The translations under genes were made by a program, and so were the position numbers. Positions 1-64,000 of a stretch of 64,000 bases of DNA are shown here, piece after piece. Below the pieces are notes generated by a model that searched no databases, was not told the origin of the DNA, and saw only the letters and a list, made by a program, of their open reading frames with translations. The first letter of the stretch is position 1. Each line of letters opens with the position of its first letter. Source of the DNA: an uncultured Chloroflexia bacterium (GTDB lineage Bacteria > Chloroflexota > Limnocylindria > Limnocylindrales > CSP1-4). Location of the stretch: positions 721,685 through 785,684 of the forward strand of contig CAWHHF010000022.1 in NCBI GenBank assembly GCA_963829105.1, in the 5' to 3' direction.

Positions 1-431
1 CCGGCTCCCCACCGATTCTTCCGCGTCGCCATGCCGCGCTTGTCCGGAGCGCGATGTCGTCCGCCGCGGCGTAGGCATCGAGGGGCGGCTGCCGTGGAGA
101 CCAGCGGACTGCCCGTCGTCGAAGCCGCCCCCGCCGGACGCCGGGCAGCAGGCGTAGAACCGGGCAGCAGGCGTAGAAGAAGATGACGAGGCGGCGGCGA
201 GACAATAGGTCTTGCTTCCATCACGAATAGGCGTGCGACGAGGGTCCGGAGCCGCCTCAGTGCTAGTCGATGTCCTCGCCGCGTCACTGTGCGCCGGCCT
301 TCTCGGCGGCGGCCGGATCTTCTCCGAGGTCTGCTCCGTCGCCGTGCGAGTGTTGCAGCCTGCTTGGCCGGCTCGTCCGCGTCGACCGCGTAGACCCAGA
401 TGTTGGTGTCAACGAAGGATCGGGCGGTCAT
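1..431 (-). pseudogene. Degraded VapC-like PIN-domain toxin gene; N-terminus recognisable, body disrupted, runs off the window edge
   Basis: Reverse translation from ATG 431 gives MTARSFVDTNIWVYAVDADEPAKQ, a typical PIN N-terminus (DTN acidic motif). The frame then becomes Arg-rich nonsense. The ATG overlaps the stop of the upstream ORF (ATGA), as in TA pairs. A 19-bp tandem duplication lies inside the body. Confidence 0.35.
141..178. repeat. Perfect 19-bp tandem duplication (ccgggcagcaggcgtagaa x2)
   Basis: Read directly: 141-159 and 160-178 are identical. 19 nt is not a multiple of 3, so it shifts the frame in the PIN remnant. Confidence 0.95.
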
Positions 432-674
432 ACAGCTCGTCCCGCGTCGAGGGGCGCCCCGCTCCCCCACTCCCGGCGCCGGTGACATCCGCCAGCTCCA
501 GGACGGAACGCCTGGCTACGCCTTGCACTTGGCGTCGGTGCCGGCGCGATCTCGCGCGGACCGGTCCCGGCCAACGGTTCACGGCCGGTCGTACGGACGA
601 TCCCGTCGCCGGCGACGGATGGCTGGGTACGTTCGGGGGGTTTCCGCAGGCCCATTCCTCCCCTACCGTCCCGG

Positions 675-1355
675 GTGATGACGCCCCCGCCGAACCAGCT
701 GCATTTCGTGTTGCAGCGCACATGCGAGGAGATCTTCGAGCCCGACTCGGTGTCGGAGGCCCCGCTCGTCAGGTTCTCGGCGTACGCCTCCAGCCACCGG
801 ATCTTCGGCTGGGTCCGGCTGCGTGCCGACCGGTTGACGGATCTCCTGAACGCCCATGAGGAACTCCTGCTCACCGGCGTGGAGATCGAGGACCTGGAGG
901 ACGGCACGCGTCAGTGCTCGGAGATGGTCCAGGTGGCGACGCGGGATCTCGTGGCCGTCCACGCCACGGGCCCGCGTGGCGTGGACGCCCTTCGCCATCG
1001 GACGCGGGCACATGCCGTCGCGATCCGGGCCGGTTCCTACCTGGTCGCCGGCCACCTTCATGCCGAGCCCGGCGCCGATCCGCTCGAGAGCCTGCTGCAT
1101 CGACCCTCGATGGTCCCGCTGACCGATGCCTGGCTCGAGTACTGGTCGGACGGGACGCCACGGCGGCATGGCGTCGGGACGATCGTCGTCAACCGCGAGA
1201 CGGTCGACTCAATCCAGCTCGTGACCGACGACGACCTGGTCGACGGGCTCCTGCAGCCGTCCATGGCATCGATGAGCGCGCCCGCCATGTCCGGCCCTCG
1301 CCCGGGACAGGCGGCTCGGCCGGCGTCGGCCGACAACCGGGGACCTTCGGCTTGA
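675..1355 (+). CDS. Hypothetical protein (226 aa)
   Basis: ORF with protein-like composition (RIFGWVRLRADRLTDLLNAHEELLL, MVPLTDAWLEYW) and a low-complexity C-terminal tail. No family recognised. Confidence 0.6.
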   Translation: MMTPPPNQLHFVLQRTCEEIFEPDSVSEAPLVRFSAYASSHRIFGWVRLRADRLTDLLNAHEELLLTGVEIEDLEDGTRQCSEMVQVATRDLVAVHATGPRGVDALRHRTRAHAVAIRAGSYLVAGHLHAEPGADPLESLLHRPSMVPLTDAWLEYWSDGTPRRHGVGTIVVNRETVDSIQLVTDDDLVDGLLQPSMASMSAPAMSGPRPGQAARPASADNRGPSA

Positions 1356-1456
1356 CACCGTGGCGCATCCTTCGCGGTGTAGCAGGGCCGCCGACCGGCG
1401 GCCGACCCATCGTCGCCATGGCCACCGTGGCGTTCGGGTAGGAAGGAGGCAGGCCC

Positions 1457-2716
1457 TTGCTGTCGGCAAGCCCCATCGCCCGCCGCGCCGGATCCGTCGT
1501 CCGCCGCGTGGCCCCGTTCATCGTCGCCAGCGCGATCGCCACGGGCGGGAGCGTCCCGTTCGGCCTCGGGACCACCGTCGCCGCGTCGCCGGCCGCAGAC
1601 GCACCGCGGGTCGTCGTCGTCGTCGGACCCTCGGGTGCCTCCACAACCCGCTACCTCAAGCGCGCCCGCTCGTACGCCGCACAGGCTCGAGGCTACGGCG
1701 CCCGGGTGGCCGAGATCTACACCCCGAACGCCACCTGGAGCCGCGTCGTCGACGCCACCCGGGGCGCGAACGTGCTGATCTACCTCGGCCATGGGAACGG
1801 ATGGCCGAGCCCCTACGCCCCCTACCAGGGCCGGACCAAGAACGGGCTCGGCCTCAACCTGACACCGCGTTCGGGCAACACGAAGCCGACGTACTACGGG
1901 GAGGATCAGCTCGCAACCGCGCTCCAGCTCGCGCCGGGCGCCGTGGTGCTGCTGGGACACCTGTGCTATGCGTCCGGCAACGGCGAGCCCGGTGCACGCG
2001 AGCCGGGCTGGAGCATCGCCCGCCAGCGCGTGGACAACTACGCCGCGGGGTTCCTGCGGGCCGGCGCCGGTGCCGTCATTGCGGACGGCCACGGCAGCCT
2101 CACCGGGGAGCTGGCGGACCTCTTCGGCCGTGCGACGTCGCTCCTTGCCGCGTGGCGCGCCGACCCCGAGGGCAACGACAACGTGCGCCGGTTCGACTCC
2201 GTGAGGACCCCCGGGGCCACGCTGTACCTCGACCCCAACTCCGCGAAGGCCGGCTTCTACCGCTCCCTCGTCATGACCTCGCCGTCGCTCTCGACGGCCA
2301 GCATCTTCGGGACCCCGCTCCTCGCGAACGCTGCGACCGCGGTGATCCTGCGCTCCAAGGCAGGCACGACGGGCACCGCCATCGGGAAGCTTCCTGCTGC
2401 GTCGCGACTGGTCGTGACCGGTCCGTTCACGCGCGACGGCGCGGGTCGGACCTGGGCCCCCGTGAAGACCTCGACCGGGAGAACGGGCTTCGTCGCCGCC
2501 TGGCTGGTGCGGCTCACGGGTGCCGCGAGGCCGACCACGTCGGTGGTGCTGCGGTCTGCGCCAAGCGTGTCGAGCACGTCGCGCGGCACGATCGCGAAGG
2601 GGGCCCGCGTCACGGTCACCGGGAGCCGGCGGGATGCGTCGCTGCGGGTGTGGCTCAGCGTTCGGACGACGGTCGGCAAGACCGGGTGGATGGCGGCATG
2701 GCTGATGCGTCCCTGA
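1457..2716 (+). CDS. Secreted protein: clostripain-like (clan CD) His/Cys domain plus two C-terminal SH3b-like repeats
   Basis: TTG start 7 nt after GGAAGGAGG, with an N-terminal signal/TM segment. Has strand-HG (VLIYLGHGNGW, His112) and strand-C (VVLLGHLCYASGN, Cys170). Two about 60-aa repeats follow (VILRSKAGTTGTAIGKL..GFVAAWLV and VVLRSAPSVSSTSRGTI..GWMAAWLM). The N-domain is roughly half identical by eye to aa 30-270 of the 29441 protein. Confidence 0.8.
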   Translation: MLSASPIARRAGSVVRRVAPFIVASAIATGGSVPFGLGTTVAASPAADAPRVVVVVGPSGASTTRYLKRARSYAAQARGYGARVAEIYTPNATWSRVVDATRGANVLIYLGHGNGWPSPYAPYQGRTKNGLGLNLTPRSGNTKPTYYGEDQLATALQLAPGAVVLLGHLCYASGNGEPGAREPGWSIARQRVDNYAAGFLRAGAGAVIADGHGSLTGELADLFGRATSLLAAWRADPEGNDNVRRFDSVRTPGATLYLDPNSAKAGFYRSLVMTSPSLSTASIFGTPLLANAATAVILRSKAGTTGTAIGKLPAASRLVVTGPFTRDGAGRTWAPVKTSTGRTGFVAAWLVRLTGAARPTTSVVLRSAPSVSSTSRGTIAKGARVTVTGSRRDASLRVWLSVRTTVGKTGWMAAWLMRP

Positions 2717-2967
2717 GGTGGCTGACGCGTCCCTGACGCGGGGACACGGACCCTGACACCAAAACGGTCCCCGGTGTCTCAGCAGGGGTGAACGCGCGAA
2801 CGCGGGTTCGGGCCACGCATGGCCCAACGCACCCACGGGGGCGCGGATCAGGTGGCCGACCCGGCGTCGAGCCGACGGGTGATCCGGCTTCCACCCCGAA
2901 AGAGCAGGGCGATTTGGCGCAGCGACACCCCCTCCCGGACACGCCCACGGCGCCCGGGCCCACCACG

Positions 2968-3483
2968 ATGACGCCGGACGGCAATTCCGACGCGCCGCGC
3001 CCATCGCTCGATCCGCCGGCTCGCCCCCGGCCAATTCACGGCACCGTGCACAATCGGGCCGGCTCGCGACCGGGGCGAACCATCGCGGCGGCCGCCGGCG
3101 TGGTGACGACGCTGGGGCTGGTGGTCGTGCTGGCGCCCTACGCGGCGGCGGGATCGACGGCCTCGGCTGGCTCCTCATGCGGCTCCGCGACGTGCGGATC
3201 GGACGAACCGGCGTTGCCTTCGTTCGCCATCGCGGACGTCCTCGAGATCGCGGCTCCGCCTCCGCTCAGGGCGGGCACCCCGACGACGGGCGACCCCCGC
3301 GCGGACACGGCGGCGGCGAAGCCGAAGGCGTCGGGCCAGGCCGCGGGCACCGGGTCCAGGGCCACGCCCAGGCCGGCCACCAGGGCCACGCCCAGGCCGG
3401 CCCTCAGGGCCACGCCCAGGCCGACGCCCAAGCCCCGGCCAAAGCCGACGAAGGTCCCGACCGCGGCCAGTGGGAAGCCGTGA
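2968..3483 (+). CDS. Membrane-anchored Pro/Thr/Arg-rich repeat protein
   Basis: High third-position GC, one TM segment (IAAAAGVVTTLGLVVVLAPYAAA) and a C-terminal RATPRPA repeat tail. The start is uncertain (ORF opens at 2788; ATG at 2968). Its stop overlaps the ApbE GTG. Confidence 0.5.
   Translation: MTPDGNSDAPRPSLDPPARPRPIHGTVHNRAGSRPGRTIAAAAGVVTTLGLVVVLAPYAAAGSTASAGSSCGSATCGSDEPALPSFAIADVLEIAAPPPLRAGTPTTGDPRADTAAAKPKASGQAAGTGSRATPRPATRATPRPALRATPRPTPKPRPKPTKVPTAASGKP
3358..3429. repeat. 3 x 24-bp in-frame tandem repeat (agggccacgcccaggccggccacc)
   Basis: Read directly; it encodes RATPRPAT / RATPRPAL / RATPRPTP. Confidence 0.9.
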
Positions 3484-4343
3484 TCCAGGGTCGCGCCCGA
3501 CGGCGCGCGATGGGCGGCTGGATCTCGGCCGTGGTCGGTGGGGCTGACGACCGGGCCGCCGCCTCCATCCTCGATCGGATCGCCGCCTGGAGCTCCATCC
3601 TCTCGCACAGGGACCCGGCCTCCGACCTGTCACGCCTCAACGGCAACCCGGCCACGTCGGTCCGGGTCGGTCCGACCCTGGCCGCCGCCCTGCACGCGGC
3701 CGCCGCGGCCCGACGGCTGACGCGGGGCATCGTGGACGCCGGGGTCCTGGATGCCCGGCGCCGCGTCGAGGCCGGCGAGCCGGCGGTTCCCGCGGGCCGC
3801 TGGTCGATCAGCGGCGACGTCGCGGTCCGCCCGTCGAGCACCGGCCTCGATCTCTCCGGCGTCGCGAAGGGGTGGCTCGCGCAGCGCGCGCTCTCGCTGC
3901 CGGGGATCGTGCTGCTGCCGGTGGCGCTCGTCGAATGCGATGGCGACATCGCCGTCCGCTCGGATGGGTCCATCCCGTTCGAGATCCAGGTCGAAGACCC
4001 GCGAGACCCCGATCCATCCTCCCTCGAGCCGATCGCGACGATCTCGCTGCCCGCCGGAACGCCGGTCATGCTCGGGATCGCGACGTCCGGCGTCTACCGC
4101 CACGCGTGGGACGGCCGGGGTCACATCGTGGATCCCGTCTCCGGCGAGCCCGCGAACGCGGGCATCGTCACGGCGACCGTCATCGCACCCGATGCGATCG
4201 CGGCCGAGGCGCTCGCCAAGGTCGTCGTGCTGCGGGGTGCCGCCGCCGCCCCGATGCTCGCCCGGGCCGGCGCCACGGCGATCGCGCTGACCGACCGTGA
4301 CACGCAGCTTCGCTTCCCGGGGATCGAGCGCTGGGTCGCGTGA
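3480..4343 (+). CDS. apbE: ApbE-family FAD:protein FMN transferase-like protein
   Basis: Motifs SDLSRLN, DLSGVAKGWLA, HIVDPVSGEP and VIAPDAIAAEALAK. The GTG at 3480 overlaps the upstream TGA (GTGA). No signal peptide or lipobox of its own. Confidence 0.8.
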   Translation: MIQGRARRRAMGGWISAVVGGADDRAAASILDRIAAWSSILSHRDPASDLSRLNGNPATSVRVGPTLAAALHAAAAARRLTRGIVDAGVLDARRRVEAGEPAVPAGRWSISGDVAVRPSSTGLDLSGVAKGWLAQRALSLPGIVLLPVALVECDGDIAVRSDGSIPFEIQVEDPRDPDPSSLEPIATISLPAGTPVMLGIATSGVYRHAWDGRGHIVDPVSGEPANAGIVTATVIAPDAIAAEALAKVVVLRGAAAAPMLARAGATAIALTDRDTQLRFPGIERWVA

Positions 4344-4433
4344 TGCCGGCGGAACGGCTCGGCCGGCTCCCGCTGCAACCGGCTCCCCGCCGCGGCATTG
4401 CCGTTGCCGCGGCGCTCCGGCACGTGACCGAGC

Positions 4434-6275
4434 CTAGATCCGGCGGATCTCGCGAACGTTGTCGAACAGGGTCAGGACGGCCAGCCCGATGATCGCCGCG
4501 ATCACGATCGGCCCGACGAACTCGTAGAGCACGATGAGCGCGCCGATCCCCGCGAGGAACAGCGTCGAGCGCAGCAGCAGGGTCGTGAGGCGACGGCGGA
4601 AGGCTGCCTCCAGCACCGCGTAGACCGCGACCGCGAGCAAGAGCGCCACGTACCAGGGCATCGGCGTCAACCACGGCAGGGCCACCGCGCCGACCAGGAC
4701 CAGGCTGATGCTGACCGCCGACCACACTTCGACCAGCCGGCCATACCGGGTCATCTCCGGGGGAACCGGGTGGTGATCGTCGCGCAGGTGCGCGCGCGGG
4801 TCACCGTTGTCCCCGACGCGAAGCCGCTCCAGCTCGCGTGTGCAGGCCCGGATCGAGTCCGACAGGACGCCCTCCTGGGTGCGACCCTGGTTGACCTCGG
4901 CCTCGCGCTTTGCCAGCTCGGCCGCCCGGCCGGCGTGGATCGCGGCGAAGCTCTGGTCGGTGGACAGCGCCCGGACCTCAAGGTCGAGGCCGTCGAGGCT
5001 TGCCGCCTTGGCATCGTTCTCGGCCCGCAGCGTCGACAGCTCGGCGCCAAGCTCGGCCAGACGGGCTTCGAGCGCGGCGGGCATCCGGAACGGCGGCGCC
5101 GTCTTCGCGAGCCCGGCCCAGCCGATCGGGTCATTCCACGACTGGCGGATCGTGCCGGAGCGGGTGTACTTCGGCCCGGCGGGCGCCCGCTCGCCGGCGA
5201 AGCGGTCGAAGGTGTCGAGCCCCATGAGCCCCCGGTAGCCGTCGACCCACGGGACGGAATCGTCGATGAGGACCGGCGTCCAGGGCTCGCCACCGTCGCC
5301 CCCGATCTGGAGGCCGTCGCCGCGCGCATAGTCGATGAACGGGATGCTCAGCGCGCGCTCGAGCGACGCCGCGAGGTCGCCGGGGTCGGGCTGCCTCAGG
5401 GTGTCGCGCCAGAACGATCGAACGGCGTCGAGGATCCCGTGCAGGCGTCGCGCGCCCGGTATCGGTGCTGCGGTCATGTACTCGCCGGCCTCGAAGTAGG
5501 CCGCGTGCGAGCCCGCCCCGGCGTGGATCACCGGGTGAGAGCCGGACTTGACCAGGTACGGGTCGTCCCAGCGTCGCCGGAGCTGGTCGCCGGAGTAGTC
5601 GTGGGCGGCGCAGGCGAACCAGACCGGCCGCGGACCGTCGGGCGCGTCCTCCAGGAACACGAACGCCTGCTCCAGGTCCGACTCGTGGTCGTTCGCGCCC
5701 GCGAACGTGGAGCGCCAGTCGTTCATGAAGTAGAAGTACATGTAGTGGAGGACGATCCAGCCCTCCGAGCGGAGCACCCGACCGTGGAACACGTACCGGG
5801 GGTCGGCCTTGCGGACCTTCTCGTACTTCTCCGAGGCTGCGGCGGTCGTGCCGCCCGGGACGGTGCCCCGGAGGAGGAGCGAGACCGTGAAGCCGGTGTC
5901 GACGAGCCGGGCGAAGATCCCCACCCGCGCAAGCCGGCTTGGAGCGTGGAACTCTGGCCGGTCCGGGCGCCGGTTCCAGCGCGCGAGCTCGAGCCCGCTC
6001 AGCGGCTTCTGGCCGAGGCGCATGGAGAGGGTCTCGCCGGGAGGCGCTACGAACGACACCAGGCGCTCCTCGGTCAGCTCGCCAAAGGGCACCAGGAGTC
6101 GCCTGTCCCGCTCCGATCGCCCCACGAACAGGTCGCACTCGGGGATGTAGGAGTCGACCGCGGCCGGAAAGAACAGCTCGCCCTGGGTGTAGCGGACGGC
6201 TGGCTCGTACGCCCGCAGGAGCTCCAGGTCGGAGAGGCTCGTGGCTACCGGCCCGCCGGCCTGGGCTTCGGTCAC
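4434..6275 (-). CDS. Vps62-like (DUF946-like) domain protein with coiled-coil and 3-4 C-terminal TM helices
   Basis: WIVLHYMYFYFMNDW..NDHESDLEQAFVFL..HPVIHAGAGSHAAYFEAGEY resembles the Vps62 pattern (FY..N....HEGDWE....GSHA.Y). Also has a coiled-coil (LEARLAELGAELSTLRAEND) and a hydrophobic C-terminus. The GTG start at 6275 overlaps the upstream stop (GTGA). Confidence 0.75.
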   Translation of the reverse strand: MTEAQAGGPVATSLSDLELLRAYEPAVRYTQGELFFPAAVDSYIPECDLFVGRSERDRRLLVPFGELTEERLVSFVAPPGETLSMRLGQKPLSGLELARWNRRPDRPEFHAPSRLARVGIFARLVDTGFTVSLLLRGTVPGGTTAAASEKYEKVRKADPRYVFHGRVLRSEGWIVLHYMYFYFMNDWRSTFAGANDHESDLEQAFVFLEDAPDGPRPVWFACAAHDYSGDQLRRRWDDPYLVKSGSHPVIHAGAGSHAAYFEAGEYMTAAPIPGARRLHGILDAVRSFWRDTLRQPDPGDLAASLERALSIPFIDYARGDGLQIGGDGGEPWTPVLIDDSVPWVDGYRGLMGLDTFDRFAGERAPAGPKYTRSGTIRQSWNDPIGWAGLAKTAPPFRMPAALEARLAELGAELSTLRAENDAKAASLDGLDLEVRALSTDQSFAAIHAGRAAELAKREAEVNQGRTQEGVLSDSIRACTRELERLRVGDNGDPRAHLRDDHHPVPPEMTRYGRLVEVWSAVSISLVLVGAVALPWLTPMPWYVALLLAVAVYAVLEAAFRRRLTTLLLRSTLFLAGIGALIVLYEFVGPIVIAAIIGLAVLTLFDNVREIRRI

Positions 6276-6745
6276 GGCCGATCGTCCGCTTCGACCGCGA
6301 GGACCACGCTCGCCTGCTCGACCGGTGGTGCGAGGAAGATCTCCTTGACCTCGCGCTGGTTGAGGTAGAACGCGGTGACCACGAAGATCGCCAGGTTGAT
6401 GTAGTTCGGCGTCGCCCAGACCCAGAGGACGATCTGCAGGGCGAGCCCAAGACCGGTCAGCAGCATGATGGCGTACCAGCCGAACCGGTTGAGCCGCCAC
6501 AGGGCCAGCGCTCCGACCACGGACAGGAGCCCAAGCCCGAGGAACAGGTCGTCGAGGACGTGGACCTCGGTCCCGAACAGCCCCACCAGGCTCCCCGCCC
6601 GCGGTCCGAGGAGGCCGCCCACGGCGGCCAGGTTGGCGGCCACGTTGCCCAGCTGGAACAGCGTGAGCAGGACCACCCCGATCGGGCGCGTTCGCCTCGG
6701 GACGGTCGATCCGGTCGGGTCGGCTGTCGCAACAGCCTCGGTCAC
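6272..6745 (-). CDS. Small integral membrane protein (about 157 aa, 4 predicted TM)
   Basis: GTG at 6745 lies 7 nt after GGAAGGAG. Hydrophobic segments include VVLLTLFQLGNVAANLAAVGGLL and IMLLTGLGLALQIVLWVW. Translationally coupled to the Vps62-like gene. Confidence 0.65.
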   Translation of the reverse strand: MTEAVATADPTGSTVPRRTRPIGVVLLTLFQLGNVAANLAAVGGLLGPRAGSLVGLFGTEVHVLDDLFLGLGLLSVVGALALWRLNRFGWYAIMLLTGLGLALQIVLWVWATPNYINLAIFVVTAFYLNQREVKEIFLAPPVEQASVVLAVEADDRP

Positions 6746-6895
6746 GGTGGTGCTCCTTCCGATTCCTTGCGGACGGAGTGTAGATCGCGCGTGGCCCGTC
6801 GGGCGCACCGGGCGGCCGCCGGGTCGCGTTCGATCCCCTGACCCGGGCAGGTCCGTCCAACTGCCGAGGACGACCGCGCGTGGCAGACTGAGCCC

Positions 6896-7249
6896 ATGAA
6901 AGCTGTTCTGGTCGAGTTCGGCGTGCTCGAGCTCGATGGCAGGCGCTACCGGCACGACGTCGTGATCGATGGAGGGCGCGTCGGACGGCGCCGCAAGGGC
7001 CGGTCCAAGGCGCTGCGGGACGAGTACGGGCACACGCCGCTCTCGGTCGCCGAGGACATCCCCTGGGGTGGCGGCCGGCTGATCATCGGCACGGGTGCCG
7101 ATGGCTCGCTCCCGCTCACGCCCGAGGTGGAGGCGGAGGCGCGGCGCCGCGGGATCACGATCGAGGCCGTGCCGACGCGGGACGCTTGCCGCCGCCTCGC
7201 CGAGCTCAAGTCGCGAGACGTGTACGCGGTCCTCCACGTCACCTGCTAG
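6896..7249 (+). CDS. Mth938-like (DUF498) domain protein
   Basis: 117 aa. The pattern HDVVIDGG..GHTPLSVAED..RLIIGTGADGSLPLTPEV..GITIEAVPTRDACRRLAEL..VYAVLHVTC matches the Mth938/NDUFAF3-like family. Confidence 0.7.
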   Translation: MKAVLVEFGVLELDGRRYRHDVVIDGGRVGRRRKGRSKALRDEYGHTPLSVAEDIPWGGGRLIIGTGADGSLPLTPEVEAEARRRGITIEAVPTRDACRRLAELKSRDVYAVLHVTC

Positions 7250-7300
7250 GCAGAGCGGAAGGCCGGTCGGTTCAGCCGGCCCGTCGGGGCAGGAGCCCCG

Positions 7301-7976
7301 TCAGGGAAGCTGGCCCGCGACCGGTGGGGCGGCCTGGTACGTCTGCGGGATCGTGCCCGAGTAGTCGATGCCGCCCTCGACGAAGGTGAGCTTCTGCATG
7401 TCGAGCCCCGTGACCTGGGGAAGACGCGTGGCGAGGTAGGCGTTGATGGCGTCCTCGGCCTTCGTCTGGATGAAGCCCGGAAGCGGGAAGGCGCCGAACT
7501 TCAGGGAGTCGAAGTGGACGGTGGCGGCCTGCGGACCGGTGACCTCCAGGCGCCACGTGGCATCGACCGGACCGGAGATCGGATAGCCCCACGGGGCGAG
7601 GTCGACGACGGCGCTGGTCTCAACGTAGCCGTCGTGGAACCGGATGTGGACGTCGCTGATGCCGGGGGCGGGCTGGCTGATCTCCGGGAAGCGCCGCCAC
7701 GGTCGCCTCGGGCACGGTCTGGTCGAGCGGAACGGAGCCCGAGAACGTGTGCTGGGACGCCAGCGTGTAGTTCCCCACGGGCGACGGCGTCGTGATCCCG
7801 AGCTTCGCCTGCAGGGCCGCCAGGGCGGCCGGGTCCGCGGGCTGCCCGCCCAGGTCGGCGGCCTTGTCCATGCCCAGGGCGGAGGACAGGACCGGGACAT
7901 GCACGGCACCGGTGCAGGCGCCGATCAGGACGCCGAGGACAAGCAGGACGAGGATCGCGACCAGCAGCTTGCGCAT
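7301..7976 (-). pseudogene. Lipoprotein gene interrupted by a 1-nt frameshift near 7690
   Basis: ATG 7976 lies after GGAGGGAG, and MRKLLVAILVLLVLGVLIGAC is a lipobox signal. The protein-like sequence runs to ..VPEATVAA in one frame and continues as FPEISQPAPGISDVHIRFHDGYVE.. in another (ORF 7301-7909). Removing one C in gcggcgcttccc joins them. Confidence 0.55.
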
Positions 7977-8081
7977 CGAGGACTCCCTCCACGCGATCCC
8001 GTTCTCCGCGGATCGCCGGCGGCGGACGCCACGGCTATGGTACCGGTGTCGCGTCGCGACCCCGGGGGCTACGATCCGGGG

Positions 8082-8369
8082 ATGCGATACGTGCCCAACA
8101 TCCTGCTCGTCCTCTCGTTGCCCGCCGGCCTGATCGGCTATGCCCTCGCCGCGAACCTCATGACGGCCCTGCTTCCCGGGCTGGCCCAGACGATCCTGAT
8201 GCTGTTCGTGCCGCTGCTCGTCGCGGGCCTGTTCATGCTGCCGTTCCTGGTGCCGTTCTTCGACCGCAGGGCGAAGCAGGACCTGGCCGCCTACCGGAGC
8301 AGGCAGGGGCTCACGAAGGACGGCGGCGACACGCCCGCGGGGGGCGACAAGCCCGCGGACCGCGACTGA
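8082..8369 (+). CDS. Small membrane protein (95 aa, 2 TM)
   Basis: Starts at ATG 8082. Sequence MRYVPNILLVLSLPAGLIGYALAANLMTALLPGLAQTILMLFVPLLVAGLFMLPFLVPFF followed by a charged tail. Confidence 0.6.
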   Translation: MRYVPNILLVLSLPAGLIGYALAANLMTALLPGLAQTILMLFVPLLVAGLFMLPFLVPFFDRRAKQDLAAYRSRQGLTKDGGDTPAGGDKPADRD

Positions 8370-8488
8370 CCGCTGACCGCGGACGATCCCGGATCCCGGC
8401 CGGGCCAGCGTGGCCGCTTCGGTCGTGCGACCATCGTGGAGGCAAGCGCGTGGGTGCACGCATTCGCACATCGGTGAGGGCTGGGACC

Positions 8489-9733
8489 ATGGCGGCACGG
8501 GAGACACCGGTTCTCGACCCGGGCGAGGCGGCACACGAGGGCGAACGCGCGATCGCGGAGGCCGAGGCGCACGCCGCCCACAACTACCGCCCGCTGCCGG
8601 TCGTCCTGGCCCGCGGCGAGGGTGCCTGGGTCGAGGACACGGACGGTCGCCGGTACCTCGACATGCTCGCGGGCTACAGCGCGCTCAACTTCGGCCACCG
8701 CCATCCGCGCCTCGTGGCTGCGGCCGAGCGGCAGCTCGGGCGCCTCACCCTGACCAGTCGTGCGTTTCACAACGACCTGCTCGGGACGTTCGCGGCGGAG
8801 CTCTCGGCGCTGTGCGGCATGGACACGATCCTGCCGATGAACACGGGGGCCGAGGCCGTGGAGACCGCGCTCAAGATGGCCCGCAAGTGGGGCTACCGGG
8901 CGAAGGGCGTGGCCGAGGGCAGGGCCAGGATCATCGTCTTCGGCGGCAACTTCCACGGCCGCACGACCACGATCGTCAGCTTCTCGGACGACCCCGCCGC
9001 GCGCGCCGGGTTCGGGCCCTTCACACCCGGGTTCGTGACCGTGCCGTACGGCGATGTCGCGGCGCTCGCCGCGGCGATCGACGAGGACACGGTCGCGGTC
9101 CTGCTCGAGCCGATCCAGGGCGAGGCGGGCGTCATCATCCCGCCCGAGGGCTACCTCCGCGAGGTCCGGGGCCTGTGCACCGACCACCGTGTCCTCATGC
9201 TCGCGGACGAGATCCAGTCGGGGCTCGGTCGGACGGGCGCCACCTTCGCCTGCGACCACGAGGCCGTGGTGCCGGACGCGTACATCCTGGGCAAGGCCCT
9301 CGGCGGCGGCATCCTGCCGGTCTCGGCGGTCGTGGCGCGGTCGGAGGTCATGGCGGTCTTCCGGCCAGGCGAGCACGGCAGCACGTTCGGCGGCAATCCG
9401 CTCGCGTGCTCGGTCGGGATCGAGGTCGTCCGGATGCTCGAGACCGGGGAATTCCAGGCGCGTGCCAGCGAGCTGGGGCTCCTCCTGCAGGACCTCCTCG
9501 AGGCGCTGCCGTGTGACCGAGTCTCGGCGGTCCGCTCGCGCGGGCTGTGGGCCGGGATCGACGTCGTCGGCCGCACCGGACGGGACGTCTGCGAGGGCCT
9601 CATGCGGCGGGGCGTGCTGGCGAAGGACACGCACGGGTCCACGATCCGGCTGGCGCCGCCGCTGGTCATCGAGCGTGCCGAGCTCGAGTGGGCGGTCGAG
9701 CAGCTCCGCGAGGAGCTCGAGTCCGGGGCATAG
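8489..9733 (+). CDS. rocD: Ornithine--oxo-acid aminotransferase (class III PLP aminotransferase)
   Basis: HNYRPLPVVLARGEGAWVEDTDGRRYLDMLAGYSALNFGHRHPRLV, LADEIQSGLGRTG and GKALGGGILPVSAV are typical RocD/OAT motifs. Confidence 0.9.
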   Translation: MAARETPVLDPGEAAHEGERAIAEAEAHAAHNYRPLPVVLARGEGAWVEDTDGRRYLDMLAGYSALNFGHRHPRLVAAAERQLGRLTLTSRAFHNDLLGTFAAELSALCGMDTILPMNTGAEAVETALKMARKWGYRAKGVAEGRARIIVFGGNFHGRTTTIVSFSDDPAARAGFGPFTPGFVTVPYGDVAALAAAIDEDTVAVLLEPIQGEAGVIIPPEGYLREVRGLCTDHRVLMLADEIQSGLGRTGATFACDHEAVVPDAYILGKALGGGILPVSAVVARSEVMAVFRPGEHGSTFGGNPLACSVGIEVVRMLETGEFQARASELGLLLQDLLEALPCDRVSAVRSRGLWAGIDVVGRTGRDVCEGLMRRGVLAKDTHGSTIRLAPPLVIERAELEWAVEQLREELESGA

Positions 9734-9786
9734 GGCCGAGGGTTGGCAACGATCGTGGCCTCCACGCGAGACGGAGACTGGAACCC

Positions 9787-10233
9787 TTGACCATCGGCCA
9801 CTCGCTGCAGGCGGCCTTCCTGCGTGCCCACCAGGCGGTCTACCGGCGGACGGACGGACGCGTCGGCCACCGCCTGGCGGGACCGCCTTCGCTGCTGCTG
9901 CACACGACCGGTCGCCGGTCGGGCCTGCGACGCAAGGCCGTGCTCGTCTATGCCCGCGATGCATCGGACTTCGTGGTGGTCGCCTCGAACGACGGCCAGG
10001 ACAGCCACCCGGCATGGCTCCTCAACATCGTCGCCGATCCTGCCGTCACCGTGCAGGTGGCCCGTCGCAGCGCGCGCGGCCGGGCGAGGGTGATCGTGCC
10101 GGGCGACCCGGACTACGCTCGCCTGTGGGCGCTGGTCAACAAGGTCAACCACCACCGCTACGAGGGCTACCAGCGGCGGACGACCAGGCCGATCCCGCTC
10201 GTCGCGGTGACGCCGATCGGACACCTCACCTGA
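9787..10233 (+). CDS. Nitroreductase-family deazaflavin (F420)-dependent oxidoreductase (DUF385)
   Basis: LLLHTTGRRSGLRRKAVLVY..FVVVASNDGQDSHPAWLLNIVADPAVTVQV..YEGYQRRTTRPIPLVAVTP. The TTG start is uncertain. Confidence 0.8.
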   Translation: MTIGHSLQAAFLRAHQAVYRRTDGRVGHRLAGPPSLLLHTTGRRSGLRRKAVLVYARDASDFVVVASNDGQDSHPAWLLNIVADPAVTVQVARRSARGRARVIVPGDPDYARLWALVNKVNHHRYEGYQRRTTRPIPLVAVTPIGHLT

Positions 10234-10252
10234 CGCACCCCGGGCGCGCCGG

Positions 10253-11254
10253 TCAGGCCACCGCGACCGGACGCTCGATGGCCGTGTCCGGCCGGAACCG
10301 GCGATCGACGAGGACCCGCACGACGTAGGCGACCTCGAGGCCGGCGCCGTCGAACGAGGGTGCGCTGCCGGCCGGTAAGGCCAGCGCGACCTCCGCGCTC
10401 CCGGCCCGTAGCTCCTCCGAGCCGGTATTCGCGACCGCGACGATGCCCTCGGTCCCGTTGGGCGCGTTCGTGCGCCGGTGGAGCTCGATGCGGGCGGCGC
10501 CGCCCGGAGCGTTCGGCCACGCGGCGCGGACCCCGATCGTCGAGCCGGGGGCCGCCGGCAGCGGCGACGTGATCGAGATGGTCCCTTCGTCCAGGTTCAC
10601 GCTGTCCAGGAGCGCGGTGCCGCCCTGCTTGCCGACGCCGGCCCGGATCAGATCCGGATGCTGCGCGACGGGCACGAGGAGCGCAACGAAGGCGTCGTCG
10701 GCCATTGCCACGTCCCAGCGCGCCTCGAGCGCCCACGCCACGATGGCCTCGCCCAGGTGGGCGCTCGGCGGCCCGAGGGGCGGGGCCGGGACCAGGAACC
10801 GGGTCTCGAACACCTCGCCGGCGGCGAGCGCGGCGGGAATGGCCGGCTCCATGAACGCATCCTCGACGAACAGGCGCCCGTTCGCCTCGACCCAGCTCTC
10901 GGTACGGCTGGTGTTCTCACCGGTCTCGTGGGTCTCGCTCTTCCGCTCCTCGACCAGGCGCAGCCCCACGAGGCGCAGGGCGGCCTTCCGGGCCGAGACA
11001 GGCTCGCCCGCCGTCAGGCGCAGCGTGCCCGCGATCCCCTCCCCCACCCGCACCGGACCGTCCAGGACGAACCGGCCGTCGATCCCGCCCGACGATTGAC
11101 GGACGAGGTCCTCCGGCCGGATGTCGTGCAGCGGGTGCGAGCCCTCGGGTCCGGCCAACCGCCCGCCGTTGGCGGCGTCGAAGGGCTCCGGGCAGTGGCC
11201 CTCGCGTCTCGCAAGACCGAACCCTCCGCTGCCACCGAACGAGATCGAGACCAT
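10253..11254 (-). CDS. Hypothetical protein with a two-lobed beta-sandwich (arrestin/Spo0M-like) pattern
   Basis: ATG 11254 lies after GAAGGTGGAG. Two halves show a similar alternating pattern (GIAGTLRLTAGEPVSARKAALRLVGLRLVEE; GSTIGVRAAWPNAPGGAARIELHRR). The fold assignment is a guess. Confidence 0.6.
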   Translation of the reverse strand: MVSISFGGSGGFGLARREGHCPEPFDAANGGRLAGPEGSHPLHDIRPEDLVRQSSGGIDGRFVLDGPVRVGEGIAGTLRLTAGEPVSARKAALRLVGLRLVEERKSETHETGENTSRTESWVEANGRLFVEDAFMEPAIPAALAAGEVFETRFLVPAPPLGPPSAHLGEAIVAWALEARWDVAMADDAFVALLVPVAQHPDLIRAGVGKQGGTALLDSVNLDEGTISITSPLPAAPGSTIGVRAAWPNAPGGAARIELHRRTNAPNGTEGIVAVANTGSEELRAGSAEVALALPAGSAPSFDGAGLEVAYVVRVLVDRRFRPDTAIERPVAVA

Positions 11255-11389
11255 GTCGCGCTCCACCTTCCCCTGGGGCCGTTGACCAGCGCGACCGACC
11301 TTGCGGCACGCTGGCAGGCGCGTCAACAGCGCGGAGGGAGGCGCGCCGACAGGTTTGGGCGCGCCGGCCGCCGGGCCGGGCCTGGCCGC

Positions 11390-11791
11390 TCAACGCCTGG
11401 TGACGACCCGCCGGATGTTCCGGAGCGCCTCGTCCAGCATCCGCTCGACCCCCGCGACATCCACGTCGTCCCGGGTGTGCAGCCGGACCGTCACCTGGCA
11501 GGTGCTCGCGGTGCCCTCCGCGACCGCGATCGAGCCCGCGTAGCCGGTGCCGGGGCGGCCCCACTCGACCCGACGCGCCGACCGGTCCACGAGGAACCGC
11601 GCCTCGTCCCGGTCGCGGTTCCCGTCGGAGTCGGGCGCAGCCGCGTCCTCGCCGTCGACCACGATCGTCTCGACGTGCGAAGCGGTCGGCACCCAGTCGG
11701 TGATCCGCTGCGGGTCTGCGAAGAAGACGAAGGCCGTCTCCGCCGGGACACCGAGCGTCGCGGTCCGCTCAAACTCGGCCATGACCGTCAT
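11390..11791 (-). CDS. SRPBCC (START/polyketide cyclase-like) family protein
   Basis: 133 aa. FERTATLGVPAETAFVFFADPQRITDWVP..CQVTVRLH is a typical SRPBCC layout. Confidence 0.65.
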   Translation of the reverse strand: MTVMAEFERTATLGVPAETAFVFFADPQRITDWVPTASHVETIVVDGEDAAAPDSDGNRDRDEARFLVDRSARRVEWGRPGTGYAGSIAVAEGTASTCQVTVRLHTRDDVDVAGVERMLDEALRNIRRVVTRR

Positions 11792-11954
11792 CCCTCACTG
11801 GGCCAACTCGAGGATTGGTGGATGCCGGGTCCGCCGGCGCCAGACCATGATGCCTCCGGAGCGGGCATGGCCGCAGGAAGGGCCGGATCCGGCCGGGCGG
11901 GCAGGGCCGAACCGGGGCGGGCATGGCCGTCGAGATCGACGCGAGCGGGCTTCC

Positions 11955-12623
11955 CTACCCTGCCCGACGGGTCCTGGCGCATCCGGCCACCGCCGGCCCG
12001 CCGAACCGTTGTGTCCGGAAGGCCCAGACCTCGCTCCCGGTGTCGCGCCAGGCATCGGCCGGCAACCCGGCCTTCCGGCAGCACGTGTCGAGCATCGTCC
12101 GGCTGTCCATCCCGCGCATGCGGGAGACCTCCGGCAGGAGCAGGCCCCTGCGCCCGTTGCGGCAGACCACGACCCCATCCGTCCCGAGCCGCCATGCCAG
12201 CGGGTCGTCGAGCCGGACGAGCGGCCCGAGGATGGAGATCTCGATCTCGATCTCGGGAAGGACCCGGGGTTCCAGGCGGGGAAACCGGGGATCGTCCCGG
12301 GCGGCCCAGCGAGCCGCCTGCACGACCGAGGCCCAGGCGGGCGTCCCGGGGTCCATGACGCCCATGCAACCGCGGAGCTGCCCGTGCTCCTCCAGCGTGA
12401 CGAACGCGGACGCGCGGCGCTCCGACAGCGGCTCCCGGTTGAGCTCGGCCTCGAGGCTCTCGTCCCCGAGGGATCCGGCGGCGACCGCCACGGCCACCCT
12501 GGCGAGCACGAGCAACCGTTCCTGCTCCTCCGGGCCGACGTCCACGCTCCCGGGGAGCCGGCCCGCTCCACCCTCCGGCGGGCCGGCCGGACGCGACGTC
12601 CCGGCGCCGGCGAGATCAGGCAT
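11955..12623 (-). CDS. amrA: AmmeMemoRadiSam system protein A (AMMECR1 domain)
   Basis: RASAFVTLEEHGQLRGCMGV..DDPRFPRL..LPEIEIEISILGPL..GRRGLLLPEV are AMMECR1 hallmarks. ATG follows GGAGGTG. Confidence 0.85.
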   Translation of the reverse strand: MPDLAGAGTSRPAGPPEGGAGRLPGSVDVGPEEQERLLVLARVAVAVAAGSLGDESLEAELNREPLSERRASAFVTLEEHGQLRGCMGVMDPGTPAWASVVQAARWAARDDPRFPRLEPRVLPEIEIEISILGPLVRLDDPLAWRLGTDGVVVCRNGRRGLLLPEVSRMRGMDSRTMLDTCCRKAGLPADAWRDTGSEVWAFRTQRFGGPAVAGCARTRRAG

Positions 12624-12757
12624 GGCGAGCACCTCCAGCGACGGTCGCATCATCGTCCCCGCCGTCGTCCACCCCCAGTGCGAAACCGCCACGATTCCGG
12701 ACCGGCCGGCACTGTGGTCCCGGATCCCGGCGCGCGAGACTGTGACCGGAGTCGCCG

Positions 12758-13831
12758 ATGTCGCTGGTCGCCCGCCCCGGGGTCGAACCCGTCCTCACCA
12801 TCCTCGCGACGCCGAACCCGGACGGATCCGTCCGCTGCGGCGTCTGCGCACACCGCTGCCTGGTCAGGCCCGGCCGTCACGGCATCTGTGGCGTCCGCGA
12901 GAACCGTGGCGGGACCCTGTGGTGCGCGGCGTACGGCGCGGTCGCTGCAGCAGGCGTGGACCCGATCGAGAAGAAGCCCCTGTTCCACGTGGACCCGGGG
13001 ACGCTCGCCTACTCCATCTCCACGACGGGCTGCCCGTTCCACTGCACGTTCTGCCAGAACTGGGAGATCGCGCAGGGCCCGCGGCTCGGGCTCGACATCC
13101 CGCTGCGCCCGATGCCGCCCGCGCAGGTCGTCGCCGAGGCCCGGAGGGCGGGCGCGGGCTCGATCGCATACACGTACGTCGAGCCGACGGTCTTCCTCGA
13201 GTATGCCCTCGACACCGGGCGCCTCGCGCGCGAGGCCGGGATCCGGAACCTGTTCGTCACCGACGGCTATGCGACCCCGGAGGCCGTCCACCTCCTGGCC
13301 GCCGTCCTCGACGCGGCGAACGTGGACCTCAAGAGCTTTGACGACGCCTTCTACCGGCGGCTGTGCGGGGCCCGCCTCGCACATGTCCAGGCGGCGATCG
13401 TCGCCCTGCGTGACGCGGGCGTCTGGCTGGAGGTCACAACCCTGGTCATCCCGGGTCACAACGACGGCGATGCCGAACTTCGGGCCCTGACGCGCTGGAT
13501 CGTCCAGGCGCTTGGGCCCGGCACCCCCTGGCACGTGAGCCGGTTCTTCCCGGCGTTCCACATGCCGGACGCGCCGCCCACGCCGTACTCGACGCTGCAG
13601 CGGGCGGCCGACATCGGGCGGGACGCAGGGCTCCGGTACGTCTACGTCGGCAACGCGCCCGAGCTTCGCCTCGAGGACACACGGTGTCCCGGGTGTGACG
13701 CGCTGCTCGTGGAACGTCGCGGCTACCGGAGCCGCTCCTACCTCCGGGCCGGAGGGACATGTCCCGGATGCGCGCGGCCGACCGAAGGGCGATGGCGGGA
13801 CATGGAGCCGCGGGACGTGCCCGGGAGGTGA
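12758..13831 (+). CDS. amrS: AmmeMemoRadiSam system radical SAM enzyme
   Basis: N-terminal Cys cluster CGVCAHRCLV..GICG, radical SAM CPFHCTFCQNWEIAQ, and IEKKPLFH. Confidence 0.9.
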   Translation: MSLVARPGVEPVLTILATPNPDGSVRCGVCAHRCLVRPGRHGICGVRENRGGTLWCAAYGAVAAAGVDPIEKKPLFHVDPGTLAYSISTTGCPFHCTFCQNWEIAQGPRLGLDIPLRPMPPAQVVAEARRAGAGSIAYTYVEPTVFLEYALDTGRLAREAGIRNLFVTDGYATPEAVHLLAAVLDAANVDLKSFDDAFYRRLCGARLAHVQAAIVALRDAGVWLEVTTLVIPGHNDGDAELRALTRWIVQALGPGTPWHVSRFFPAFHMPDAPPTPYSTLQRAADIGRDAGLRYVYVGNAPELRLEDTRCPGCDALLVERRGYRSRSYLRAGGTCPGCARPTEGRWRDMEPRDVPGR

Positions 13832-14778
13832 TGGCGATGCGGGCGTGGGGTGACGGACCGGCTCAGCGGGCGGTTCGCAGGGCGGCGGTGGCAGGCACGT
13901 TCTACCCGGCGTCGGGGGACGTCCTGCGCGCGACCGTCGAGGAGCTGTTCGCAGCCGCCGAACGACTGCCTGGCGTGCGGGCGGACTCGGCCCCGGCGCG
14001 CGGTACCCCGATGGGCATCCTCGTGCCGCACGCCGGCCTCGCCTACTCGGGGATCCCCGCGGCCGCCGGCTGGGGCCGCCTCCGCAGCACGCCGGGCAAG
14101 CCCGCGCGCGCCCCGGCGACGATCGTCCTGCTCGGGACAAACCACCGCGCGGGCTGGCTGAACGGCGTCGCGGCCTGGGAGACCGGCGCCTGGTCCACCC
14201 CGGCCGGTACGGTTGGGGTGGACGACTCGCTCGCGGCGGCCATCGTGGGCCTGGGGCCGCCGTTCCTGGTCGACCGGGGCGCCCACGACGGCGAGCACTC
14301 GATCGAGGTCCAGTTGCCGCTCCTGCTCGCGGTCGATCCGGCGGCCCGCGTGGTCCCGCTCACCGTCTCCTCGGGCCGCGGCGCGGGGGCGATCGACGCC
14401 GGGACGCGGCTCGGGACGCTGCTCGCCGCCCGGCGGTCCGCCGGCGAGCGGGTCGTCCTCGCCATCAGCACCGACATGGCGCACTACCCTCCTGCCGCCG
14501 CCTGCGAGCACGCGACCGACCTGCTGCTGCCGTCCATCCTCGCCCTCGACGCAGCGCGCCTCGCGCAGCAGGAGGCCGAGCTCCGCCGCGCCGGGATCCG
14601 CGATCTTGTCTGCGGCATGTGCGGCATCGACCCCGCGGTGCTCGGCCTCGCCGCTCTTCGGGCCATGGGCGCCAGCGGGGGCCGGGCCCTTGCCGCGGCG
14701 ACGTCAGCGGACGCCGGCGGTCCGCCGGGCCGGACCGTGGGCTACCTTGCCGCCAGGTTCGATGGCGCCGGGATCTGA
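13831..14778 (+). CDS. amrB: AmmeMemoRadiSam system protein B (Memo-like)
   Basis: AVAGTFYPASGDVL, GILVPHAGLAYSG and GEHSIEVQLPLL are Memo motifs. The ATG overlaps the amrS TGA by one nt, after GGGAGG. Confidence 0.85.
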   Translation: MAMRAWGDGPAQRAVRRAAVAGTFYPASGDVLRATVEELFAAAERLPGVRADSAPARGTPMGILVPHAGLAYSGIPAAAGWGRLRSTPGKPARAPATIVLLGTNHRAGWLNGVAAWETGAWSTPAGTVGVDDSLAAAIVGLGPPFLVDRGAHDGEHSIEVQLPLLLAVDPAARVVPLTVSSGRGAGAIDAGTRLGTLLAARRSAGERVVLAISTDMAHYPPAAACEHATDLLLPSILALDAARLAQQEAELRRAGIRDLVCGMCGIDPAVLGLAALRAMGASGGRALAAATSADAGGPPGRTVGYLAARFDGAGI

Positions 14779-14969
14779 CCCGGCGGCGAGCCCCGGACGG
14801 AGGCCGGTGCCCGGCCGTCCGGCCAAGGCCAACGCGGCCCCGCCGCGGTCGCTATCCTCCGGGTTCATGAACGGCGCCGGGGTCGGCTCAAGCTTCAGGT
14901 CCGTCGACCGCCGACCTTGCGGCGGCGACCGGAGCGTGGCGCCCTCCGCGGGCTGCTCCGGGGGCATCG

Positions 14970-16796
14970 GTGCAGCCGCCCGCGCCTGATCCCGCGGCGC
15001 CCGGGATTCGCCGGCCCCGCCGACGCCTGGCCTTCACCGCCGCATTCGGCGTGGGCCTCGCGGTGGTGCTCCTCGTCGCCGGGGCCGGGCTGGTCGCCTG
15101 GGACGCCGGCTACGAGGGCCGGGTGCTCCCGGGCGTGCACGTCGGCAGCGTCGACCTGTCCGGCCTGGACCGGACCGCCGCGACCCGGGCTCTCGAGGCT
15201 GCTTATGCCTTCGACCGGGGCCGCCTCGTCCTGCGCACCCCGGACGGCGACATCCCGATCCCCTACGCGGCCTTCGGCCGTCGCGCCGAGATCGACGCCC
15301 TGGTCGACGAGGCGATGCGGGCGGGGCGCGACGGCGACGTGGTCGAGCGCGCGGTCGGGGAGGTCCGCCAGGCCCGGGACGGCGTGACGATCCTCCCGCG
15401 GCTCGTACTCGACAAGGTGGCGCTGACGACCACCATCACGGCCGCCCTGCGGCCGCTGGAACGGGCGCCGGTCGACGCGACGATCGCCCTGACGACGGAC
15501 GGGTCGGTCACGACGCCGGCCGACCCGGGGCGAACGGCCGACTCGGCCCCGGTCGTGGCGGCCGCGCTTGCCGCCACGACCGCGATGGACGCGCCCGCCG
15601 AGATCGTCCTTCCCGTGGCCGTGGCCGTCATCCCACCGGCACGGGACGACGGCACCGTCGCCATCGCCAGGATCCGCGTCCAGCGGCTCGTCCGCGACGT
15701 CGTCGTCGCCTGGGGCAAGAAGAAGTGGACGGTCAAGGCATCGACGGTCCGCACCTGGGTTCGCCTCGAGGAGCGTGCCGACGGGTCCGTCGTGCCGGTG
15801 ATCGACACCACGAAGATCTCGCCCACGCTCAAGGCAGCGGCCAAGGCAATCCTGAAGAAGCCGGCATCCGCGTCGTTCCTCAAGAACCGGAGCGGCAAGC
15901 CGATCGGCGTGGTCCCGGGCAAGGACGGGCGGGCTCTGGACGTGGACGCGACCGTCGCGCGCATCGCAGCCGAGCTCCAGGCCCGGGCCGATGGCGACCT
16001 GGCCGCCCCGGTCGGCGTGGTCACGATGAAGGTCACTCCGAAGCTGACGACGGAGGAGGCCACCGCCACCGCGCCGCTGATGACGAAGCTCGGGTCCTGG
16101 ACCACCTACTTCCCGATCAGCGAGCGCAACTTCTTCGGCGCGAACATCTGGCGCCCCGCCCAGATCATCAACGGGACGGTCCTCAAGCCGGGCCAGCGCT
16201 TCGAGTGGTGGAGCGCGATCGGGCCGGTCACCGCAGCGCGCGGCTTCGGACCCGGCGGCGTCATCCGGGGCAGCTTCACGGATCCCACCGGGGCGACCGG
16301 CGGCGGCATGTGCTCCAGCTCCACGACGCTGTTCAATGCGGCGCTGCGCGCGGGCCTCCAGGTCAACGCCCGGTCCGCCCACAAGTACTACATCTACCGC
16401 TATCCGCTTGGGCTGGACGCCACCGTGTCCAAGATGGGAGGCGGCACGCAGACGATGTCGTTCACGAACGACACGAAGCACCTCGTCTACATCCGGGGGA
16501 TCCGGACCCGCGGCGGCGGCCGCGGCTACGTCACCTACGAGATCTGGGGCGTCGGCGACGGCCGCAGGGTCTCGATCGGGCGGCCGGTCGTCACGAACGT
16601 TAGCGTCGCGACCACGACGGAGAAGATCGTGGACACTCTCCCGCACGGCGTGCGCGACCAGGTCGAATACCCCTCGAACGGGATGGATGTCTCGGTCACC
16701 CGAGTCGTCCGCAGCGCCGCGGGCAAGGTGATGCACGTCGACACGTTCCGCACCCACTACGTGCTCTGGAACGGGCGGATCGAGATCGGCCGCTAG
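14970..16796 (+). CDS. VanW family protein (N-terminal TM anchor)
   Basis: GANIWRPAQIINGTVLKPGQRFEWW..GGGMCSSSTTLFNAALRAGLQ..YPLGLDATV is the VanW core. Confidence 0.85.
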   Translation: MQPPAPDPAAPGIRRPRRRLAFTAAFGVGLAVVLLVAGAGLVAWDAGYEGRVLPGVHVGSVDLSGLDRTAATRALEAAYAFDRGRLVLRTPDGDIPIPYAAFGRRAEIDALVDEAMRAGRDGDVVERAVGEVRQARDGVTILPRLVLDKVALTTTITAALRPLERAPVDATIALTTDGSVTTPADPGRTADSAPVVAAALAATTAMDAPAEIVLPVAVAVIPPARDDGTVAIARIRVQRLVRDVVVAWGKKKWTVKASTVRTWVRLEERADGSVVPVIDTTKISPTLKAAAKAILKKPASASFLKNRSGKPIGVVPGKDGRALDVDATVARIAAELQARADGDLAAPVGVVTMKVTPKLTTEEATATAPLMTKLGSWTTYFPISERNFFGANIWRPAQIINGTVLKPGQRFEWWSAIGPVTAARGFGPGGVIRGSFTDPTGATGGGMCSSSTTLFNAALRAGLQVNARSAHKYYIYRYPLGLDATVSKMGGGTQTMSFTNDTKHLVYIRGIRTRGGGRGYVTYEIWGVGDGRRVSIGRPVVTNVSVATTTEKIVDTLPHGVRDQVEYPSNGMDVSVTRVVRSAAGKVMHVDTFRTHYVLWNGRIEIGR

Positions 16797-16842
16797 CGCG
16801 GATCGCCGACGGTGCGCTCCGGCGCTCCGGAGGCCTCAGGCC

Positions 16843-18237
16843 TCAGACGCCCGTCTCGGCGGGCAGCCTCCCGGCGCGCACCGCCGCCACCAGCGCCGCA
16901 TGGTCCCGCTCCGCCTGGTCCGCGTAGGCAACGCCGAAGTCGGCCAGGGCCCGGTCGAACACGTCGCCCGGCCCCAGGTACCCCGCGATCTCCGCGACGT
17001 TCCCGGACCGGGCGTGGGCCCGGGCGAGCGCCCACGCGCAGACCTGGGCGTACAGCTCCATTCCGGCGGGCCGAAGGCCGGCGATGTCGATGCCGTACTT
17101 CATGTCGTGGAGCTGGCGCACGTAGAACTCGGCACCGGTGGCGGGAGAAGTCGTCCAGCCCAGGAAGATGTCCGAGACGGCCTGCATGATCCGCTGCCCG
17201 CTGACCACGCGCTCGCCCTGGTGGCGGATCCGCCGCCCTTTGACGAAGGGGGCAATGACCGATGGCCTCGCCTCCTTGACCTGCAGGAACAGCGGCCCCC
17301 CCGACGGACCGCGGAAGAGCGCGATGTAGCAGCGGGTGCCCACGCTGCCGACGCCGACGACCTTGAGGGCGACGTCGACCAGCCTGTGCTTCTCGACGAT
17401 GACCCGGCGATCCGGTGCGAGGGACTTGACGTAGTCGCGGTAGACGTCCGGGACGGCCTGGCGCAGCGGGTCGTCGTCCGGGATCCGGCGCAGCAGGGGC
17501 GGGCGATGGCGGATGATCCATCCCCCATCCGGACCGGGCTGGGAGAGCTTGCCCAGCGCGGCCATGTGGTCCTTGCGCCGGGCGACCTCGAGCGCCTCCG
17601 CGAGGGTCGTCGCCAGGACGGTGCGCCGTCGGGCGCGCTCGACCCGTTCCAGGATGTCCCGGATCGGGATGGCCGCATACCAGACGTCGAGCGCCCGCAT
17701 CCCGGCGTACCGGCGCATCCAGGTGCGGTAGGCCCGGCCAACCTGTTCCGCGATGTCGCGGGCGGTCGGCTCGCCGTAGCCGTTGGACCTCGAGGCGACC
17801 ACGAAGCTGGCGGCGAGGCGCTTGACGTCCCACTCCCAGGGGCCGGGGTGCGTCTCGTCGAAGTCGTTGCAGTCGAACACGAGGCGCCGCTCCGGGCTCG
17901 CGAAGACCCCGAAGTTCGCAAGGTGGGCATCGCCGCACAGCTGGACGCTCGAGCCCATGCTCGGCGTGGTGGCCAGGTCCCCCGCCATCACCGCGGCCGA
18001 GCCCCGGTAGAACGCGAACGGCGACTCGATCATCCGCCCGATGCGGATGGGCACCAGGTCCTCCAGCCGGCCCACGTTGGACGCGATGACGGTGTCCACG
18101 GGATCGACCCGGCCCGCCGGCGCCGTCCACCCTGCATGGGCCGTCCGGGGGACCTGCCCGCGCCGGGCGCGCCCGCGGACGAGCGAGACGGCCGCCGGGC
18201 TGTCGGGCGGCGGGGGCGCGACGGGATCGATGAGCAT
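16843..18237 (-). CDS. DUF2252 domain protein
   Basis: FAFYRGSAAVMAGDLATTP..LCGDAHLANFGVFASPERRLVFDCNDFDETHPGPWEWDVKRLAAS. ATG follows AGGAGG. Confidence 0.85.
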   Translation of the reverse strand: MLIDPVAPPPPDSPAAVSLVRGRARRGQVPRTAHAGWTAPAGRVDPVDTVIASNVGRLEDLVPIRIGRMIESPFAFYRGSAAVMAGDLATTPSMGSSVQLCGDAHLANFGVFASPERRLVFDCNDFDETHPGPWEWDVKRLAASFVVASRSNGYGEPTARDIAEQVGRAYRTWMRRYAGMRALDVWYAAIPIRDILERVERARRRTVLATTLAEALEVARRKDHMAALGKLSQPGPDGGWIIRHRPPLLRRIPDDDPLRQAVPDVYRDYVKSLAPDRRVIVEKHRLVDVALKVVGVGSVGTRCYIALFRGPSGGPLFLQVKEARPSVIAPFVKGRRIRHQGERVVSGQRIMQAVSDIFLGWTTSPATGAEFYVRQLHDMKYGIDIAGLRPAGMELYAQVCAWALARAHARSGNVAEIAGYLGPGDVFDRALADFGVAYADQAERDHAALVAAVRAGRLPAETGV

Positions 18238-18370
18238 CTCGGCCTCCTGCTGGCCCTGTCGGGACGTGGCGGTTCCGCTGAGTCTAATCGCCGGCCGGCC
18301 GCTGACGCCTTCCGGCGACCCGCGCCAGCGTGCCAGCGTCTTCCCGGTCACGTTCCAGCGCCGGGTCGGC

Positions 18371-19036
18371 TCAGGAGTCCGCCTCGAGGTAGGCGAGGAC
18401 GGCGAGGACCCGCCGGTGATCGCCCCTGGACTCCGGGAGCTCGAGCTTGCTCATGATGCTCGTGATGTGCTTCTCCGCGGCGCCTTCGCTGATGCTCAGG
18501 GCCTCCGCGATCCCGGCGTTGGTGCGGCCCTCGGCCATCGCCGCCAGGACCTCTCTCTCGCGGGGCGTCAGCTGCGCCAGGCGGTCGTCCCGCCGGCGGC
18601 GCACCATCAGCTGGGCGACGACCTCCGGGTCCAGCGCGGTCCCACCCGCGGCTACCCGGCGCAGCGCGTCCATGAAGTCGCGCACGTCCGCCACGCGGTC
18701 CTTGAGCAGGTAACCGACGCCGCCAGCACGGTCCGCAAGCAGCTCCGTCGCGTACTGGCGCTCGACGTACTGGCTCAGCACCAGCACGGGCGAGCCGGGG
18801 ACCCGCCGCCGGGCCTCGATCGCGGCGCGGAGACCCTCGTCGCGCTGGCTCGGGGGCATCCGCACGTCCACGACCGAGACATCGGGACGGTGCTCCACCA
18901 CGGCGGCGACCAGCGACGGTCCGTCGCCCACGCGCGCGACCACCTCGCCACCCGATTCCTCGATCAGGTGCGCGAGGCCCTCGCGGAGCAGGACGGAGTC
19001 GTCGGCGATGACGACGCGGAGGGGCGGGCGGCTCAC
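18371..19036 (-). CDS. NarL/LuxR-family response regulator
   Basis: Receiver domain (RVVIADDSVLLREGL..DVSVVDVRMPP) plus LuxR HTH (LTPREREVLAAMAEGRTNAGIAEALSISEGAAEKHITSIMSKL). Confidence 0.9.
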   Translation of the reverse strand: MSRPPLRVVIADDSVLLREGLAHLIEESGGEVVARVGDGPSLVAAVVEHRPDVSVVDVRMPPSQRDEGLRAAIEARRRVPGSPVLVLSQYVERQYATELLADRAGGVGYLLKDRVADVRDFMDALRRVAAGGTALDPEVVAQLMVRRRRDDRLAQLTPREREVLAAMAEGRTNAGIAEALSISEGAAEKHITSIMSKLELPESRGDHRRVLAVLAYLEADS

Positions 19037-19233
19037 GGCCCGATCATGCCCGAAACCGGCGCTCGAGTCACACCCGAACCGGCGCCCGACGCCTGCCCGT
19101 GGCGCGGCCCATGGTGGGGTTAGCCCCACCCCGAAGACGCCCGCTGCCCGGCTGGGCCGGGGGGCCGGCGACCGCCAGCATCGTGTGCATACCGCGGTGC
19201 ATCGCGGCAGCACGGAATGGTAGGGTCGGCGCG

Positions 19234-20631
19234 ATGGCGGCACAGATGGCTCCCGGCGAACCCGGCAGGGGTTACGGCGCGTCCGACGCGATCCGCGCCT
19301 TCGCCTGGTCGCCGTTCTCCCTGAAGACCTGGCGTGCGGTCCTGGCCGTCGGTCTCGGGCTGCTCGTCTCGGTCACCGCGATCAGCGTCCTGAGCACGCT
19401 GTTCTCGATCGGCGGCTCCCTCCTGTTCCTGATCATCGGGATCCCGTTCATCGGCCTGGGTATCGAGGCGGCTCGCGTCTTCGCCCGCGTCGAGCGCTGG
19501 CGCATGTCCATGGTCGACGAGCGGCCGCTGACGCCGCATCCGTACCGGCCCATCGACCCGGACCCGCGCGCGCCGTGGGGCCCCTGGGTCCGCCAGTGGG
19601 CCGAGGCCGAGTTCCTCGACGGCAACCGCTGGCTGGACGTGCTCTACGTACTGGTCGCCCTCCCGCTCACGATCATCGAGTTCACCGTGACGGTGACGCT
19701 GTGGTCGATCTCCGTCGGGCTGATGCTCGTCCCGGTCGTGCTCCTCGCGGTCCAGGCGTCTGGCGTCCGGATCCCCATCCGGCCGGGCGAACCGGCTGAC
19801 GCCGGCCTCGTCGCCGCGGTCCTGTTCGTCGTCGGGCTGTTGCTCCTGCCGGTGGCTGCCTCGACGACCCGCGGGCTCGTCGTGCTCCACCGGGCCGTGG
19901 TCCAGGGGATGCTCTGCGTTGACCCCGCCGATGCGCTGCGCCGGGACGTGGCGCGCCTGCGCGACACCCGGTCCGCCGCCCTCGAGGTGGAGGCCAGCGA
20001 GCTGCGGCGGATCGAGCGTGACCTGCACGACGGAGCCCAGCAGCGCCTGGTGATGCTGGCAATCGACCTCGGCCTGGCCGAGGAACGGATCGACACCGAC
20101 CCGGCGGCCGCGCGGCGGCTGGTCGCGGACGCCCGCGAGCAGGCGCGCCAGGCACTGGCCGAGCTGCGCGAGGTGGTCCGTGGGGTGGCCCCGTCGATCC
20201 TCGTCGACCGCGGGCTCGTCGCGGCGCTCGGGGCCGTGGCCGGGCGCTGCCCAGTGCCGACCTACGTGGACAGCTCCCTGGGCGTCGGGGATCGGCTCCC
20301 CCACGCGGTGGAGCGCGCCGCGTACTACGTCGTGGCGGAGGCCCTCGCCAACGTCGCCAAGCACAGCGCCGCCGCGAGGTGCAGCGTGTTGCTGCGGGCA
20401 GGCGGCGGGTGGCTGTTCGTGGAGGTCCGCGACGATGGCGTCGGCGGCGCGACGGTCACGCCCGGGGGCGGACTGGCGGGGCTCCGGGACCGCGTCCAGG
20501 CGCTGGATGGCACGCTGGAGGTCGTCAGCCCCACGGGCGGCCCGACCAGCCTCCGGATCTCGATCCCGGTCGCCGGCCGGGCGGGCGAGCTGGTGGCCGG
20601 CTCAACCCCCGCCGGCCCGGCACCCCGATGA
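19234..20631 (+). CDS. Sensor histidine kinase (HisKA_3 type, multi-TM sensor)
   Basis: H-box RIERDLHDGAQQRLV and ATPase region YYVVAEALANVAKHS..DDGVGGA. Transcribed divergently from the regulator. Confidence 0.85.
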   Translation: MAAQMAPGEPGRGYGASDAIRAFAWSPFSLKTWRAVLAVGLGLLVSVTAISVLSTLFSIGGSLLFLIIGIPFIGLGIEAARVFARVERWRMSMVDERPLTPHPYRPIDPDPRAPWGPWVRQWAEAEFLDGNRWLDVLYVLVALPLTIIEFTVTVTLWSISVGLMLVPVVLLAVQASGVRIPIRPGEPADAGLVAAVLFVVGLLLLPVAASTTRGLVVLHRAVVQGMLCVDPADALRRDVARLRDTRSAALEVEASELRRIERDLHDGAQQRLVMLAIDLGLAEERIDTDPAAARRLVADAREQARQALAELREVVRGVAPSILVDRGLVAALGAVAGRCPVPTYVDSSLGVGDRLPHAVERAAYYVVAEALANVAKHSAAARCSVLLRAGGGWLFVEVRDDGVGGATVTPGGGLAGLRDRVQALDGTLEVVSPTGGPTSLRISIPVAGRAGELVAGSTPAGPAPR

Positions 20632-20650
20632 GCCGAGCCTCGCCGGGCCT

Positions 20651-22468
20651 TCAGGCCGGCCGGCCCTCGGAGAACTGCAGCCGGTAGAGACGGGCATACA
20701 GGCCCCCGAGCGTGATCAGCTCGTCGTGGGTGCCGAGTTCCACCAGCCAGCCGTCGTCGAGGACGGCGATCCGGTGGGCGGCCCGGATGGTCGACAGCCG
20801 GTGGGCCACGATGACGGTGGTCCGCCCGACCTCGAGCCGGTCGAGCGCCTCCTGGACCAGCCGCTCGGACTCGTTGTCCAGTGAGCTCGTCGCCTCGTCG
20901 AGCAGCAGGATCGGCGGGTCCTTGAGGATGGCTCGTGCGATGGCCACCCGCTGGCGCTGGCCGCCCGAGAGCCGGGAGCCGCGGTCGCCCACCTGGGCCT
21001 CGTAGCCGTCGGGGAGCGCCGTGATGAAGTCGTGGGCGTTGGCTGATCGCGCCGCGGCGATGATCTCCTCCTCCGAGGCGTCCAGTCGACCGTACCGGAT
21101 GTTCTCGCGGACGGTGCCGCCGAACAGGATGGCCTCCTGCGGGACGAGGCCGATCCGCTCGCGCAGGCTTGCCGTGGTGATGTGTCGCACGTCCCGCCCG
21201 TCGATCCGGATGGCGCCCGAGGTCGTGTCCCACAACCGCGGCAGCAGGCCGACCAGCGACGTCTTGCCCGCGCCGGACGGGCCGACGAGGGCGAAGACCT
21301 CGCCCGGGGCGATGCTCAGGCTCACGTCGCGCAGGACGGGATTCGCCCCGTCGTACGCGAAGGTGACGTGATCGACCTCGATCGCCCCGTCCACGTGCCC
21401 GATCTCCACGGCGTCGGGGGCATCCACGATCGTCGGCCGGGTGTCGATAAGCTGGAAGACGCGGGTCACCGCACCAGTTCCCTCGCGGAACTGGCCGTAG
21501 ACGCCCGCGATCGTCGCGAGGCTCGCGCCGATGGTGATCCCGTACAGCAGGAACCCGGTCAGCGTCCCGACTCCCAGGCTCCCCTCGATCACCCGGTGAC
21601 CCGTGTACCAGAGCAGCGCGGCCGCGGCGCCGAACCCCAGGAACCCCATCACCGCCCCGAATCCCGAACGCCAGAGGGCCAGGCGGATGCCCGCCGCGAC
21701 GACCCCGGCGAGGTCCACGCCGTAGCGGGCCACCTCGAACGGTTCGCGGACGTAGCTCTTGACCACGCGGATCCCGGACAGCGCCTCCTCCGCGGTGACG
21801 GTGCTGTGGGCGATGGCGTCCTGCACCTCGGTGCTCACCCGCTGGAGCGGACGACCGAAGACGATGGCGACCGCGATCAGGACCGGGGCGAGCACGAGCA
21901 CCACCACCAGCAGCGTCGGGCTGAGCAGGAACAGGATCACGACGGATCCGATGAGGCCGATCAGCGACGAGAGCAGGGAGGTCGTGGTCTGGGTGAGCAT
22001 CGTCCGGATGAGCGTGACGTCGATCGACAGCCGCGAGACCAGCTCCCCCACCCGGCTGCGACCGTGAAAGTCCAGCGACAGCGTGACGAGGCGCTCGAAC
22101 AGCTCCCCGCGCAGCTGCGCCACCATCCGCTCCCCCACGACGCCCAGGAAGTAGCCCTGGACGAAGCCGCCCAGCGACTGGCCGAGGAACAGCACGACCA
22201 GCCCGGCGATCAGCCGGTCGAGGCCCGCCGCGTCGCCCCCCGCCACGACCGCGCCAACGAGACCCCCGACCAGCAGCGGCACGAGGAGCGACAGCCCCGA
22301 TCCGATGACCAGGCCGATCAGGGCGATCGAGAACGGGAGAAGGTTCGGGCGCAGGTAGCCGAAGAGGCGGCGCCACGGGACTCCTCCCAGGCCGCGGAGC
22401 TCCTGCGCCACGGAACCGGCGCCCGGCGGCCGGACGTCGGGTGCCTCGGCGGAAGGGCGCGGTTCCAT
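20651..22468 (-). CDS. ABC exporter, fused permease/ATPase (MsbA/multidrug type)
   Basis: Six-TM N-half. Walker A GPSGAGKTS, signature LSGGQRQRVAIARA, Walker B ILLLDEATSSLD. Confidence 0.9.
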   Translation of the reverse strand: MEPRPSAEAPDVRPPGAGSVAQELRGLGGVPWRRLFGYLRPNLLPFSIALIGLVIGSGLSLLVPLLVGGLVGAVVAGGDAAGLDRLIAGLVVLFLGQSLGGFVQGYFLGVVGERMVAQLRGELFERLVTLSLDFHGRSRVGELVSRLSIDVTLIRTMLTQTTTSLLSSLIGLIGSVVILFLLSPTLLVVVLVLAPVLIAVAIVFGRPLQRVSTEVQDAIAHSTVTAEEALSGIRVVKSYVREPFEVARYGVDLAGVVAAGIRLALWRSGFGAVMGFLGFGAAAALLWYTGHRVIEGSLGVGTLTGFLLYGITIGASLATIAGVYGQFREGTGAVTRVFQLIDTRPTIVDAPDAVEIGHVDGAIEVDHVTFAYDGANPVLRDVSLSIAPGEVFALVGPSGAGKTSLVGLLPRLWDTTSGAIRIDGRDVRHITTASLRERIGLVPQEAILFGGTVRENIRYGRLDASEEEIIAAARSANAHDFITALPDGYEAQVGDRGSRLSGGQRQRVAIARAILKDPPILLLDEATSSLDNESERLVQEALDRLEVGRTTVIVAHRLSTIRAAHRIAVLDDGWLVELGTHDELITLGGLYARLYRLQFSEGRPA

Positions 22469-22599
22469 GGCCGAATCATGTCACGGTGCGCGGGTCTGGC
22501 AAATCCGGGTCCCCGCCCTGGACCGCAGCCGAGGCCCCTGGATGCGTCAGCGGGGGCAACGGCTCGCCGGCCCGGTGCACGGCGCGGCCACGGTAGCGG

Positions 22600-23946
22600 C
22601 TATGGCAGCGGCTCGCCCTTCACGAAGCGCTCCATGAGGGCCGTGTAGCCTGGCAGGCCGCGCTCGTAGCCGATGGCCCAGAACCCGGCCCCCGCGTACC
22701 CGTAGAGAGTGGCCAGCGACATCTTGGGCGCGAGCGTCGCCGGCGAGTCCACGTAGACGGCGGTCCAGGAGACGCCCCCGCTCGCGGCCGGCGAGCCGGG
22801 TGCGGGCGAGCCGGGTGCAGGCGAGCCCGATGACGGTGCGCCGACGGCGGCGGCTGGGGAACCGGGCGACGCCGGATCGCCCGGGATCGAGGGCTCCGAC
22901 GACGGTGCCCCGACGGTGCCGTCGGATCCGAACAGGTAGACCTCCACCATCTCCTGCGGGTCACGGAGGGGAACGATCGCGGGGTCCGTGAGAACGTCCA
23001 GATGCTGGCGCAGGATCCATGCCTGTCCGGGGCCGGTCTCGGGGGCGCCCAGCACCGGTCCCGTCACTGGCCAGGTCATGCCGTACAGCGGCAGCCCCAG
23101 CAGGGTCCGCTCGGGCGGCACGCCCGCCGCCGCGTAGAGGTCGATCGACCACACGAGGTCGCGATCGCCGTCGCTCCTCTCCAGGGGCGAGGTCGCGCCC
23201 GGGGAGGAGCCAGCCACACGGTAGTCGTACCCCATCAGGAACACCCGGTCGGCCCCGGCGGCGACCGCCGCGGCGGCCATTGCCGCGCCGAGCGCGCCGG
23301 CGGACGTGGCGACCGTGACCCGGTCCGAGGGATCCGCGGCGACGGCCGCCGTCCGCAACCGTCCCACGAACGAGCCGAACTCACCCACGGACAGCGGGTC
23401 GAGGCCCTCGACATCCACGCAGATCCCGTCGAGCCCGAGGTCTGCGACCAGGGCGACGAGCGAGCCGATCGTCGCCTCCTGCCTGGCCTCGTTCGCGAAC
23501 AGCACCTCGTTGCGGGCCGCGCCGAAGCTCGTGAACACCAGTTCGACGCGGACGCCCCGCTGGTGCGCCTCGCGGATGATCCTCGCTCCGGGGTCTCCGG
23601 TGATCCGCTTGTACCCGGTCTGCTTGGTGTTGATCGCGCCCTTGGTCGTGTCGGTCACGCTGAACAGCCCGAGCGTCGAGAGTGGCGTGAGGGCCAGGTG
23701 GTCGGCGATCGTGTCGTTCATCTCCCAGTACGGCACGAAGCCGTAGAGCTCGTGGCCGGCCGGCGGACGTGGCGTCGCGGCCGGTCCACCGGAGGCGGTG
23801 GCTCCAGCGATGGCCTCGGTGGACGGCGTGCCGCCGGTCGAGGCGGGCAGCGGTGCCGGTCCGCACGCCCCGATGAACACTGACACGCCGAGCGCGAGGA
23901 CAGCCGGGATTCGCGCGCGAGACCCGCGCCGCGTGGTCGGTTTCAC
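22600..23946 (-). CDS. Glycoside hydrolase family 18-like lipoprotein
   Basis: Lipobox VSVFIGAC and a GH18-like catalytic strand GLDGICVDVEGL. A Pro/Ser/Gly-rich segment is inserted near the C-terminus. Confidence 0.7.
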   Translation of the reverse strand: MKPTTRRGSRARIPAVLALGVSVFIGACGPAPLPASTGGTPSTEAIAGATASGGPAATPRPPAGHELYGFVPYWEMNDTIADHLALTPLSTLGLFSVTDTTKGAINTKQTGYKRITGDPGARIIREAHQRGVRVELVFTSFGAARNEVLFANEARQEATIGSLVALVADLGLDGICVDVEGLDPLSVGEFGSFVGRLRTAAVAADPSDRVTVATSAGALGAAMAAAAVAAGADRVFLMGYDYRVAGSSPGATSPLERSDGDRDLVWSIDLYAAAGVPPERTLLGLPLYGMTWPVTGPVLGAPETGPGQAWILRQHLDVLTDPAIVPLRDPQEMVEVYLFGSDGTVGAPSSEPSIPGDPASPGSPAAAVGAPSSGSPAPGSPAPGSPAASGGVSWTAVYVDSPATLAPKMSLATLYGYAGAGFWAIGYERGLPGYTALMERFVKGEPLP

Positions 23947-24079
23947 CGGCCCAGCCTGACGCCCCGGGCGGCCCCGGTCAAACGGCCGCCCGGGGAAGGT
24001 TGCGGAATCTTTGCCCCACCGCCGGTTGATCTGTGACGGGTAACAGGTGAGGATGTCGCCGTACCGAAGGAGGTGCTCG

Positions 24080-24322
24080 ATGAGCTTGCTTCAGTTCGAG
24101 CGCGAAGAGCGGACCGATGCAACCGCATCGGGTGCCCTGGAGCGGAGAGCGCTCGCTCTCTGGCCCAGGCTGGATCTCGCAGCCCTCCGCCGCTGCCGGC
24201 ACGATCCTCGTCGGATCACAGCCCTTGTCGCCCGTCGCACCGCGATGCCGCCCGAGGCCATCTTCCAGGTCCTGACGATGCCTGCGGTGGCGGACGACGA
24301 GATCGGAACCTGGTTCGGCTGA
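24080..24322 (+). CDS. Small hypothetical protein (80 aa)
   Basis: ATG 24080 is preceded by AAGGAGGTG. No family recognised. Confidence 0.5.
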   Translation: MSLLQFEREERTDATASGALERRALALWPRLDLAALRRCRHDPRRITALVARRTAMPPEAIFQVLTMPAVADDEIGTWFG

Positions 24323-24378
24323 TCCACCGCTGATCTCCGGACGCCCCCGTCCCGGCCCGAGTCCCTACAATCGCCGGG

Positions 24379-25311
24379 ATGGCGCCGCTCCCCCCGCTCT
24401 CGACCGCTGCCGCGGAGACCATGGTTTCGGCTGCCCCTCGCCCGACCGTGGGAAGCAACCGCCGGCACCTGGCCATCGTGCTGGGCGTGGCCATCGTCGC
24501 CCTCGCGGCGGACATCGTGGCGGCGATGATGTCGGGCAGCCTCGCTCTCGTCGCGGACGCGGCCCACCGGGTCACGGACGTCATCGGGATCTCGATCGCC
24601 TTCGCGGCCGCCACGATCGCCGCCCGGCCGGCGACCCACGACAGGTCGTTCGGGTACGCCCGGGCCGAGGTCATCGCCGCCTGCGTCAACGCCGGGCTCC
24701 TGGTCGCTCTCGGCGTGTTCATCGCCTACGAGGCCGTGATCCGCCTCATGGAGCCGGAGATCCCGGAGCCGGGCCCGATGCTGGTCGCCGCGACGATCGG
24801 CCTCGTCGGCTCCGGCACCGCGGCCCTGGTCCTGCGAAGCGAGCATTCCGGGTTCGCCGCCCGCGGCGCGTTCCTCGACGTGCTCGGTGATGCCATCGGA
24901 TCGGTGGCGGCGATCGTCGCGGGGCTCCTGGTCATCTTCACCGGGTGGGCGCTGGCCGATCCGCTGGCGTCCCTCGCGGTCGTCTGCCTCGTGGTGCCCC
25001 GCGCCCTGCTCCTCCTGCGCGACGCGATGGCCGTCCTGATGGAGTCGGTGCCTCCGGGCCTGTCCCTCCCGGCGGTCCGGCAGCGGATCCTGGGGGTGCC
25101 GGGCGTCGCCGCCGTGCATGACCTCCACGCCTGGCAGATCACCGCCGGGCTGCCGATGCTCACGGCACACGTGGCCGTCGTGGACGGTGCCGATCCCTAC
25201 TCGATCCTGCGTGCCGTGGACGCCTGCCTGGCGGACGACTTCGACGTCGCGCACAGCACGATCCAGGTCGAGCACCTCTCGCGCCCGATGGAGTCGGACG
25301 CCCACGCCTGA
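24379..25311 (+). CDS. Cation diffusion facilitator (CzcD-like) metal efflux transporter
   Basis: SGSLALVADAAHRVTDV..FGYARAEVIAA..DVLGDAIGSV plus a C-terminal cytoplasmic domain. Confidence 0.9.
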   Translation: MAPLPPLSTAAAETMVSAAPRPTVGSNRRHLAIVLGVAIVALAADIVAAMMSGSLALVADAAHRVTDVIGISIAFAAATIAARPATHDRSFGYARAEVIAACVNAGLLVALGVFIAYEAVIRLMEPEIPEPGPMLVAATIGLVGSGTAALVLRSEHSGFAARGAFLDVLGDAIGSVAAIVAGLLVIFTGWALADPLASLAVVCLVVPRALLLLRDAMAVLMESVPPGLSLPAVRQRILGVPGVAAVHDLHAWQITAGLPMLTAHVAVVDGADPYSILRAVDACLADDFDVAHSTIQVEHLSRPMESDAHA

Positions 25312-25355
25312 CCGCCGAGCCCGGAACCGTCCCACACGGTCATGCTGGATCGGTC

Positions 25356-26249
25356 TCAGCCGCGGGCCAGCGACCGGAGGCCGGAGGCCATGACCACGAC
25401 GAACACGGCGGCAGCAGCGACGACGATCGCAACCGCGACCGCGGGCGGCAGGACGATGACGCCGGCCTGGTCGACGCCCCAGCGGGTGATCGCCGTCGCG
25501 GTCCCCAGGATGGTCGCCGGGATCGCGACGGCAGTCGCCAGCAGGTCCACCCGGCGCAGGTCGACCCGCCGGTAGGACGTCCGCGGACCCGCGCCCAGGC
25601 CCCTCGACTCGAGGCTCAGGACCAGCGTGGTGAGGCGGTCGAAGGAGCCGGCGACGACGGGAACCAGCGTCGGCACGAGGGCGCCGATGCCGGTCGCCTG
25701 GAGGCCGCGCGACCGCTGTGCCTGGAGCACGGTGCGGAGCTCCTGGAGGAGCTGCGGGATGAGCTGCAGCGACAGCATCGCCATGAGCGAGACCTCGTAC
25801 GGCATGCGGAGCCGGCGCAGCACGGCGAACAGGTCCGAGGGGTGGGTCGTGGCCAGCATCGCGACGCCGACCGTCTCCATCGCGATCAGCCGGCCGACCA
25901 GGGCGATCGCGTGCGACAGACCCTCCTGGTAGAGCGTCAGCGGACCGACCTGTGCGACCGGGGTGCAGGCGGGCCGGCAGGCGACCGGGGCCAGCGTCTG
26001 CAGGACGATCACGGAGGCGGCGATGGGCGCGAGGGCGATCACGGTCCGCGCCGCCGCGCGGCCCACCCCCGCCGACAGGGCGAGCAGGAGCCCCGCGGTC
26101 GCGATGCCCGCCAGGATCACAGGGTCGTACGTGGCGAGGACCACCACGACGGCACCGGCGAGCCAGGCGATCTTGGGCAACGGGCTGGCCCGGTGGAGCC
26201 AGGAGCGGCCCGGCACGTAGGCCAGGAGGCCCCGGGGATCCGCCGTCAC
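25356..26249 (-). CDS. ECF transporter transmembrane (T) component (EcfT/CbiQ family)
   Basis: Polytopic. SWLHRASPLPKIAWL and the ARG-type motifs (QAQRSRG, LESRG) are typical of EcfT. Overlaps the A2 stop by 4 nt. Confidence 0.85.
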   Translation of the reverse strand: MTADPRGLLAYVPGRSWLHRASPLPKIAWLAGAVVVVLATYDPVILAGIATAGLLLALSAGVGRAAARTVIALAPIAASVIVLQTLAPVACRPACTPVAQVGPLTLYQEGLSHAIALVGRLIAMETVGVAMLATTHPSDLFAVLRRLRMPYEVSLMAMLSLQLIPQLLQELRTVLQAQRSRGLQATGIGALVPTLVPVVAGSFDRLTTLVLSLESRGLGAGPRTSYRRVDLRRVDLLATAVAIPATILGTATAITRWGVDQAGVIVLPPAVAVAIVVAAAAVFVVVMASGLRSLARG

Positions 26250-27094
26250 CGCATCCCCCGGCCGGCCGCGCGCGCGACCGCGAGCTGCGCCACGAGCTCC
26301 TCCACGTCGAGCACGGCCGGACTCCCCCGGAGCTGCGGCAGCGCGAGGCCGAGCCGCGTGGGCTGGGGCGCCATGAGGCCCGCCGCCTCCAGCACGCCGC
26401 GGTCCGAGAAGATGGACCTGGGGGTCCCGTCCCCCACGATGCGGCCGGCCGCCATGACCACCAGCCGCTCGACGACGGCGGCCAGCAGCCGCATGTCGTG
26501 GGAGATGCAGACCACCGCCACCCCCTCGAGGCGCAGGTCACGGACGAGGTCCGCGACCACGGTGGCCGCGTGGTGATCCTGGCCCGTCGTGGGCTCGTCG
26601 AGGACCAGGACGCGCGGCTCCATCGTGAGGACCGACGCGAGTGCCACGTGCCGCCGGCGCGGCCCGGGAAGGTCGAAGGGCGACGACCCCAGGACATCGT
26701 CAAGGCCCAGGCGCGTCGCGGCCCGCGCCACGCGTGCCTCCACCTCCGCCTTCCGCAGGCCGAGGTTCCTGGGCCCGAACGCGAGCTCCTCCGCCACGGT
26801 CCGGGCGAACAGCTGCGCGCGCGGCTGCTGGAACACCAGCCCGACCGTCCTCGCGAGCTCGTGGACCTCGTGGCTGCGAGTGTCGAGTCCATCGACGATG
26901 ACTGATCCCGCGACCGGCCGCAGGAGCCCGTTGAGGAGGCGGGCCAGCGTGGACTTCCCTGCCCCGTTGGCACCGGCGATCCCGATGACCTCGCCAGGGG
27001 CGACCTCCAGCGTGACCCCGTCCAACGCCGTCGCGCCCCCCGGGTACCGGTAGGTCGCTCCGCGGACGGCGAGGATCGGCCCCGCACGGGTCAT
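26246..27094 (-). CDS. ECF transporter ATPase, second (A2) component
   Basis: ILAVRGATYRYPGG.., Walker A GANGAGKST, VFQQP, Walker B VLVLDEPTTGQD. The ATG at 27094 is the conservative start. In-frame GTGs inside the upstream repeats (up to about 27201) are alternatives. Confidence 0.85.
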   Translation of the reverse strand: MTRAGPILAVRGATYRYPGGATALDGVTLEVAPGEVIGIAGANGAGKSTLARLLNGLLRPVAGSVIVDGLDTRSHEVHELARTVGLVFQQPRAQLFARTVAEELAFGPRNLGLRKAEVEARVARAATRLGLDDVLGSSPFDLPGPRRRHVALASVLTMEPRVLVLDEPTTGQDHHAATVVADLVRDLRLEGVAVVCISHDMRLLAAVVERLVVMAAGRIVGDGTPRSIFSDRGVLEAAGLMAPQPTRLGLALPQLRGSPAVLDVEELVAQLAVARAAGRGMR

Positions 27095-27121
27095 CCGGTC
27101 CGTTCCGGTCACCGCGTCCGC

Positions 27122-27230
27122 GCGGATCACCCGGCCCCCGCCAGCCGGCAGGTCCGAGCGGATCACCCGGCCCCCGCCAGCCGGCAGGTCCGTGCCGGTC
27201 ACCCGGCCTCCGCCAGCCAGCGGAGCCCGT
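27122..27230. repeat. About 3 copies of a 36-bp tandem repeat at the ecfA1/ecfA2 junction
   Basis: 27122-27157 and 27158-27193 differ only at the last base. A diverged third copy (27194-27230) is the 3' end of ecfA1. Every copy carries GGGTGA on the coding strand. Confidence 0.9.
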
Positions 27231-28083
27231 CCTCGAGCGTCACCGGCAGCGGCTGCCCCGCCCTGCCGCCGAGTGCCACCGAGACCGCCGTCACGTCCGG
27301 GACACGGACCCCGGCCGCGCGCATGGCCGTGACATCGCCGAACACCGCCGCCGGCGTGCCGGCGGCGACCAGCCGGCCCTCGTGGAGCACGACGATCCGG
27401 TCGGCTCGCTCGGCGAGCAGCTCGACGTCGTGCTCGACCACGATGATCGCGGTCCCGTCCCGCGCCACCATCTGCGCCAGGAGGTCGAAGACCGCGACAC
27501 GGGACCGGGGGTCGAGCCCGGACGTCGGCTCGTCCAGGACCAGGACCGGCGGCCGGACCGCGAGAGCGCAGGCGAGCACCAGGCGCTGCTGCTCGCCCCC
27601 GGAGAGGCTGAGCGGCGGCCGGTCCTGCATGCCGGTGAGGCCCACCAGGGCGAGGGCGTCGTCCACCCGCGTGACCATCTCCGGGTACGGGACCGCGAGC
27701 GACTCCAGGCCGAGCGCCACCTCCTCCCCGACGGTCCCCTGGCTGAGCTGGGAATCCGGTTCGTCGAGGACGACGCCCACCGTCGCGGCCATCCGGCGGA
27801 CCGGTGTCCGGAGTGCGTCGATGCCGCACACCGCCACCGATCCGACGACGTCGGCGTCCACGAGCTGGGGAACGATGCCGTTGAGGCAACGGCAAAGGCT
27901 GGACTTGCCGGCCCCGGTCAGCCCCACCAGGCCTACGAGCTCGCCCGGGAAGAGGTCAAGGCTGACGTCCACGAGCGAAGGGGTCGCGGTGGACGGGTAC
28001 TGGACGCCAAGCCCGCGGATGACGACGACCGGTGGGGGCGAGGCCCCGGCGCGGACCGATCGCGTGTCCCAATCCGGGATCAC
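27199..28083 (-). CDS. ECF transporter ATPase, first (A1) component
   Basis: Walker A GLTGAGKSS, signature LSGGEQQRLVLACAL, Walker B VLVLDEPTSGLD. Confidence 0.9.
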   Translation of the reverse strand: MIPDWDTRSVRAGASPPPVVVIRGLGVQYPSTATPSLVDVSLDLFPGELVGLVGLTGAGKSSLCRCLNGIVPQLVDADVVGSVAVCGIDALRTPVRRMAATVGVVLDEPDSQLSQGTVGEEVALGLESLAVPYPEMVTRVDDALALVGLTGMQDRPPLSLSGGEQQRLVLACALAVRPPVLVLDEPTSGLDPRSRVAVFDLLAQMVARDGTAIIVVEHDVELLAERADRIVVLHEGRLVAAGTPAAVFGDVTAMRAAGVRVPDVTAVSVALGGRAGQPLPVTLEDGLRWLAEAG

Positions 28084-28093
28084 GGCGATGCCG

Positions 28094-28780
28094 TCAGGCG
28101 GGTGGCTGCAGGGCGACGACGACGATCGCGAGCCCCACGCCCACCAGGATCCCCACCATGGCCACGACCAGCCGGCGGGTGCCCGGCTGCTCGGGGAGCA
28201 CGGCTCGGGCCGCCACGGCGGCGGGCAGGGCCGCGGTGAGCGCCAGGCCCACGTACGCGGAGATGATCTTGTCCGGAACCGACGACGCGATGCTGGACAC
28301 CAGCGTCGCCCGCTCCAGCCCGAAGCTGGCGAGGGCGGCCGTGATCAGGTCCGACGGATGCCCGGTCGCCCCGCCGTACACGTACAGCACGATTGGCGTC
28401 GCCAGGACCCCGGTCACGACGCCGACGACCGCCGCCAGCGCGAAGAACAGCACGGCGTTGCGCCCCAGGCCCAGCGACCGTATGCCGTACCCCCACACGA
28501 GGGCGGCCGCCATGTTGACCGGCGCGAACAGGAGGTTCGAGACCCCGTTGGGCACGACGCCGACGGCGTTGGTGAGAAGGCCGGTGAGGGCGCCCCACCA
28601 GGGCCCGAGCAGAACGGCCGTCAGGAACGTGCCGATCGTGTCGAGGTAGATCGGCAGGCGCGTCAGCCCCGCCGCCCAGTTCGCCACGAAGTTGATCGCG
28701 ACCGCCAGCGGCACCAGCGCGATCACGAGCGTGGTGGGCGGCGGTCCGCTTCCGCGTGTCACCTGCGTTCCGACCGCCAT
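28094..28780 (-). CDS. ECF transporter substrate-capture (S) component, substrate unknown
   Basis: About 6 TM (LPIYLDTIGTFLTAVLLGPWWGALTGLLTNAVG). It sits directly upstream of A1-A2-T, a ykoEDC-like order. Confidence 0.7.
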   Translation of the reverse strand: MAVGTQVTRGSGPPPTTLVIALVPLAVAINFVANWAAGLTRLPIYLDTIGTFLTAVLLGPWWGALTGLLTNAVGVVPNGVSNLLFAPVNMAAALVWGYGIRSLGLGRNAVLFFALAAVVGVVTGVLATPIVLYVYGGATGHPSDLITAALASFGLERATLVSSIASSVPDKIISAYVGLALTAALPAAVAARAVLPEQPGTRRLVVAMVGILVGVGLAIVVVALQPPA

Positions 28781-28855
28781 CCCGCGTGTGCGCCTCCGTG
28801 TTCGACGATCGTCCGCCGTGCCGGGGTCACTGTACGGGACCGAAACCGCGACCGT

Positions 28856-29254
28856 TCAGCGGGCGCCCTCGGCCTCGATCTCGTCGGGTCGCAGCGGCCG
28901 GAAGCGGAGCGCGGACCATGTCTCGTCGACGGCCACCTGGGTGATCGGACGCAGCCCGTACGGCGCGAGCATCCGCCACAACGAGTCCCGGTTGATGTCC
29001 GCGCGGTTGCCCTTCGGGTAGACGACCCAGAAGACCGCCCGTGAGGCCAGGTCCCCGAGATGGGCATCGAGCATCGAGCGGATGGTCGCGGCATCGTCAG
29101 CCACCACGACCGCCACGCCGGCCTCGACCGGCGTGTCCACGAGGTCGGTTCCGGCCGGCATCGGTCCGAGCAGCGCGGCCCGGGCCGGATCCGATACCCA
29201 TACGGCGGCGCCCGGCTTGATCAGCAGCCTGGCGGCCGTCGTCCGCTCACCCAT
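28856..29254 (-). CDS. DUF3052-like protein
   Basis: VFWVVYPKGNRADINRDSLW..GLRPITQVAVDETWSALRFRPLR matches my recollection of the DUF3052 pattern. Confidence 0.65.
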   Translation of the reverse strand: MGERTTAARLLIKPGAAVWVSDPARAALLGPMPAGTDLVDTPVEAGVAVVVADDAATIRSMLDAHLGDLASRAVFWVVYPKGNRADINRDSLWRMLAPYGLRPITQVAVDETWSALRFRPLRPDEIEAEGAR

Positions 29255-29440
29255 CAGGGGGGATGGTACGGGTTCGCTGCGGCGGTCGCACCGAGCGCCG
29301 GCTCTCCGCCGACGATGCCTGCCTCGCCGCCTGGTACCGGTCGGTGCAGGACCTTCCGGTGGTGTCCGTTGCGGCCCCGCGCGGTCAGGATCTCCAGGCA
29401 GCCGTCTCCGTCAATCCTGCCCATCCGGGAGCCGTGCCAC

Positions 29441-32287
29441 TTGCGTCGCGCCCTCACCGCCGCCCTCGTTCTCCTTCTCATCGTCATCGCGATCCCGGCC
29501 ACGCCCGCCGCCGCGGCCTCCACCTCCGCCGTCAAGGTGGTCATCGTGGTCGGACCCGTGGGCGCGAGCACCGCCCACTACAAGGCCGACGCCGCGGCCG
29601 TCGCGACCGAGGCTCGCAGGTACACGTCCAACGTCGTCACGCTCTCCACCCCGAACGCGACGTGGTCGCGGGTCAAGGCGGCTGTCCAGGGCGCCTCGAT
29701 CCTCGTCTACCTGGGTCATGGCAACGGCTGGCCCAGCGTCTATCCGCCGTTCCAGACGCTGACCAAGGACGGCCTGGGGCTCGATCCGTCCTCGGGCGCC
29801 GACGGCACCAGGACCGTGTACTACGGCGAGAGCTACATCCAGGCCAACATCCGCCTGGCGCCGAACGCGGTCGTGATCCTCTACCACCTGTGCTACGCGT
29901 CGGGCAACACCGAGCCCGGCCTCGCAACCGGGACGTTCGCCGACGCCCGCCTGCGGGTGGACAACTATGGGGCCGGGTTCATCGGCGCCGGTGCCAGGGC
30001 CGTGTTCGCGGAGGGCCACCCCAGCCATCCGGCCACCGACTACATCCGCCAGCTGTTCACGACCGGACGGACGATGGACCAGGTGTTCCGCGCCGCGCCC
30101 AGCCACCACGACCACGTCCGGGGCCCGTATGACTCGCAGCGGACGCCCGGCCTGCGGTTCGAGATGGACCCGGACACGACGACGCCCTCCGGGTTCTACC
30201 GGTCGGTCGTGGGGGATCTCGGCCTCACTGCCAACGTGGTGACCGGGACGGTGCCGTCCTCGACCGGGACCTCGCCCGCCGACTTCGTGGTCCCGGGGGC
30301 GGCCGAGGTGACGAGCGCGACGGGCGGCGCGCGCTTCGCCACCGCCGAAGCCGCCGCCGACCCCGACGCGGTCCCCGCCTCCACCCTGGCCAAGGGCACG
30401 CGCCTGCGGCTCACGGCCGAGGCCGCTCCGATGGCAGGCGGCACGCGGATCTTCCGCGTCGCCGTCATCGGCGGAACCGCGACCGGCTTCGTCCGGGCCG
30501 CCGCGCTTGCGCCGCGGGACAGCACCGGTCCCGCCGCCTGGACCCTCGATCAGGCACCGCTGCTCTCGCCCAACGCCGACGGTGTCAACGACGCCATGGT
30601 CGTGGCCGCACGCGTGTCCGAGGTGGCGGCCGTGAGCCTGGTCGTCAGGAACGCCGCCGGGACCACCGTCCGGTCCGTATCGCTCAGCGGGGACATCGTC
30701 CGCTTCACGTGGGACCTGCGCACGAGCGCGGGCTCCCTGGTCCCGGACGGGGAGTACCGGTGGACGCTCCGCGCCAGCGACAGCTGGGGCAACGCCACGG
30801 CCACCCGGACCGGGGTGTTCACCGTGGATCACACGTCGCCCGTCACCAAGGCCTCGACCGCCTCGACTGCCGGCCAGGGCGGCTGGAAGGTGACACCTGT
30901 GACGGTCACCCTGTCCGCCACGGACGCCGTCTCGGGTGTCCGATCGATCAGCTGGCGCGTCAACGGTGGCACCGCCCACACGTATGCGGGGCCGTTCGTC
31001 GTCGCGACCAACGGGAGCCCCCGCGTCGAGTACCGCGCCACCGACCGGGCCGGCGTCCGGGAGGCGTGGCACGCGGTGACGCTGAAGATCGACACCGTCC
31101 CGCCCGCCATCACCATCCCGCTCAAGGGGACCGCCGGCGCCGCGGCCGGAACATGGCGCGGCCCGGTCTCGATGGCTCCGACGGTCTCCGATGCCTCGTC
31201 CGGGGTCGCGGCGAAGACGATCAGCGTGGACGGCGCGCCCGCCGTCGCGGTCGGCAAGACGCCGGTCGTCGTCAAGGGCGACGGGCCCCACGCCGTCACG
31301 GTCGCCGCCCGAGATGCGGCCGGCAACACGCGTACCGCGACGGTCGACTTCATCATCGACACCGTGGCACCCGTGCTGGCGCTGCCGCCGGTCGACGGCG
31401 CCGGTCCCGCCATCGCGACCGTGACCCCCAACGGCGACGGGAGCGGGGAGACGGTCGCGATCCCCTACTCCGTCAGCGAGGCCGCGACGGTCACTGCCGT
31501 GGTCAGCGACGCCGCCGGCACCGCCGTGCGAAGGATCGCCGGTGTGGTCCAACCGGGCGCCCGCCAGGTCACCTGGGACGGCCGCACCGCCGCCGGGGTC
31601 GCCGTCCCGGATGGCCGCTACACGGTGACGCTGACGGCCGTCGACCCGGCCGGAAACGCCGGCCTCCCCGTCTCGACCAAGGTGGACGTCTACGCGGCGC
31701 TGGCGAGAGTCACCCGTACCCCGTCGCTCTTCTTCCCGCAGGACGGCGACCGGCTCGCCACGAAGTCGACTGTCTCGTTCCGGCTGCTGACACCGGCGAC
31801 GGTGTCGCTCGACATCGTGGATGCGTCCGGGGCGGTGGTCCGCAGCGCCTGGACGGACCGCGCGCTTCCCGCGGGGGCGGTGTCCTGGGCCTGGAACGGC
31901 AAGCTCGCGGACGGCGCCTGGGCCCGCCGCGGCACGTACCGGTTCGTCGTTCGGGCCACGAACGGGAACCAGGTGGCCGTCGCCTCCGTCGCCGTCCTCG
32001 CCGATGCGTTCCGGGTCGTGGCATCCACGGCCTCCCCGCTCCGCGGATCGTCCTTCACGATCACGGCGGTCACCGCGGAGCGCCTGTCCACGACGCCCAG
32101 GGTCACCGTCCGCCAGCCTGGCCGCGCGGCGTGGAAGGTCGCCATGACCAAGGTCTCGTCCAACACGTGGAAGGCGACGATCCGCCCGAAGACGGGGGGA
32201 TCGGCCGGGACGATGTCGCTGACGGTCGGGGCGAAGGACATCAACGGCGGCTCGAACGCGACCGTGATCCGGCTCCCACTGCGCTAG
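29441..32287 (+). CDS. Large secreted multi-domain protein: clostripain-like His/Cys domain plus Ig-like and FlgD-Ig-like repeats
   Basis: The only in-frame start before the signal peptide is TTG 29441 (MRRALTAALVLLLIVIAIPATPAAAAS). Has ILVYLGHGNGW (His93) and VILYHLCYASGN (Cys151). At least 3 FlgD-Ig-like modules (PNADGVND..FTWDLRTSAGSLVPDGEYRW; TPNGDGSGE..VTWDGRTAAGVAVPDGRYTV; FFPQDGD..WAWNGKLADGAWARRGTYRF) and further Ig-like modules. Confidence 0.8.
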   Translation: MRRALTAALVLLLIVIAIPATPAAAASTSAVKVVIVVGPVGASTAHYKADAAAVATEARRYTSNVVTLSTPNATWSRVKAAVQGASILVYLGHGNGWPSVYPPFQTLTKDGLGLDPSSGADGTRTVYYGESYIQANIRLAPNAVVILYHLCYASGNTEPGLATGTFADARLRVDNYGAGFIGAGARAVFAEGHPSHPATDYIRQLFTTGRTMDQVFRAAPSHHDHVRGPYDSQRTPGLRFEMDPDTTTPSGFYRSVVGDLGLTANVVTGTVPSSTGTSPADFVVPGAAEVTSATGGARFATAEAAADPDAVPASTLAKGTRLRLTAEAAPMAGGTRIFRVAVIGGTATGFVRAAALAPRDSTGPAAWTLDQAPLLSPNADGVNDAMVVAARVSEVAAVSLVVRNAAGTTVRSVSLSGDIVRFTWDLRTSAGSLVPDGEYRWTLRASDSWGNATATRTGVFTVDHTSPVTKASTASTAGQGGWKVTPVTVTLSATDAVSGVRSISWRVNGGTAHTYAGPFVVATNGSPRVEYRATDRAGVREAWHAVTLKIDTVPPAITIPLKGTAGAAAGTWRGPVSMAPTVSDASSGVAAKTISVDGAPAVAVGKTPVVVKGDGPHAVTVAARDAAGNTRTATVDFIIDTVAPVLALPPVDGAGPAIATVTPNGDGSGETVAIPYSVSEAATVTAVVSDAAGTAVRRIAGVVQPGARQVTWDGRTAAGVAVPDGRYTVTLTAVDPAGNAGLPVSTKVDVYAALARVTRTPSLFFPQDGDRLATKSTVSFRLLTPATVSLDIVDASGAVVRSAWTDRALPAGAVSWAWNGKLADGAWARRGTYRFVVRATNGNQVAVASVAVLADAFRVVASTASPLRGSSFTITAVTAERLSTTPRVTVRQPGRAAWKVAMTKVSSNTWKATIRPKTGGSAGTMSLTVGAKDINGGSNATVIRLPLR

Positions 32288-32863
32288 CTTCCGGGCGGGC
32301 GACAGATGTCACGGGCGGTGCGGTCACGGGCCGCGCTGGCCGGGGTTGCGCCCCTGGTGGATAATACGGGTCTCTCGTCCTCCCCCCGCGGAGGGCGTCC
32401 CGGGAGGTAGCCGGTGATGGCGATGCGAACGGCCAGTTGGCCGGGCTCGCGACGGCGCAGGACCCAGTCGCGCCGGTTGACGGCGAGCGAAGACGCATCG
32501 CGCGGTTCCTTGAATCCGGTGACGCGTCCCCGTGCGGGCAACCTCTCGGACGAAACCCGAGCCGGCAGATCCCGGCGGTCGGGGACGTGAGCCCGGCCGC
32601 CGATGACGCCCGCGGGGCCGGTCGTTCGCCCGGCCCCCGTACGTTGTGGTAAATGCTGGGCCGTCGTCCGAGGGGACGGCGGCCCTTCCGTCTTCGCCGC
32701 TCCCATCGGGGCACGGTTCGGGGCAGGTCGGGGCATGGGCTCAGGGCCCGGTCGCCTCCGGGGCTAGACTCCGCGATGAGTGTCACCCTTGTCAGAGGTC
32801 AGGCGCCTGGCTCATGGACTCGCCGGCCGCCGATGGGTGTGGCCGCCCGACGTAGGAGCATCC

Positions 32864-33754
32864 ATGACGAGGGGGCACGATCCCCGTGGCGAGACCCACG
32901 ATTCTCACGATGACACGTCGGACGTCCGCCCGGCCACAGCCGCGGAAATGACGGACGTCCGCGGCATGCACGCCTCCAACCGGCTCGCCTGGGACCAGGC
33001 CGCAGAGCGGTACGAGGGCTGGCTCGAGGAGTCGATCGCCGAGGTCCGCGCCGGTGGCTCGAGCCTCTTCCCGCTGGAGGAGGCGCTGATCGGCGATCTC
33101 CGGGGACACTGCCGCCGGGCGATCCACCTCCAGTGCGCCGGTGGGCGCGACAGCCTGTCGCTCTGGAACCTCGGGGCGTCCGAGGTCGTGGGGATCGACT
33201 TCAGCCCGCGGATGCTCGATCTCGCCCGCGCCCTGACAGCGGCGACGGGTGCGCCGGCGAGCTGGGTGGAGGCGGACGTGATGGACGTGCCGCACGACCT
33301 CGACGGGACCGCGGACCTGCTCTACACGGGTCGCGGGTCGCTCATGTGGCTCCAGGACCTCGACGCCTGGGCAGCGGTGCTGCGGCGCCTTCTCGCCCCC
33401 GAGGGTCGCCTCGTGATGTTCGAGGGTCATCCCGCGGAGTGGCTGTTCGATGCCGACGAGGACGGGCACTGGATCCTTACCGGGTACGACTACTTCGCCG
33501 GGCCGGAGGCGTCGCGCGGGTGGGCGCCGGCTTACATCGACCGCCTCTCGATCCCCGACGGCGACCAGCACTGGAAGTTCGCGCGGGCGTGGACGATGGG
33601 CGAGGTCGTCACCGCCCTGGCACGGTCCGGCCTGCGCCTCGAGGAGGTCGCCGAGTATCCGGTGGACTGGTGGGCGGGCCACCGGGACGTGCGCCCCGAG
33701 GAGCGCGGCCGGCTGCCACTCTCCTTCTCGGTCATCGCGACGCGCGGCGACTGA
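32864..33754 (+). CDS. Class I SAM-dependent methyltransferase
   Basis: ATG follows AGGAGC. Motif I region IHLQCAGGRDSLSLWNLGA.EVVGIDFSPRML, post-I VEADVMDV, and LLAPEGRLVMFEGHP. Confidence 0.8.
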   Translation: MTRGHDPRGETHDSHDDTSDVRPATAAEMTDVRGMHASNRLAWDQAAERYEGWLEESIAEVRAGGSSLFPLEEALIGDLRGHCRRAIHLQCAGGRDSLSLWNLGASEVVGIDFSPRMLDLARALTAATGAPASWVEADVMDVPHDLDGTADLLYTGRGSLMWLQDLDAWAAVLRRLLAPEGRLVMFEGHPAEWLFDADEDGHWILTGYDYFAGPEASRGWAPAYIDRLSIPDGDQHWKFARAWTMGEVVTALARSGLRLEEVAEYPVDWWAGHRDVRPEERGRLPLSFSVIATRGD

Positions 33755-34043
33755 CCCGCCCGCGGCGCGGGGTCCGCCGGTCCTTCGCTCGCGTCCGACT
33801 CCCGGCCGGCGGGACCGACCCGGTGCGGCCTGGTTCCTGGGTGATGGTCATCAACGATGCCGCGGCGAACGCCGATGAGGGTCCTGGGCGAACGCGTTCA
33901 TGAGCGGTGGTCCGGTTCCGGACCAGGCGGGCGCCAAACCACCGACCGGTGGTCATGGCGCTGTCCGGCAGAGGACTCGAGGGCACATTTCGGGTGCCGG
34001 TTCGGCGCTTGACGATGCGACTGCTGCGGGCAACGATCGCGGC

Positions 34044-34268
34044 ATGCACGAGGACCGCCAGTCCCCGGATGCCGAGGAGTTGCTCGAGGTGCTCGAGCCG
34101 CTCGATCCGCGCGAGGCCGCCCGGGTGCGCCGCCGCGACCACGACCTCGATGCCGCCGCGCGCGACCTCATGCGCCCGGGCATGGGCAAGGTCTTCAAGC
34201 AGATCCTGGACCACCAGGCAGGCGAGGTCGCCGAACCGCGGCAGAAGCGGCATCGTCACCGGATCTGA
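34044..34268 (+). CDS. Small charged hypothetical protein (74 aa)
   Basis: Very high third-position GC from ATG 34044. Sequence MHEDRQSPDAEELLEVLEPLDPREAARV..GKVFKQILDHQAGEV. No family recognised. Confidence 0.5.
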   Translation: MHEDRQSPDAEELLEVLEPLDPREAARVRRRDHDLDAAARDLMRPGMGKVFKQILDHQAGEVAEPRQKRHRHRI

Positions 34269-34321
34269 TCGCGCCACCGGGGCAGCTCGGGCGGCATGGC
34301 ACCTCTGGTAGCGTCCACGAC

Positions 34322-35542
34322 GTGCACGTTCGAGAGCCCGCCCCGTCCTATCGCGCCCTGTTCGCGATCCCGACCCTCGGCCGGATCCTCCTCGGCATGG
34401 CGCTCAGCCGCATCGGCGGCAGCATGCTGGGCGTCACGATCGTCCTGTTCACGCTCCAGGAATTCCAGTCGCCGGCGTTGGCCGGCCTCGTCACGTTCGC
34501 CAGCGTTGCTCCCGGCCTGTTCGTCAGCCCGATCGTGGGCGCCCTGCTCGACCGCCACGGGCGCGCCCGGCTGATCATCCTCGACCAGCTCGTCGGCGCC
34601 AGCGCGCTCACCCTGATCGCGGTGATGGCGCTCACGGACACCCTGACGCCACCGGTGCTCGTGCTGGTCACGGGCATCGCGGGACTCACCGCTCCCCTGA
34701 GCTCCGTGGGCCTCCGGACCCTGTTCCCGCTGATCGTCCCCAAGCGCCTCTGGGAGCGCGTCAACGCCCTGGACTCCAACGGGTACGTCGTCGCCACGCT
34801 CGTCGGCCCGCCGGCCGCCGGGCTGCTCGTCCAGGTGGTGGGCGGACCGCAGACGCTGATGGTGATCGCCCTGCTCTTCGTGATCTCGGCGATCGTGTTC
34901 GTGGGCATCGCCGATCCGGTCACGGTGACGGCGTCCACCGGGAGGCTGCTCGTGGATGCGTGGCAAGGCCTGCAGTACACGCTCCGCAACCCCACCCTGC
35001 GCGCGCTGGGGCTCTCGCTGACGATCATCAACCTCGGCTGGGGCATCGTCACGATCGTGATCCCGGTCCTGGTCCTGCGCGACATGGGGCTCGGCGCGAT
35101 CGTCGTCGGCGTGGTGTTCGCCGTGTCGGGCGTCACCGGGGGGATCGGTGCCCTCGTCGCCGGCCGCTGGCAGACCCAGGGTCGGGAGCGGTCGATGCTG
35201 GTCTGGCCGATGGCGGGCATGGCGGTCACCGCCGCCGCCCTGCTCGCCTCCCCGACCCTGCCCGTCCTGGTCGCCGTGATGGCGATCCAGGGGCTCCTGA
35301 ACGGGCCGATGGACATCGCGCTGTTCACGCTGCGACAGCGGCGGACGGATCCCGCCTGGATGGGCCGGGCGTTCGCGATCTCGATGGCGATGAACTTCAT
35401 GGGCTACCCGTTCGGCGCAGCCATCGGCGGGGCGCTCGTCGGCATCGGGACGGACGTGGCGATCGCCGTCGCCGTCGTGTTCACCGCGCTGGGCGCGATC
35501 GTCGCCTGGCTGCTCCTGCCCCGGATCGCGCCGGCGACCTGA
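34322..35542 (+). CDS. MFS transporter
   Basis: 12-TM layout with the loop 2-3 motif GALLDRHGRARLI. Confidence 0.85.
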   Translation: MHVREPAPSYRALFAIPTLGRILLGMALSRIGGSMLGVTIVLFTLQEFQSPALAGLVTFASVAPGLFVSPIVGALLDRHGRARLIILDQLVGASALTLIAVMALTDTLTPPVLVLVTGIAGLTAPLSSVGLRTLFPLIVPKRLWERVNALDSNGYVVATLVGPPAAGLLVQVVGGPQTLMVIALLFVISAIVFVGIADPVTVTASTGRLLVDAWQGLQYTLRNPTLRALGLSLTIINLGWGIVTIVIPVLVLRDMGLGAIVVGVVFAVSGVTGGIGALVAGRWQTQGRERSMLVWPMAGMAVTAAALLASPTLPVLVAVMAIQGLLNGPMDIALFTLRQRRTDPAWMGRAFAISMAMNFMGYPFGAAIGGALVGIGTDVAIAVAVVFTALGAIVAWLLLPRIAPAT

Positions 35543-35550
35543 GACCCTCG

Positions 35551-35620
35551 GCGGGCCCGGAGCCCGGTCAGCGGGCCCGGAGCCCGGTCGGTGCGCCCGG
35601 AGCCCGGTCGGTGCGCCCGG
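35551..35620. repeat. About 3.4 copies of a 20-22-bp tandem repeat (gcgggcccggagcccggtcggt) between convergent genes
   Basis: Read directly from the sequence. Confidence 0.9.
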
Positions 35621-35650
35621 ACGATCCTGCAGCGTGCCGCGGGATGTGCG

Positions 35651-35992
35651 TCAGCGGGGCACGATCCCCGCGAACGTGCCGTCGCCGTCGCGGAGCATGC
35701 GCCGGACCTCGAGCACGCAGGCCGGATCGACCGTTCCGTACACGTGCGGGTATCGCTGCTCGGCGTCGTCGAAGCGCCATGGGCTCCCGGTCCGGTCCAG
35801 GTCGAGCGTGAGCACCAGGAACTCACCGGGTTCACCGCGGTAGAAGCGGTTCGCGACCGCGATCATCTCGGCGTCGCCGTCCGTGCAGTGGACGAACCCG
35901 TCACCCGGGTAAGCGGCCGGCAGAAACGGCGACGCCCGGTCGTGCGCCACCCAGATCGCCTCCGGGACCAGGTGCAGGCTCGGCCGGGTCAT
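35651..35992 (-). CDS. DUF952 domain protein
   Basis: 113 aa. DGFVHCTDGDAEMIAVANRFY..FLVLTLD..RYPHVYG is the DUF952 pattern. Confidence 0.75.
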   Translation of the reverse strand: MTRPSLHLVPEAIWVAHDRASPFLPAAYPGDGFVHCTDGDAEMIAVANRFYRGEPGEFLVLTLDLDRTGSPWRFDDAEQRYPHVYGTVDPACVLEVRRMLRDGDGTFAGIVPR

Positions 35993-36023
35993 CCGGTCCG
36001 TCCCGGCCGGCCGGTCAACCGGA

Positions 36024-38018
36024 TCAACCGGATCGACCGGGTTCGTCGACGGCCGGTCCGTCCACGCTCGCCCAGCGCCGGTCCATGACGAGCTGGATGA
36101 CCGTCGGACCCGATGCCGCGAGCGCCGTCCGCAGGGCGGGCTCGAACGCCGCGTCGCCGTCCACGCGCACGCCTCGCGCTCCGCAGGCCCTGGCGGCCGC
36201 AGCGAAGTCCACCGGCCCCAGGTCCGTGGCCGGCGCCGTGAGGCTGCCCTGCCGGTCCTGGTAGCCGCGGATCATGCCGTAGCGCTCGTTGTCGAACACG
36301 ATCGCAACCACATGCGCACCTTCGCGCACCGCCGTCTCGACCTCGGCCATCGTCATGCCCATCCCACCGTCCCCGACCAGCGCCACGACGCGCCGCTCGC
36401 GGTGGACCAGGGACGCGGCAAGGGCGGCGGGAAACGCGTACCCCATGGCACCCGACGTCGGGCCGAGGAACGTCCCGGGCCGCCGGAACCGGAACCCGCG
36501 CGCGGCCCAGCCGGCGAACGACCCGGCGTCAGTGGTCAGGATGGCGTCCTCCGGCAGCAGCCGGCGAAGGTCCGCGATGATCCGGCCAGGGTGGATCCCC
36601 GGCCCGGTCCACGCGGACGCGTCGACCACGGTGGCTGCCTCCCACGCCTCCCGGTCCCGTGCGTTGTGCCCGTCCCGGGCGAGGAGCGGCTCCGCAACAA
36701 GAACGCCGTCCTTCAGGCGGGCCACCGCTGCCCGCAAGAAGGCGCGCGCATCGGAGCGGACCGCGTGGAGCGGGGCGGGAGTGTCGCCGGCCGCCTCCGT
36801 CCGCGGCTCGAGGTCGACGTGCATCCACGGCTGGCCGGGACCCGGCACCGCGTAGTCGAAGGTGGAGGGCTCGCTGAGCCGCGACCCGAGGACGAGGATC
36901 GCGTCGGCAGACTCGAGGCGGGCCCGGACGGGCGCCGGGCTTCCGAAGCCGGTCATCCCCAGGTACAGCGGATGGTCGTTGGGAATGACGTCCCCGCGCC
37001 GCCAGCTCGCGATCACAGGGACATGCAGGAGCTCCGCGAACCGCACGAGATCGTTGGAGCAGCGCGCGCGGAGCACGCCGGCCCCCGCGAGGATCACGGG
37101 CCGCTCGGCCGCGGCCAGGAAATGGAGGACCGCACGGATGTCCGTCGCCGAGGGCGCCTCCGGGTGCGGCCGGACGATGGGCGCCCGGGTACCCTTCGGG
37201 ATCGGGAGCGCCAGGACGTCCTCGGGGAGGGCGATGAGCGCGGGGCCGGGACGCCCCTCGAGCACGGCGTGAACGGCGGCCTCGAGCGTCGCCGCGGCCG
37301 TGAGCGGGTCGTCGATCTCCCCGGCCCACTTGGCCAGGCTCCCGATGCCAGCGACGAGGTCGGACTCCTGGAATGCCTCGCGACCGCGGTGCCGGCGCTC
37401 GACCTGGCCGACGAGCGCGAACATGGGCGTGGAGTCGGCCGTGGCCGTGTGGATGCCGATGGCGAGGTTGGAGGCACCGACGACGCGGCTGCCGAGACAG
37501 GCCGCCGGGCGGCCGGTGAGCTGGCCGTAGGCCTCCGCGGCGAAGGCGGCTGCACCCTCGTGGCGCGTCGCGACGATGCGGATGCCGGCCGCCTCGAGGG
37601 CGTCGAGCACCGGGAGGAAGCTCTCGCCGGGCACGGTGAAGGCCAGGCGAACCCCGGCGCCGCGGAGCGTGGCGGCGATGAGCTCCGCGACGGTGGCCGG
37701 CTCCGCGGCCGGTGCCTCGGGCTCGGGCCTCGGCTCCGGCTCCGCTGCCTCGGGCTCCGGCTCGGCGGCCGGTGCCTCCGGCTCCGGCTCGGGCCTCGGC
37801 TCCGGCTCGACGGCCTCGGGCTCCGGCTCGGCGGCCGCTGCCTCCGGCTCCGGCTCGGCTGCCTCCGGCTCAGGCTCGGGCGTCGGCTCCGGCTCGACGG
37901 CCTCGGGCTCCGGCTCGGCGGCCGGTGCCTCCGGCTCCGGCTCGGCGGCGTCCGGCTCGGACTCGGGCGTCCGGCTCCGGCTCCGGCTCGACGGCCTCCG
38001 GCTCAGGCTCGGGCTCAT
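36024..38018 (-). CDS. Thiamine-diphosphate enzyme of the acetolactate synthase large-subunit family, with an about 120-aa acidic PEPEA-repeat N-terminus
   Basis: TPP N-domain (LRGAGVRLAFTVPGESFLPVLDAL..ATRHEGAAAFAAEAY), central domain, and TPP-binding GDGGMGMTMAEVETAV. No in-frame start lies between the repeats and the catalytic core. The true start is probably ATG 38139 in another frame (see findings). Confidence 0.85.
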   Translation of the reverse strand: MSPSLSRRPSSRSRSRTPESEPDAAEPEPEAPAAEPEPEAVEPEPTPEPEPEAAEPEPEAAAAEPEPEAVEPEPRPEPEPEAPAAEPEPEAAEPEPRPEPEAPAAEPATVAELIAATLRGAGVRLAFTVPGESFLPVLDALEAAGIRIVATRHEGAAAFAAEAYGQLTGRPAACLGSRVVGASNLAIGIHTATADSTPMFALVGQVERRHRGREAFQESDLVAGIGSLAKWAGEIDDPLTAAATLEAAVHAVLEGRPGPALIALPEDVLALPIPKGTRAPIVRPHPEAPSATDIRAVLHFLAAAERPVILAGAGVLRARCSNDLVRFAELLHVPVIASWRRGDVIPNDHPLYLGMTGFGSPAPVRARLESADAILVLGSRLSEPSTFDYAVPGPGQPWMHVDLEPRTEAAGDTPAPLHAVRSDARAFLRAAVARLKDGVLVAEPLLARDGHNARDREAWEAATVVDASAWTGPGIHPGRIIADLRRLLPEDAILTTDAGSFAGWAARGFRFRRPGTFLGPTSGAMGYAFPAALAASLVHRERRVVALVGDGGMGMTMAEVETAVREGAHVVAIVFDNERYGMIRGYQDRQGSLTAPATDLGPVDFAAAARACGARGVRVDGDAAFEPALRTALAASGPTVIQLVMDRRWASVDGPAVDEPGRSG
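37700..38010. repeat. Imperfect tandem DNA repeats (ggctccggctc units, higher-order period about 75-80 bp) encoding the PEPEA tract
   Basis: Read directly. All three frames of each strand give low-complexity peptides (PEPEA, SGSGSAA, PAPARR). Confidence 0.85.
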
Positions 38019-38220
38019 CGACCGCCGAGGCGGCAGCTTCGGCCGCGGCCGCGACCGCGTCCGCCGGCTCGAATTCGCCGGCTGCCGCGTCGGGCGCAGT
38101 TGACCCGCGCTGAGGGTCCTGGTCGAGGTGGGACTGCATCGCGACCTCCTGTCGCCGGCCGGAACGGCGGTCCGTCCGGGGCCGGGGCGTGCGGAAACGG
38201 GATGGACGGTGGCGCGGGCG

Positions 38221-38331
38221 TCAGCTTGGCGCGACCACCGTCGCGGACGCCATCATGGCGGCCAGCATGCCGGCGATCACGACGATCGCGACGATCGTCA
38301 TGACGAGGCGTGCACTGCGGGCTCCGGGCAT
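38221..38331 (-). CDS. Candidate 36-aa hydrophobic micro-protein
   Basis: ATG 38331 lies 7 nt after TAGGAGGG, which contains the yajQ stop. Sequence MPGARSARLVMTIVAIVVIAGMLAAMMASATVVAPS, one TM. About 89% third-position GC by hand count. Confidence 0.45.
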   Translation of the reverse strand: MPGARSARLVMTIVAIVVIAGMLAAMMASATVVAPS

Positions 38332-38342
38332 CGTGGACCCTC

Positions 38343-38834
38343 CTAGCGGTAGTTCTCGAACTGGAGCGGGACGACCTCGTCGAGCTCGCGCAGCCGGACG
38401 ATCACCTTCTGCAGCTCGTCCCGGCTCTTGCCGGCGACGCGAATGGCATCGCCCTGGACACGCGGCTGGACCTTCGGGAACTCGTCCCGGATCAGCTTCA
38501 CCAGCTTCCTGGCCAGGTCGTCCGGGAGGCCGCGGCGCAGGGTGACCTCCTGGCGGACCCTGTTGCCGCCGGCGGGCAGGACCTGGCCCCACTCGAAGAT
38601 CTTCAGCGACAGGTTCCGGCGGACGGCCTTCGACTCGACCAGGTCGCGGATCGCCCGCGCCCGCATCTCGCTGTCCGTCACCAGGACCAGCCGCTCCTTC
38701 TCCTGTGCCAGGTCAACGTGGGCACCCTTGAAGTCGTACCGCTGCTGGACCTCGCGCCGGACCTGGTCCAGCGCGTTCCGGAGCTCCTGCTCGTCGAAAT
38801 CCGAGACGACGTCGAACGAGATCTCGCCCGCCAT
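38343..38834 (-). CDS. yajQ: YajQ-family (UPF0234) nucleotide / cyclic-di-GMP-binding protein
   Basis: ISFDVVSDFDEQELRNALDQVRREVQQRYDFKG..IRVAGKSRDELQ. ATG follows AAGGGAGG. Confidence 0.9.
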   Translation of the reverse strand: MAGEISFDVVSDFDEQELRNALDQVRREVQQRYDFKGAHVDLAQEKERLVLVTDSEMRARAIRDLVESKAVRRNLSLKIFEWGQVLPAGGNRVRQEVTLRRGLPDDLARKLVKLIRDEFPKVQPRVQGDAIRVAGKSRDELQKVIVRLRELDEVVPLQFENYR

Positions 38835-38845
38835 CGACCCTCCCT

Positions 38846-39232
38846 TCAGCCCGCGAGGTGCTCGCGGGTCATCGTCCAGTGCTTCAGGCGCACGATACGC
38901 CCGTCCTCCCCAATCTCGGCGGAGAGGAAGCCCGCCTGCCGGACCTTCGCGTCGTCGGCGGTCCGGTTCCAGCTCGCATGCCACGCCGCCAGCACGGTAT
39001 CCCCGCTGACCCAGTGCCGTTCCACGGCGAGGTCGTACCAGCGTTCCGCGTCGGCCGCCGCGAGCAAGTATGCCCGGAGGTCGTTGTGACCTGCCAGCGG
39101 CGGCAGGAACGGGTCGAGCGAGACCTGCGCCTCCTCCGCAAACAGCGCCGTGTAGGCGTCACCGTCGTGCCGGATCCGGGCGTCGACGAGCGCGCGCAGC
39201 AGGTCGTGGCCGGCGGCGTAGGTGACCGTCAT
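38846..39232 (-). CDS. SnoaL/NTF2-like fold protein
   Basis: 128 aa. The pattern LRALVDARIRHDGDAYTALFAEEAQVSLDPF..HWVSGDTVLAAWHASW..GRIVRLKHW. The ATG overlaps the mpl-like stop (ATGA). Confidence 0.65.
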   Translation of the reverse strand: MTVTYAAGHDLLRALVDARIRHDGDAYTALFAEEAQVSLDPFLPPLAGHNDLRAYLLAAADAERWYDLAVERHWVSGDTVLAAWHASWNRTADDAKVRQAGFLSAEIGEDGRIVRLKHWTMTREHLAG

Positions 39233-40809
39233 CGCGATCCCAGGAACTCGAGGAGCAGCTCGCCGATCCGGTATGAGCGCCCGCCGCCCATCACCAGCAC
39301 GACGTCGCCCGAGCGGACCTCGCCGGCCAGCCAGCGGGCCGTCGCCTCGACGGACCCGGGGGCCGCGACGGGGATCGACGGGGCCCGGGCCGCCACGGCG
39401 CGCGCGAGGCCTTCCGCGGAGGCGATGCTCGTGTCGGGGTCGCGGCCCGCCCAGATGTCCGCGATGGCGACCCCATCCGCGTTGGCCAGGACCTCCGCGA
39501 AGGCGTCGAGCAGGGCCGCGGTCCGGTGGAACGTCAGCGGCTCGTACACCGCCCAGGTCCGGTGGCCGGGCTCGCGCTGGCGGACGGCGGCCAGCGTCTC
39601 GCGGATCGCCGTCGGGTGATGACCGTAGTCGTCGTAGACGACGACGCCCGCCGCCTCGCCCTTGCGTTCCAGCCGCCGGCCGACGCCCCGGAACGTCGCC
39701 AGGCCCAGCACGACCGCGGCGGACCCCAGGCCGGTGGCGGCAGCGGCCGCGGCGACCCCCAGCGCATTTGCCGCATTGTGGCGCCCGGCCGTCGGCAGCC
39801 TGACCGGCAGCGGACCCGCCAGCGGGTCCAGCCCGGCCACTTCCAGCAGGGTGGCGTCGCGCTCCGCAGCCGTGATCCGGCCGAGCAATGGTTCGGCCGG
39901 ACCCGCGGCCGTGGCGAACTGCTCCGCGATGCCCTTCGCATACCCCCCGAGCCGTTGGGAGGCGACGGCCACCAGCGCCGTGGCCACCATCCGTCCGGGC
40001 CAGTCCGCCAGGCGGGACGCCAGCTCCGCGACGCCGGCGTCGGCGACGTTGGCAACGAGGACGGGTGTGCGGCCGTCGCTCCGCCCGTCCCCGGCGCGGC
40101 GGATCCAGGCCTCGAACGCTGCGAGGACCGCCGCGCGGTCGGCGAACACGTCCGGGTGATCCCACTCGGCGGAGGTCAGCACGGTGATCGCGGGCAGGTA
40201 CGGGTCGAAGTTGCCGGCATACTCGTCCGCCTCCACGACGAACGCCGCTCCCGAGCCCCTGCGGGCCGTCGCCGGGACGCCGATCCCGGTGAGATCCGCG
40301 GGCAGGAGGGCGCCGACGAACGCGCCCGGATCCGCCCCACCGCTGGCCAGCACGTGCACCAGCCAGCCCGATGACGTGCTCTTGCCGTGGGTTCCGGCCA
40401 CGGCGACGAGCTGCCGGCCGGCCGCGGCGTCTGCGACCACCTGCTGCCACGGCTCCAGCGGCACGCCGAGCTCGCGCGCTGCCAGCAGCTCGGGGTGATC
40501 GGGATCGATGGCGGTGAGCGCCTTGGTCACGGCCAGCCGGGCCGGATGCGGGACACCGCGAACGTGGGCTGCATCGTGGGCCGGGGCCACCCGGACGCCG
40601 GCCAGGTCGAGCGCCGGCGTGTACGGGCTGGGACCTCCCGGATCGCAGCCGTCCACGACCGCTCCCGCCCACGCCGCGACCAGCGCTGCGGCCGAGGCCC
40701 CGGCCCCGGCCGCCCCGACGACGTGGATGCGCTCCCCGGCGGCGATCGGACGGGCCGGCCGGGGAGCAGCGAGTCCTGCCCCGATCTCCGCGGCGTCGCG
40801 CACGGTCAC
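39229..40809 (-). CDS. Mur ligase family enzyme, closer to Mpl (murein tripeptide ligase) than MurC by motif
   Basis: HVVGAAGAGASAAA, VAVAGTHGKSTSS, VVEADEYAGNFDPY and SAEWDHPDVF (Mpl has EADEYD and EFDHADIF; MurC has EADESD and EADHMDTY). The GTG overlaps the cinA stop (GTGA). Confidence 0.8.
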   Translation of the reverse strand: MTVRDAAEIGAGLAAPRPARPIAAGERIHVVGAAGAGASAAALVAAWAGAVVDGCDPGGPSPYTPALDLAGVRVAPAHDAAHVRGVPHPARLAVTKALTAIDPDHPELLAARELGVPLEPWQQVVADAAAGRQLVAVAGTHGKSTSSGWLVHVLASGGADPGAFVGALLPADLTGIGVPATARRGSGAAFVVEADEYAGNFDPYLPAITVLTSAEWDHPDVFADRAAVLAAFEAWIRRAGDGRSDGRTPVLVANVADAGVAELASRLADWPGRMVATALVAVASQRLGGYAKGIAEQFATAAGPAEPLLGRITAAERDATLLEVAGLDPLAGPLPVRLPTAGRHNAANALGVAAAAAATGLGSAAVVLGLATFRGVGRRLERKGEAAGVVVYDDYGHHPTAIRETLAAVRQREPGHRTWAVYEPLTFHRTAALLDAFAEVLANADGVAIADIWAGRDPDTSIASAEGLARAVAARAPSIPVAAPGSVEATARWLAGEVRSGDVVLVMGGGRSYRIGELLLEFLGSR

Positions 40810-41303
40810 GCGAGGGGCTCCGCGTCCACCCGCTCGAGGAGCATCCCGAGCGCCGCCTCCGCGCTGCTGCGCTTGTTGGCGGCGCGGTCGCCCGACCACA
40901 GGAACCTGCGGACTTCTGGCCGGCCGAGCCCCGAAACCGCCACGTAGACCAGGCCGACGGGCTTTGCCTCGCTGCCGCCGTCCGGACCGGCGACGCCGGT
41001 GACGGCAACCCCGAGGTCGGTGCCGAGTGCGTGCCGCACGCCGTCCGCCATCGCGAGCGCGACCTGCGCGGACACCGCCCCGTGGGCCGCGAGCACGTCG
41101 GTGGGGACGCCCAGGATGGACCGCTTCACGTCGTCCGCATAGGCGACGACCCCGCCCCGCAGATATGCCGAGGAGCCCGGAACCTCCGTGATCAGGTGCG
41201 CGACGAGACCCCCGGTACAGGACTCGGCGGTGGCAACGGTCAGGCCGCGGGCCGCGCAACGGGCCCCGAGACGCGCGGCGAGGTCGACGAGCGGATCCTC
41301 CAC
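40806..41303 (-). CDS. CinA C-terminal domain / nicotinamide-nucleotide amidase (PncC-like)
   Basis: TVATAESCTGGLVAHLITEVPGSSAYLRGGVVAYADDVK..GVAVTGVAGPDGGSEAKPVGLVYVAV. Confidence 0.85.
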   Translation of the reverse strand: MEDPLVDLAARLGARCAARGLTVATAESCTGGLVAHLITEVPGSSAYLRGGVVAYADDVKRSILGVPTDVLAAHGAVSAQVALAMADGVRHALGTDLGVAVTGVAGPDGGSEAKPVGLVYVAVSGLGRPEVRRFLWSGDRAANKRSSAEAALGMLLERVDAEPLA

Positions 41304-41304
41304 G

Positions 41305-42702
41305 TCAGGTGCGGTTGGTCTTGACCGGAGCGGCGGGCGGCGCGAACAGCCAGGTCTCGGGATTGCTCTTCGGCGACATGCGCCCCAGGTCATCGCCGTT
41401 GAGGGTGAAGTAGGTCGCGCTCGACTTGCCCGTCCGGACCTCCACCGAGTTCTTGGCCGTAAAGGTGAGGACCTTCCCGGGGCCGTACGTTGCCCCCGCG
41501 GTACCGGTCACGTCGGAGACCTTGCCGTCCACCCAGACCTTGAGCCAGGCCCTGGAGCCCTTGATCTCCACGACCAGGTTGACGCCCTGGTACCGGATCG
41601 AGACGTTCCGGGTGAGCGTCACGGCCTTGCCCTCGGCGGACGTGGCCGTGACCGCGATCTGCCAGCTCCCGGCCGACAGGTCGAGCGGCGTGTCGAAGGT
41701 CCCGTCTGCTGCCACGTCCACGGTGACCGGGCCGACCGTGGGCCGCGCGGACGGGGCCGGCGACGTGCCGGCGCCGGGCGCGGAAGGCGTGGCGCTGGGC
41801 GTGGGAGCACCGGCCGGAGCCACGAGGTTCGCGGCCACGGCGACGGTCTTGGCGTTGGTCGTCGTGCCCTTGACCGGGATGGCCCCGTTCTCGAACTGGG
41901 AGCCATCGGCGGGCGAGGTGAGATTGAGCGTCGGCGCCTCGATGACGAGGAACGGCACCGTGATGAAGATCCGCGGGGTCGTCTCGGCCGTCTTCCCGGT
42001 GTCGGGATCGACGGCGGTGATGTCGAACTGGTTGCGGCCGCGCCGCAGGTCGACGTCCCTGCTCCACTTGCCGGCGGCGTCGGCCGAGACCCTGTACGGC
42101 TCGTCGCGACCGGCCGCCGTGATCGTGATCGTCGCGCCGGGGATCGAGGTCCCGCGCAGCGTGTAGGTCGTTGTGTCCTCGGGCACGTCGATGACGAGCT
42201 GCGACGGGTTCGTGACCTCGAGCGTGGGCGGCTTGGCGAACCGGACGAGCTGGATGCCCATGTAGACGGCGAACACGCCGATGAGGACCGTGAGCAGCGC
42301 CGCCACCACCACGACCGGTGAGAAGGTCAGCCCCTGGCGGGGGGCGGCCAGCGGCTTGGGGACGGCCAGCACGGGCTCCGCGGGGATCGCCGCGTCGCCC
42401 CGCTCGTGCTTCCACTGCAACAGCACGTCCTCGGGATCGAGGCCGAGGTACAGGGCGTAGTTGCGGAGGAAGCCCTTCGTGTAGACGGCTCCCGGGAGCT
42501 CCCGGTAGTCGCCGTGCTCGAGCGCCTCGAGGTAGCGGGCCCGGATCTTCGTGTCGCGCTCGGCGCGGTAGAGATCGACACCCTTGCGCTCGCGCGCGGC
42601 CAGCAGCCGTTCGGGCAGGGACGGGCCGGCCTCGGTCGCGTACGCGCGGTCACCGTCGCGCGCCTCCGCGCGACTGCGCCGCAGCTCGTCTCTCGCGGTC
42701 AT
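41305..42702 (-). CDS. RodZ-like cytoskeleton protein (HTH, TM, Ig-like region, DUF4115-like C-terminus)
   Basis: LPERLLAARERKGVDLYRAERDTKIRARYLEALEHGDYRELPGAVYTKGFLRNYALYLGLD, then a TM segment, then C-terminal beta-rich domains. Confidence 0.8.
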   Translation of the reverse strand: MTARDELRRSRAEARDGDRAYATEAGPSLPERLLAARERKGVDLYRAERDTKIRARYLEALEHGDYRELPGAVYTKGFLRNYALYLGLDPEDVLLQWKHERGDAAIPAEPVLAVPKPLAAPRQGLTFSPVVVVAALLTVLIGVFAVYMGIQLVRFAKPPTLEVTNPSQLVIDVPEDTTTYTLRGTSIPGATITITAAGRDEPYRVSADAAGKWSRDVDLRRGRNQFDITAVDPDTGKTAETTPRIFITVPFLVIEAPTLNLTSPADGSQFENGAIPVKGTTTNAKTVAVAANLVAPAGAPTPSATPSAPGAGTSPAPSARPTVGPVTVDVAADGTFDTPLDLSAGSWQIAVTATSAEGKAVTLTRNVSIRYQGVNLVVEIKGSRAWLKVWVDGKVSDVTGTAGATYGPGKVLTFTAKNSVEVRTGKSSATYFTLNGDDLGRMSPKSNPETWLFAPPAAPVKTNRT

Positions 42703-45134
42703 GCATCGTCCTCGTCTTCAGCGGCCGGACCGTCGTCACGACGGAGGACCACCCTCGCGTTCGAGCCGTCGAACGCCCCCACGTACCCGCGCGCCTCGAG
42801 CTGGTCGATGATCCGGGCGGCCCGCGCGTAGCCGATCCGCAACCGCCGCTGGAGCAGCGATGCCGAGGCTCGATCGTACTCCCGGATGACCGACACGGCA
42901 TCCATCAACAGGCGGTCCGCGTCGTCGTCCGCCACCTCCTCGACGGAGCCCGTCGAGTCCTCGTCGTTGGCGATGATCGAGAGGTCGTACCGCGGGTCGT
43001 CGATCTGGTCGCGCCAGAACTGGGTGACGCGCCCGATCTCGGGGTCCGAGACGAACACGCCCTGCAGGCGCATGGGCCGCGGCAGGTCGGACGGCTGGTA
43101 GAGCATGTCGCCGCGGCCGATCAGGTCCTCGGCACCCGGGGAATCGAGGATCGTCCGGCTGTCGATCTGGCTGGCCATCGCGAATGCGATCCGGGACGGG
43201 AAGTTCGCCTTGATCAGGCCCGTGACCACGTTGACCGACGGGCGCTGCGTCGCGAGGACCATGTGGATGCCGGTCGCGCGGGCCTTCTGGGCGAGGCGGA
43301 CGATCGGATCCTCGACGTTCTTGCCCTCGCGCATCATCAGGTCCGCGAGCTCGTCGATGATGATCACGATGTATGGCAGCCGGTCCGCCGGGTCCACCCG
43401 GGTCTCGTTGTAGGCCTTGAGGTTGCGGGAGTTGGCGCCGGCGAACTTCCGGTACCGGTGCTCCATCTGGGCAACGGCCCACTTGAGCGCGGCCTTGGCC
43501 CGCTCGGGCTCCGTGATGACCGGGACGAGCAGGTGCGGCAGGCCGTTGTAGCCCGCGAGCTCGACCCGCTTGAGGTCCATCAGGATCAGGCGCGCGTCCT
43601 CCGGGGTGGCGTTGCACAGCAGGCTGGTGATGAGCGCGTTGACCATGACGCTCTTGCCCGAGCCGGTGGCGCCCGCGATCAGCAGGTGGGGCATCTTGGC
43701 GAGGTCCACGGCCTGGGCGCGGCCCGCGACGTCCCTGCCCAGGGCGAACGTGAGGCGGGTGCCGGACGCGGCGAAGTCGAGCTCCTCGAGGATCCGCCGC
43801 AGCGCGACGACGTTGAACTCCTTGTTCGGGATCTCGATGCCCACGGCGCTCTTGCCCGGGATCGGCGCCTCGATCCGGATGCTCCGCGCGGCGAGGGCCA
43901 TCGACAGGTCGTCCTGGAGCGCCTCGATCCGGCTGAGCTTGATGTGCGGGGCGGGCTGGACCTCGTACTGGGTGACCACCGGTCCGGCGTTCCGGCCGAT
44001 GATCCGCGCCTCGATGTCGAAGCTCGCCAGCTTGCGGACGATGATCTCCTCGTTCCGCGCGTGGACCGCGTCCGCGATCCCGGTGGCCGCGGGCGTGGGA
44101 GCCTCGCCAGCGTCGAGCAGGTCGTGGGGCGGGAGCACCCAGGCAATGGCCTCGCGGGCGGGCGGTGAGTCGACGGCATCGGCCAGGTCCCCCGGGGCCA
44201 GGGTGACGGGACCGGCCGTGGCGACGGCGAGTGCCGGTGCCGCGGCCCCATTGCCGCTGCCGCCGCCGTTTCGCTGGGGCGCGAACGTCGCCGACGTCGG
44301 CGTCTGCGAGGGAACCGCGCTCGGGATGCCCGGGCCGGTGGCGTCCGGGCCCCAGGCGCCCACCTGTCCAGGCGAATCCACGGCCGGGATCTTCGTTGAC
44401 CGGCCCCGACGGCCACCCTCGGCGATGGCGGTGGCGGTGGTCGCGACGCCGATCGGACGGGCGTCGGCCGCTCGTCCCGTACCCGGTCCGGCGGTCTCCG
44501 GGGGCTTCGCCGTGCGGTCCTGGAACGTGGACCCCGCCGCACGGGCGCCCCTGAGCAGCGGCGAGAGGGCGGAACGCAGGGGCATGTCGAACGCCACGAG
44601 GATCCCGGTGACGAGCAGGCCGACCAGGACGATGAATGCCCCCGGGGTGGTCAGGAGCGGCGCCAGCAGGTCCTCCAGGAACCGGCCGATGCGGCCCCCG
44701 GTGAACTCGCCGCGGAAGTTGACGACCTGGATCAGGCCCAGGAACGCCCCGTACGCGAGCGTGATCCCGAGCAGCGTCCGGCCCCACGGCGCCCCCGGTT
44801 CCCGGCCCGGCCCCCACTCGATGTACCAGCCGGCCACCAGCAGGACCAGCGGGAACAGGAACCGCGCCGCCCCGAAGTAGGGCACCGTCAGGTTCCGCCA
44901 CCAGTCGGTGAGGGTCCCGCCGGGCAGCGCGAGCGCGATCAGCGAGACGGCACCGAGCATCAGCAGCATGATCCCGACCAGGGACCGCAGGACGGCCGGC
45001 GACAGCCCCAGCGACAGCCTCGGGTGCGGCAGCGCACCGCCCCGCTTCGGCGCGGCACGCGACGGCCGGCGTGCGCCGTTCGAGGCGCGGGTTGCGGGCG
45101 TGGAACGCGGCGTGGACCGTCGCCGGGGCGCCAT
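42699..45134 (-). CDS. ftsK: DNA translocase FtsK
   Basis: N-terminal TMs and a Pro/Ala-rich linker. Motor motifs HLLIAGATGSGKSV, IIIDELADLMM and ATQRPSVNVVTG. Gamma wHTH ASASLLQRRLRIGYARAARIIDQLE. Confidence 0.95.
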   Translation of the reverse strand: MAPRRRSTPRSTPATRASNGARRPSRAAPKRGGALPHPRLSLGLSPAVLRSLVGIMLLMLGAVSLIALALPGGTLTDWWRNLTVPYFGAARFLFPLVLLVAGWYIEWGPGREPGAPWGRTLLGITLAYGAFLGLIQVVNFRGEFTGGRIGRFLEDLLAPLLTTPGAFIVLVGLLVTGILVAFDMPLRSALSPLLRGARAAGSTFQDRTAKPPETAGPGTGRAADARPIGVATTATAIAEGGRRGRSTKIPAVDSPGQVGAWGPDATGPGIPSAVPSQTPTSATFAPQRNGGGSGNGAAAPALAVATAGPVTLAPGDLADAVDSPPAREAIAWVLPPHDLLDAGEAPTPAATGIADAVHARNEEIIVRKLASFDIEARIIGRNAGPVVTQYEVQPAPHIKLSRIEALQDDLSMALAARSIRIEAPIPGKSAVGIEIPNKEFNVVALRRILEELDFAASGTRLTFALGRDVAGRAQAVDLAKMPHLLIAGATGSGKSVMVNALITSLLCNATPEDARLILMDLKRVELAGYNGLPHLLVPVITEPERAKAALKWAVAQMEHRYRKFAGANSRNLKAYNETRVDPADRLPYIVIIIDELADLMMREGKNVEDPIVRLAQKARATGIHMVLATQRPSVNVVTGLIKANFPSRIAFAMASQIDSRTILDSPGAEDLIGRGDMLYQPSDLPRPMRLQGVFVSDPEIGRVTQFWRDQIDDPRYDLSIIANDEDSTGSVEEVADDDADRLLMDAVSVIREYDRASASLLQRRLRIGYARAARIIDQLEARGYVGAFDGSNARVVLRRDDGPAAEDEDDA

Positions 45135-45137
45135 CCG

Positions 45138-46805
45138 CTAGACCTCGACCACGACCGGGAACACCATCGGCCGGCGCTTGGTCTGCTCGTACAGGAAGCG
45201 CGAGAGGCTGTCCTTGATCTGGGACTTGAGCAGCGCCACCTCCGAGATCCGGTCGCCGGGGGCGTCGACGGCCGCGCGGAGCCGGCGGATGGCCTCCTCG
45301 ATGATCGGGTCCTCCTCGTTCCCGTGCACGAAGCCGCGGGTGATGATCTCGGGTCGCCCGACGACGCGCCCGGTCTGCTTGTCCACCTGGACCACGATCA
45401 TGAACATGCCGTCGTTGGCGAGGGCGCGCCGGTCACGCAGGACGACGTCGCCCACCTCGCCCACCGACAGGCCATCCACGTAGACGTAGCCCGCGGTCAC
45501 CGGCTGGCCGCGGCGGGCGCTGCCGTCGGCAAAGATCTCGATCGGCGTCCCGTTCTCGATGATGAACACGTTCTCCGGCAGGACGCCCGTCTCGATCGCC
45601 AGGCGGCCGTGCTGGACCAGCATCCGGAACTCGCCGTGCATCGGGATGAAGTGGGTGGGCCTGGTGAGCCCCAGCATCAGCTTGAGCTCCTCCTGGCTCG
45701 CGTGGCCGGAGACGTGGGCGCGCTTGATCGCGTGGTAGTAGACGTTCGCGCCGGCCTTGAACAGGTTGTCGATCGTCCGGGCGACGTACTCCTCGTTGCC
45801 GGGGATCGGGCTGGCGGACACGATCACCGTGTCGCCGGGCTGGATCTCCACGAAGCGGTGGTCGCGGTTGGCCATACGCGCCAGGCCTGCCATCGGCTCG
45901 CCCTGGGCGCCGGTCGTGGCGATGACGAGCTTGCCCGCGGCCACGTCCTTGATCTTGTCCTTGCCCACGATCATCGACGGCTCGTACTTGAGGTAGCCGA
46001 GGTCGGTGGCGATCCGGAAGTTCTGCTCCATGGACCGGCCGATGACGGCCGTCTTGCGGCCCAGGTCGGCCGCGGCGTCCAGGACCTGCTGCACGCGGGC
46101 GATGTTGCTGGCGAAGGTGGCGATGATCACGCGGCCGTCGAGCGGCTCCATGATCTCGCGGAAGGCCTCCCCGACGGTCCGCTCGGACGGGGTGTAGCCC
46201 GGGTTCTCCGCGCGGGTTGAATCCGACAGGAGGCAGATGACGCCCTCCTCGCCCAGCCGGGCGAGGATGTGGAAGTCGGACAGCTTGCCGTCGACCGGCG
46301 TGTGGTCGAACTTGAAGTCGCCGGTGTGGACCACGATGCCGACGGGCGTGCGCAGCGCGATCCCCATCGCGTCCGGGATGGAGTGGCCGATCCGGAACGG
46401 GATAGCCGTGAACGGCCCGATCTCGAGCTCGTCGCCGGGCTCGAGCGAGTGCAGCGGGTTGTTGTGGAGCTTGTGCTCCTTGATCTTGTTGCCCAGGAGG
46501 CCACGGGCCAGCGTGCTCGCATACACGGGGACGCCCGGGAACTCGGGCAGGACGTAGGGCAGCCCTCCGACGTGGTCCTCGTGGGCGTGGGTGATGAGGA
46601 ACGCCCGGACCTTGGAGCGGTTCTCCATGAGGTAGCTCACGTCGGGCACGACGAGGTCGATGCCGAACATCTCCTCGTCCGGGAACATGAGGCCGCAGTC
46701 GATGACGACGATGTCGTCACCGTACTCGAACACGTACATGTTCTTGCCGATCTCCCCCACCCCGCCGAGCGGGATGATCCGGAGAGGTGTGCTGGGGTCT
46801 GCCAT
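45138..46805 (-). CDS. rnj: Ribonuclease J
   Basis: Beta-CASP metallo-beta-lactamase motifs ITHAHEDHVGGLPY, HTGDFKFD, HVSGHASQEEL. Confidence 0.95.
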   Translation of the reverse strand: MADPSTPLRIIPLGGVGEIGKNMYVFEYGDDIVVIDCGLMFPDEEMFGIDLVVPDVSYLMENRSKVRAFLITHAHEDHVGGLPYVLPEFPGVPVYASTLARGLLGNKIKEHKLHNNPLHSLEPGDELEIGPFTAIPFRIGHSIPDAMGIALRTPVGIVVHTGDFKFDHTPVDGKLSDFHILARLGEEGVICLLSDSTRAENPGYTPSERTVGEAFREIMEPLDGRVIIATFASNIARVQQVLDAAADLGRKTAVIGRSMEQNFRIATDLGYLKYEPSMIVGKDKIKDVAAGKLVIATTGAQGEPMAGLARMANRDHRFVEIQPGDTVIVSASPIPGNEEYVARTIDNLFKAGANVYYHAIKRAHVSGHASQEELKLMLGLTRPTHFIPMHGEFRMLVQHGRLAIETGVLPENVFIIENGTPIEIFADGSARRGQPVTAGYVYVDGLSVGEVGDVVLRDRRALANDGMFMIVVQVDKQTGRVVGRPEIITRGFVHGNEEDPIIEEAIRRLRAAVDAPGDRISEVALLKSQIKDSLSRFLYEQTKRRPMVFPVVVEV

Positions 46806-46831
46806 GGTGGTCTCGATCGTCCTTGAGGGGT

Positions 46832-47782
46832 TCAGAACAGGGTGAGCTGTGAGGCGTCGCCGGCCGCGGGATCGGCGGGGGCGACGGCTGGTGGCGTGGC
46901 GGCGGCTGTGGACGCAGGGGGCGTGGCGCCGGGGTCGGCGGGCGTCTTGTCCAGGGCGGCCATCTCGTCCGCGGCGGGCATCTCGTTCGGGCGCGGCGCC
47001 GGGGCGCCGACCGGCGTGTCGGTCGCCGCCGGGCGGGAGACCGGCGTCGCTTCGGACGCGGGGCCGGCAATCGTCGTGGCGGGGAGCGCAGCTGTCGTGG
47101 CGGGGAGCGCAGCTGTCGTGGCGGAGTCAGTGGCCGTCGTGGCGGAATCAGTGGCCGTCGTCGCGGGGCCCGAGGTCCCGCCCGCCTCGCGGCGCTCGCG
47201 GGCAAGGACCAGCACCGACGGGACAAGGGCGATGTCCTCGAAGCTCTCGCGCTCGATGGCCGCCGTTCGGAGCGCCGCGGCCGGGTGATACATCGCGAAC
47301 ACGAGCGCATCGCGGGCGCCCGTCAGCGGGTCCGCGGGCCGCTTGGTGCCGTGGACCTGCCCGATCCGGGCGCCGGGCATGAACGTCGCCATGGAGTACC
47401 TGCCGAGCGTGACGACCACGGCCGGGTCCAGCGCGGCAAGCTGGCGCCGCAGGAACGGCGCGCAGGAGGCGATCTCATCGGGCAGCGGATCCCGGTTGGC
47501 GGGCGGACGGCACTTCACCACGTTGGTGATGAACACGTCCTCGCGCTGCCATCCGATGCTGCCCAGGAGGCCGACCAGCAGGGCTCCGGCGCGGCCGACG
47601 AACGGACGCCCTTCGCGGTCCTCGTTCATGCCGGGTCCCTCGCCGACGAGCACGACCTCCGTGTCGGGGTCGCCCTCACCCGGCACGGCACGTGTCCGGC
47701 CCTCGTGGAGGCGGCAACGGGTGCAGTCCCGGACCTCGCTCGCGATCTGCTCGAGCGCCTCGAGGCGCTCGCGTCGCGTCAC
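46832..47782 (-). CDS. Family-4 uracil-DNA glycosylase with an about 110-aa low-complexity C-terminal tail
   Basis: Fe-S/UDG4 motifs CTRCRLHEGRTRAVPGEG, GEGPGMNEDREGRPFVGRAG, NVVKCRPP and HPAA. The tail carries ATTATDS x2 and ATTAALP x2. Confidence 0.85.
   Translation of the reverse strand: MTRRERLEALEQIASEVRDCTRCRLHEGRTRAVPGEGDPDTEVVLVGEGPGMNEDREGRPFVGRAGALLVGLLGSIGWQREDVFITNVVKCRPPANRDPLPDEIASCAPFLRRQLAALDPAVVVTLGRYSMATFMPGARIGQVHGTKRPADPLTGARDALVFAMYHPAAALRTAAIERESFEDIALVPSVLVLARERREAGGTSGPATTATDSATTATDSATTAALPATTAALPATTIAGPASEATPVSRPAATDTPVGAPAPRPNEMPAADEMAALDKTPADPGATPPASTAAATPPAVAPADPAAGDASQLTLF
47073..47156. repeat. 4 x 21-bp in-frame tandem repeat in the UDG tail (two sub-types)
   Basis: gtcgtggcggggagcgcagct x2, then gtcgtggcgga(g/a)tcagtggcc x2, read directly. 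Confidence 0.9.
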
Positions 47783-48897
47783 CCGGTTCGTCCCCCGGAC
47801 GCACCCACGGCTCGGCGTTCGCTGGCCTTGCGGACCCAGCCCCGCTCAACCAGTGCCTCCGCGATCTCCACGGCGTTGGACGCCGCTCCCTTGCGCAGGT
47901 TGTCCGAGACCACCCAGAAGGCCAGGCCCCGGTTGTCGGGGATGGACGGGTCCTGGCGAACCCGGCCGACGTAGACCTCGTCGGAGCCCGCGGCCTCGGT
48001 CGCGAGCGGGTAGACGTTGGCGGACGGGGCATCCTGGACGACGACGCCCTTGACGGCGGCGAACAGCTCGCGGGCCCGTTCCGGGGTGATCGGGTCACGG
48101 GTCTCGACGTGGACCGCCTCGGAGTGGCTGACGAACACCGGGACGCGGACCGCCGTGCAGGAGACGCGCAGGTCCGGCAGGTGCAGGATCTTGCGGCTCT
48201 CCGTGACGACCTTCCACTCCTCCTTGGTGTACCCGTTGTCCAGGAACACGTCGATGTGCGGCAGCGCATTGAAACCGATCAGGTGCGGGTAGACAGTGGC
48301 GACCTTCGGGCGGCCCTCGGCGTGCGCCCTGATCTGCTCGTCGAGCTCCACGATCGCCTTGTGCCCCGTGCCCGCCACCGCCTGGTACGTGTCCACGATC
48401 ATCCGCTCGATGCCGACGGCGTCGCGCAGCGCCATCAGCGGCGGCATGAGCTGCATCGTCGAGCAGTTCGGGTTGGCGATGATCCCCTCGTGCCACTCGA
48501 GGTCGTCGGGGTTGACCTGCGACACGACGAGCGGAACCGCGGGATCCATGCGCCAGGCGCTCGAGTTGTCGATGACGGCGGCGCCGCGCTTCGCCGCCTC
48601 GGGGGCCAGCTCCTTCGAGGTGCCGCCGCCGGCGCTGAACAGCGCGATGTCCACGCCCTCGAACGCCTCGGGGGTCGCCAGGCCCACCTCGAACTCCCGG
48701 CCGTCCACGGTCATCGTGGTCCCGGCCGATCGGGGCGAGGCCAGGAGGCGGAGCTCGGTGAACGGGAGCTGCTTCTCGAGCAGGACCGTGATCATGGTCC
48801 GGCCGACGGCGCCGGTCGCGCCGACGACCGCGACGACGAGGGAGTTCGGGCTGGTTTCGGGCACGGTCCGACCTGCTAGCGATGGGTTGTCGGGCAC
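47779..48897 (-). CDS. asd: Aspartate-semialdehyde dehydrogenase
   Basis: VAVVGATGAVG, active site IANPNCSTMQ, SHSEAV. GTG start at 48897. The stop overlaps the UDG start. Confidence 0.95.
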   Translation of the reverse strand: MPDNPSLAGRTVPETSPNSLVVAVVGATGAVGRTMITVLLEKQLPFTELRLLASPRSAGTTMTVDGREFEVGLATPEAFEGVDIALFSAGGGTSKELAPEAAKRGAAVIDNSSAWRMDPAVPLVVSQVNPDDLEWHEGIIANPNCSTMQLMPPLMALRDAVGIERMIVDTYQAVAGTGHKAIVELDEQIRAHAEGRPKVATVYPHLIGFNALPHIDVFLDNGYTKEEWKVVTESRKILHLPDLRVSCTAVRVPVFVSHSEAVHVETRDPITPERARELFAAVKGVVVQDAPSANVYPLATEAAGSDEVYVGRVRQDPSIPDNRGLAFWVVSDNLRKGAASNAVEIAEALVERGWVRKASERRAVGASGGRTG

Positions 48898-48903
48898 GGC
48901 CGG

Positions 48904-48912
48904 AGTATACCA
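48904..48912 (-). promoter_or_regulatory. Candidate extended -10 element (TGgTATACT) 6 nt upstream of the asd GTG, implying a leaderless asd mRNA
   Basis: The minus-strand sequence ctgGTATACTccggccGTG was read directly, and no SD lies between it and the start. Function is inferred. Confidence 0.4.
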
Positions 48913-49298
48913 GCGGGCCCCGGCCGCCTATCTCGAGACGTGGCCGGGTCGAGACCCGTCGTGGCTCCTCTGTTGCGGACCCTGAACCGGGCTGCCGCGG
49001 CCCGGCAGGCCCCGACATGACCCCCCAGTCGATGGAACGCGAGCCCCGGGGTCCGGATCGTGACGGTGATGCAGGAATCGACGCCGGAACCGGCCGGCCA
49101 AGGCGGACCGACCGCCGGCTTCCTGACTGCCAGGCACGGGACCGACGACCCGTCCCCGGTTCCATCGACCACCGGTCACGAGACAGCAGACACAAGTCAC
49201 GAGGCCGCAGACCCCGGCAACCTCGTCATCCGGCTCGCCTTGGCGCGGGACGAAGGAGGCGCCGGTCCCTGGCCGGCTCGCGCCCGGCCCGGGACGAC

Positions 49299-49331
49299 GA
49301 AGCGCCCCCGGGCGGAGCCCGGGGGCGCTTC
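49299..49331 (-). terminator. Perfect 14-bp GC hairpin just downstream of pnp
   Basis: gaagcgcccccggg-cggag-cccgggggcgcttc. There is no clear U-tract on the pnp strand. Confidence 0.55.
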
Positions 49332-49361
49332 TCTCGAGCGCGTGTTGTTCCGGCGCGACGG

Positions 49362-51947
49362 CTACTTGGCGAGGTGCCGCTGCATCGCCGCCTTGCGGGA
49401 GAGGTTGACACGGCCCTGGCGGTCGATCTCGGTGACCACGACCATGACCTCATCGCCCACCGACACGACGTCCTCGACGGACGGCACGTGGTAGTCGGCC
49501 AGCTCGCCGATACGGATGAGGCCCTCCTTGCCCGGCAGGATCTCGACGAAGCACCCGAACGTCATCAGCCGGGTCACCTTGCCGAGGTACAGGGCGCCGA
49601 TCTCGACCTCGCGGGTGAGGCTCTCGATCCAGTTGATCGCCTTGCGCGAGTTCTCGCCGGAGACGGCCGCGATCTCCACGGTGCCGTCGTCCTCGACGTT
49701 GATCTCGGTGCCGGTCTCCTCCTGGATCTTGCGGATCATGGATCCGCCCTTGCCGATGATCTCGCGGATCTTCTCGGGGTTGATCTTGATCGTGATGATC
49801 CGCGGCGCGAACTCGGACATCTCCTCGCGAGCCGTGGGCAGGACCGACGTCATCTTGTCCAGGATGAACAGGCGGGCGGCGAGGGCCTGCTTGAGCCCCT
49901 CGCGGATGACCCGCTCGTCGATGCCCTTGACCTTGATGTCCATCTGCAGGGCGGTGATGCCCTCCGTGGTCCCGGTCACCTTGAAGTCCATGTCGCCGAT
50001 CGAATCCTCCTTGCCGAGGATGTCGGTCAGGACCACGAAGTTGCCGGTGTCCCCGTCGAGCACGAGGCCCATCGCCGCGCCGGCGACCGGCGCCTTGATC
50101 GGCACGCCGGCGTCCATGAGGGCGAGGGTCGATCCGCAGGTGGACGCCATCGAGGTGGAGCCGTTGCCCGACACGACCTCGGAGACGAGGCGGATGACGT
50201 AGGGGAACTCCTCCTGCGTCGGGAGCACGGGCAGGAGCGCCCGGGCGGCAAGGTTGCCGTGCCCGATGTCCCGGCGGGACGGCCCGCGCATCGGCTTGTT
50301 CTCACCCGTGCTGTAGGGCGGGAAGTTGTAGTGGTGCAGGTAGCGCCTGGACAGCTCGGGGCTGATCGTGTCGATGCGCTGGACGTCCGAGGACGGCCCG
50401 AGCGTGGCGACGGTCAGCGCCTGTGTCTGGCCTCGGGTGAACAGGCCCGAGCCGTGCGCGCGGGGCAGGAGGCCGACCTCGACCGAGATCGGGCGGATCT
50501 CGTCGACGGCGCGGCCGTCCATCCGGAGGCCCTCCCGCAGGACGAGCTCGCGGACGACCTTCTTCTGGACCAGCCCGAACAGGCTCTTGCTGAAGCGCGC
50601 GTTGCGGCGGGCCGCCTCCAGCAGGCGGGCGGACTCGTCCTTGTCGGTGCGGGTGGCCCGGACCGCGGTCGCGATGCCGTCCCGGAGGGTCTCGATGCGG
50701 CCGGGCAGGTCGTTGCCGAACCAGGCCAGGAGGTTGGCGGTCGCCTCGGCATCCGGCAGGGCGCGGTGATTCTCGGAGAGCTCGACCCCGAAGAAGTTCG
50801 CCAGGGTCCCCAGCTTGTAGTTCTCGAGATCCGGGTAGCCCTCGCGGGCGATGACGAGCGTGTCGAGGTACCGGCCCTGCCCGATGCGGGTGCCGTCGCC
50901 GAGGGCCTCCTCGATGAACGCGATGTCGAACCCGACGGAGTGGCCGACGATCGGCGCGTCGCCGACGAACTCCAGCGCCCTGCGCGCGGCCTCGGCCGGG
51001 CTCGGGGCACCCTCGACGTCCTTGTCGGTGATGCCGTGCATCTGGTTGCCGACGATCGGCCGGCCGGGGTTGACGAGCGTTGACCAGGTGTCGGTGATCG
51101 TGCCGCCCTTGACGCGAACGGCCGCGATCTCCACGAGGTCCGCCATCTTCGGGTCGGTGCCGGTGGTCTCGACGTCCACCACCACGAACTCGCCGCCGGC
51201 CTTCGCCAGGTCTGCGAACGCCAGCACGGAGTCGGTGAGCGGCTCGAGGTACGGGACCAGCTTCGGCTTGCCGACGAGCGCCTGGAGCCTGTCCTGGAGC
51301 TCGACGAGCGGCAGCAGGGACCGCTGGGCGAACAGGATCGCCTCCGCCATCACGTCCTCGGGCAGGATCTTGACCCCTGCCTCGACCATCATGATGGCGT
51401 CGCGGGTACCGGAGACGACCAGGTCGAGGTCGGAATCCGCGAGCTCGGTGTAGGTGGGGTTGAGGACGAACTCCCCGTTGATCCGGCCGACGCGGACGGC
51501 GCCGACGGGGCCCTGGAACGGGATCTCGCTGATCGTGAGGGCGGCAGACCCTGCGATCGTGCCGAGGACGTCCGGGTCGTTCTCCTGGTCCGTCGAGAGG
51601 ACGGTGATCACGATCTGGACGTCGTCCTTGTAGCCCTCGGGGAAGAGCGGGCGGATCGGGCGGTCCGTGAGCCGGGCCGCGAGGGTCGCGGCCTCGGACA
51701 TGCGGCCTTCGCGCTTGATGAAGCCGCCCGGGATCTTGCCGGCCGCGTACATCCGCTCCTCGAACTCGACGGTGAGCGGGAAGAAGTCGAGACCGGGCCT
51801 CGGCTGGCTGCGGTTGGCCGTCCCGAGGACGAGGGTGTCGCCGTAGCGCAGGGTGACCGCGCCGCCGGCGAGGCCGGCGAGCTTGCCGGTCTCGAGCGTG
51901 AGGGTTCGACCGCCGAACTCGATCTCGAGCGTGGTGGGTGTGGGCAC
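49362..51947 (-). CDS. pnp: Polyribonucleotide nucleotidyltransferase (PNPase) with an inserted DEDDh exonuclease domain (861 aa)
   Basis: GTG 51947 lies about 9 nt after AAGGAGG. PH-1 (FFPLTVEFEERMYAAGKIPGGFIKREGR), PH-2 (DGRAVDEIRPI, RAHGSGLFTRGQTQ, RRDIGHGNLA, STSMASTCG, DFKVTGT), KH (GKGGSMIRKI), S1 (GKVTRLMTFGCFVEI). Confidence 0.95.
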   Translation of the reverse strand: MPTPTTLEIEFGGRTLTLETGKLAGLAGGAVTLRYGDTLVLGTANRSQPRPGLDFFPLTVEFEERMYAAGKIPGGFIKREGRMSEAATLAARLTDRPIRPLFPEGYKDDVQIVITVLSTDQENDPDVLGTIAGSAALTISEIPFQGPVGAVRVGRINGEFVLNPTYTELADSDLDLVVSGTRDAIMMVEAGVKILPEDVMAEAILFAQRSLLPLVELQDRLQALVGKPKLVPYLEPLTDSVLAFADLAKAGGEFVVVDVETTGTDPKMADLVEIAAVRVKGGTITDTWSTLVNPGRPIVGNQMHGITDKDVEGAPSPAEAARRALEFVGDAPIVGHSVGFDIAFIEEALGDGTRIGQGRYLDTLVIAREGYPDLENYKLGTLANFFGVELSENHRALPDAEATANLLAWFGNDLPGRIETLRDGIATAVRATRTDKDESARLLEAARRNARFSKSLFGLVQKKVVRELVLREGLRMDGRAVDEIRPISVEVGLLPRAHGSGLFTRGQTQALTVATLGPSSDVQRIDTISPELSRRYLHHYNFPPYSTGENKPMRGPSRRDIGHGNLAARALLPVLPTQEEFPYVIRLVSEVVSGNGSTSMASTCGSTLALMDAGVPIKAPVAGAAMGLVLDGDTGNFVVLTDILGKEDSIGDMDFKVTGTTEGITALQMDIKVKGIDERVIREGLKQALAARLFILDKMTSVLPTAREEMSEFAPRIITIKINPEKIREIIGKGGSMIRKIQEETGTEINVEDDGTVEIAAVSGENSRKAINWIESLTREVEIGALYLGKVTRLMTFGCFVEILPGKEGLIRIGELADYHVPSVEDVVSVGDEVMVVVTEIDRQGRVNLSRKAAMQRHLAK
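50712..51200 (-). other. DnaQ/RNase T-like DEDDh 3'-5' exonuclease domain embedded in pnp (aa about 250-412)
   Basis: ExoI FVVVDVETTG, ExoII IVGHSVGFDIAFI, ExoIII ENHRALPDAEATANLL. The frame is continuous with PNPase on both sides. Confidence 0.8.
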
Positions 51948-52023
51948 GGGTGTACGACCTCCTTGGTCGTGGGGGTTGGGATCGACCTGGCGAATGGGGC
52001 CGGGGCGAGGATCCGGATGCGGA

Positions 52024-52049
52024 CGACCCCGGGGCAGAGCCCGGGGTCG
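52024..52049 (-). terminator. 10-bp GC hairpin in the rpsO-pnp spacer (rpsO attenuator/terminator or pnp leader structure)
   Basis: cgaccccggg-gcagag-cccggggtcg, 15 nt after the rpsO stop. Confidence 0.45.
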
Positions 52050-52063
52050 CGGTGCGGCGAGTC

Positions 52064-52333
52064 CTAGCGGCGAAGCCCGAGCCGACCGATGACGGCCCGG
52101 TAGCGGGTGGCGTCCTTCTTCACCAGGTAGGCGAGAAGGCGCCGGCGCTGACCCACGAGCTTGAGGAGGCCGCGGCGCGAATGGTTGTCCTTCGGGAAGC
52201 GGCGGAGGTGCTCCGTCAGGTCCCGGATCCGCTCCGTCAGGAGGGCGATCTGGACCTCGGGCGAGCCGGTGTCGCCACTCTGGACGGCGTACGACTCGAT
52301 GACCTCTTGCTTCTTCTCCCGCGCGAGCGGCAC
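52064..52333 (-). CDS. rpsO: 30S ribosomal protein S15
   Basis: [54 protein letters not shown] follows GGAGG. Confidence 0.95.
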
Positions 52334-52501
52334 TCGATCCTCCGACACGAACGTTGGTATCAACTGTCTTTCTGTTCTTTGACCGGCGGAGGATAGCAGG
52401 CTGCCGCCACAACGGGCAAACGCCTGTCCGGGCAATGGGCAAACGCCGCCCGCCGAGAGACGGCGGCGCTGGGTCACGTCAGGCGGGGGTACGGCGTCGG
52501 G

Positions 52502-53884
52502 TCAGGCCACCGTCATCGCCTGATCCGGGCGGAGCAGGTACGGCGGGAGGTACGCCGGAAGGTTGGAGAACGGCAGCACGTCAGCGTGGAGGCGTATCCC
52601 GAGGACGTCCATCATGAACCGTCGACGCGCCTCGATCCGGCTCCAGGCCGCGGGGTATCGCGCCGCGAAGGCCGCCCGGAGCGACGCGTCCGCGAGCGCG
52701 ATCCCGTCCTCGATGTTGCTGGTGAACCACGGCGTGCCGGTGGCCGGGATGATGTCCGCCTGGAGGGCCATCCCCGATCGCAGCTCGGTCCGGGAGTCGC
52801 GGAACACCGGCGAGCCGACCCACTCGTCGAGATGGATCTGGTGACCTGCGTTGAGGAAGATCCCGAAGAACGGGTCGCCGAGGTGGCGATCGATGATCGC
52901 GTGCAGTGCTCCACCGGTCTGGCCCACGTGGAGGGCTTCGTACCACTCGGCTACAGCCGCGAAGTACGGCCCGACGAGGCGGTCCGCGTAGTCCCTGATC
53001 CCGCCCGGCAGCTGGTCCGGTCCCTCGACGACGAACCCGGCCCGGCAGGTCAGGGCGCCCCAGATGCCGAAGGCCACGGTGAACGGGTCCCCCCGCTCGA
53101 TCGGGCGTCCGCTCGGGCTCAGCAGACCGTGCGCGGCTCGCGGGCCTGCCGTGAGCATCAGGTGACACGAGAGCGGCGTTCCGTCCCAGCCCAGCAGGCT
53201 GACCGCCTGATCCTCGGGCAGCCCCGGGCGGAGGCCGAGGAGCAGGTTCCGGACGCCGTCGGACGTGCGGCACGACGCGTGCTCCATGACCGCGAGCTGG
53301 TCCACGTCGTTGATGACGCGCAGGCCGTCCGCGGCGTCGATCAGCAGCCCGTTCGCGTTGACCACGGCGCCGCCGGGCCCAGCCAGCCGCCGAAGCTCGT
53401 CGGCGAGAAACGACGGCACCTCGAGCAGCGCGGGATCCGCGTACGACTTCCAGCCCAGCACGCCCACGTGGTCGCCGCGGCCGATCCCCTCCTCCGCCAG
53501 GATCGCCCCCAACGGTCGCGACCGGTCGCGCGGCTGGGCGGGCAGGCTGAGGTCCTGGAACAGGTGGCGGCGCATCCGGAGCGGCGCCACGCCGGCGACA
53601 CCGTGGCACTCGTTGCCCACCAGGATCGCGGGTTCGGCGAGCCGATCGCGCACGTCGAGGACGAGGATCGCCTCCTCGAACCGCGGGTCGAACCCGGTCA
53701 GGAAGGCGAGGTTCGCGCTGTGCTCCCGGTCGGCGTAGACCACCAGCCGGTCGTACCCGTGACCCGCGGCACGCACGCGCAGCTGGGCGATCCGGCCCGC
53801 ATAGGCCTCCGGCGGGATCGACGGACGCGGGCCGGGCGGGCCGAAGTCGGGCATGCCGATCTCCGCCACCCGCGCCCTCGCCAT
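52502..53884 (-). CDS. Creatinase/prolidase-fold (M24-like) protein, apparently lacking canonical metal ligands
   Basis: N-terminal creatinase_N-like region (DRLVVYADREHSANLAFLTGF). The C-terminal pita-bread-like region has GDPFTVAFGIWGALTCRAG, AGHQIHLDEW, GMALQADIIP and IEDGIAL where M24 enzymes carry D, D, H, E, E. Confidence 0.6.
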   Translation of the reverse strand: MARARVAEIGMPDFGPPGPRPSIPPEAYAGRIAQLRVRAAGHGYDRLVVYADREHSANLAFLTGFDPRFEEAILVLDVRDRLAEPAILVGNECHGVAGVAPLRMRRHLFQDLSLPAQPRDRSRPLGAILAEEGIGRGDHVGVLGWKSYADPALLEVPSFLADELRRLAGPGGAVVNANGLLIDAADGLRVINDVDQLAVMEHASCRTSDGVRNLLLGLRPGLPEDQAVSLLGWDGTPLSCHLMLTAGPRAAHGLLSPSGRPIERGDPFTVAFGIWGALTCRAGFVVEGPDQLPGGIRDYADRLVGPYFAAVAEWYEALHVGQTGGALHAIIDRHLGDPFFGIFLNAGHQIHLDEWVGSPVFRDSRTELRSGMALQADIIPATGTPWFTSNIEDGIALADASLRAAFAARYPAAWSRIEARRRFMMDVLGIRLHADVLPFSNLPAYLPPYLLRPDQAMTVA

Positions 53885-53904
53885 CCGCGTCCCTCCCGTG
53901 TCGT

Positions 53905-55578
53905 TCAGGGTCCAGCCGTGGGGAGCGGCCGGACCCCCGTGGCTCCCCGCTCGATCACGATCGCCTGGTCGGCCGCCGCCGGCAGCCACGGCCCGGTCTC
54001 CCCGTCCGGCCACTGCACCCGCACGTCGACCTGCGTCGCGGGTCCGAGTCCGACGTGCATCGGGGCGAGGGTGCCGCTGATGTGCCCGCCGCCCACGGTG
54101 ACCTCGCGCTGGACGACGGTGTCACCGATCCGGACATCCACCCACGACCCGATGGCGTCCCGGTTGCCGCCCGGCTGCTGGAGCGCGATGTCCAGCCAGT
54201 GGCCCATCGCCGCGGGCGCGGTGGCGGTTCCGGCGCCGACGTTGCGCCACACGCGGGTGGGTGCGTCCAGGTACACCTCGACCAGGTCGAGCAGACCGTC
54301 GCGGTTGAAGTCGGCGAGGGCCGCCCCGCGGCCCCGGTCGAACGTCACGATCCCGGCCTGGGCGGCGCCCTCGACGAACGTGCCGTCGGGCTGGCCGAGG
54401 AACAGGTCGCTCGGGTCCCTGGACGCGTAGTCGGGCACGGCGTCGACGTTGCCCTTGGACACGAACAGGTCGACGAAGCCGTCGTTGTTGACGTCCTCGA
54501 ACTCGGGATGCCAGGCGGTGGATGGCAGCGGGTCGCCACCGGTGGCCGGTCGCGTGCCCACGACGCCGCGCTTGATGGCGATGTCGCGGTAGGTCGGCTG
54601 GGCCGGCCCGTTGAGCAGCGTCTGGAGCACGTTCGGTCCCTGGCTCGTGAGGTACACGTCCGGGTAGCCGTCCCCGGTGACGTCGTAGCTCCCGATCCCC
54701 ATCCCCCAGATCTGCAGCGGCACCCATCCGTCGTCGGCGGTGTAGAGGCGCGGCACCTCACCGGCGGCGACCCGCCACAGCTGGTCCTCGCCGACCGCGT
54801 TGTCGTAGTAGTGCCGGTCGTTGGTGACCCGGAGATCTCGACGCCCGGAGCGGTCCCAGTCGCTGAACAGCATCGACAAGGCGCAGTAGCCGGGCGTGAG
54901 GGGGGTCGGCGGTGCGTAACCCGATCCCGAGGCGTTCGGGCGGAAGAGCTCGTTGTCGGGACACGTGTAGGTTGCGTTGCCCGAGGCGTCGAGGCCGACG
55001 TAGTTGCCGAATGCCAGCGTCGGCAGCTTCGCGGCTCCTTCCCAGGTCGCGCTGAACGCCGTGGTCCAGGTCGACGGAGCGGCGAACGACCAGGCATCGT
55101 TCGCCCGCTCGAAGCGGCAGTCGCCCAGGCCCCGCAGGAGGTCCACCCCGCCCACGCGAAGGACGACCAGGTCGACTTGGCCATCGCCGTCGATGTCGAT
55201 CGGGTAGGCACCCATCACGTCGCGCCCGGAGGTGACCGGGTCCACGAGGGGAGCAAACGCGAGGCTCCCGCCGGGGCGGCTCACGTTCCGGTAGAGGGCG
55301 GCCGGGTTGCCGCCTCCGGCGACGAACAGGTCGGGCAGCCCGTTGTCGTCGCAGTCGAGGACGGCGACACCGCCGCCGATCATCGATGTGTCGCTGCCGC
55401 CGTACGTGTGGTCGAGGCCGGACGTGGCGGTCTCGTCGACGAACGTCGGCGCGCCCAGCGCCACGGTGGGCGTGACCCGGCCGCCGCGCAGCACGCCCGG
55501 CAGCAGGGTGATCGCCAGGCCCGCGGCCGCGACGACCACGAGGCCACCGATGATGACGCCGACGCGCCGGCGGGTCAT
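53905..55578 (-). CDS. FG-GAP/VCBS repeat protein with a C-terminal ASPIC/UnbV domain (CRTAC1 family)
   Basis: N-terminal TM. Repeated DxDxDG motifs (DCDDNGLPDLFV, DIDGDGQVDLVV, DVNNDGFVDLFV, DFNRDGLLDLV). UnbV-like NRDAIGSWVDVRIGD..GGGHIS. Confidence 0.8.
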   Translation of the reverse strand: MTRRRVGVIIGGLVVVAAAGLAITLLPGVLRGGRVTPTVALGAPTFVDETATSGLDHTYGGSDTSMIGGGVAVLDCDDNGLPDLFVAGGGNPAALYRNVSRPGGSLAFAPLVDPVTSGRDVMGAYPIDIDGDGQVDLVVLRVGGVDLLRGLGDCRFERANDAWSFAAPSTWTTAFSATWEGAAKLPTLAFGNYVGLDASGNATYTCPDNELFRPNASGSGYAPPTPLTPGYCALSMLFSDWDRSGRRDLRVTNDRHYYDNAVGEDQLWRVAAGEVPRLYTADDGWVPLQIWGMGIGSYDVTGDGYPDVYLTSQGPNVLQTLLNGPAQPTYRDIAIKRGVVGTRPATGGDPLPSTAWHPEFEDVNNDGFVDLFVSKGNVDAVPDYASRDPSDLFLGQPDGTFVEGAAQAGIVTFDRGRGAALADFNRDGLLDLVEVYLDAPTRVWRNVGAGTATAPAAMGHWLDIALQQPGGNRDAIGSWVDVRIGDTVVQREVTVGGGHISGTLAPMHVGLGPATQVDVRVQWPDGETGPWLPAAADQAIVIERGATGVRPLPTAGP

Positions 55579-55633
55579 CGACCCGGCCGCCCGTTCATGA
55601 GCCCGCGGTGCCGTTCATGAGCCGGCCGCCCGT

Positions 55634-57553
55634 TCATGAGCCCGCGGTGCCGGTGTAGTAGCGCTGGGCGAGAGCCCAGGCGGCCTTGCCGCACTCCGAG
55701 CCGAGCCGGCGACCCGTGAAGTCGTCCGCCTCGATGTGGATCCCGCCCCACAGGCGCGACCGGCCGGCCTGGTCCGCCGCGTCGTAGTAGGTCGCCCACC
55801 GGAGCGGGATGTCCGTCGTGGGGCCCTTCTCGAACTTGAGGTGGCCGGCCGGGATCGTGTAACCGCTCTCCCCGCCGGGGAAGTACTCGCTGCCGGTGAA
55901 GCCCGTCAGCACCTCCGCGGCCGCCCGGCTGAACGTGCTGTGGCCGGACGCGTAGGCGGGGAACGACGGCGTGACGAAGGTCGGCGCCTGGTAGGGAACC
56001 CAGTCGGCCGCGAGCTTCCAGACGACCCCGCCGATCTGCGTCTTCGGGTCGGCCGGCGGGCCGGCCCACGACAGGACCGCGATCTCGCCCTCGTGACCGG
56101 CCAGCGCCGCGTGGCGCTGGCCGGCGGCGGTCGTCTCCTTCGTGATGAGCTCCACGAGGCCCGGGACGAGCGGCAGGCCCTCCTTGTCGTACGACGGCTG
56201 CGTGGGGTCGCTCGACTGGCCCTTCTCGCCCATGTACCGGATCATCGAGATCGGCCGGGCGGAGTCGTAGTACCCCTTCAGGCCCCAGGCCGCGATCGCC
56301 GCATCGTGGACGGCCCCGTTGAGCGCGAGGTAGAGCTTGACGTCCCACTCCAGGCGGTCCACCACGGGACCCGTGCCGCCGATCCGGAGGTCGGGCGCGA
56401 GCTGGTCGGAGGCGAGGTTGGCGAGCACGTTCCAGTGCCCGGGCGGGGTCTCGGAGTTGGGCCCGTCTGCCCAGAATTCCGCCATGACCCGGCCGAAGTC
56501 GCCCTGGTTGACAACCTCCGGCGGGTACGGCTGACCCGTCATCGGGTTGACCGGGTGGCCGGTGCCGTTGTTGGTCCCCAGGTCGTTGTTGCCCATCGCA
56601 CCTGGCGAGATGTCGACCGTGGTGGGGATCGTCGGATCCAGCTGGCTGCTGAGCCGGATGAGCTCGACGGCCTGGTCCTTGAACGCCTGGTCGGTCGCCG
56701 GATCAGCCAGCCGGGGCGGAGGCCCGGGATCGATCGGCACGCCCGTCGGACCGCCGGGCGGGAGGGCGAACGTCGCCACATGGCCCCAGTCCGGCCCGAC
56801 GGCCACCTGGACCCCGTTGGTCACCGGGATGCCGTTCTGGGAGATCATGTGCGCGATCTGGAGCGGCTGCCAGCGGTTGGGATCGGTCATGGTCGTGCCC
56901 GGGCTGGCCACGACCAGCGGCGGGTTCACCGGCTTGTAGTCCGTCGAGGCGTACCCGTTCGCCTCGTTCGAGCCATCCTTGAGACCCGCGGCGATGACCG
57001 CCGCGGCGATCCGGTTGCCGAGGGCGGCCGGGGTGTCGCCGACGGTCGTGGTGACATCGAGCGGATAGCACAGGGCGTCCATCACGTTCGCGAACTCGGA
57101 CAGCGACTGGTCTGCCCCGACGCTCTTGATGTAGCGCTCGGTCAGGACGCGGTAGGCCGCGTAGCTGATCGCCTCGTTCCTTGCCGCCTGGACGTCTGAC
57201 GCGCTCTGCTTCTCCTTCACGAAGTAGCCCGTCGCCGACGGGTCGTAGGCCGCCCAGGCATCCCACATCGCGGCGGAGGTGTGGAACAGGTTGCGGGCAT
57301 GGACGGTCGGGGCCGGCAGCGCGCGGCGGATGGCGTCCAGCAGTGCCTCGTCCCAGCGTCGCGCCACCGACCACTCCGGGTGGTCCGCGATGGGCGGGCA
57401 GGACGGCGTGGTCACCCATGGCTTCGCCACGACGAGCCCGATCCCGACCACGGCCACCACGGCCAGGACGAGGACCCCGGCGATCATCGGGCCACGCCGG
57501 ACGCGTGCTCGTCTGGCCGGAGCCCCACCCTGTGCGTCCATCGGGTCCGTCAC
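55634..57553 (-). CDS. PAP2-superfamily protein related to vanadium-dependent haloperoxidases / acid phosphatases
   Basis: GTG 57553 lies 7 nt after AGGAGG. N-terminal TM. Motifs YDSARPI, YASGHSTFS and SRLWGGIHIEADD (KxxxxxxRP / SGH / SRxxxxxHxxxD logic). Confidence 0.7.
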   Translation of the reverse strand: MTDPMDAQGGAPARRARVRRGPMIAGVLVLAVVAVVGIGLVVAKPWVTTPSCPPIADHPEWSVARRWDEALLDAIRRALPAPTVHARNLFHTSAAMWDAWAAYDPSATGYFVKEKQSASDVQAARNEAISYAAYRVLTERYIKSVGADQSLSEFANVMDALCYPLDVTTTVGDTPAALGNRIAAAVIAAGLKDGSNEANGYASTDYKPVNPPLVVASPGTTMTDPNRWQPLQIAHMISQNGIPVTNGVQVAVGPDWGHVATFALPPGGPTGVPIDPGPPPRLADPATDQAFKDQAVELIRLSSQLDPTIPTTVDISPGAMGNNDLGTNNGTGHPVNPMTGQPYPPEVVNQGDFGRVMAEFWADGPNSETPPGHWNVLANLASDQLAPDLRIGGTGPVVDRLEWDVKLYLALNGAVHDAAIAAWGLKGYYDSARPISMIRYMGEKGQSSDPTQPSYDKEGLPLVPGLVELITKETTAAGQRHAALAGHEGEIAVLSWAGPPADPKTQIGGVVWKLAADWVPYQAPTFVTPSFPAYASGHSTFSRAAAEVLTGFTGSEYFPGGESGYTIPAGHLKFEKGPTTDIPLRWATYYDAADQAGRSRLWGGIHIEADDFTGRRLGSECGKAAWALAQRYYTGTAGS

Positions 57554-57766
57554 GGCTCGGCCTCCTCGTACGAAGCGCGGGCGGTCGCGACCCCGGCGGT
57601 GGACATGACTCCCCGGCGCCCCTCGTCCGGCGCCGGCGTGCCGTCGCCTGTCGCCAAGATCGATCCTCCAGCCCGCGCGCCTCCGCGTACCACCCGAAAC
57701 GGTCGGGCCGCGGTGCCCGGCTCGCCTTCGGACTTGACAGGTCCACGCGGTGGGCCCAGTCTGACA

Positions 57767-57795
57767 CAAGTTTGAGAGAAAGGAACACAAACTTG
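57767..57795 (+). promoter_or_regulatory. Perfect inverted repeat CAAGTTTG-N13-CAAACTTG overlapping the RBS and start of the ROK regulator gene; xylO-like operator candidate
   Basis: Read directly. The half-site cores AGTTTG/CAAACT match my recollection of the Bacillus xylO half-sites. An exact TTGACA lies at 57733-57738. Confidence 0.5.
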
Positions 57796-59031
57796 GCGCA
57801 GGCGGGCCGACTCGATCCCGGGTTGCGAAGCGAGACCGTGCGTCGCGCGAACCTGAGCGCGATCGTTCGCGGTCTGCACGAGCATGGCCCGCTGTCGCGA
57901 TCCGACCTGGCGAGCGAGACCGGCCTGACGCGGAGCGCGATCCGGGGCCTGGTCGGCCAGCTGGTGGACAGCGGTCTTGCTTCCGAGGACCGCGCGGTGC
58001 GGCTCGGAACGCCGGGCCGCCCGTCGCTGCTCGTCCGGCTGGATGCAGGTGCGACGACGGCCCTCGCCCTCGACATCGCGGTCGACTCGCTGGCCGCGGC
58101 GATCGTCGGCATCGGCGGCGTGGTGCTGGACCAGGCGCGGATCGACCGGCCACGCGGGCATTCCTCGGTCAACGACGTCGCAGACGATCTCGCCCGGCTC
58201 GCTGCAGGCCTCGGTGACACGGGGTTCGCCGCTCCGACGCTGGTCGGCATCGGGGTGGCGGTCGCCGGCGTGGTCCGCCGTAGCGACGGGCTCGTCGCCT
58301 TGGCTCCCAACCTCGGCTGGACGGACGTGCCGCTCGGGACAAGGCTGTCCGCGGCGCTCGGCGCGGCGGTTCCCATCGCCGTGGGCAACGAGGCCGACCT
58401 GGGTGTCCTCGCCGAGCATCGTCGAGGGGCGGCCATCGGCGAGGACGACGTCCTCTACGTCTCCGGCGAGGTCGGCGTCGGCGGCGGTCTCATCGTGGGT
58501 GGCAAGCCCCTGGACGGGGCTGCCGGTTACGGCGGCGAGATCGGGCACATGCCGGTCAACCCGTCGGGCTCGTCGTGTCGCTGCGGCTCGATCGGGTGCT
58601 GGGAGACCGAGGTCGGCGAGGAGGCGCTCCTGGCCCGTTGCGGACGCCCGCGCGACGCCGGACGGGCCGGCGTCGACGGGATCCTGGGCGATGCGGAGGC
58701 GGGGGTCGAGCCGGTGCTGGCGGCGCTCGATGACGTCGGACACTGGCTGGGCGTCGGGCTTGCCGGTCTGGTCAACATCCTCAACCCCCGGCTGATCGTG
58801 CTCGGCGGCCAGTTCTCGCGCATCTTCCCCTACGTGCGCGAGGCGCTCGAGGCAGAGCTGGGGCGTCGGGCTCTCCGGGCTCCGCGAGCCCTCGTTCGGG
58901 TCGTCCCCGCCTCGCTCGGTGTCGATGCTCCGCTGCTGGGTGCGGCGGAGCTCGCGTTCGAGCCCATTCTCGCTGACCCGGCCGCCTGGTTCGGGCCGCG
59001 TCTCGGCTCGGTGCGGCTGGCAACCGCATGA
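57793..59031 (+). CDS. ROK-family transcriptional regulator (XylR-like)
   Basis: N-terminal wHTH (NLSAIVRGLHEHGPLSRSDLASETGLTRSAIRGLVGQLV). ROK sugar-kinase-like core with Zn motif GHMPVNPSGSSCRCGSIGCWE. The TTG start is uncertain. Confidence 0.85.
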   Translation: MAQAGRLDPGLRSETVRRANLSAIVRGLHEHGPLSRSDLASETGLTRSAIRGLVGQLVDSGLASEDRAVRLGTPGRPSLLVRLDAGATTALALDIAVDSLAAAIVGIGGVVLDQARIDRPRGHSSVNDVADDLARLAAGLGDTGFAAPTLVGIGVAVAGVVRRSDGLVALAPNLGWTDVPLGTRLSAALGAAVPIAVGNEADLGVLAEHRRGAAIGEDDVLYVSGEVGVGGGLIVGGKPLDGAAGYGGEIGHMPVNPSGSSCRCGSIGCWETEVGEEALLARCGRPRDAGRAGVDGILGDAEAGVEPVLAALDDVGHWLGVGLAGLVNILNPRLIVLGGQFSRIFPYVREALEAELGRRALRAPRALVRVVPASLGVDAPLLGAAELAFEPILADPAAWFGPRLGSVRLATA

Positions 59032-59177
59032 GCCATCACGACGAATTCCGTCCTGCCACGTCGTCCGGCGTCACCGGACGTCGCACACATGAAAGGGGCA
59101 TGCCCGCGGATGTAGCCTAGCTCCGGCACTCGGCCGTCCCGGTGACGGCAATCGTCGTCTAGAGGAGGAAGCAGCAC

Positions 59178-60404
59178 ATGGGTATTCGCAGGCTCGCGAC
59201 CCTCGTAGGGGCCGCCGCCATCATCGTGAGTGCCTGCTCCAGTGGCAGCACCGCGACCACAGCGCCGGCGGCCACGACCGCGCCGGCGGCCACGACCGCA
59301 CCGGCGGCGACCATGGCATCCATGGCGCCGTCATCCGCCGCGCCGGCATCCGCTGCCGCCGGCGGCTGCGTCGTCGGTGTGTCCTGGAACAACTTCCAGC
59401 AGCCGCGCTGGGCCGCGCATGACGAGCCCGGGATCAAGAACACCGTCGAGGCCGGCGGTGGCACGTATCTCTCGGCCGACGCCAACCTGAGCAGCGAGCA
59501 GCAGCTCACCGACATCAACACGATGATCTCCAAGGGCGCCAAGGTCCTGATCGTTCTCGCCCAGGACAACAAGGCGATCCTGCCGGCGCTCAAGTCGGCT
59601 GCCGACGCGGGCATCCCGGTCATCGCCTATGACCGCCTGATCGAGGATCCCAGCATCCTCTACATCACGTTCGACAACGTCGGCGTCGGCCAGGCCCAGG
59701 CGGCCGCGATCCTCAACAAGGTTCCGAAGGGCAACTACGTCATCATCAAGGGCGACCCGGGTGATGCGAACGCCTCCACGTTCCTGCCGCAGGGCTTCGA
59801 CAAGGCGGGCCTCGCGGCCAAGGTGGCCTCCGGCGATATCACCATCCTGAACGGGCCCGACGGGACGTTCACCGACGCCTGGAAGACCGAGACGGCCCAG
59901 GCCAACATGGAAGCGATCATCGACAAGGCCAACGCGGACGGCAAGAAGATCGACGCCATCCTGGCGGAGAACGACAGCACCGCGCTCGGCGTCGTCGGCG
60001 CCCTCACGGCCAAGAGCTACGGCTTCCCGCCGCTCAGCGGCCAGGACGGCGATCCGGCCAACCTGAACAACGTCGCCCTGGGCAAGCAGTACGTCGACGT
60101 CTGGAAGAACGCCAACGAGCTGGGCAAGGCGGCAGGCGCCGCGGCGCTCCAGCTGTGCAACGGCTCCAAGGTGGCCGACGTGAAGCTCCCGAGCGGCGCC
60201 ATCGACCCCTCCGTCGCTCCGCTGGCCGGGCTCAGCGCCGTGCCGTTCACGACGCCCGGTGGAACGAGCGTCTCGTCCTTCATCCTGCAGCCGACGCCGC
60301 TCCTGGCGGCCGACCTCCAGAAGGCCATCGACGGCGGGCAGATCACCAAGGCAGACCTGTGCAAGGGCGTCGACCCGGCGACGGCGCCGCCCGCCTGCAA
60401 GTAG
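59178..60404 (+). CDS. xylF: D-xylose-type ABC transporter substrate-binding lipoprotein
   Basis: Lipobox IIVSAC and a TTAPAA x3 linker. Core colinear with E. coli XylF (VLIVLAQDNKAILPALKSAADAGIPVIAYDRLIED..YITFDNVGVGQAQA). ATG follows GAGGAGG. Confidence 0.8.
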   Translation: MGIRRLATLVGAAAIIVSACSSGSTATTAPAATTAPAATTAPAATMASMAPSSAAPASAAAGGCVVGVSWNNFQQPRWAAHDEPGIKNTVEAGGGTYLSADANLSSEQQLTDINTMISKGAKVLIVLAQDNKAILPALKSAADAGIPVIAYDRLIEDPSILYITFDNVGVGQAQAAAILNKVPKGNYVIIKGDPGDANASTFLPQGFDKAGLAAKVASGDITILNGPDGTFTDAWKTETAQANMEAIIDKANADGKKIDAILAENDSTALGVVGALTAKSYGFPPLSGQDGDPANLNNVALGKQYVDVWKNANELGKAAGAAALQLCNGSKVADVKLPSGAIDPSVAPLAGLSAVPFTTPGGTSVSSFILQPTPLLAADLQKAIDGGQITKADLCKGVDPATAPPACK

Positions 60405-60496
60405 CGGTCCCCGACCGCTAGGCTAAGCACCAGGCCCGCGTCCACGGGATCCCCCGTGAACGCGGGCCTGTTCGCATCAGGGCCAGGAGAGACGCC

Positions 60497-61780
60497 GTGA
60501 CCAACCTCGCCGACGCGGCACCGGTACCGAGCCAGGCCGATCCGCCTGCCCGGACCACGATCCGTGGTCTGCTCGCGCAGACGGAGATCGATCCCCGCCT
60601 GTTTGGCATGCTCGTGGCCCTGGGCGTCATCCTGCTCACGTTCCAGATCACGAGCGGGGGCACGTTCATCCGGTCGACCAACATGATCACCCTCGCCGTC
60701 CAGGCGTCGGGCGTGGCGATCATCGCCACCGGCATGGTGCTGGTGATCGTGTCCCGCAACATCGACCTGTCGGTCGGGTCGCTGGTCGGCCTCGTCGCCA
60801 TGACGTATGCCCTGCTGATGACCGACTGGATGCCCCACCTGCTCGGCATGGGCGACGACTTCCCGTTTCGCTGGGCCATCGCGCTGGGACTCGGGATAGG
60901 CCTCGGGGCCCTGGTCGGAGCGCTCCAGGGCTTCATCATCGCCTACGTCGGCGTGCCATCATTCATCGTCACCCTCGGCGGCCTGCTCACGATCCGCGGG
61001 ATCGTCTGGTACCTCTCGAGCGGCGCCGCCGTGTCGGGCCTGGACCCCACCTTCCAGCTGATCGGCGGGGGGGCCAAGGGCTCGATCGGGGGCACCTTGA
61101 CCTGGGTGCTGGGCATCGTGGGGTGCCTCGCGGTCATCGCGCTGCTCTACAACGGCCGCCGGCAACGCCGGCGGTTCGGGTTCCCGCTCCGGCCGATGTG
61201 GGCCGAGGTCCTCATCGGCGTCGTCGGCTGCGTGGCCATCCTGGGCCTGTCCGCGTTCGCCAATTCCAACCTCTGGCCCAAGAGCCTCACGGGTGGCCTG
61301 GACGTCCCCACCGGGTACCCCTTCCCGATCATCCTGCTGCTCGGCGTGACCCTGGTGATGACCTGGATGGCCACCCGGCGCCGGTTCGGTCGGTATGTCT
61401 ACGCGTACGGCGGCAACCCGGACGCCGCCGAGCTGGCCGGCATCAACACCCGCTTCACGATCCTCAAGACCTACGTCGTGATGGGCGTGCTGTGTGCCCT
61501 CGCCGCCGCCATCGCGGCATCACGGCTCAACGGGTCCACGCTCGACGTCGGCCAGAGCTACGAGCTGTACGTCATCGCGGCCGCGGTCGTGGGCGGGACC
61601 TCGTTCGCGGGTGGCATCGGCACGATTCCGGGCGCCGTCCTGGGTGGCTTCTTCATGCAGTCGCTCGCCTACGGGCTGAGCTACATGGGCGTCAACTCGC
61701 CGGGTCAGAACGTCGTGGCCGGCATCGTGCTGATCCTCGCAGTCGGCTTCGACACCATGAACCGCCGACGCGGTTCCTGA
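60497..61780 (+). CDS. xylH: Sugar (xylose-type, CUT2) ABC transporter permease
   Basis: Polytopic. NIDLSVGS, YVYAYGGNPDAAELAGIN and GGTSFAGGIGTIPGAVLG are typical of the XylH/RbsC family. Confidence 0.8.
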   Translation: MTNLADAAPVPSQADPPARTTIRGLLAQTEIDPRLFGMLVALGVILLTFQITSGGTFIRSTNMITLAVQASGVAIIATGMVLVIVSRNIDLSVGSLVGLVAMTYALLMTDWMPHLLGMGDDFPFRWAIALGLGIGLGALVGALQGFIIAYVGVPSFIVTLGGLLTIRGIVWYLSSGAAVSGLDPTFQLIGGGAKGSIGGTLTWVLGIVGCLAVIALLYNGRRQRRRFGFPLRPMWAEVLIGVVGCVAILGLSAFANSNLWPKSLTGGLDVPTGYPFPIILLLGVTLVMTWMATRRRFGRYVYAYGGNPDAAELAGINTRFTILKTYVVMGVLCALAAAIAASRLNGSTLDVGQSYELYVIAAAVVGGTSFAGGIGTIPGAVLGGFFMQSLAYGLSYMGVNSPGQNVVAGIVLILAVGFDTMNRRRGS

Positions 61781-61800
61781 GCGGCAAGGAGGTCTGACCC

Positions 61801-62595
61801 GTGACCGTCGTGGAGCGGACGCCGCTCGTCGAGATGCGCAACATCAACGTCGCCTTCGGCGGTGTGCACGCCGTGCGCGACGTGACCATCGACCTCAACG
61901 CCGGCGAGGTCCTCGGCCTGGTGGGCGGCAACGGTGCCGGCAAGTCCACGCTGATGCGCGTCCTCTCCGGCGCACACCAGGCCGATTCTGGGGAGATGCT
62001 GATCAACGGCGAGCCCGTCAGCATCACCAACCCGCGCGACGCCAAGGCCTACAACATCGAGACGATCTACCAGACGCTGGCCCTCGCCGACAACATCGAC
62101 GCGACGGCCAACCTGTTCCTGGGTCGCGAGCTGACGACGCGGATGGGGTCGCTGGACGACTCCAGCATGGAGGCGGAGACTCGCAAGGTCATGGGCCGCC
62201 TGAACCCCAACTTCACCCGCTTCAAGATGCCCGTGAAGTCGCTGTCCGGGGGCCAGCGGCAGGCGGTCGCCATCGCCCGGGCCGTCCATTTCAACGCACG
62301 GATCATGATCATGGACGAGCCGACGGCCGCCCTCGGCCCGGCCGAGACGGCGCAGGTCCGCAACCTCATCCGGCAGCTGAAGAGCGAGGGCATCGGCATC
62401 TTCCTCATCAGCCACGACATCCACGACGTGTTCGACCTGTCCGACCGGATCAGCGTCATGTACCACGGGCAGATCGTCGATACCGTCGAAAAGGAGGCCG
62501 TCACGGCCGACGACGTGCTCGGCATGATCATCCTGGGCAAGAAGCCCGACGAGGTCACGGAGAAGGACAAGGCCGCCCTCGACCTGCGCAGCTAG
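61801..62595 (+). CDS. Sugar ABC transporter ATP-binding protein (single cassette, 264 aa)
   Basis: Walker [10 protein letters not shown], signature [14 protein letters not shown], Walker [13 protein letters not shown]. Confidence 0.85.
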
Positions 62596-62632
62596 CGGCG
62601 GCCGCAACCAGCGGCGGCGCCGCGGCCGCCGC
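62595..62632. terminator. 11-bp perfect inverted repeat (gcggcggccgc-N16-gcggccgccgc) between convergent genes
   Basis: Read directly. No U-tract. Confidence 0.35.
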
Positions 62633-62678
62633 CTGGGGCCGCCGGGCCGCCCTGGGGCCGAGTCGCGGCTCGCCGTGG

Positions 62679-64000
62679 TCACATCCTGTGGAACGAGGGC
62701 GCCAGCGCCGGGTACAGCTCCCGGTAGATGGTGTGGCCGAACGCGTACCGGGCGGTGTCGGGTCCCGGCGCCGCCACCGGGGTCGCCGTCACGAGCGCCG
62801 CCGCGGCCGCCTCCACCGTGGCGAACCAGCCCGCCCCCACCGCGGCGAGCAGCCCGGCACCGTAGGCTGCGCCCTCCGTCGTGTTGACGGTCGCGATCTC
62901 GGCATCGAGCACGTCGGCAAGGATCTGCCGCCACAGCGGGCTGGCGGTGCCGCCGCCGGAGGCGCGGATCTGGCCGGGAGCCGGCATGCCGGCGGCGACC
63001 ATGGCGTCCAGGCCGTCCCGGAGCCCGTAGGCCACGCCCTCGAGCACGGCCCGCGTCAGGTGGCGGCGGTCATGGGCCAGGGTCAGGCCGACGAACGCCC
63101 CCCTCGCGAGCGGATCGGGATACGGGCTGCGCTCGCCGCTGAGGTACGGCAGGAACGATAGTCCGCCGCTTCCTGCCGGAACGTCCGCGGCTCCGGCCAC
63201 GAGGTCGTCGAACGAGACACCGGGCGCGATCGCGTCCCGGAACCACCGCAGGCTCCCGGCCGCCGAGAGCATCACGGACATGAAGTGCCAGCGGTCCGGC
63301 ACCGCGTGACAGAACGCGTGGACACGCCCTTCCGGTTCGTAGAGCGGGGCGTCCGTGGTGGCGAAGACAACCCCCGACGTCCCCAGCGACAGCGCCATCC
63401 GGCCCGGCACCACCGCGCCGACACCCACCGCGTTCGCGGCCTGGTCACCTCCCCCCGCCACGACCGGGGTGCCCGGACGCAGGCCCGTGGCCGCCGCCGC
63501 GCTGGCGGAGACGGCGCCCGTGACCTCGGGGCCCTCGAACGTCCGCGGGAGCCACTCGCGCGGGATCTCCAGCGCCTCGAGCACGACGTCCGACCAGGTG
63601 CGTGCCGCCAGGTCGAACAGCAGGGTGCCCGCCCCGTCGGCCTTGTCGAGGGCATGCTCGCCGGTCAGCTGCAGCCGGACGTAGTCCTTGGGGAGCAGCA
63701 CGTGCGCAGCCCGGGCCCAGGCGTCCGGCTCGTGGTCGCGGACCCAGACGAGCTTGGGGGCGGTGAACCCCGTGAGGGCGTCGTTGCCCGTGATGCGGAT
63801 CAGCCGCTCCGGACCGAGAGCCTGCCGGATGAGGTCGCACTCGGCGCCGGTCCGCTGGTCGTTCCAGAGGATCGCGGGTCGGACGACCAGGTCCGACGCG
63901 TCCAGCAGCACGAGACCGTGCATCTGCCCCGTGAGGCCGACGGCCGCGATCGCCGACGGGTCGATCCCGGTCGCGGCGAGGACCTGCCGGATCGCCGCAG
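62679..64000 (-). CDS. xylB: Xylulokinase (FGGY family), N-terminus beyond the window edge
   Basis: GQMHGLVLLD..RPAILWNDQR..TGFTAPKLVWVRDHEP..GGGDQAANAVG..ASGGGTASPLWRQILADV. The frame stays open through 64000. Confidence 0.9.
   Translation of the reverse strand, partial: AAIRQVLAATGIDPSAIAAVGLTGQMHGLVLLDASDLVVRPAILWNDQRTGAECDLIRQALGPERLIRITGNDALTGFTAPKLVWVRDHEPDAWARAAHVLLPKDYVRLQLTGEHALDKADGAGTLLFDLAARTWSDVVLEALEIPREWLPRTFEGPEVTGAVSASAAAATGLRPGTPVVAGGGDQAANAVGVGAVVPGRMALSLGTSGVVFATTDAPLYEPEGRVHAFCHAVPDRWHFMSVMLSAAGSLRWFRDAIAPGVSFDDLVAGAADVPAGSGGLSFLPYLSGERSPYPDPLARGAFVGLTLAHDRRHLTRAVLEGVAYGLRDGLDAMVAAGMPAPGQIRASGGGTASPLWRQILADVLDAEIATVNTTEGAAYGAGLLAAVGAGWFATVEAAAAALVTATPVAAPGPDTARYAFGHTIYRELYPALAPSFHRM

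Follow-up and report, generated by a model that had tools for sequence, protein, structure and literature searches.

The window, that is, the whole stretch of 64,000 nucleotides that was analysed, includes a pnp coding sequence at positions 49362..51947 of the minus strand, on which all the features located by coordinates below are found. The gene starts with a GTG codon at 51947, has the Shine-Dalgarno-like sequence AAGGAGG (51958..51964) 10 nt ahead of it, and codes for a protein of 861 amino acids followed by a stop codon; the homologues are 858-867 amino acids long. Directly upstream is rpsO, the gene for ribosomal protein S15 (52064..52333), which forms with pnp the canonical rpsO-pnp pair. 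A gene for RNase J is located near this pair, and a gene for a family-4 UDG lies two genes downstream of pnp. The window was also scanned for Rfam families and tRNAs, with no matches. The pnp gene described here is the housekeeping, rpsO-linked PNPase gene of a member of the uncultivated Chloroflexota class Limnocylindria.

A canonical PNPase with 165 additional residues

Comparison of the 861-amino acid protein with Pfam produced two matches each to RNase_PH and RNase_PH_C as well as matches to KH and S1, and the domains follow the order PH-1, helical domain, PH-2, KH and S1. The N-terminal RNase PH-like domain (PH-1; aa 1-235, 51243..51947) contains the channel-aperture loop, where GGFIKREGR lines up with GSFFRREGR of the E. 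coli enzyme; F76 and R79 are unchanged, and the replacements of F by I and of R by K are conservative. Helix 1 of the helical domain (aa 236-250, 51198..51242), modelled as a helix over residues 239-249, ends at the N-terminal junction with the sequence LAKAGG. The insert (aa 251-415, 50703..51197) comes next. The remaining part of the helical domain (aa 416-480, 50508..50702) begins at a C-terminal junction marked by the invariant L414-P415-x-R417, whose three named residues are conserved among the homologues. The Pfam model of the PNPase helical domain matched with its C-terminal half alone (aa 448-479). The C-terminal catalytic RNase PH-like domain (PH-2; aa 481-705, 49833..50507) includes STSMAS (597-602) and DSIGDMDFK (648-656), which align with SSMAS and DHLGDMDFK of the E. 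coli enzyme. Among 186 homologues GDMDFK was invariant and STSMAS was kept in 185-186. As judged from these motifs, the phosphorolytic site of PH-2 is intact. The KH (aa 716-776, 49620..49802) and S1 (aa 781-852, 49392..49607) domains, both located with Pfam, complete the protein.

The full protein scored 930 bits against the NCBIfam model TIGR03591 (cut-off 525), in two stretches, and 927 bits against NF008805 (cut-off 471). When aa 251-415 were removed in silico, the resulting 696-amino acid protein scored 939 bits against TIGR03591 (profile positions 1-688) and 940 bits against NF008805 (positions 2-682 of 683), each time as one stretch, and it also aligned as a single stretch to residues 3-695 of E. 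coli PNPase. The solved PNPases that were matched behaved in the same way: each aligned in two stretches to the full protein and in one to the excised protein, and none of them has the insert. The secondary structure of the full-length model, which is of moderate quality (pLDDT 71.5, pTM 0.67), agrees with the PNPase domain order, and the best 50 Foldseek matches of this model were all PNPases. These analyses showed that the 165-residue insert occupies the loop that joins helices 1 and 2 of the helical domain, equivalent to approximately residue 252-256 of the E. coli protein. A preliminary description of this DNA, made from the sequence alone, had proposed a canonical PNPase (PH-1, PH-2, KH and S1) with an insert in its helical linker, and the Pfam order and the excision matches agree with it.

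Fold, relatives and conservation of the insert

The preliminary description had also proposed that the insert, of about 165 amino acids, carries the three exonuclease motifs, and that an exonuclease-family profile should match aa 250-412. The Pfam family RNase_T (PF00929) matched aa 255-407 over its entire length (profile positions 1-164 of 164), with 91.9 bits (cut-off 24) and an E value of 8.3e-26. The three motifs were located at 258 (DVETTG), 339 (GFDIAF) and 394 (HRALPDAE). ExoI, VVVDVETTG, provides D258 and E260 (51159..51185), ExoII, GHSVGFDIAFI, provides D341 (50913..50945), and ExoIII, HRALPD, provides H394 and D399 (50751..50768) at the start of a long helix, 396-431. The PF00929 match, the match to the PolC exonuclease, the Foldseek results and the excision test identify the insert as a complete DEDDh (DnaQ-like) 3'-5' exonuclease domain.

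An AF2 model of aa 225-450 (pLDDT 88, pTM 0.84) was used to search for structural relatives with Foldseek. The best match was the exonuclease domain of PolC (9qpc), with an rmsd of 1.7 A over 161 columns; Pol III epsilon gave 2.3-2.8 A. By sequence, the PolC exonuclease (PDB 9qpc and 2p1j) matched with E values of 1e-23 to 1e-24 and 35% identity. PolC shares the exonuclease module only, and Pfam found none of the PHP, Pol III alpha, OB or HhH polymerase domains in the 861-amino acid protein. Taking sequence and fold together, the closest exonucleases are those of PolC, DinG, CRISPR-DnaQ, Cas2-DEDDh and Pol III epsilon, and the recognisable fusion partners among the 98 nearest non-PNPase relatives were all DNA-side (BRCT, PHP/PolC, DinG helicase, VRR-NUC and GIY-YIG). 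Orn, REXO2 and RNase T were distant matches in the fold searches (ranks 16-50), with the Orn and REXO2 structures at ranks 38-42 only and 19-22% identical to the insert, and no Orn model was among the best 25 of 63 NCBIfam matches. As indicated by these sequence and model comparisons, the insert is a DEDDh domain of the PolC, Pol III epsilon or DinG type and not of the Orn or RNase T type. The domain was at first labelled "DnaQ/RNase T-like"; RNase T is the name of the Pfam family rather than of the closest subfamily, since the insert is related to enzymes of the DNA side.

In the modelled structure, a single continuous helix holds the DEDDh domain rigidly in place. In the models, helix 1 of the helical domain would lead through a three-residue link (GGE) to the beta-strand that bears D258 and E260, and the ExoIII helix, with H394 and D399, would run unbroken into helix 2; helix 396-431 was unbroken in both the full-length and the aa 225-450 models.

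The catalytic residues of the insert are highly conserved. D341, H394 and D399 were present in all 186 homologues, and D258 and E260 in 185, the exception being one aberrant sequence; all five residues, described from the outset as apparently intact, were invariant in an alignment spanning both deep clades of the class. The 98 nearest non-PNPase relatives showed no variation in these columns either. The dN/dS of the insert (0.227) was practically that of PH-1 (0.226), and that of the rest of the helical domain was 0.52. Sequence comparisons of this kind showed that purifying selection acts on both predicted catalytic centres, which are intact.

Distribution of the architecture and the question of an artefact

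The insert architecture was found in at least 401 species-representative genomes, all consistent with class Limnocylindria, and the same junctions recurred in over 200 clusters of full-length proteins. It is common to the soil clades and to the freshwater Ca. Limnocylindrus clade. When the insert and its junctions were compared exhaustively with 1.84 billion representatives using HMMER, junction-spanning matches were found in the Limnocylindria PNPase family only. Those of them that were checked with Pfam were pieces of PNPase; the matches beyond them were non-PNPase proteins with 32-49% identity. Its insertion was an early event in the evolution of the class. A recent horizontal acquisition was rejected, with GC3 at 0.96 throughout and the insert common to both deep clades. 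Two fragments with 46-48% identity (P0230 and P0249) were considered as a possible more divergent insert-bearing lineage, which was also rejected; the low identity of P0230 is an artefact, because its locus (L081) belongs to a long-read assembly full of frameshifts, where the gene is spread over three frames. In the database, many short "exonuclease" proteins look like similar frameshift fragments.

An assembly chimera or a frameshift that joined pnp to an unrelated exonuclease gene was also considered, as the window apparently comes from a metagenome-type genome and many short "exonuclease" fragments in the database stem from frameshifted long-read assemblies. The probability of such an artefact is negligible. 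Identical junctions occur in the 401 or more species genomes, which come from many studies, and in the full-length clusters, and PNPase sequence is present at both junction flanks. The recurrence of the same junctions in hundreds of independent assemblies excludes misassembly. The reading frame is unbroken and the GC3 of the insert (0.96) continues that of the pnp flanks (0.96-1.00), so the continuity of frame and codon bias described at first was upheld.

The preliminary description had left room for the architecture being already common and annotated. It is common, within one class, and has been named automatically, as "polyribonucleotide nucleotidyltransferase" by NCBI and as "DNA polymerase III epsilon subunit family exonuclease" by JGI. 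Nonetheless, no paper describing a PNPase with an inserted DEDDh domain was found in the full text of PMC and bioRxiv.

Proposed function and comparison with known systems

In solved PNPase structures, the helical domain is located on the face of the ring opposite KH and S1 (Nurmohamed et al. 2009, PMC2723993). A lateral pore that leads to the phosphorolytic site is lined by this domain, which becomes ordered upon RNA binding and influences the activity of the enzyme (PMC2723993). By analogy with these insert-free structures, we hypothesized that the insert is an active hydrolytic, phosphate-independent trimmer of 3' ends, primarily those of RNA, placed on the ring face opposite KH/S1; we assign this reading a probability of about 0.6. 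Each protomer would then have two 3'-5' exonuclease sites, one buried in PH-2, phosphorolytic and accessible from the KH/S1 face by way of the central channel, and the other surface-exposed, hydrolytic, of the DEDDh kind and dependent on Mg2+. The preliminary description had likewise suggested that the enzyme might trim ends independently of phosphate or act on DNA, with three copies of each nuclease in the trimer. Since the helical domain of solved PNPases is opposite KH/S1, the hydrolytic sites would crown the trimer on its distal face. Such a site would trim single-stranded 3' ends, handle those that cannot extend some 7-10 nt into the channel, and sustain decay under conditions that disfavour phosphorolysis (low Pi or high NDP). 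How active it is may depend on whether the helical domain is in its RNA-bound state. This PNPase may thus be one enzyme with two different modes of RNA-end trimming.

A more elaborate version, which we regard as doubtful, is that the three DEDDh domains crown the distal mouth of the channel and that a 3' end is directed to the phosphorolytic or to the hydrolytic site according to phosphate and NDP levels or to the RNA-induced ordering of the helical domain. In the models, the ExoIII helix is fused directly to the helical domain.

The substrate could instead be DNA, with the inserted domain acting in repair, in the resection or clean-up of single-stranded 3' ends, and the phosphorolytic site alone responsible for RNA decay. 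The nearest enzymes by sequence and fold (the exonucleases of PolC, DinG, CRISPR-DnaQ and Cas2-DEDDh and Pol III epsilon) act on DNA, and the fusion of the insert's 98 nearest non-PNPase relatives to DNA-side domains only makes DNA 3' ends a serious alternative substrate. The family-4 UDG gene two genes downstream of pnp is in line with this, although its position may be a coincidence, and the PNPases of B. subtilis and mycobacteria act on single-stranded DNA and contribute to repair. However, the KH and S1 domains and the housekeeping rpsO-pnp context are kept, and DEDDh nucleases of this group, such as S. aureus DinG, often cut both RNA and DNA. We consider a DNA exonuclease unlikely. A built-in nanoRNase with the role of Orn, which would degrade the oligoribonucleotides of 2-5 nt left by PNPase as they leave the lateral pore, appears somewhat more unlikely still. 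Orn and REXO2 are DEDDh enzymes, and the insert sits in the domain that lines the pore to the active site (PMC2723993), but it is nearest to PolC and epsilon, with no Orn among the best 25 of the 63 NCBIfam matches and Orn/REXO2 from fold rank 38. Moreover, Orn acts as a dimer, and the insert would be unlikely to form one because it is, in the models, rigidly mounted in the chain. An NrnA-like DHH/DHHA1 gene, with the motifs HENPDADTLG, DHH and GGGH, was found upstream (DHH-truB-rpsO-pnp) in 43 of 81 related loci (L001-L081, L005 being one of the 43), which weakens the case for the insert as the sole nanoRNase. It is highly improbable that the domain is no longer a nuclease and regulates PNPase as a structural, nucleotide-binding or partner-docking module. 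The influence of the helical domain on PNPase activity (PMC2723993) would suit such a role, but the five catalytic residues and the flanking family motifs are kept across 186 sequences and in both deep clades, one aberrant sequence apart, and the insert is as constrained as PH-1.

PNPase is among the most conserved and best-studied RNA-decay enzymes, and no part of it is understood less well than the helical domain. Within this domain, an entire class of bacteria that are abundant in soil and fresh water has retained a second exonuclease of, as predicted, different chemistry, and this retention throughout the diversification of the class implies a selected functional coupling of phosphorolytic and hydrolytic 3'-end processing. 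The Limnocylindria enzyme thereby offers a natural experiment on the role of the helical domain and the lateral pore, on how a cell balances energy-conserving phosphorolysis and phosphate-independent hydrolysis, and on how PH-ring machines recruit hydrolytic nucleases, a step also taken by the eukaryotic exosome. Present annotation hides the insert, with the same protein called a plain PNPase by NCBI and a Pol III epsilon-family exonuclease by JGI.

The protein shares with canonical PNPases (E. coli Pnp; TIGR03591/NF008805) the rpsO-pnp position, the domain order, the phosphate and metal motifs and, with the E. coli enzyme, 52% global identity; it differs in the 165 extra residues of the helical domain, predicted to be a second, hydrolytic-type nuclease domain. 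PolC is the closest solved relative of the insert, and its DEDDh domain likewise interrupts another domain (PHP) and is active in monomeric form. However, PolC is a DNA polymerase whose exonuclease works on mismatched DNA primer ends, whereas the host here is an RNA phosphorylase ring. The N-terminal exonuclease of DinG, CRISPR-DnaQ/Cas2-DEDDh and Pol III epsilon belong to the same DEDDh subfamily, as DnaQ-like modules fused to or docked on nucleic-acid machines, but they are terminal domains or separate subunits and their partners are DNA helicases, integrases and polymerases. Orn/REXO2 and RNase T, also of the DEDDh superfamily (PF00929), trim RNA 3' ends, but as obligate homodimers. The eukaryotic RNA exosome is similar by analogy and not by homology of arrangement: it consists of a PH ring with an S1/KH cap and hydrolytic 3'-5' exonucleases, namely Rrp44 and Rrp6, the latter of the DEDD family. 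Rrp44 is located on the side of the ring away from the cap, and the helical domain of PNPase occupies the corresponding face. The exosome ring is catalytically dead and its nucleases are separate subunits (RNB and DEDDy RNase D-like), whereas in the Limnocylindria PNPase the ring site is predicted to be intact and the DEDDh nuclease is part of the same polypeptide. If true, a crown with hand-off between the two sites would be a single-polypeptide bacterial counterpart of the eukaryotic combination of a PH ring and a hydrolytic nuclease.

The insertion in PNPase

The 861-codon frame reported for pnp in the preliminary description was found in the minus-strand ORF 49362-51947. The sequence makes a GTG start at 51947 likely, AAGGAGG lies 10 nt upstream of it, and homologues are 858-867 aa long. 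In the Pfam search, RNase_PH and RNase_PH_C were each found twice, along with KH and S1. PF00929 (RNase_T/DEDDh exonuclease) was matched over its full length (profile positions 1-164 of 164) at aa 255-407, with E 8.3e-26. The match to the PNPase helical-domain model was limited to its C-terminal part, at aa 448-479. The NCBIfam PNPase equivalog models scored 927-930 bits on the whole protein in two separate stretches, and with E-values between 1e-30 and 1e-42 the middle segment was matched by models of DEDD exonucleases, PolC and DinG. The DEDDh motifs quoted earlier were confirmed as D258/E260, D341 and H394/D399. The testable defining features, in sequence and in fold, identify the protein as a member of the PNPase family and the insert as a member of the DEDDh family. 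The protein is neither an Orn-type enzyme nor a PolC.

Residues 251-415 are a clean domain insertion. Their removal in silico left a 696-aa protein that matched both NF008805 (positions 2-682 of 683) and TIGR03591 (1-688 of 689) without a break, with a slightly higher PNPase-model score (940 vs 927 bits), and that aligned with E. coli PNPase 3-695, again in one stretch. Without the insert, the helical domain (81 aa) is as long as its E. coli counterpart (84 aa). The insertion point is about 18 residues into this domain, in the loop past its first helix; it corresponds to about residue 252-256 in E. coli/Pseudomonas numbering, a mapping that is approximate because sequence conservation in the helical domain is low. 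GC3 is 0.96-1.00 across all parts of pnp.

The insert is also modelled as rigidly mounted. Both AF2 models place only GGE between helix 239-249 (helical-domain helix 1) and strand 253-261, which bears D258 and E260. At the other junction, one unbroken helix, 396-431, leads from the ExoIII motif (H394, D399) across to the helical domain and continues into its helix 2, with pLDDT of 82-94 in this region. The junction residues L414, P415 and R417 are invariant or nearly so in alignments of 186 and 53 sequences. The full-length model is only moderate (pLDDT 71.5, pTM 0.67) because the alignment is shallow, and all its Foldseek hits were PNPases.

Both active sites are intact. In an alignment of 186 full-length homologues, D341, H394 and D399 never vary, and D258 and E260 are kept in 185 (all but a single aberrant sequence); of the phosphorolytic-site motifs, GDMDFK is likewise invariant and STSMAS is kept in 185-186. 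All five DEDDh residues are invariant in the 53-sequence alignment, which covers both clades. The insert is under purifying selection: its median pairwise dN/dS against the window gene was 0.227, compared with 0.226 for PH-1, 0.148 for PH-2, 0.164 for KH-S1 and 0.52 for the rest of the helical domain. The extreme GC3 inflates the absolute values, so that weight is given to how the regions compare with one another. The constraint on the insert is thus at the level of the core domains and exceeds that of its host helical domain.

Origin and distribution

The solved structures closest to the insert by sequence are the PolC exonuclease domains 9qpc and 2p1j (E about 1e-23 to 1e-24), followed by the S. 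aureus DinG exonuclease, a DnaQ domain (8h18), Cas2-DEDDh and the Pol III epsilon subunit. The AF2 model of aa 225-450 (pLDDT 88, pTM 0.84) superimposed on the PolC exonuclease with an rmsd of 1.7 A (161 columns, 35% identity), and in the fold-match ranking RNase T appeared from rank 16 and Orn/REXO2 from rank 38. Every recognisable partner domain in the 98 nearest non-PNPase relatives is DNA-side: BRCT (13), PHP (9), Pol III alpha (4), DinG-type helicase (4), VRR-NUC (4), GIY-YIG (3), WYL (3) and UvrD (1). Therefore, the donor is a DnaQ/epsilon-like module and not RNase T or Orn. Enzymes of this subfamily act as monomers, their two termini are close together, which suits insertion in a loop, and in PolC the exonuclease is likewise an inserted domain. 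Four of the nearest non-PNPase relatives (P0248, P0254, P0259 and P0262) carry two or three DEDDh domains in tandem, joined to GIY-YIG and UVR or to BRCT, architectures that may themselves be uncharacterised.

The insertion is retained across the lineage. In a database search with the whole protein, the identical Pfam set was seen in every one of the best 120 relatives (80-95% identity). When GTDB was scanned at one genome per species with the insert and both junctions as query, at least 401 stretches were confirmed to encode them. Eighty of these loci, from many independent studies, are 72-93% identical and labelled almost exclusively Chloroflexota, the phylum to which the class Limnocylindria belongs, or Candidatus Limnocylindrales; the few remaining labels (on 1-2 kb contigs or at submitter level within Chloroflexota) are probably a matter of binning or naming. 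HMMER was also run exhaustively against 1.84 billion representatives clustered at 50% identity, and junction-spanning matches were confined to the insert-bearing PNPase family. One of them, P0243 (864 aa, 54% identical in the insert region), has relatives that include Candidatus Limnocylindrus sp., and its best 120 hits all show the same architecture. Since the insertion is common to these proteins and the soil relatives, it arose before the soil clades and the freshwater Limnocylindrus clade diverged.

Fragments with 46-48% identity were rejected as a separate deeper lineage; the one examined, P0230, comes from a long-read assembly (locus L081) in which frameshifts were verified to break pnp (3600-6240). 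Many 100-390-aa 'exonuclease' proteins on long ENA contigs (P0121-P0240) look like similarly broken pnp fragments. Such fragments inflate the count of apparent stand-alone DEDDh proteins and depress apparent identities.

Gene neighbourhood

The minus-strand order is FG-GAP/ASPIC protein, 503-aa ORF, rpsO, pnp, asd, family-4 uracil-DNA glycosylase (UDG), RNase J, FtsK and an HTH_25 (RodZ-like) protein. A G+C-rich hairpin with a perfect 11-bp stem (GACCCCGGGCT, loop, CCCGGGGTC; 52024-52049, minus strand) lies between rpsO and pnp, directly past the rpsO stop codon and about 75 nt ahead of the pnp start. One possibility is an rpsO terminator or attenuator; another is a processing site as in the E. 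coli pnp leader. The whole pnp leader folded no better than shuffled sequences (z -1.4). Neither tRNA genes nor Rfam families at the gathering threshold were found in positions 1-64000 (about 70% G+C).

In 43 of 81 related loci, a DHH-truB-rpsO-pnp array places an NrnA-like DHH/DHHA1 gene and truB upstream of rpsO. Neither was found in the 64-kb window, which suggests a synteny break adjoining rpsO in this genome. The position is occupied by the 503-aa ORF (52502-54013, minus strand), which had no Pfam or NCBIfam match; locus L040 seems to have the same arrangement as the window. The NrnA-like protein (about 340 aa; for example, L046 2040-3059 and L005 1566-2558) matched the NrnA model end to end at 70-81 bits, below the cut-off of 350, and has the motifs HENPDADTLG, DHH and GGGH. 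It may represent a divergent nanoRNase/pAp phosphatase family in Limnocylindria.

Downstream, the 316-aa UDG protein (46832-47782, minus strand) has its UDG domain at about aa 10-187 only, leaving about 130 C-terminal residues without an assigned domain; the UDG gene called in L081 has 521 aa. The RNase J gene (45138-46805, minus strand; beta-CASP, RMMBL and RNase_J_C domains) is the third downstream of pnp, ahead of ftsK and the RodZ-like gene, which puts two major RNA-decay nucleases less than 6 kb apart.

Possible function and relation to known systems

In E. coli PNPase, the helical domain and S1/KH are on opposite faces of the torus. The helical domain contributes to a pore that offers another way to the active site, probably used by Pi and NDP, and it is ordered with RNA and disordered without it (Nurmohamed et al. 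2009, PMC2723993). The three DEDDh domains would accordingly decorate the distal face beside the pores, in mechanical connection with a segment that responds when RNA binds.

The architecture is solid as an observation, and the best-supported reading of its function is that the insert works as a 3'-5' exonuclease, hydrolytic and metal-dependent. Each protomer would thereby gain a phosphate-independent, surface-accessible trimming site, with RNA as its probable main substrate and possibly coupled to the PNPase. The conserved catalytic residues make a non-catalytic role unlikely. That the insert acts on DNA ends is a serious alternative, because its nearest relatives by sequence, fold and partner domains point that way and PNPases are known to have ssDNA activities. 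A nanoRNase role is weakened by the distance of the insert from Orn and by the NrnA-like gene in the array of the related loci.

Full-text searching of PMC and bioRxiv found no description of a PNPase with an inserted DEDDh domain. Hundreds of copies are present in public databases under automatic names, with NCBI names ignoring the insert and JGI names ignoring the PNPase. As an analogy only, the combination of the two resembles the eukaryotic exosome, in which a PH ring with an S1/KH cap is joined by hydrolytic nucleases, one of them of the DEDD family.
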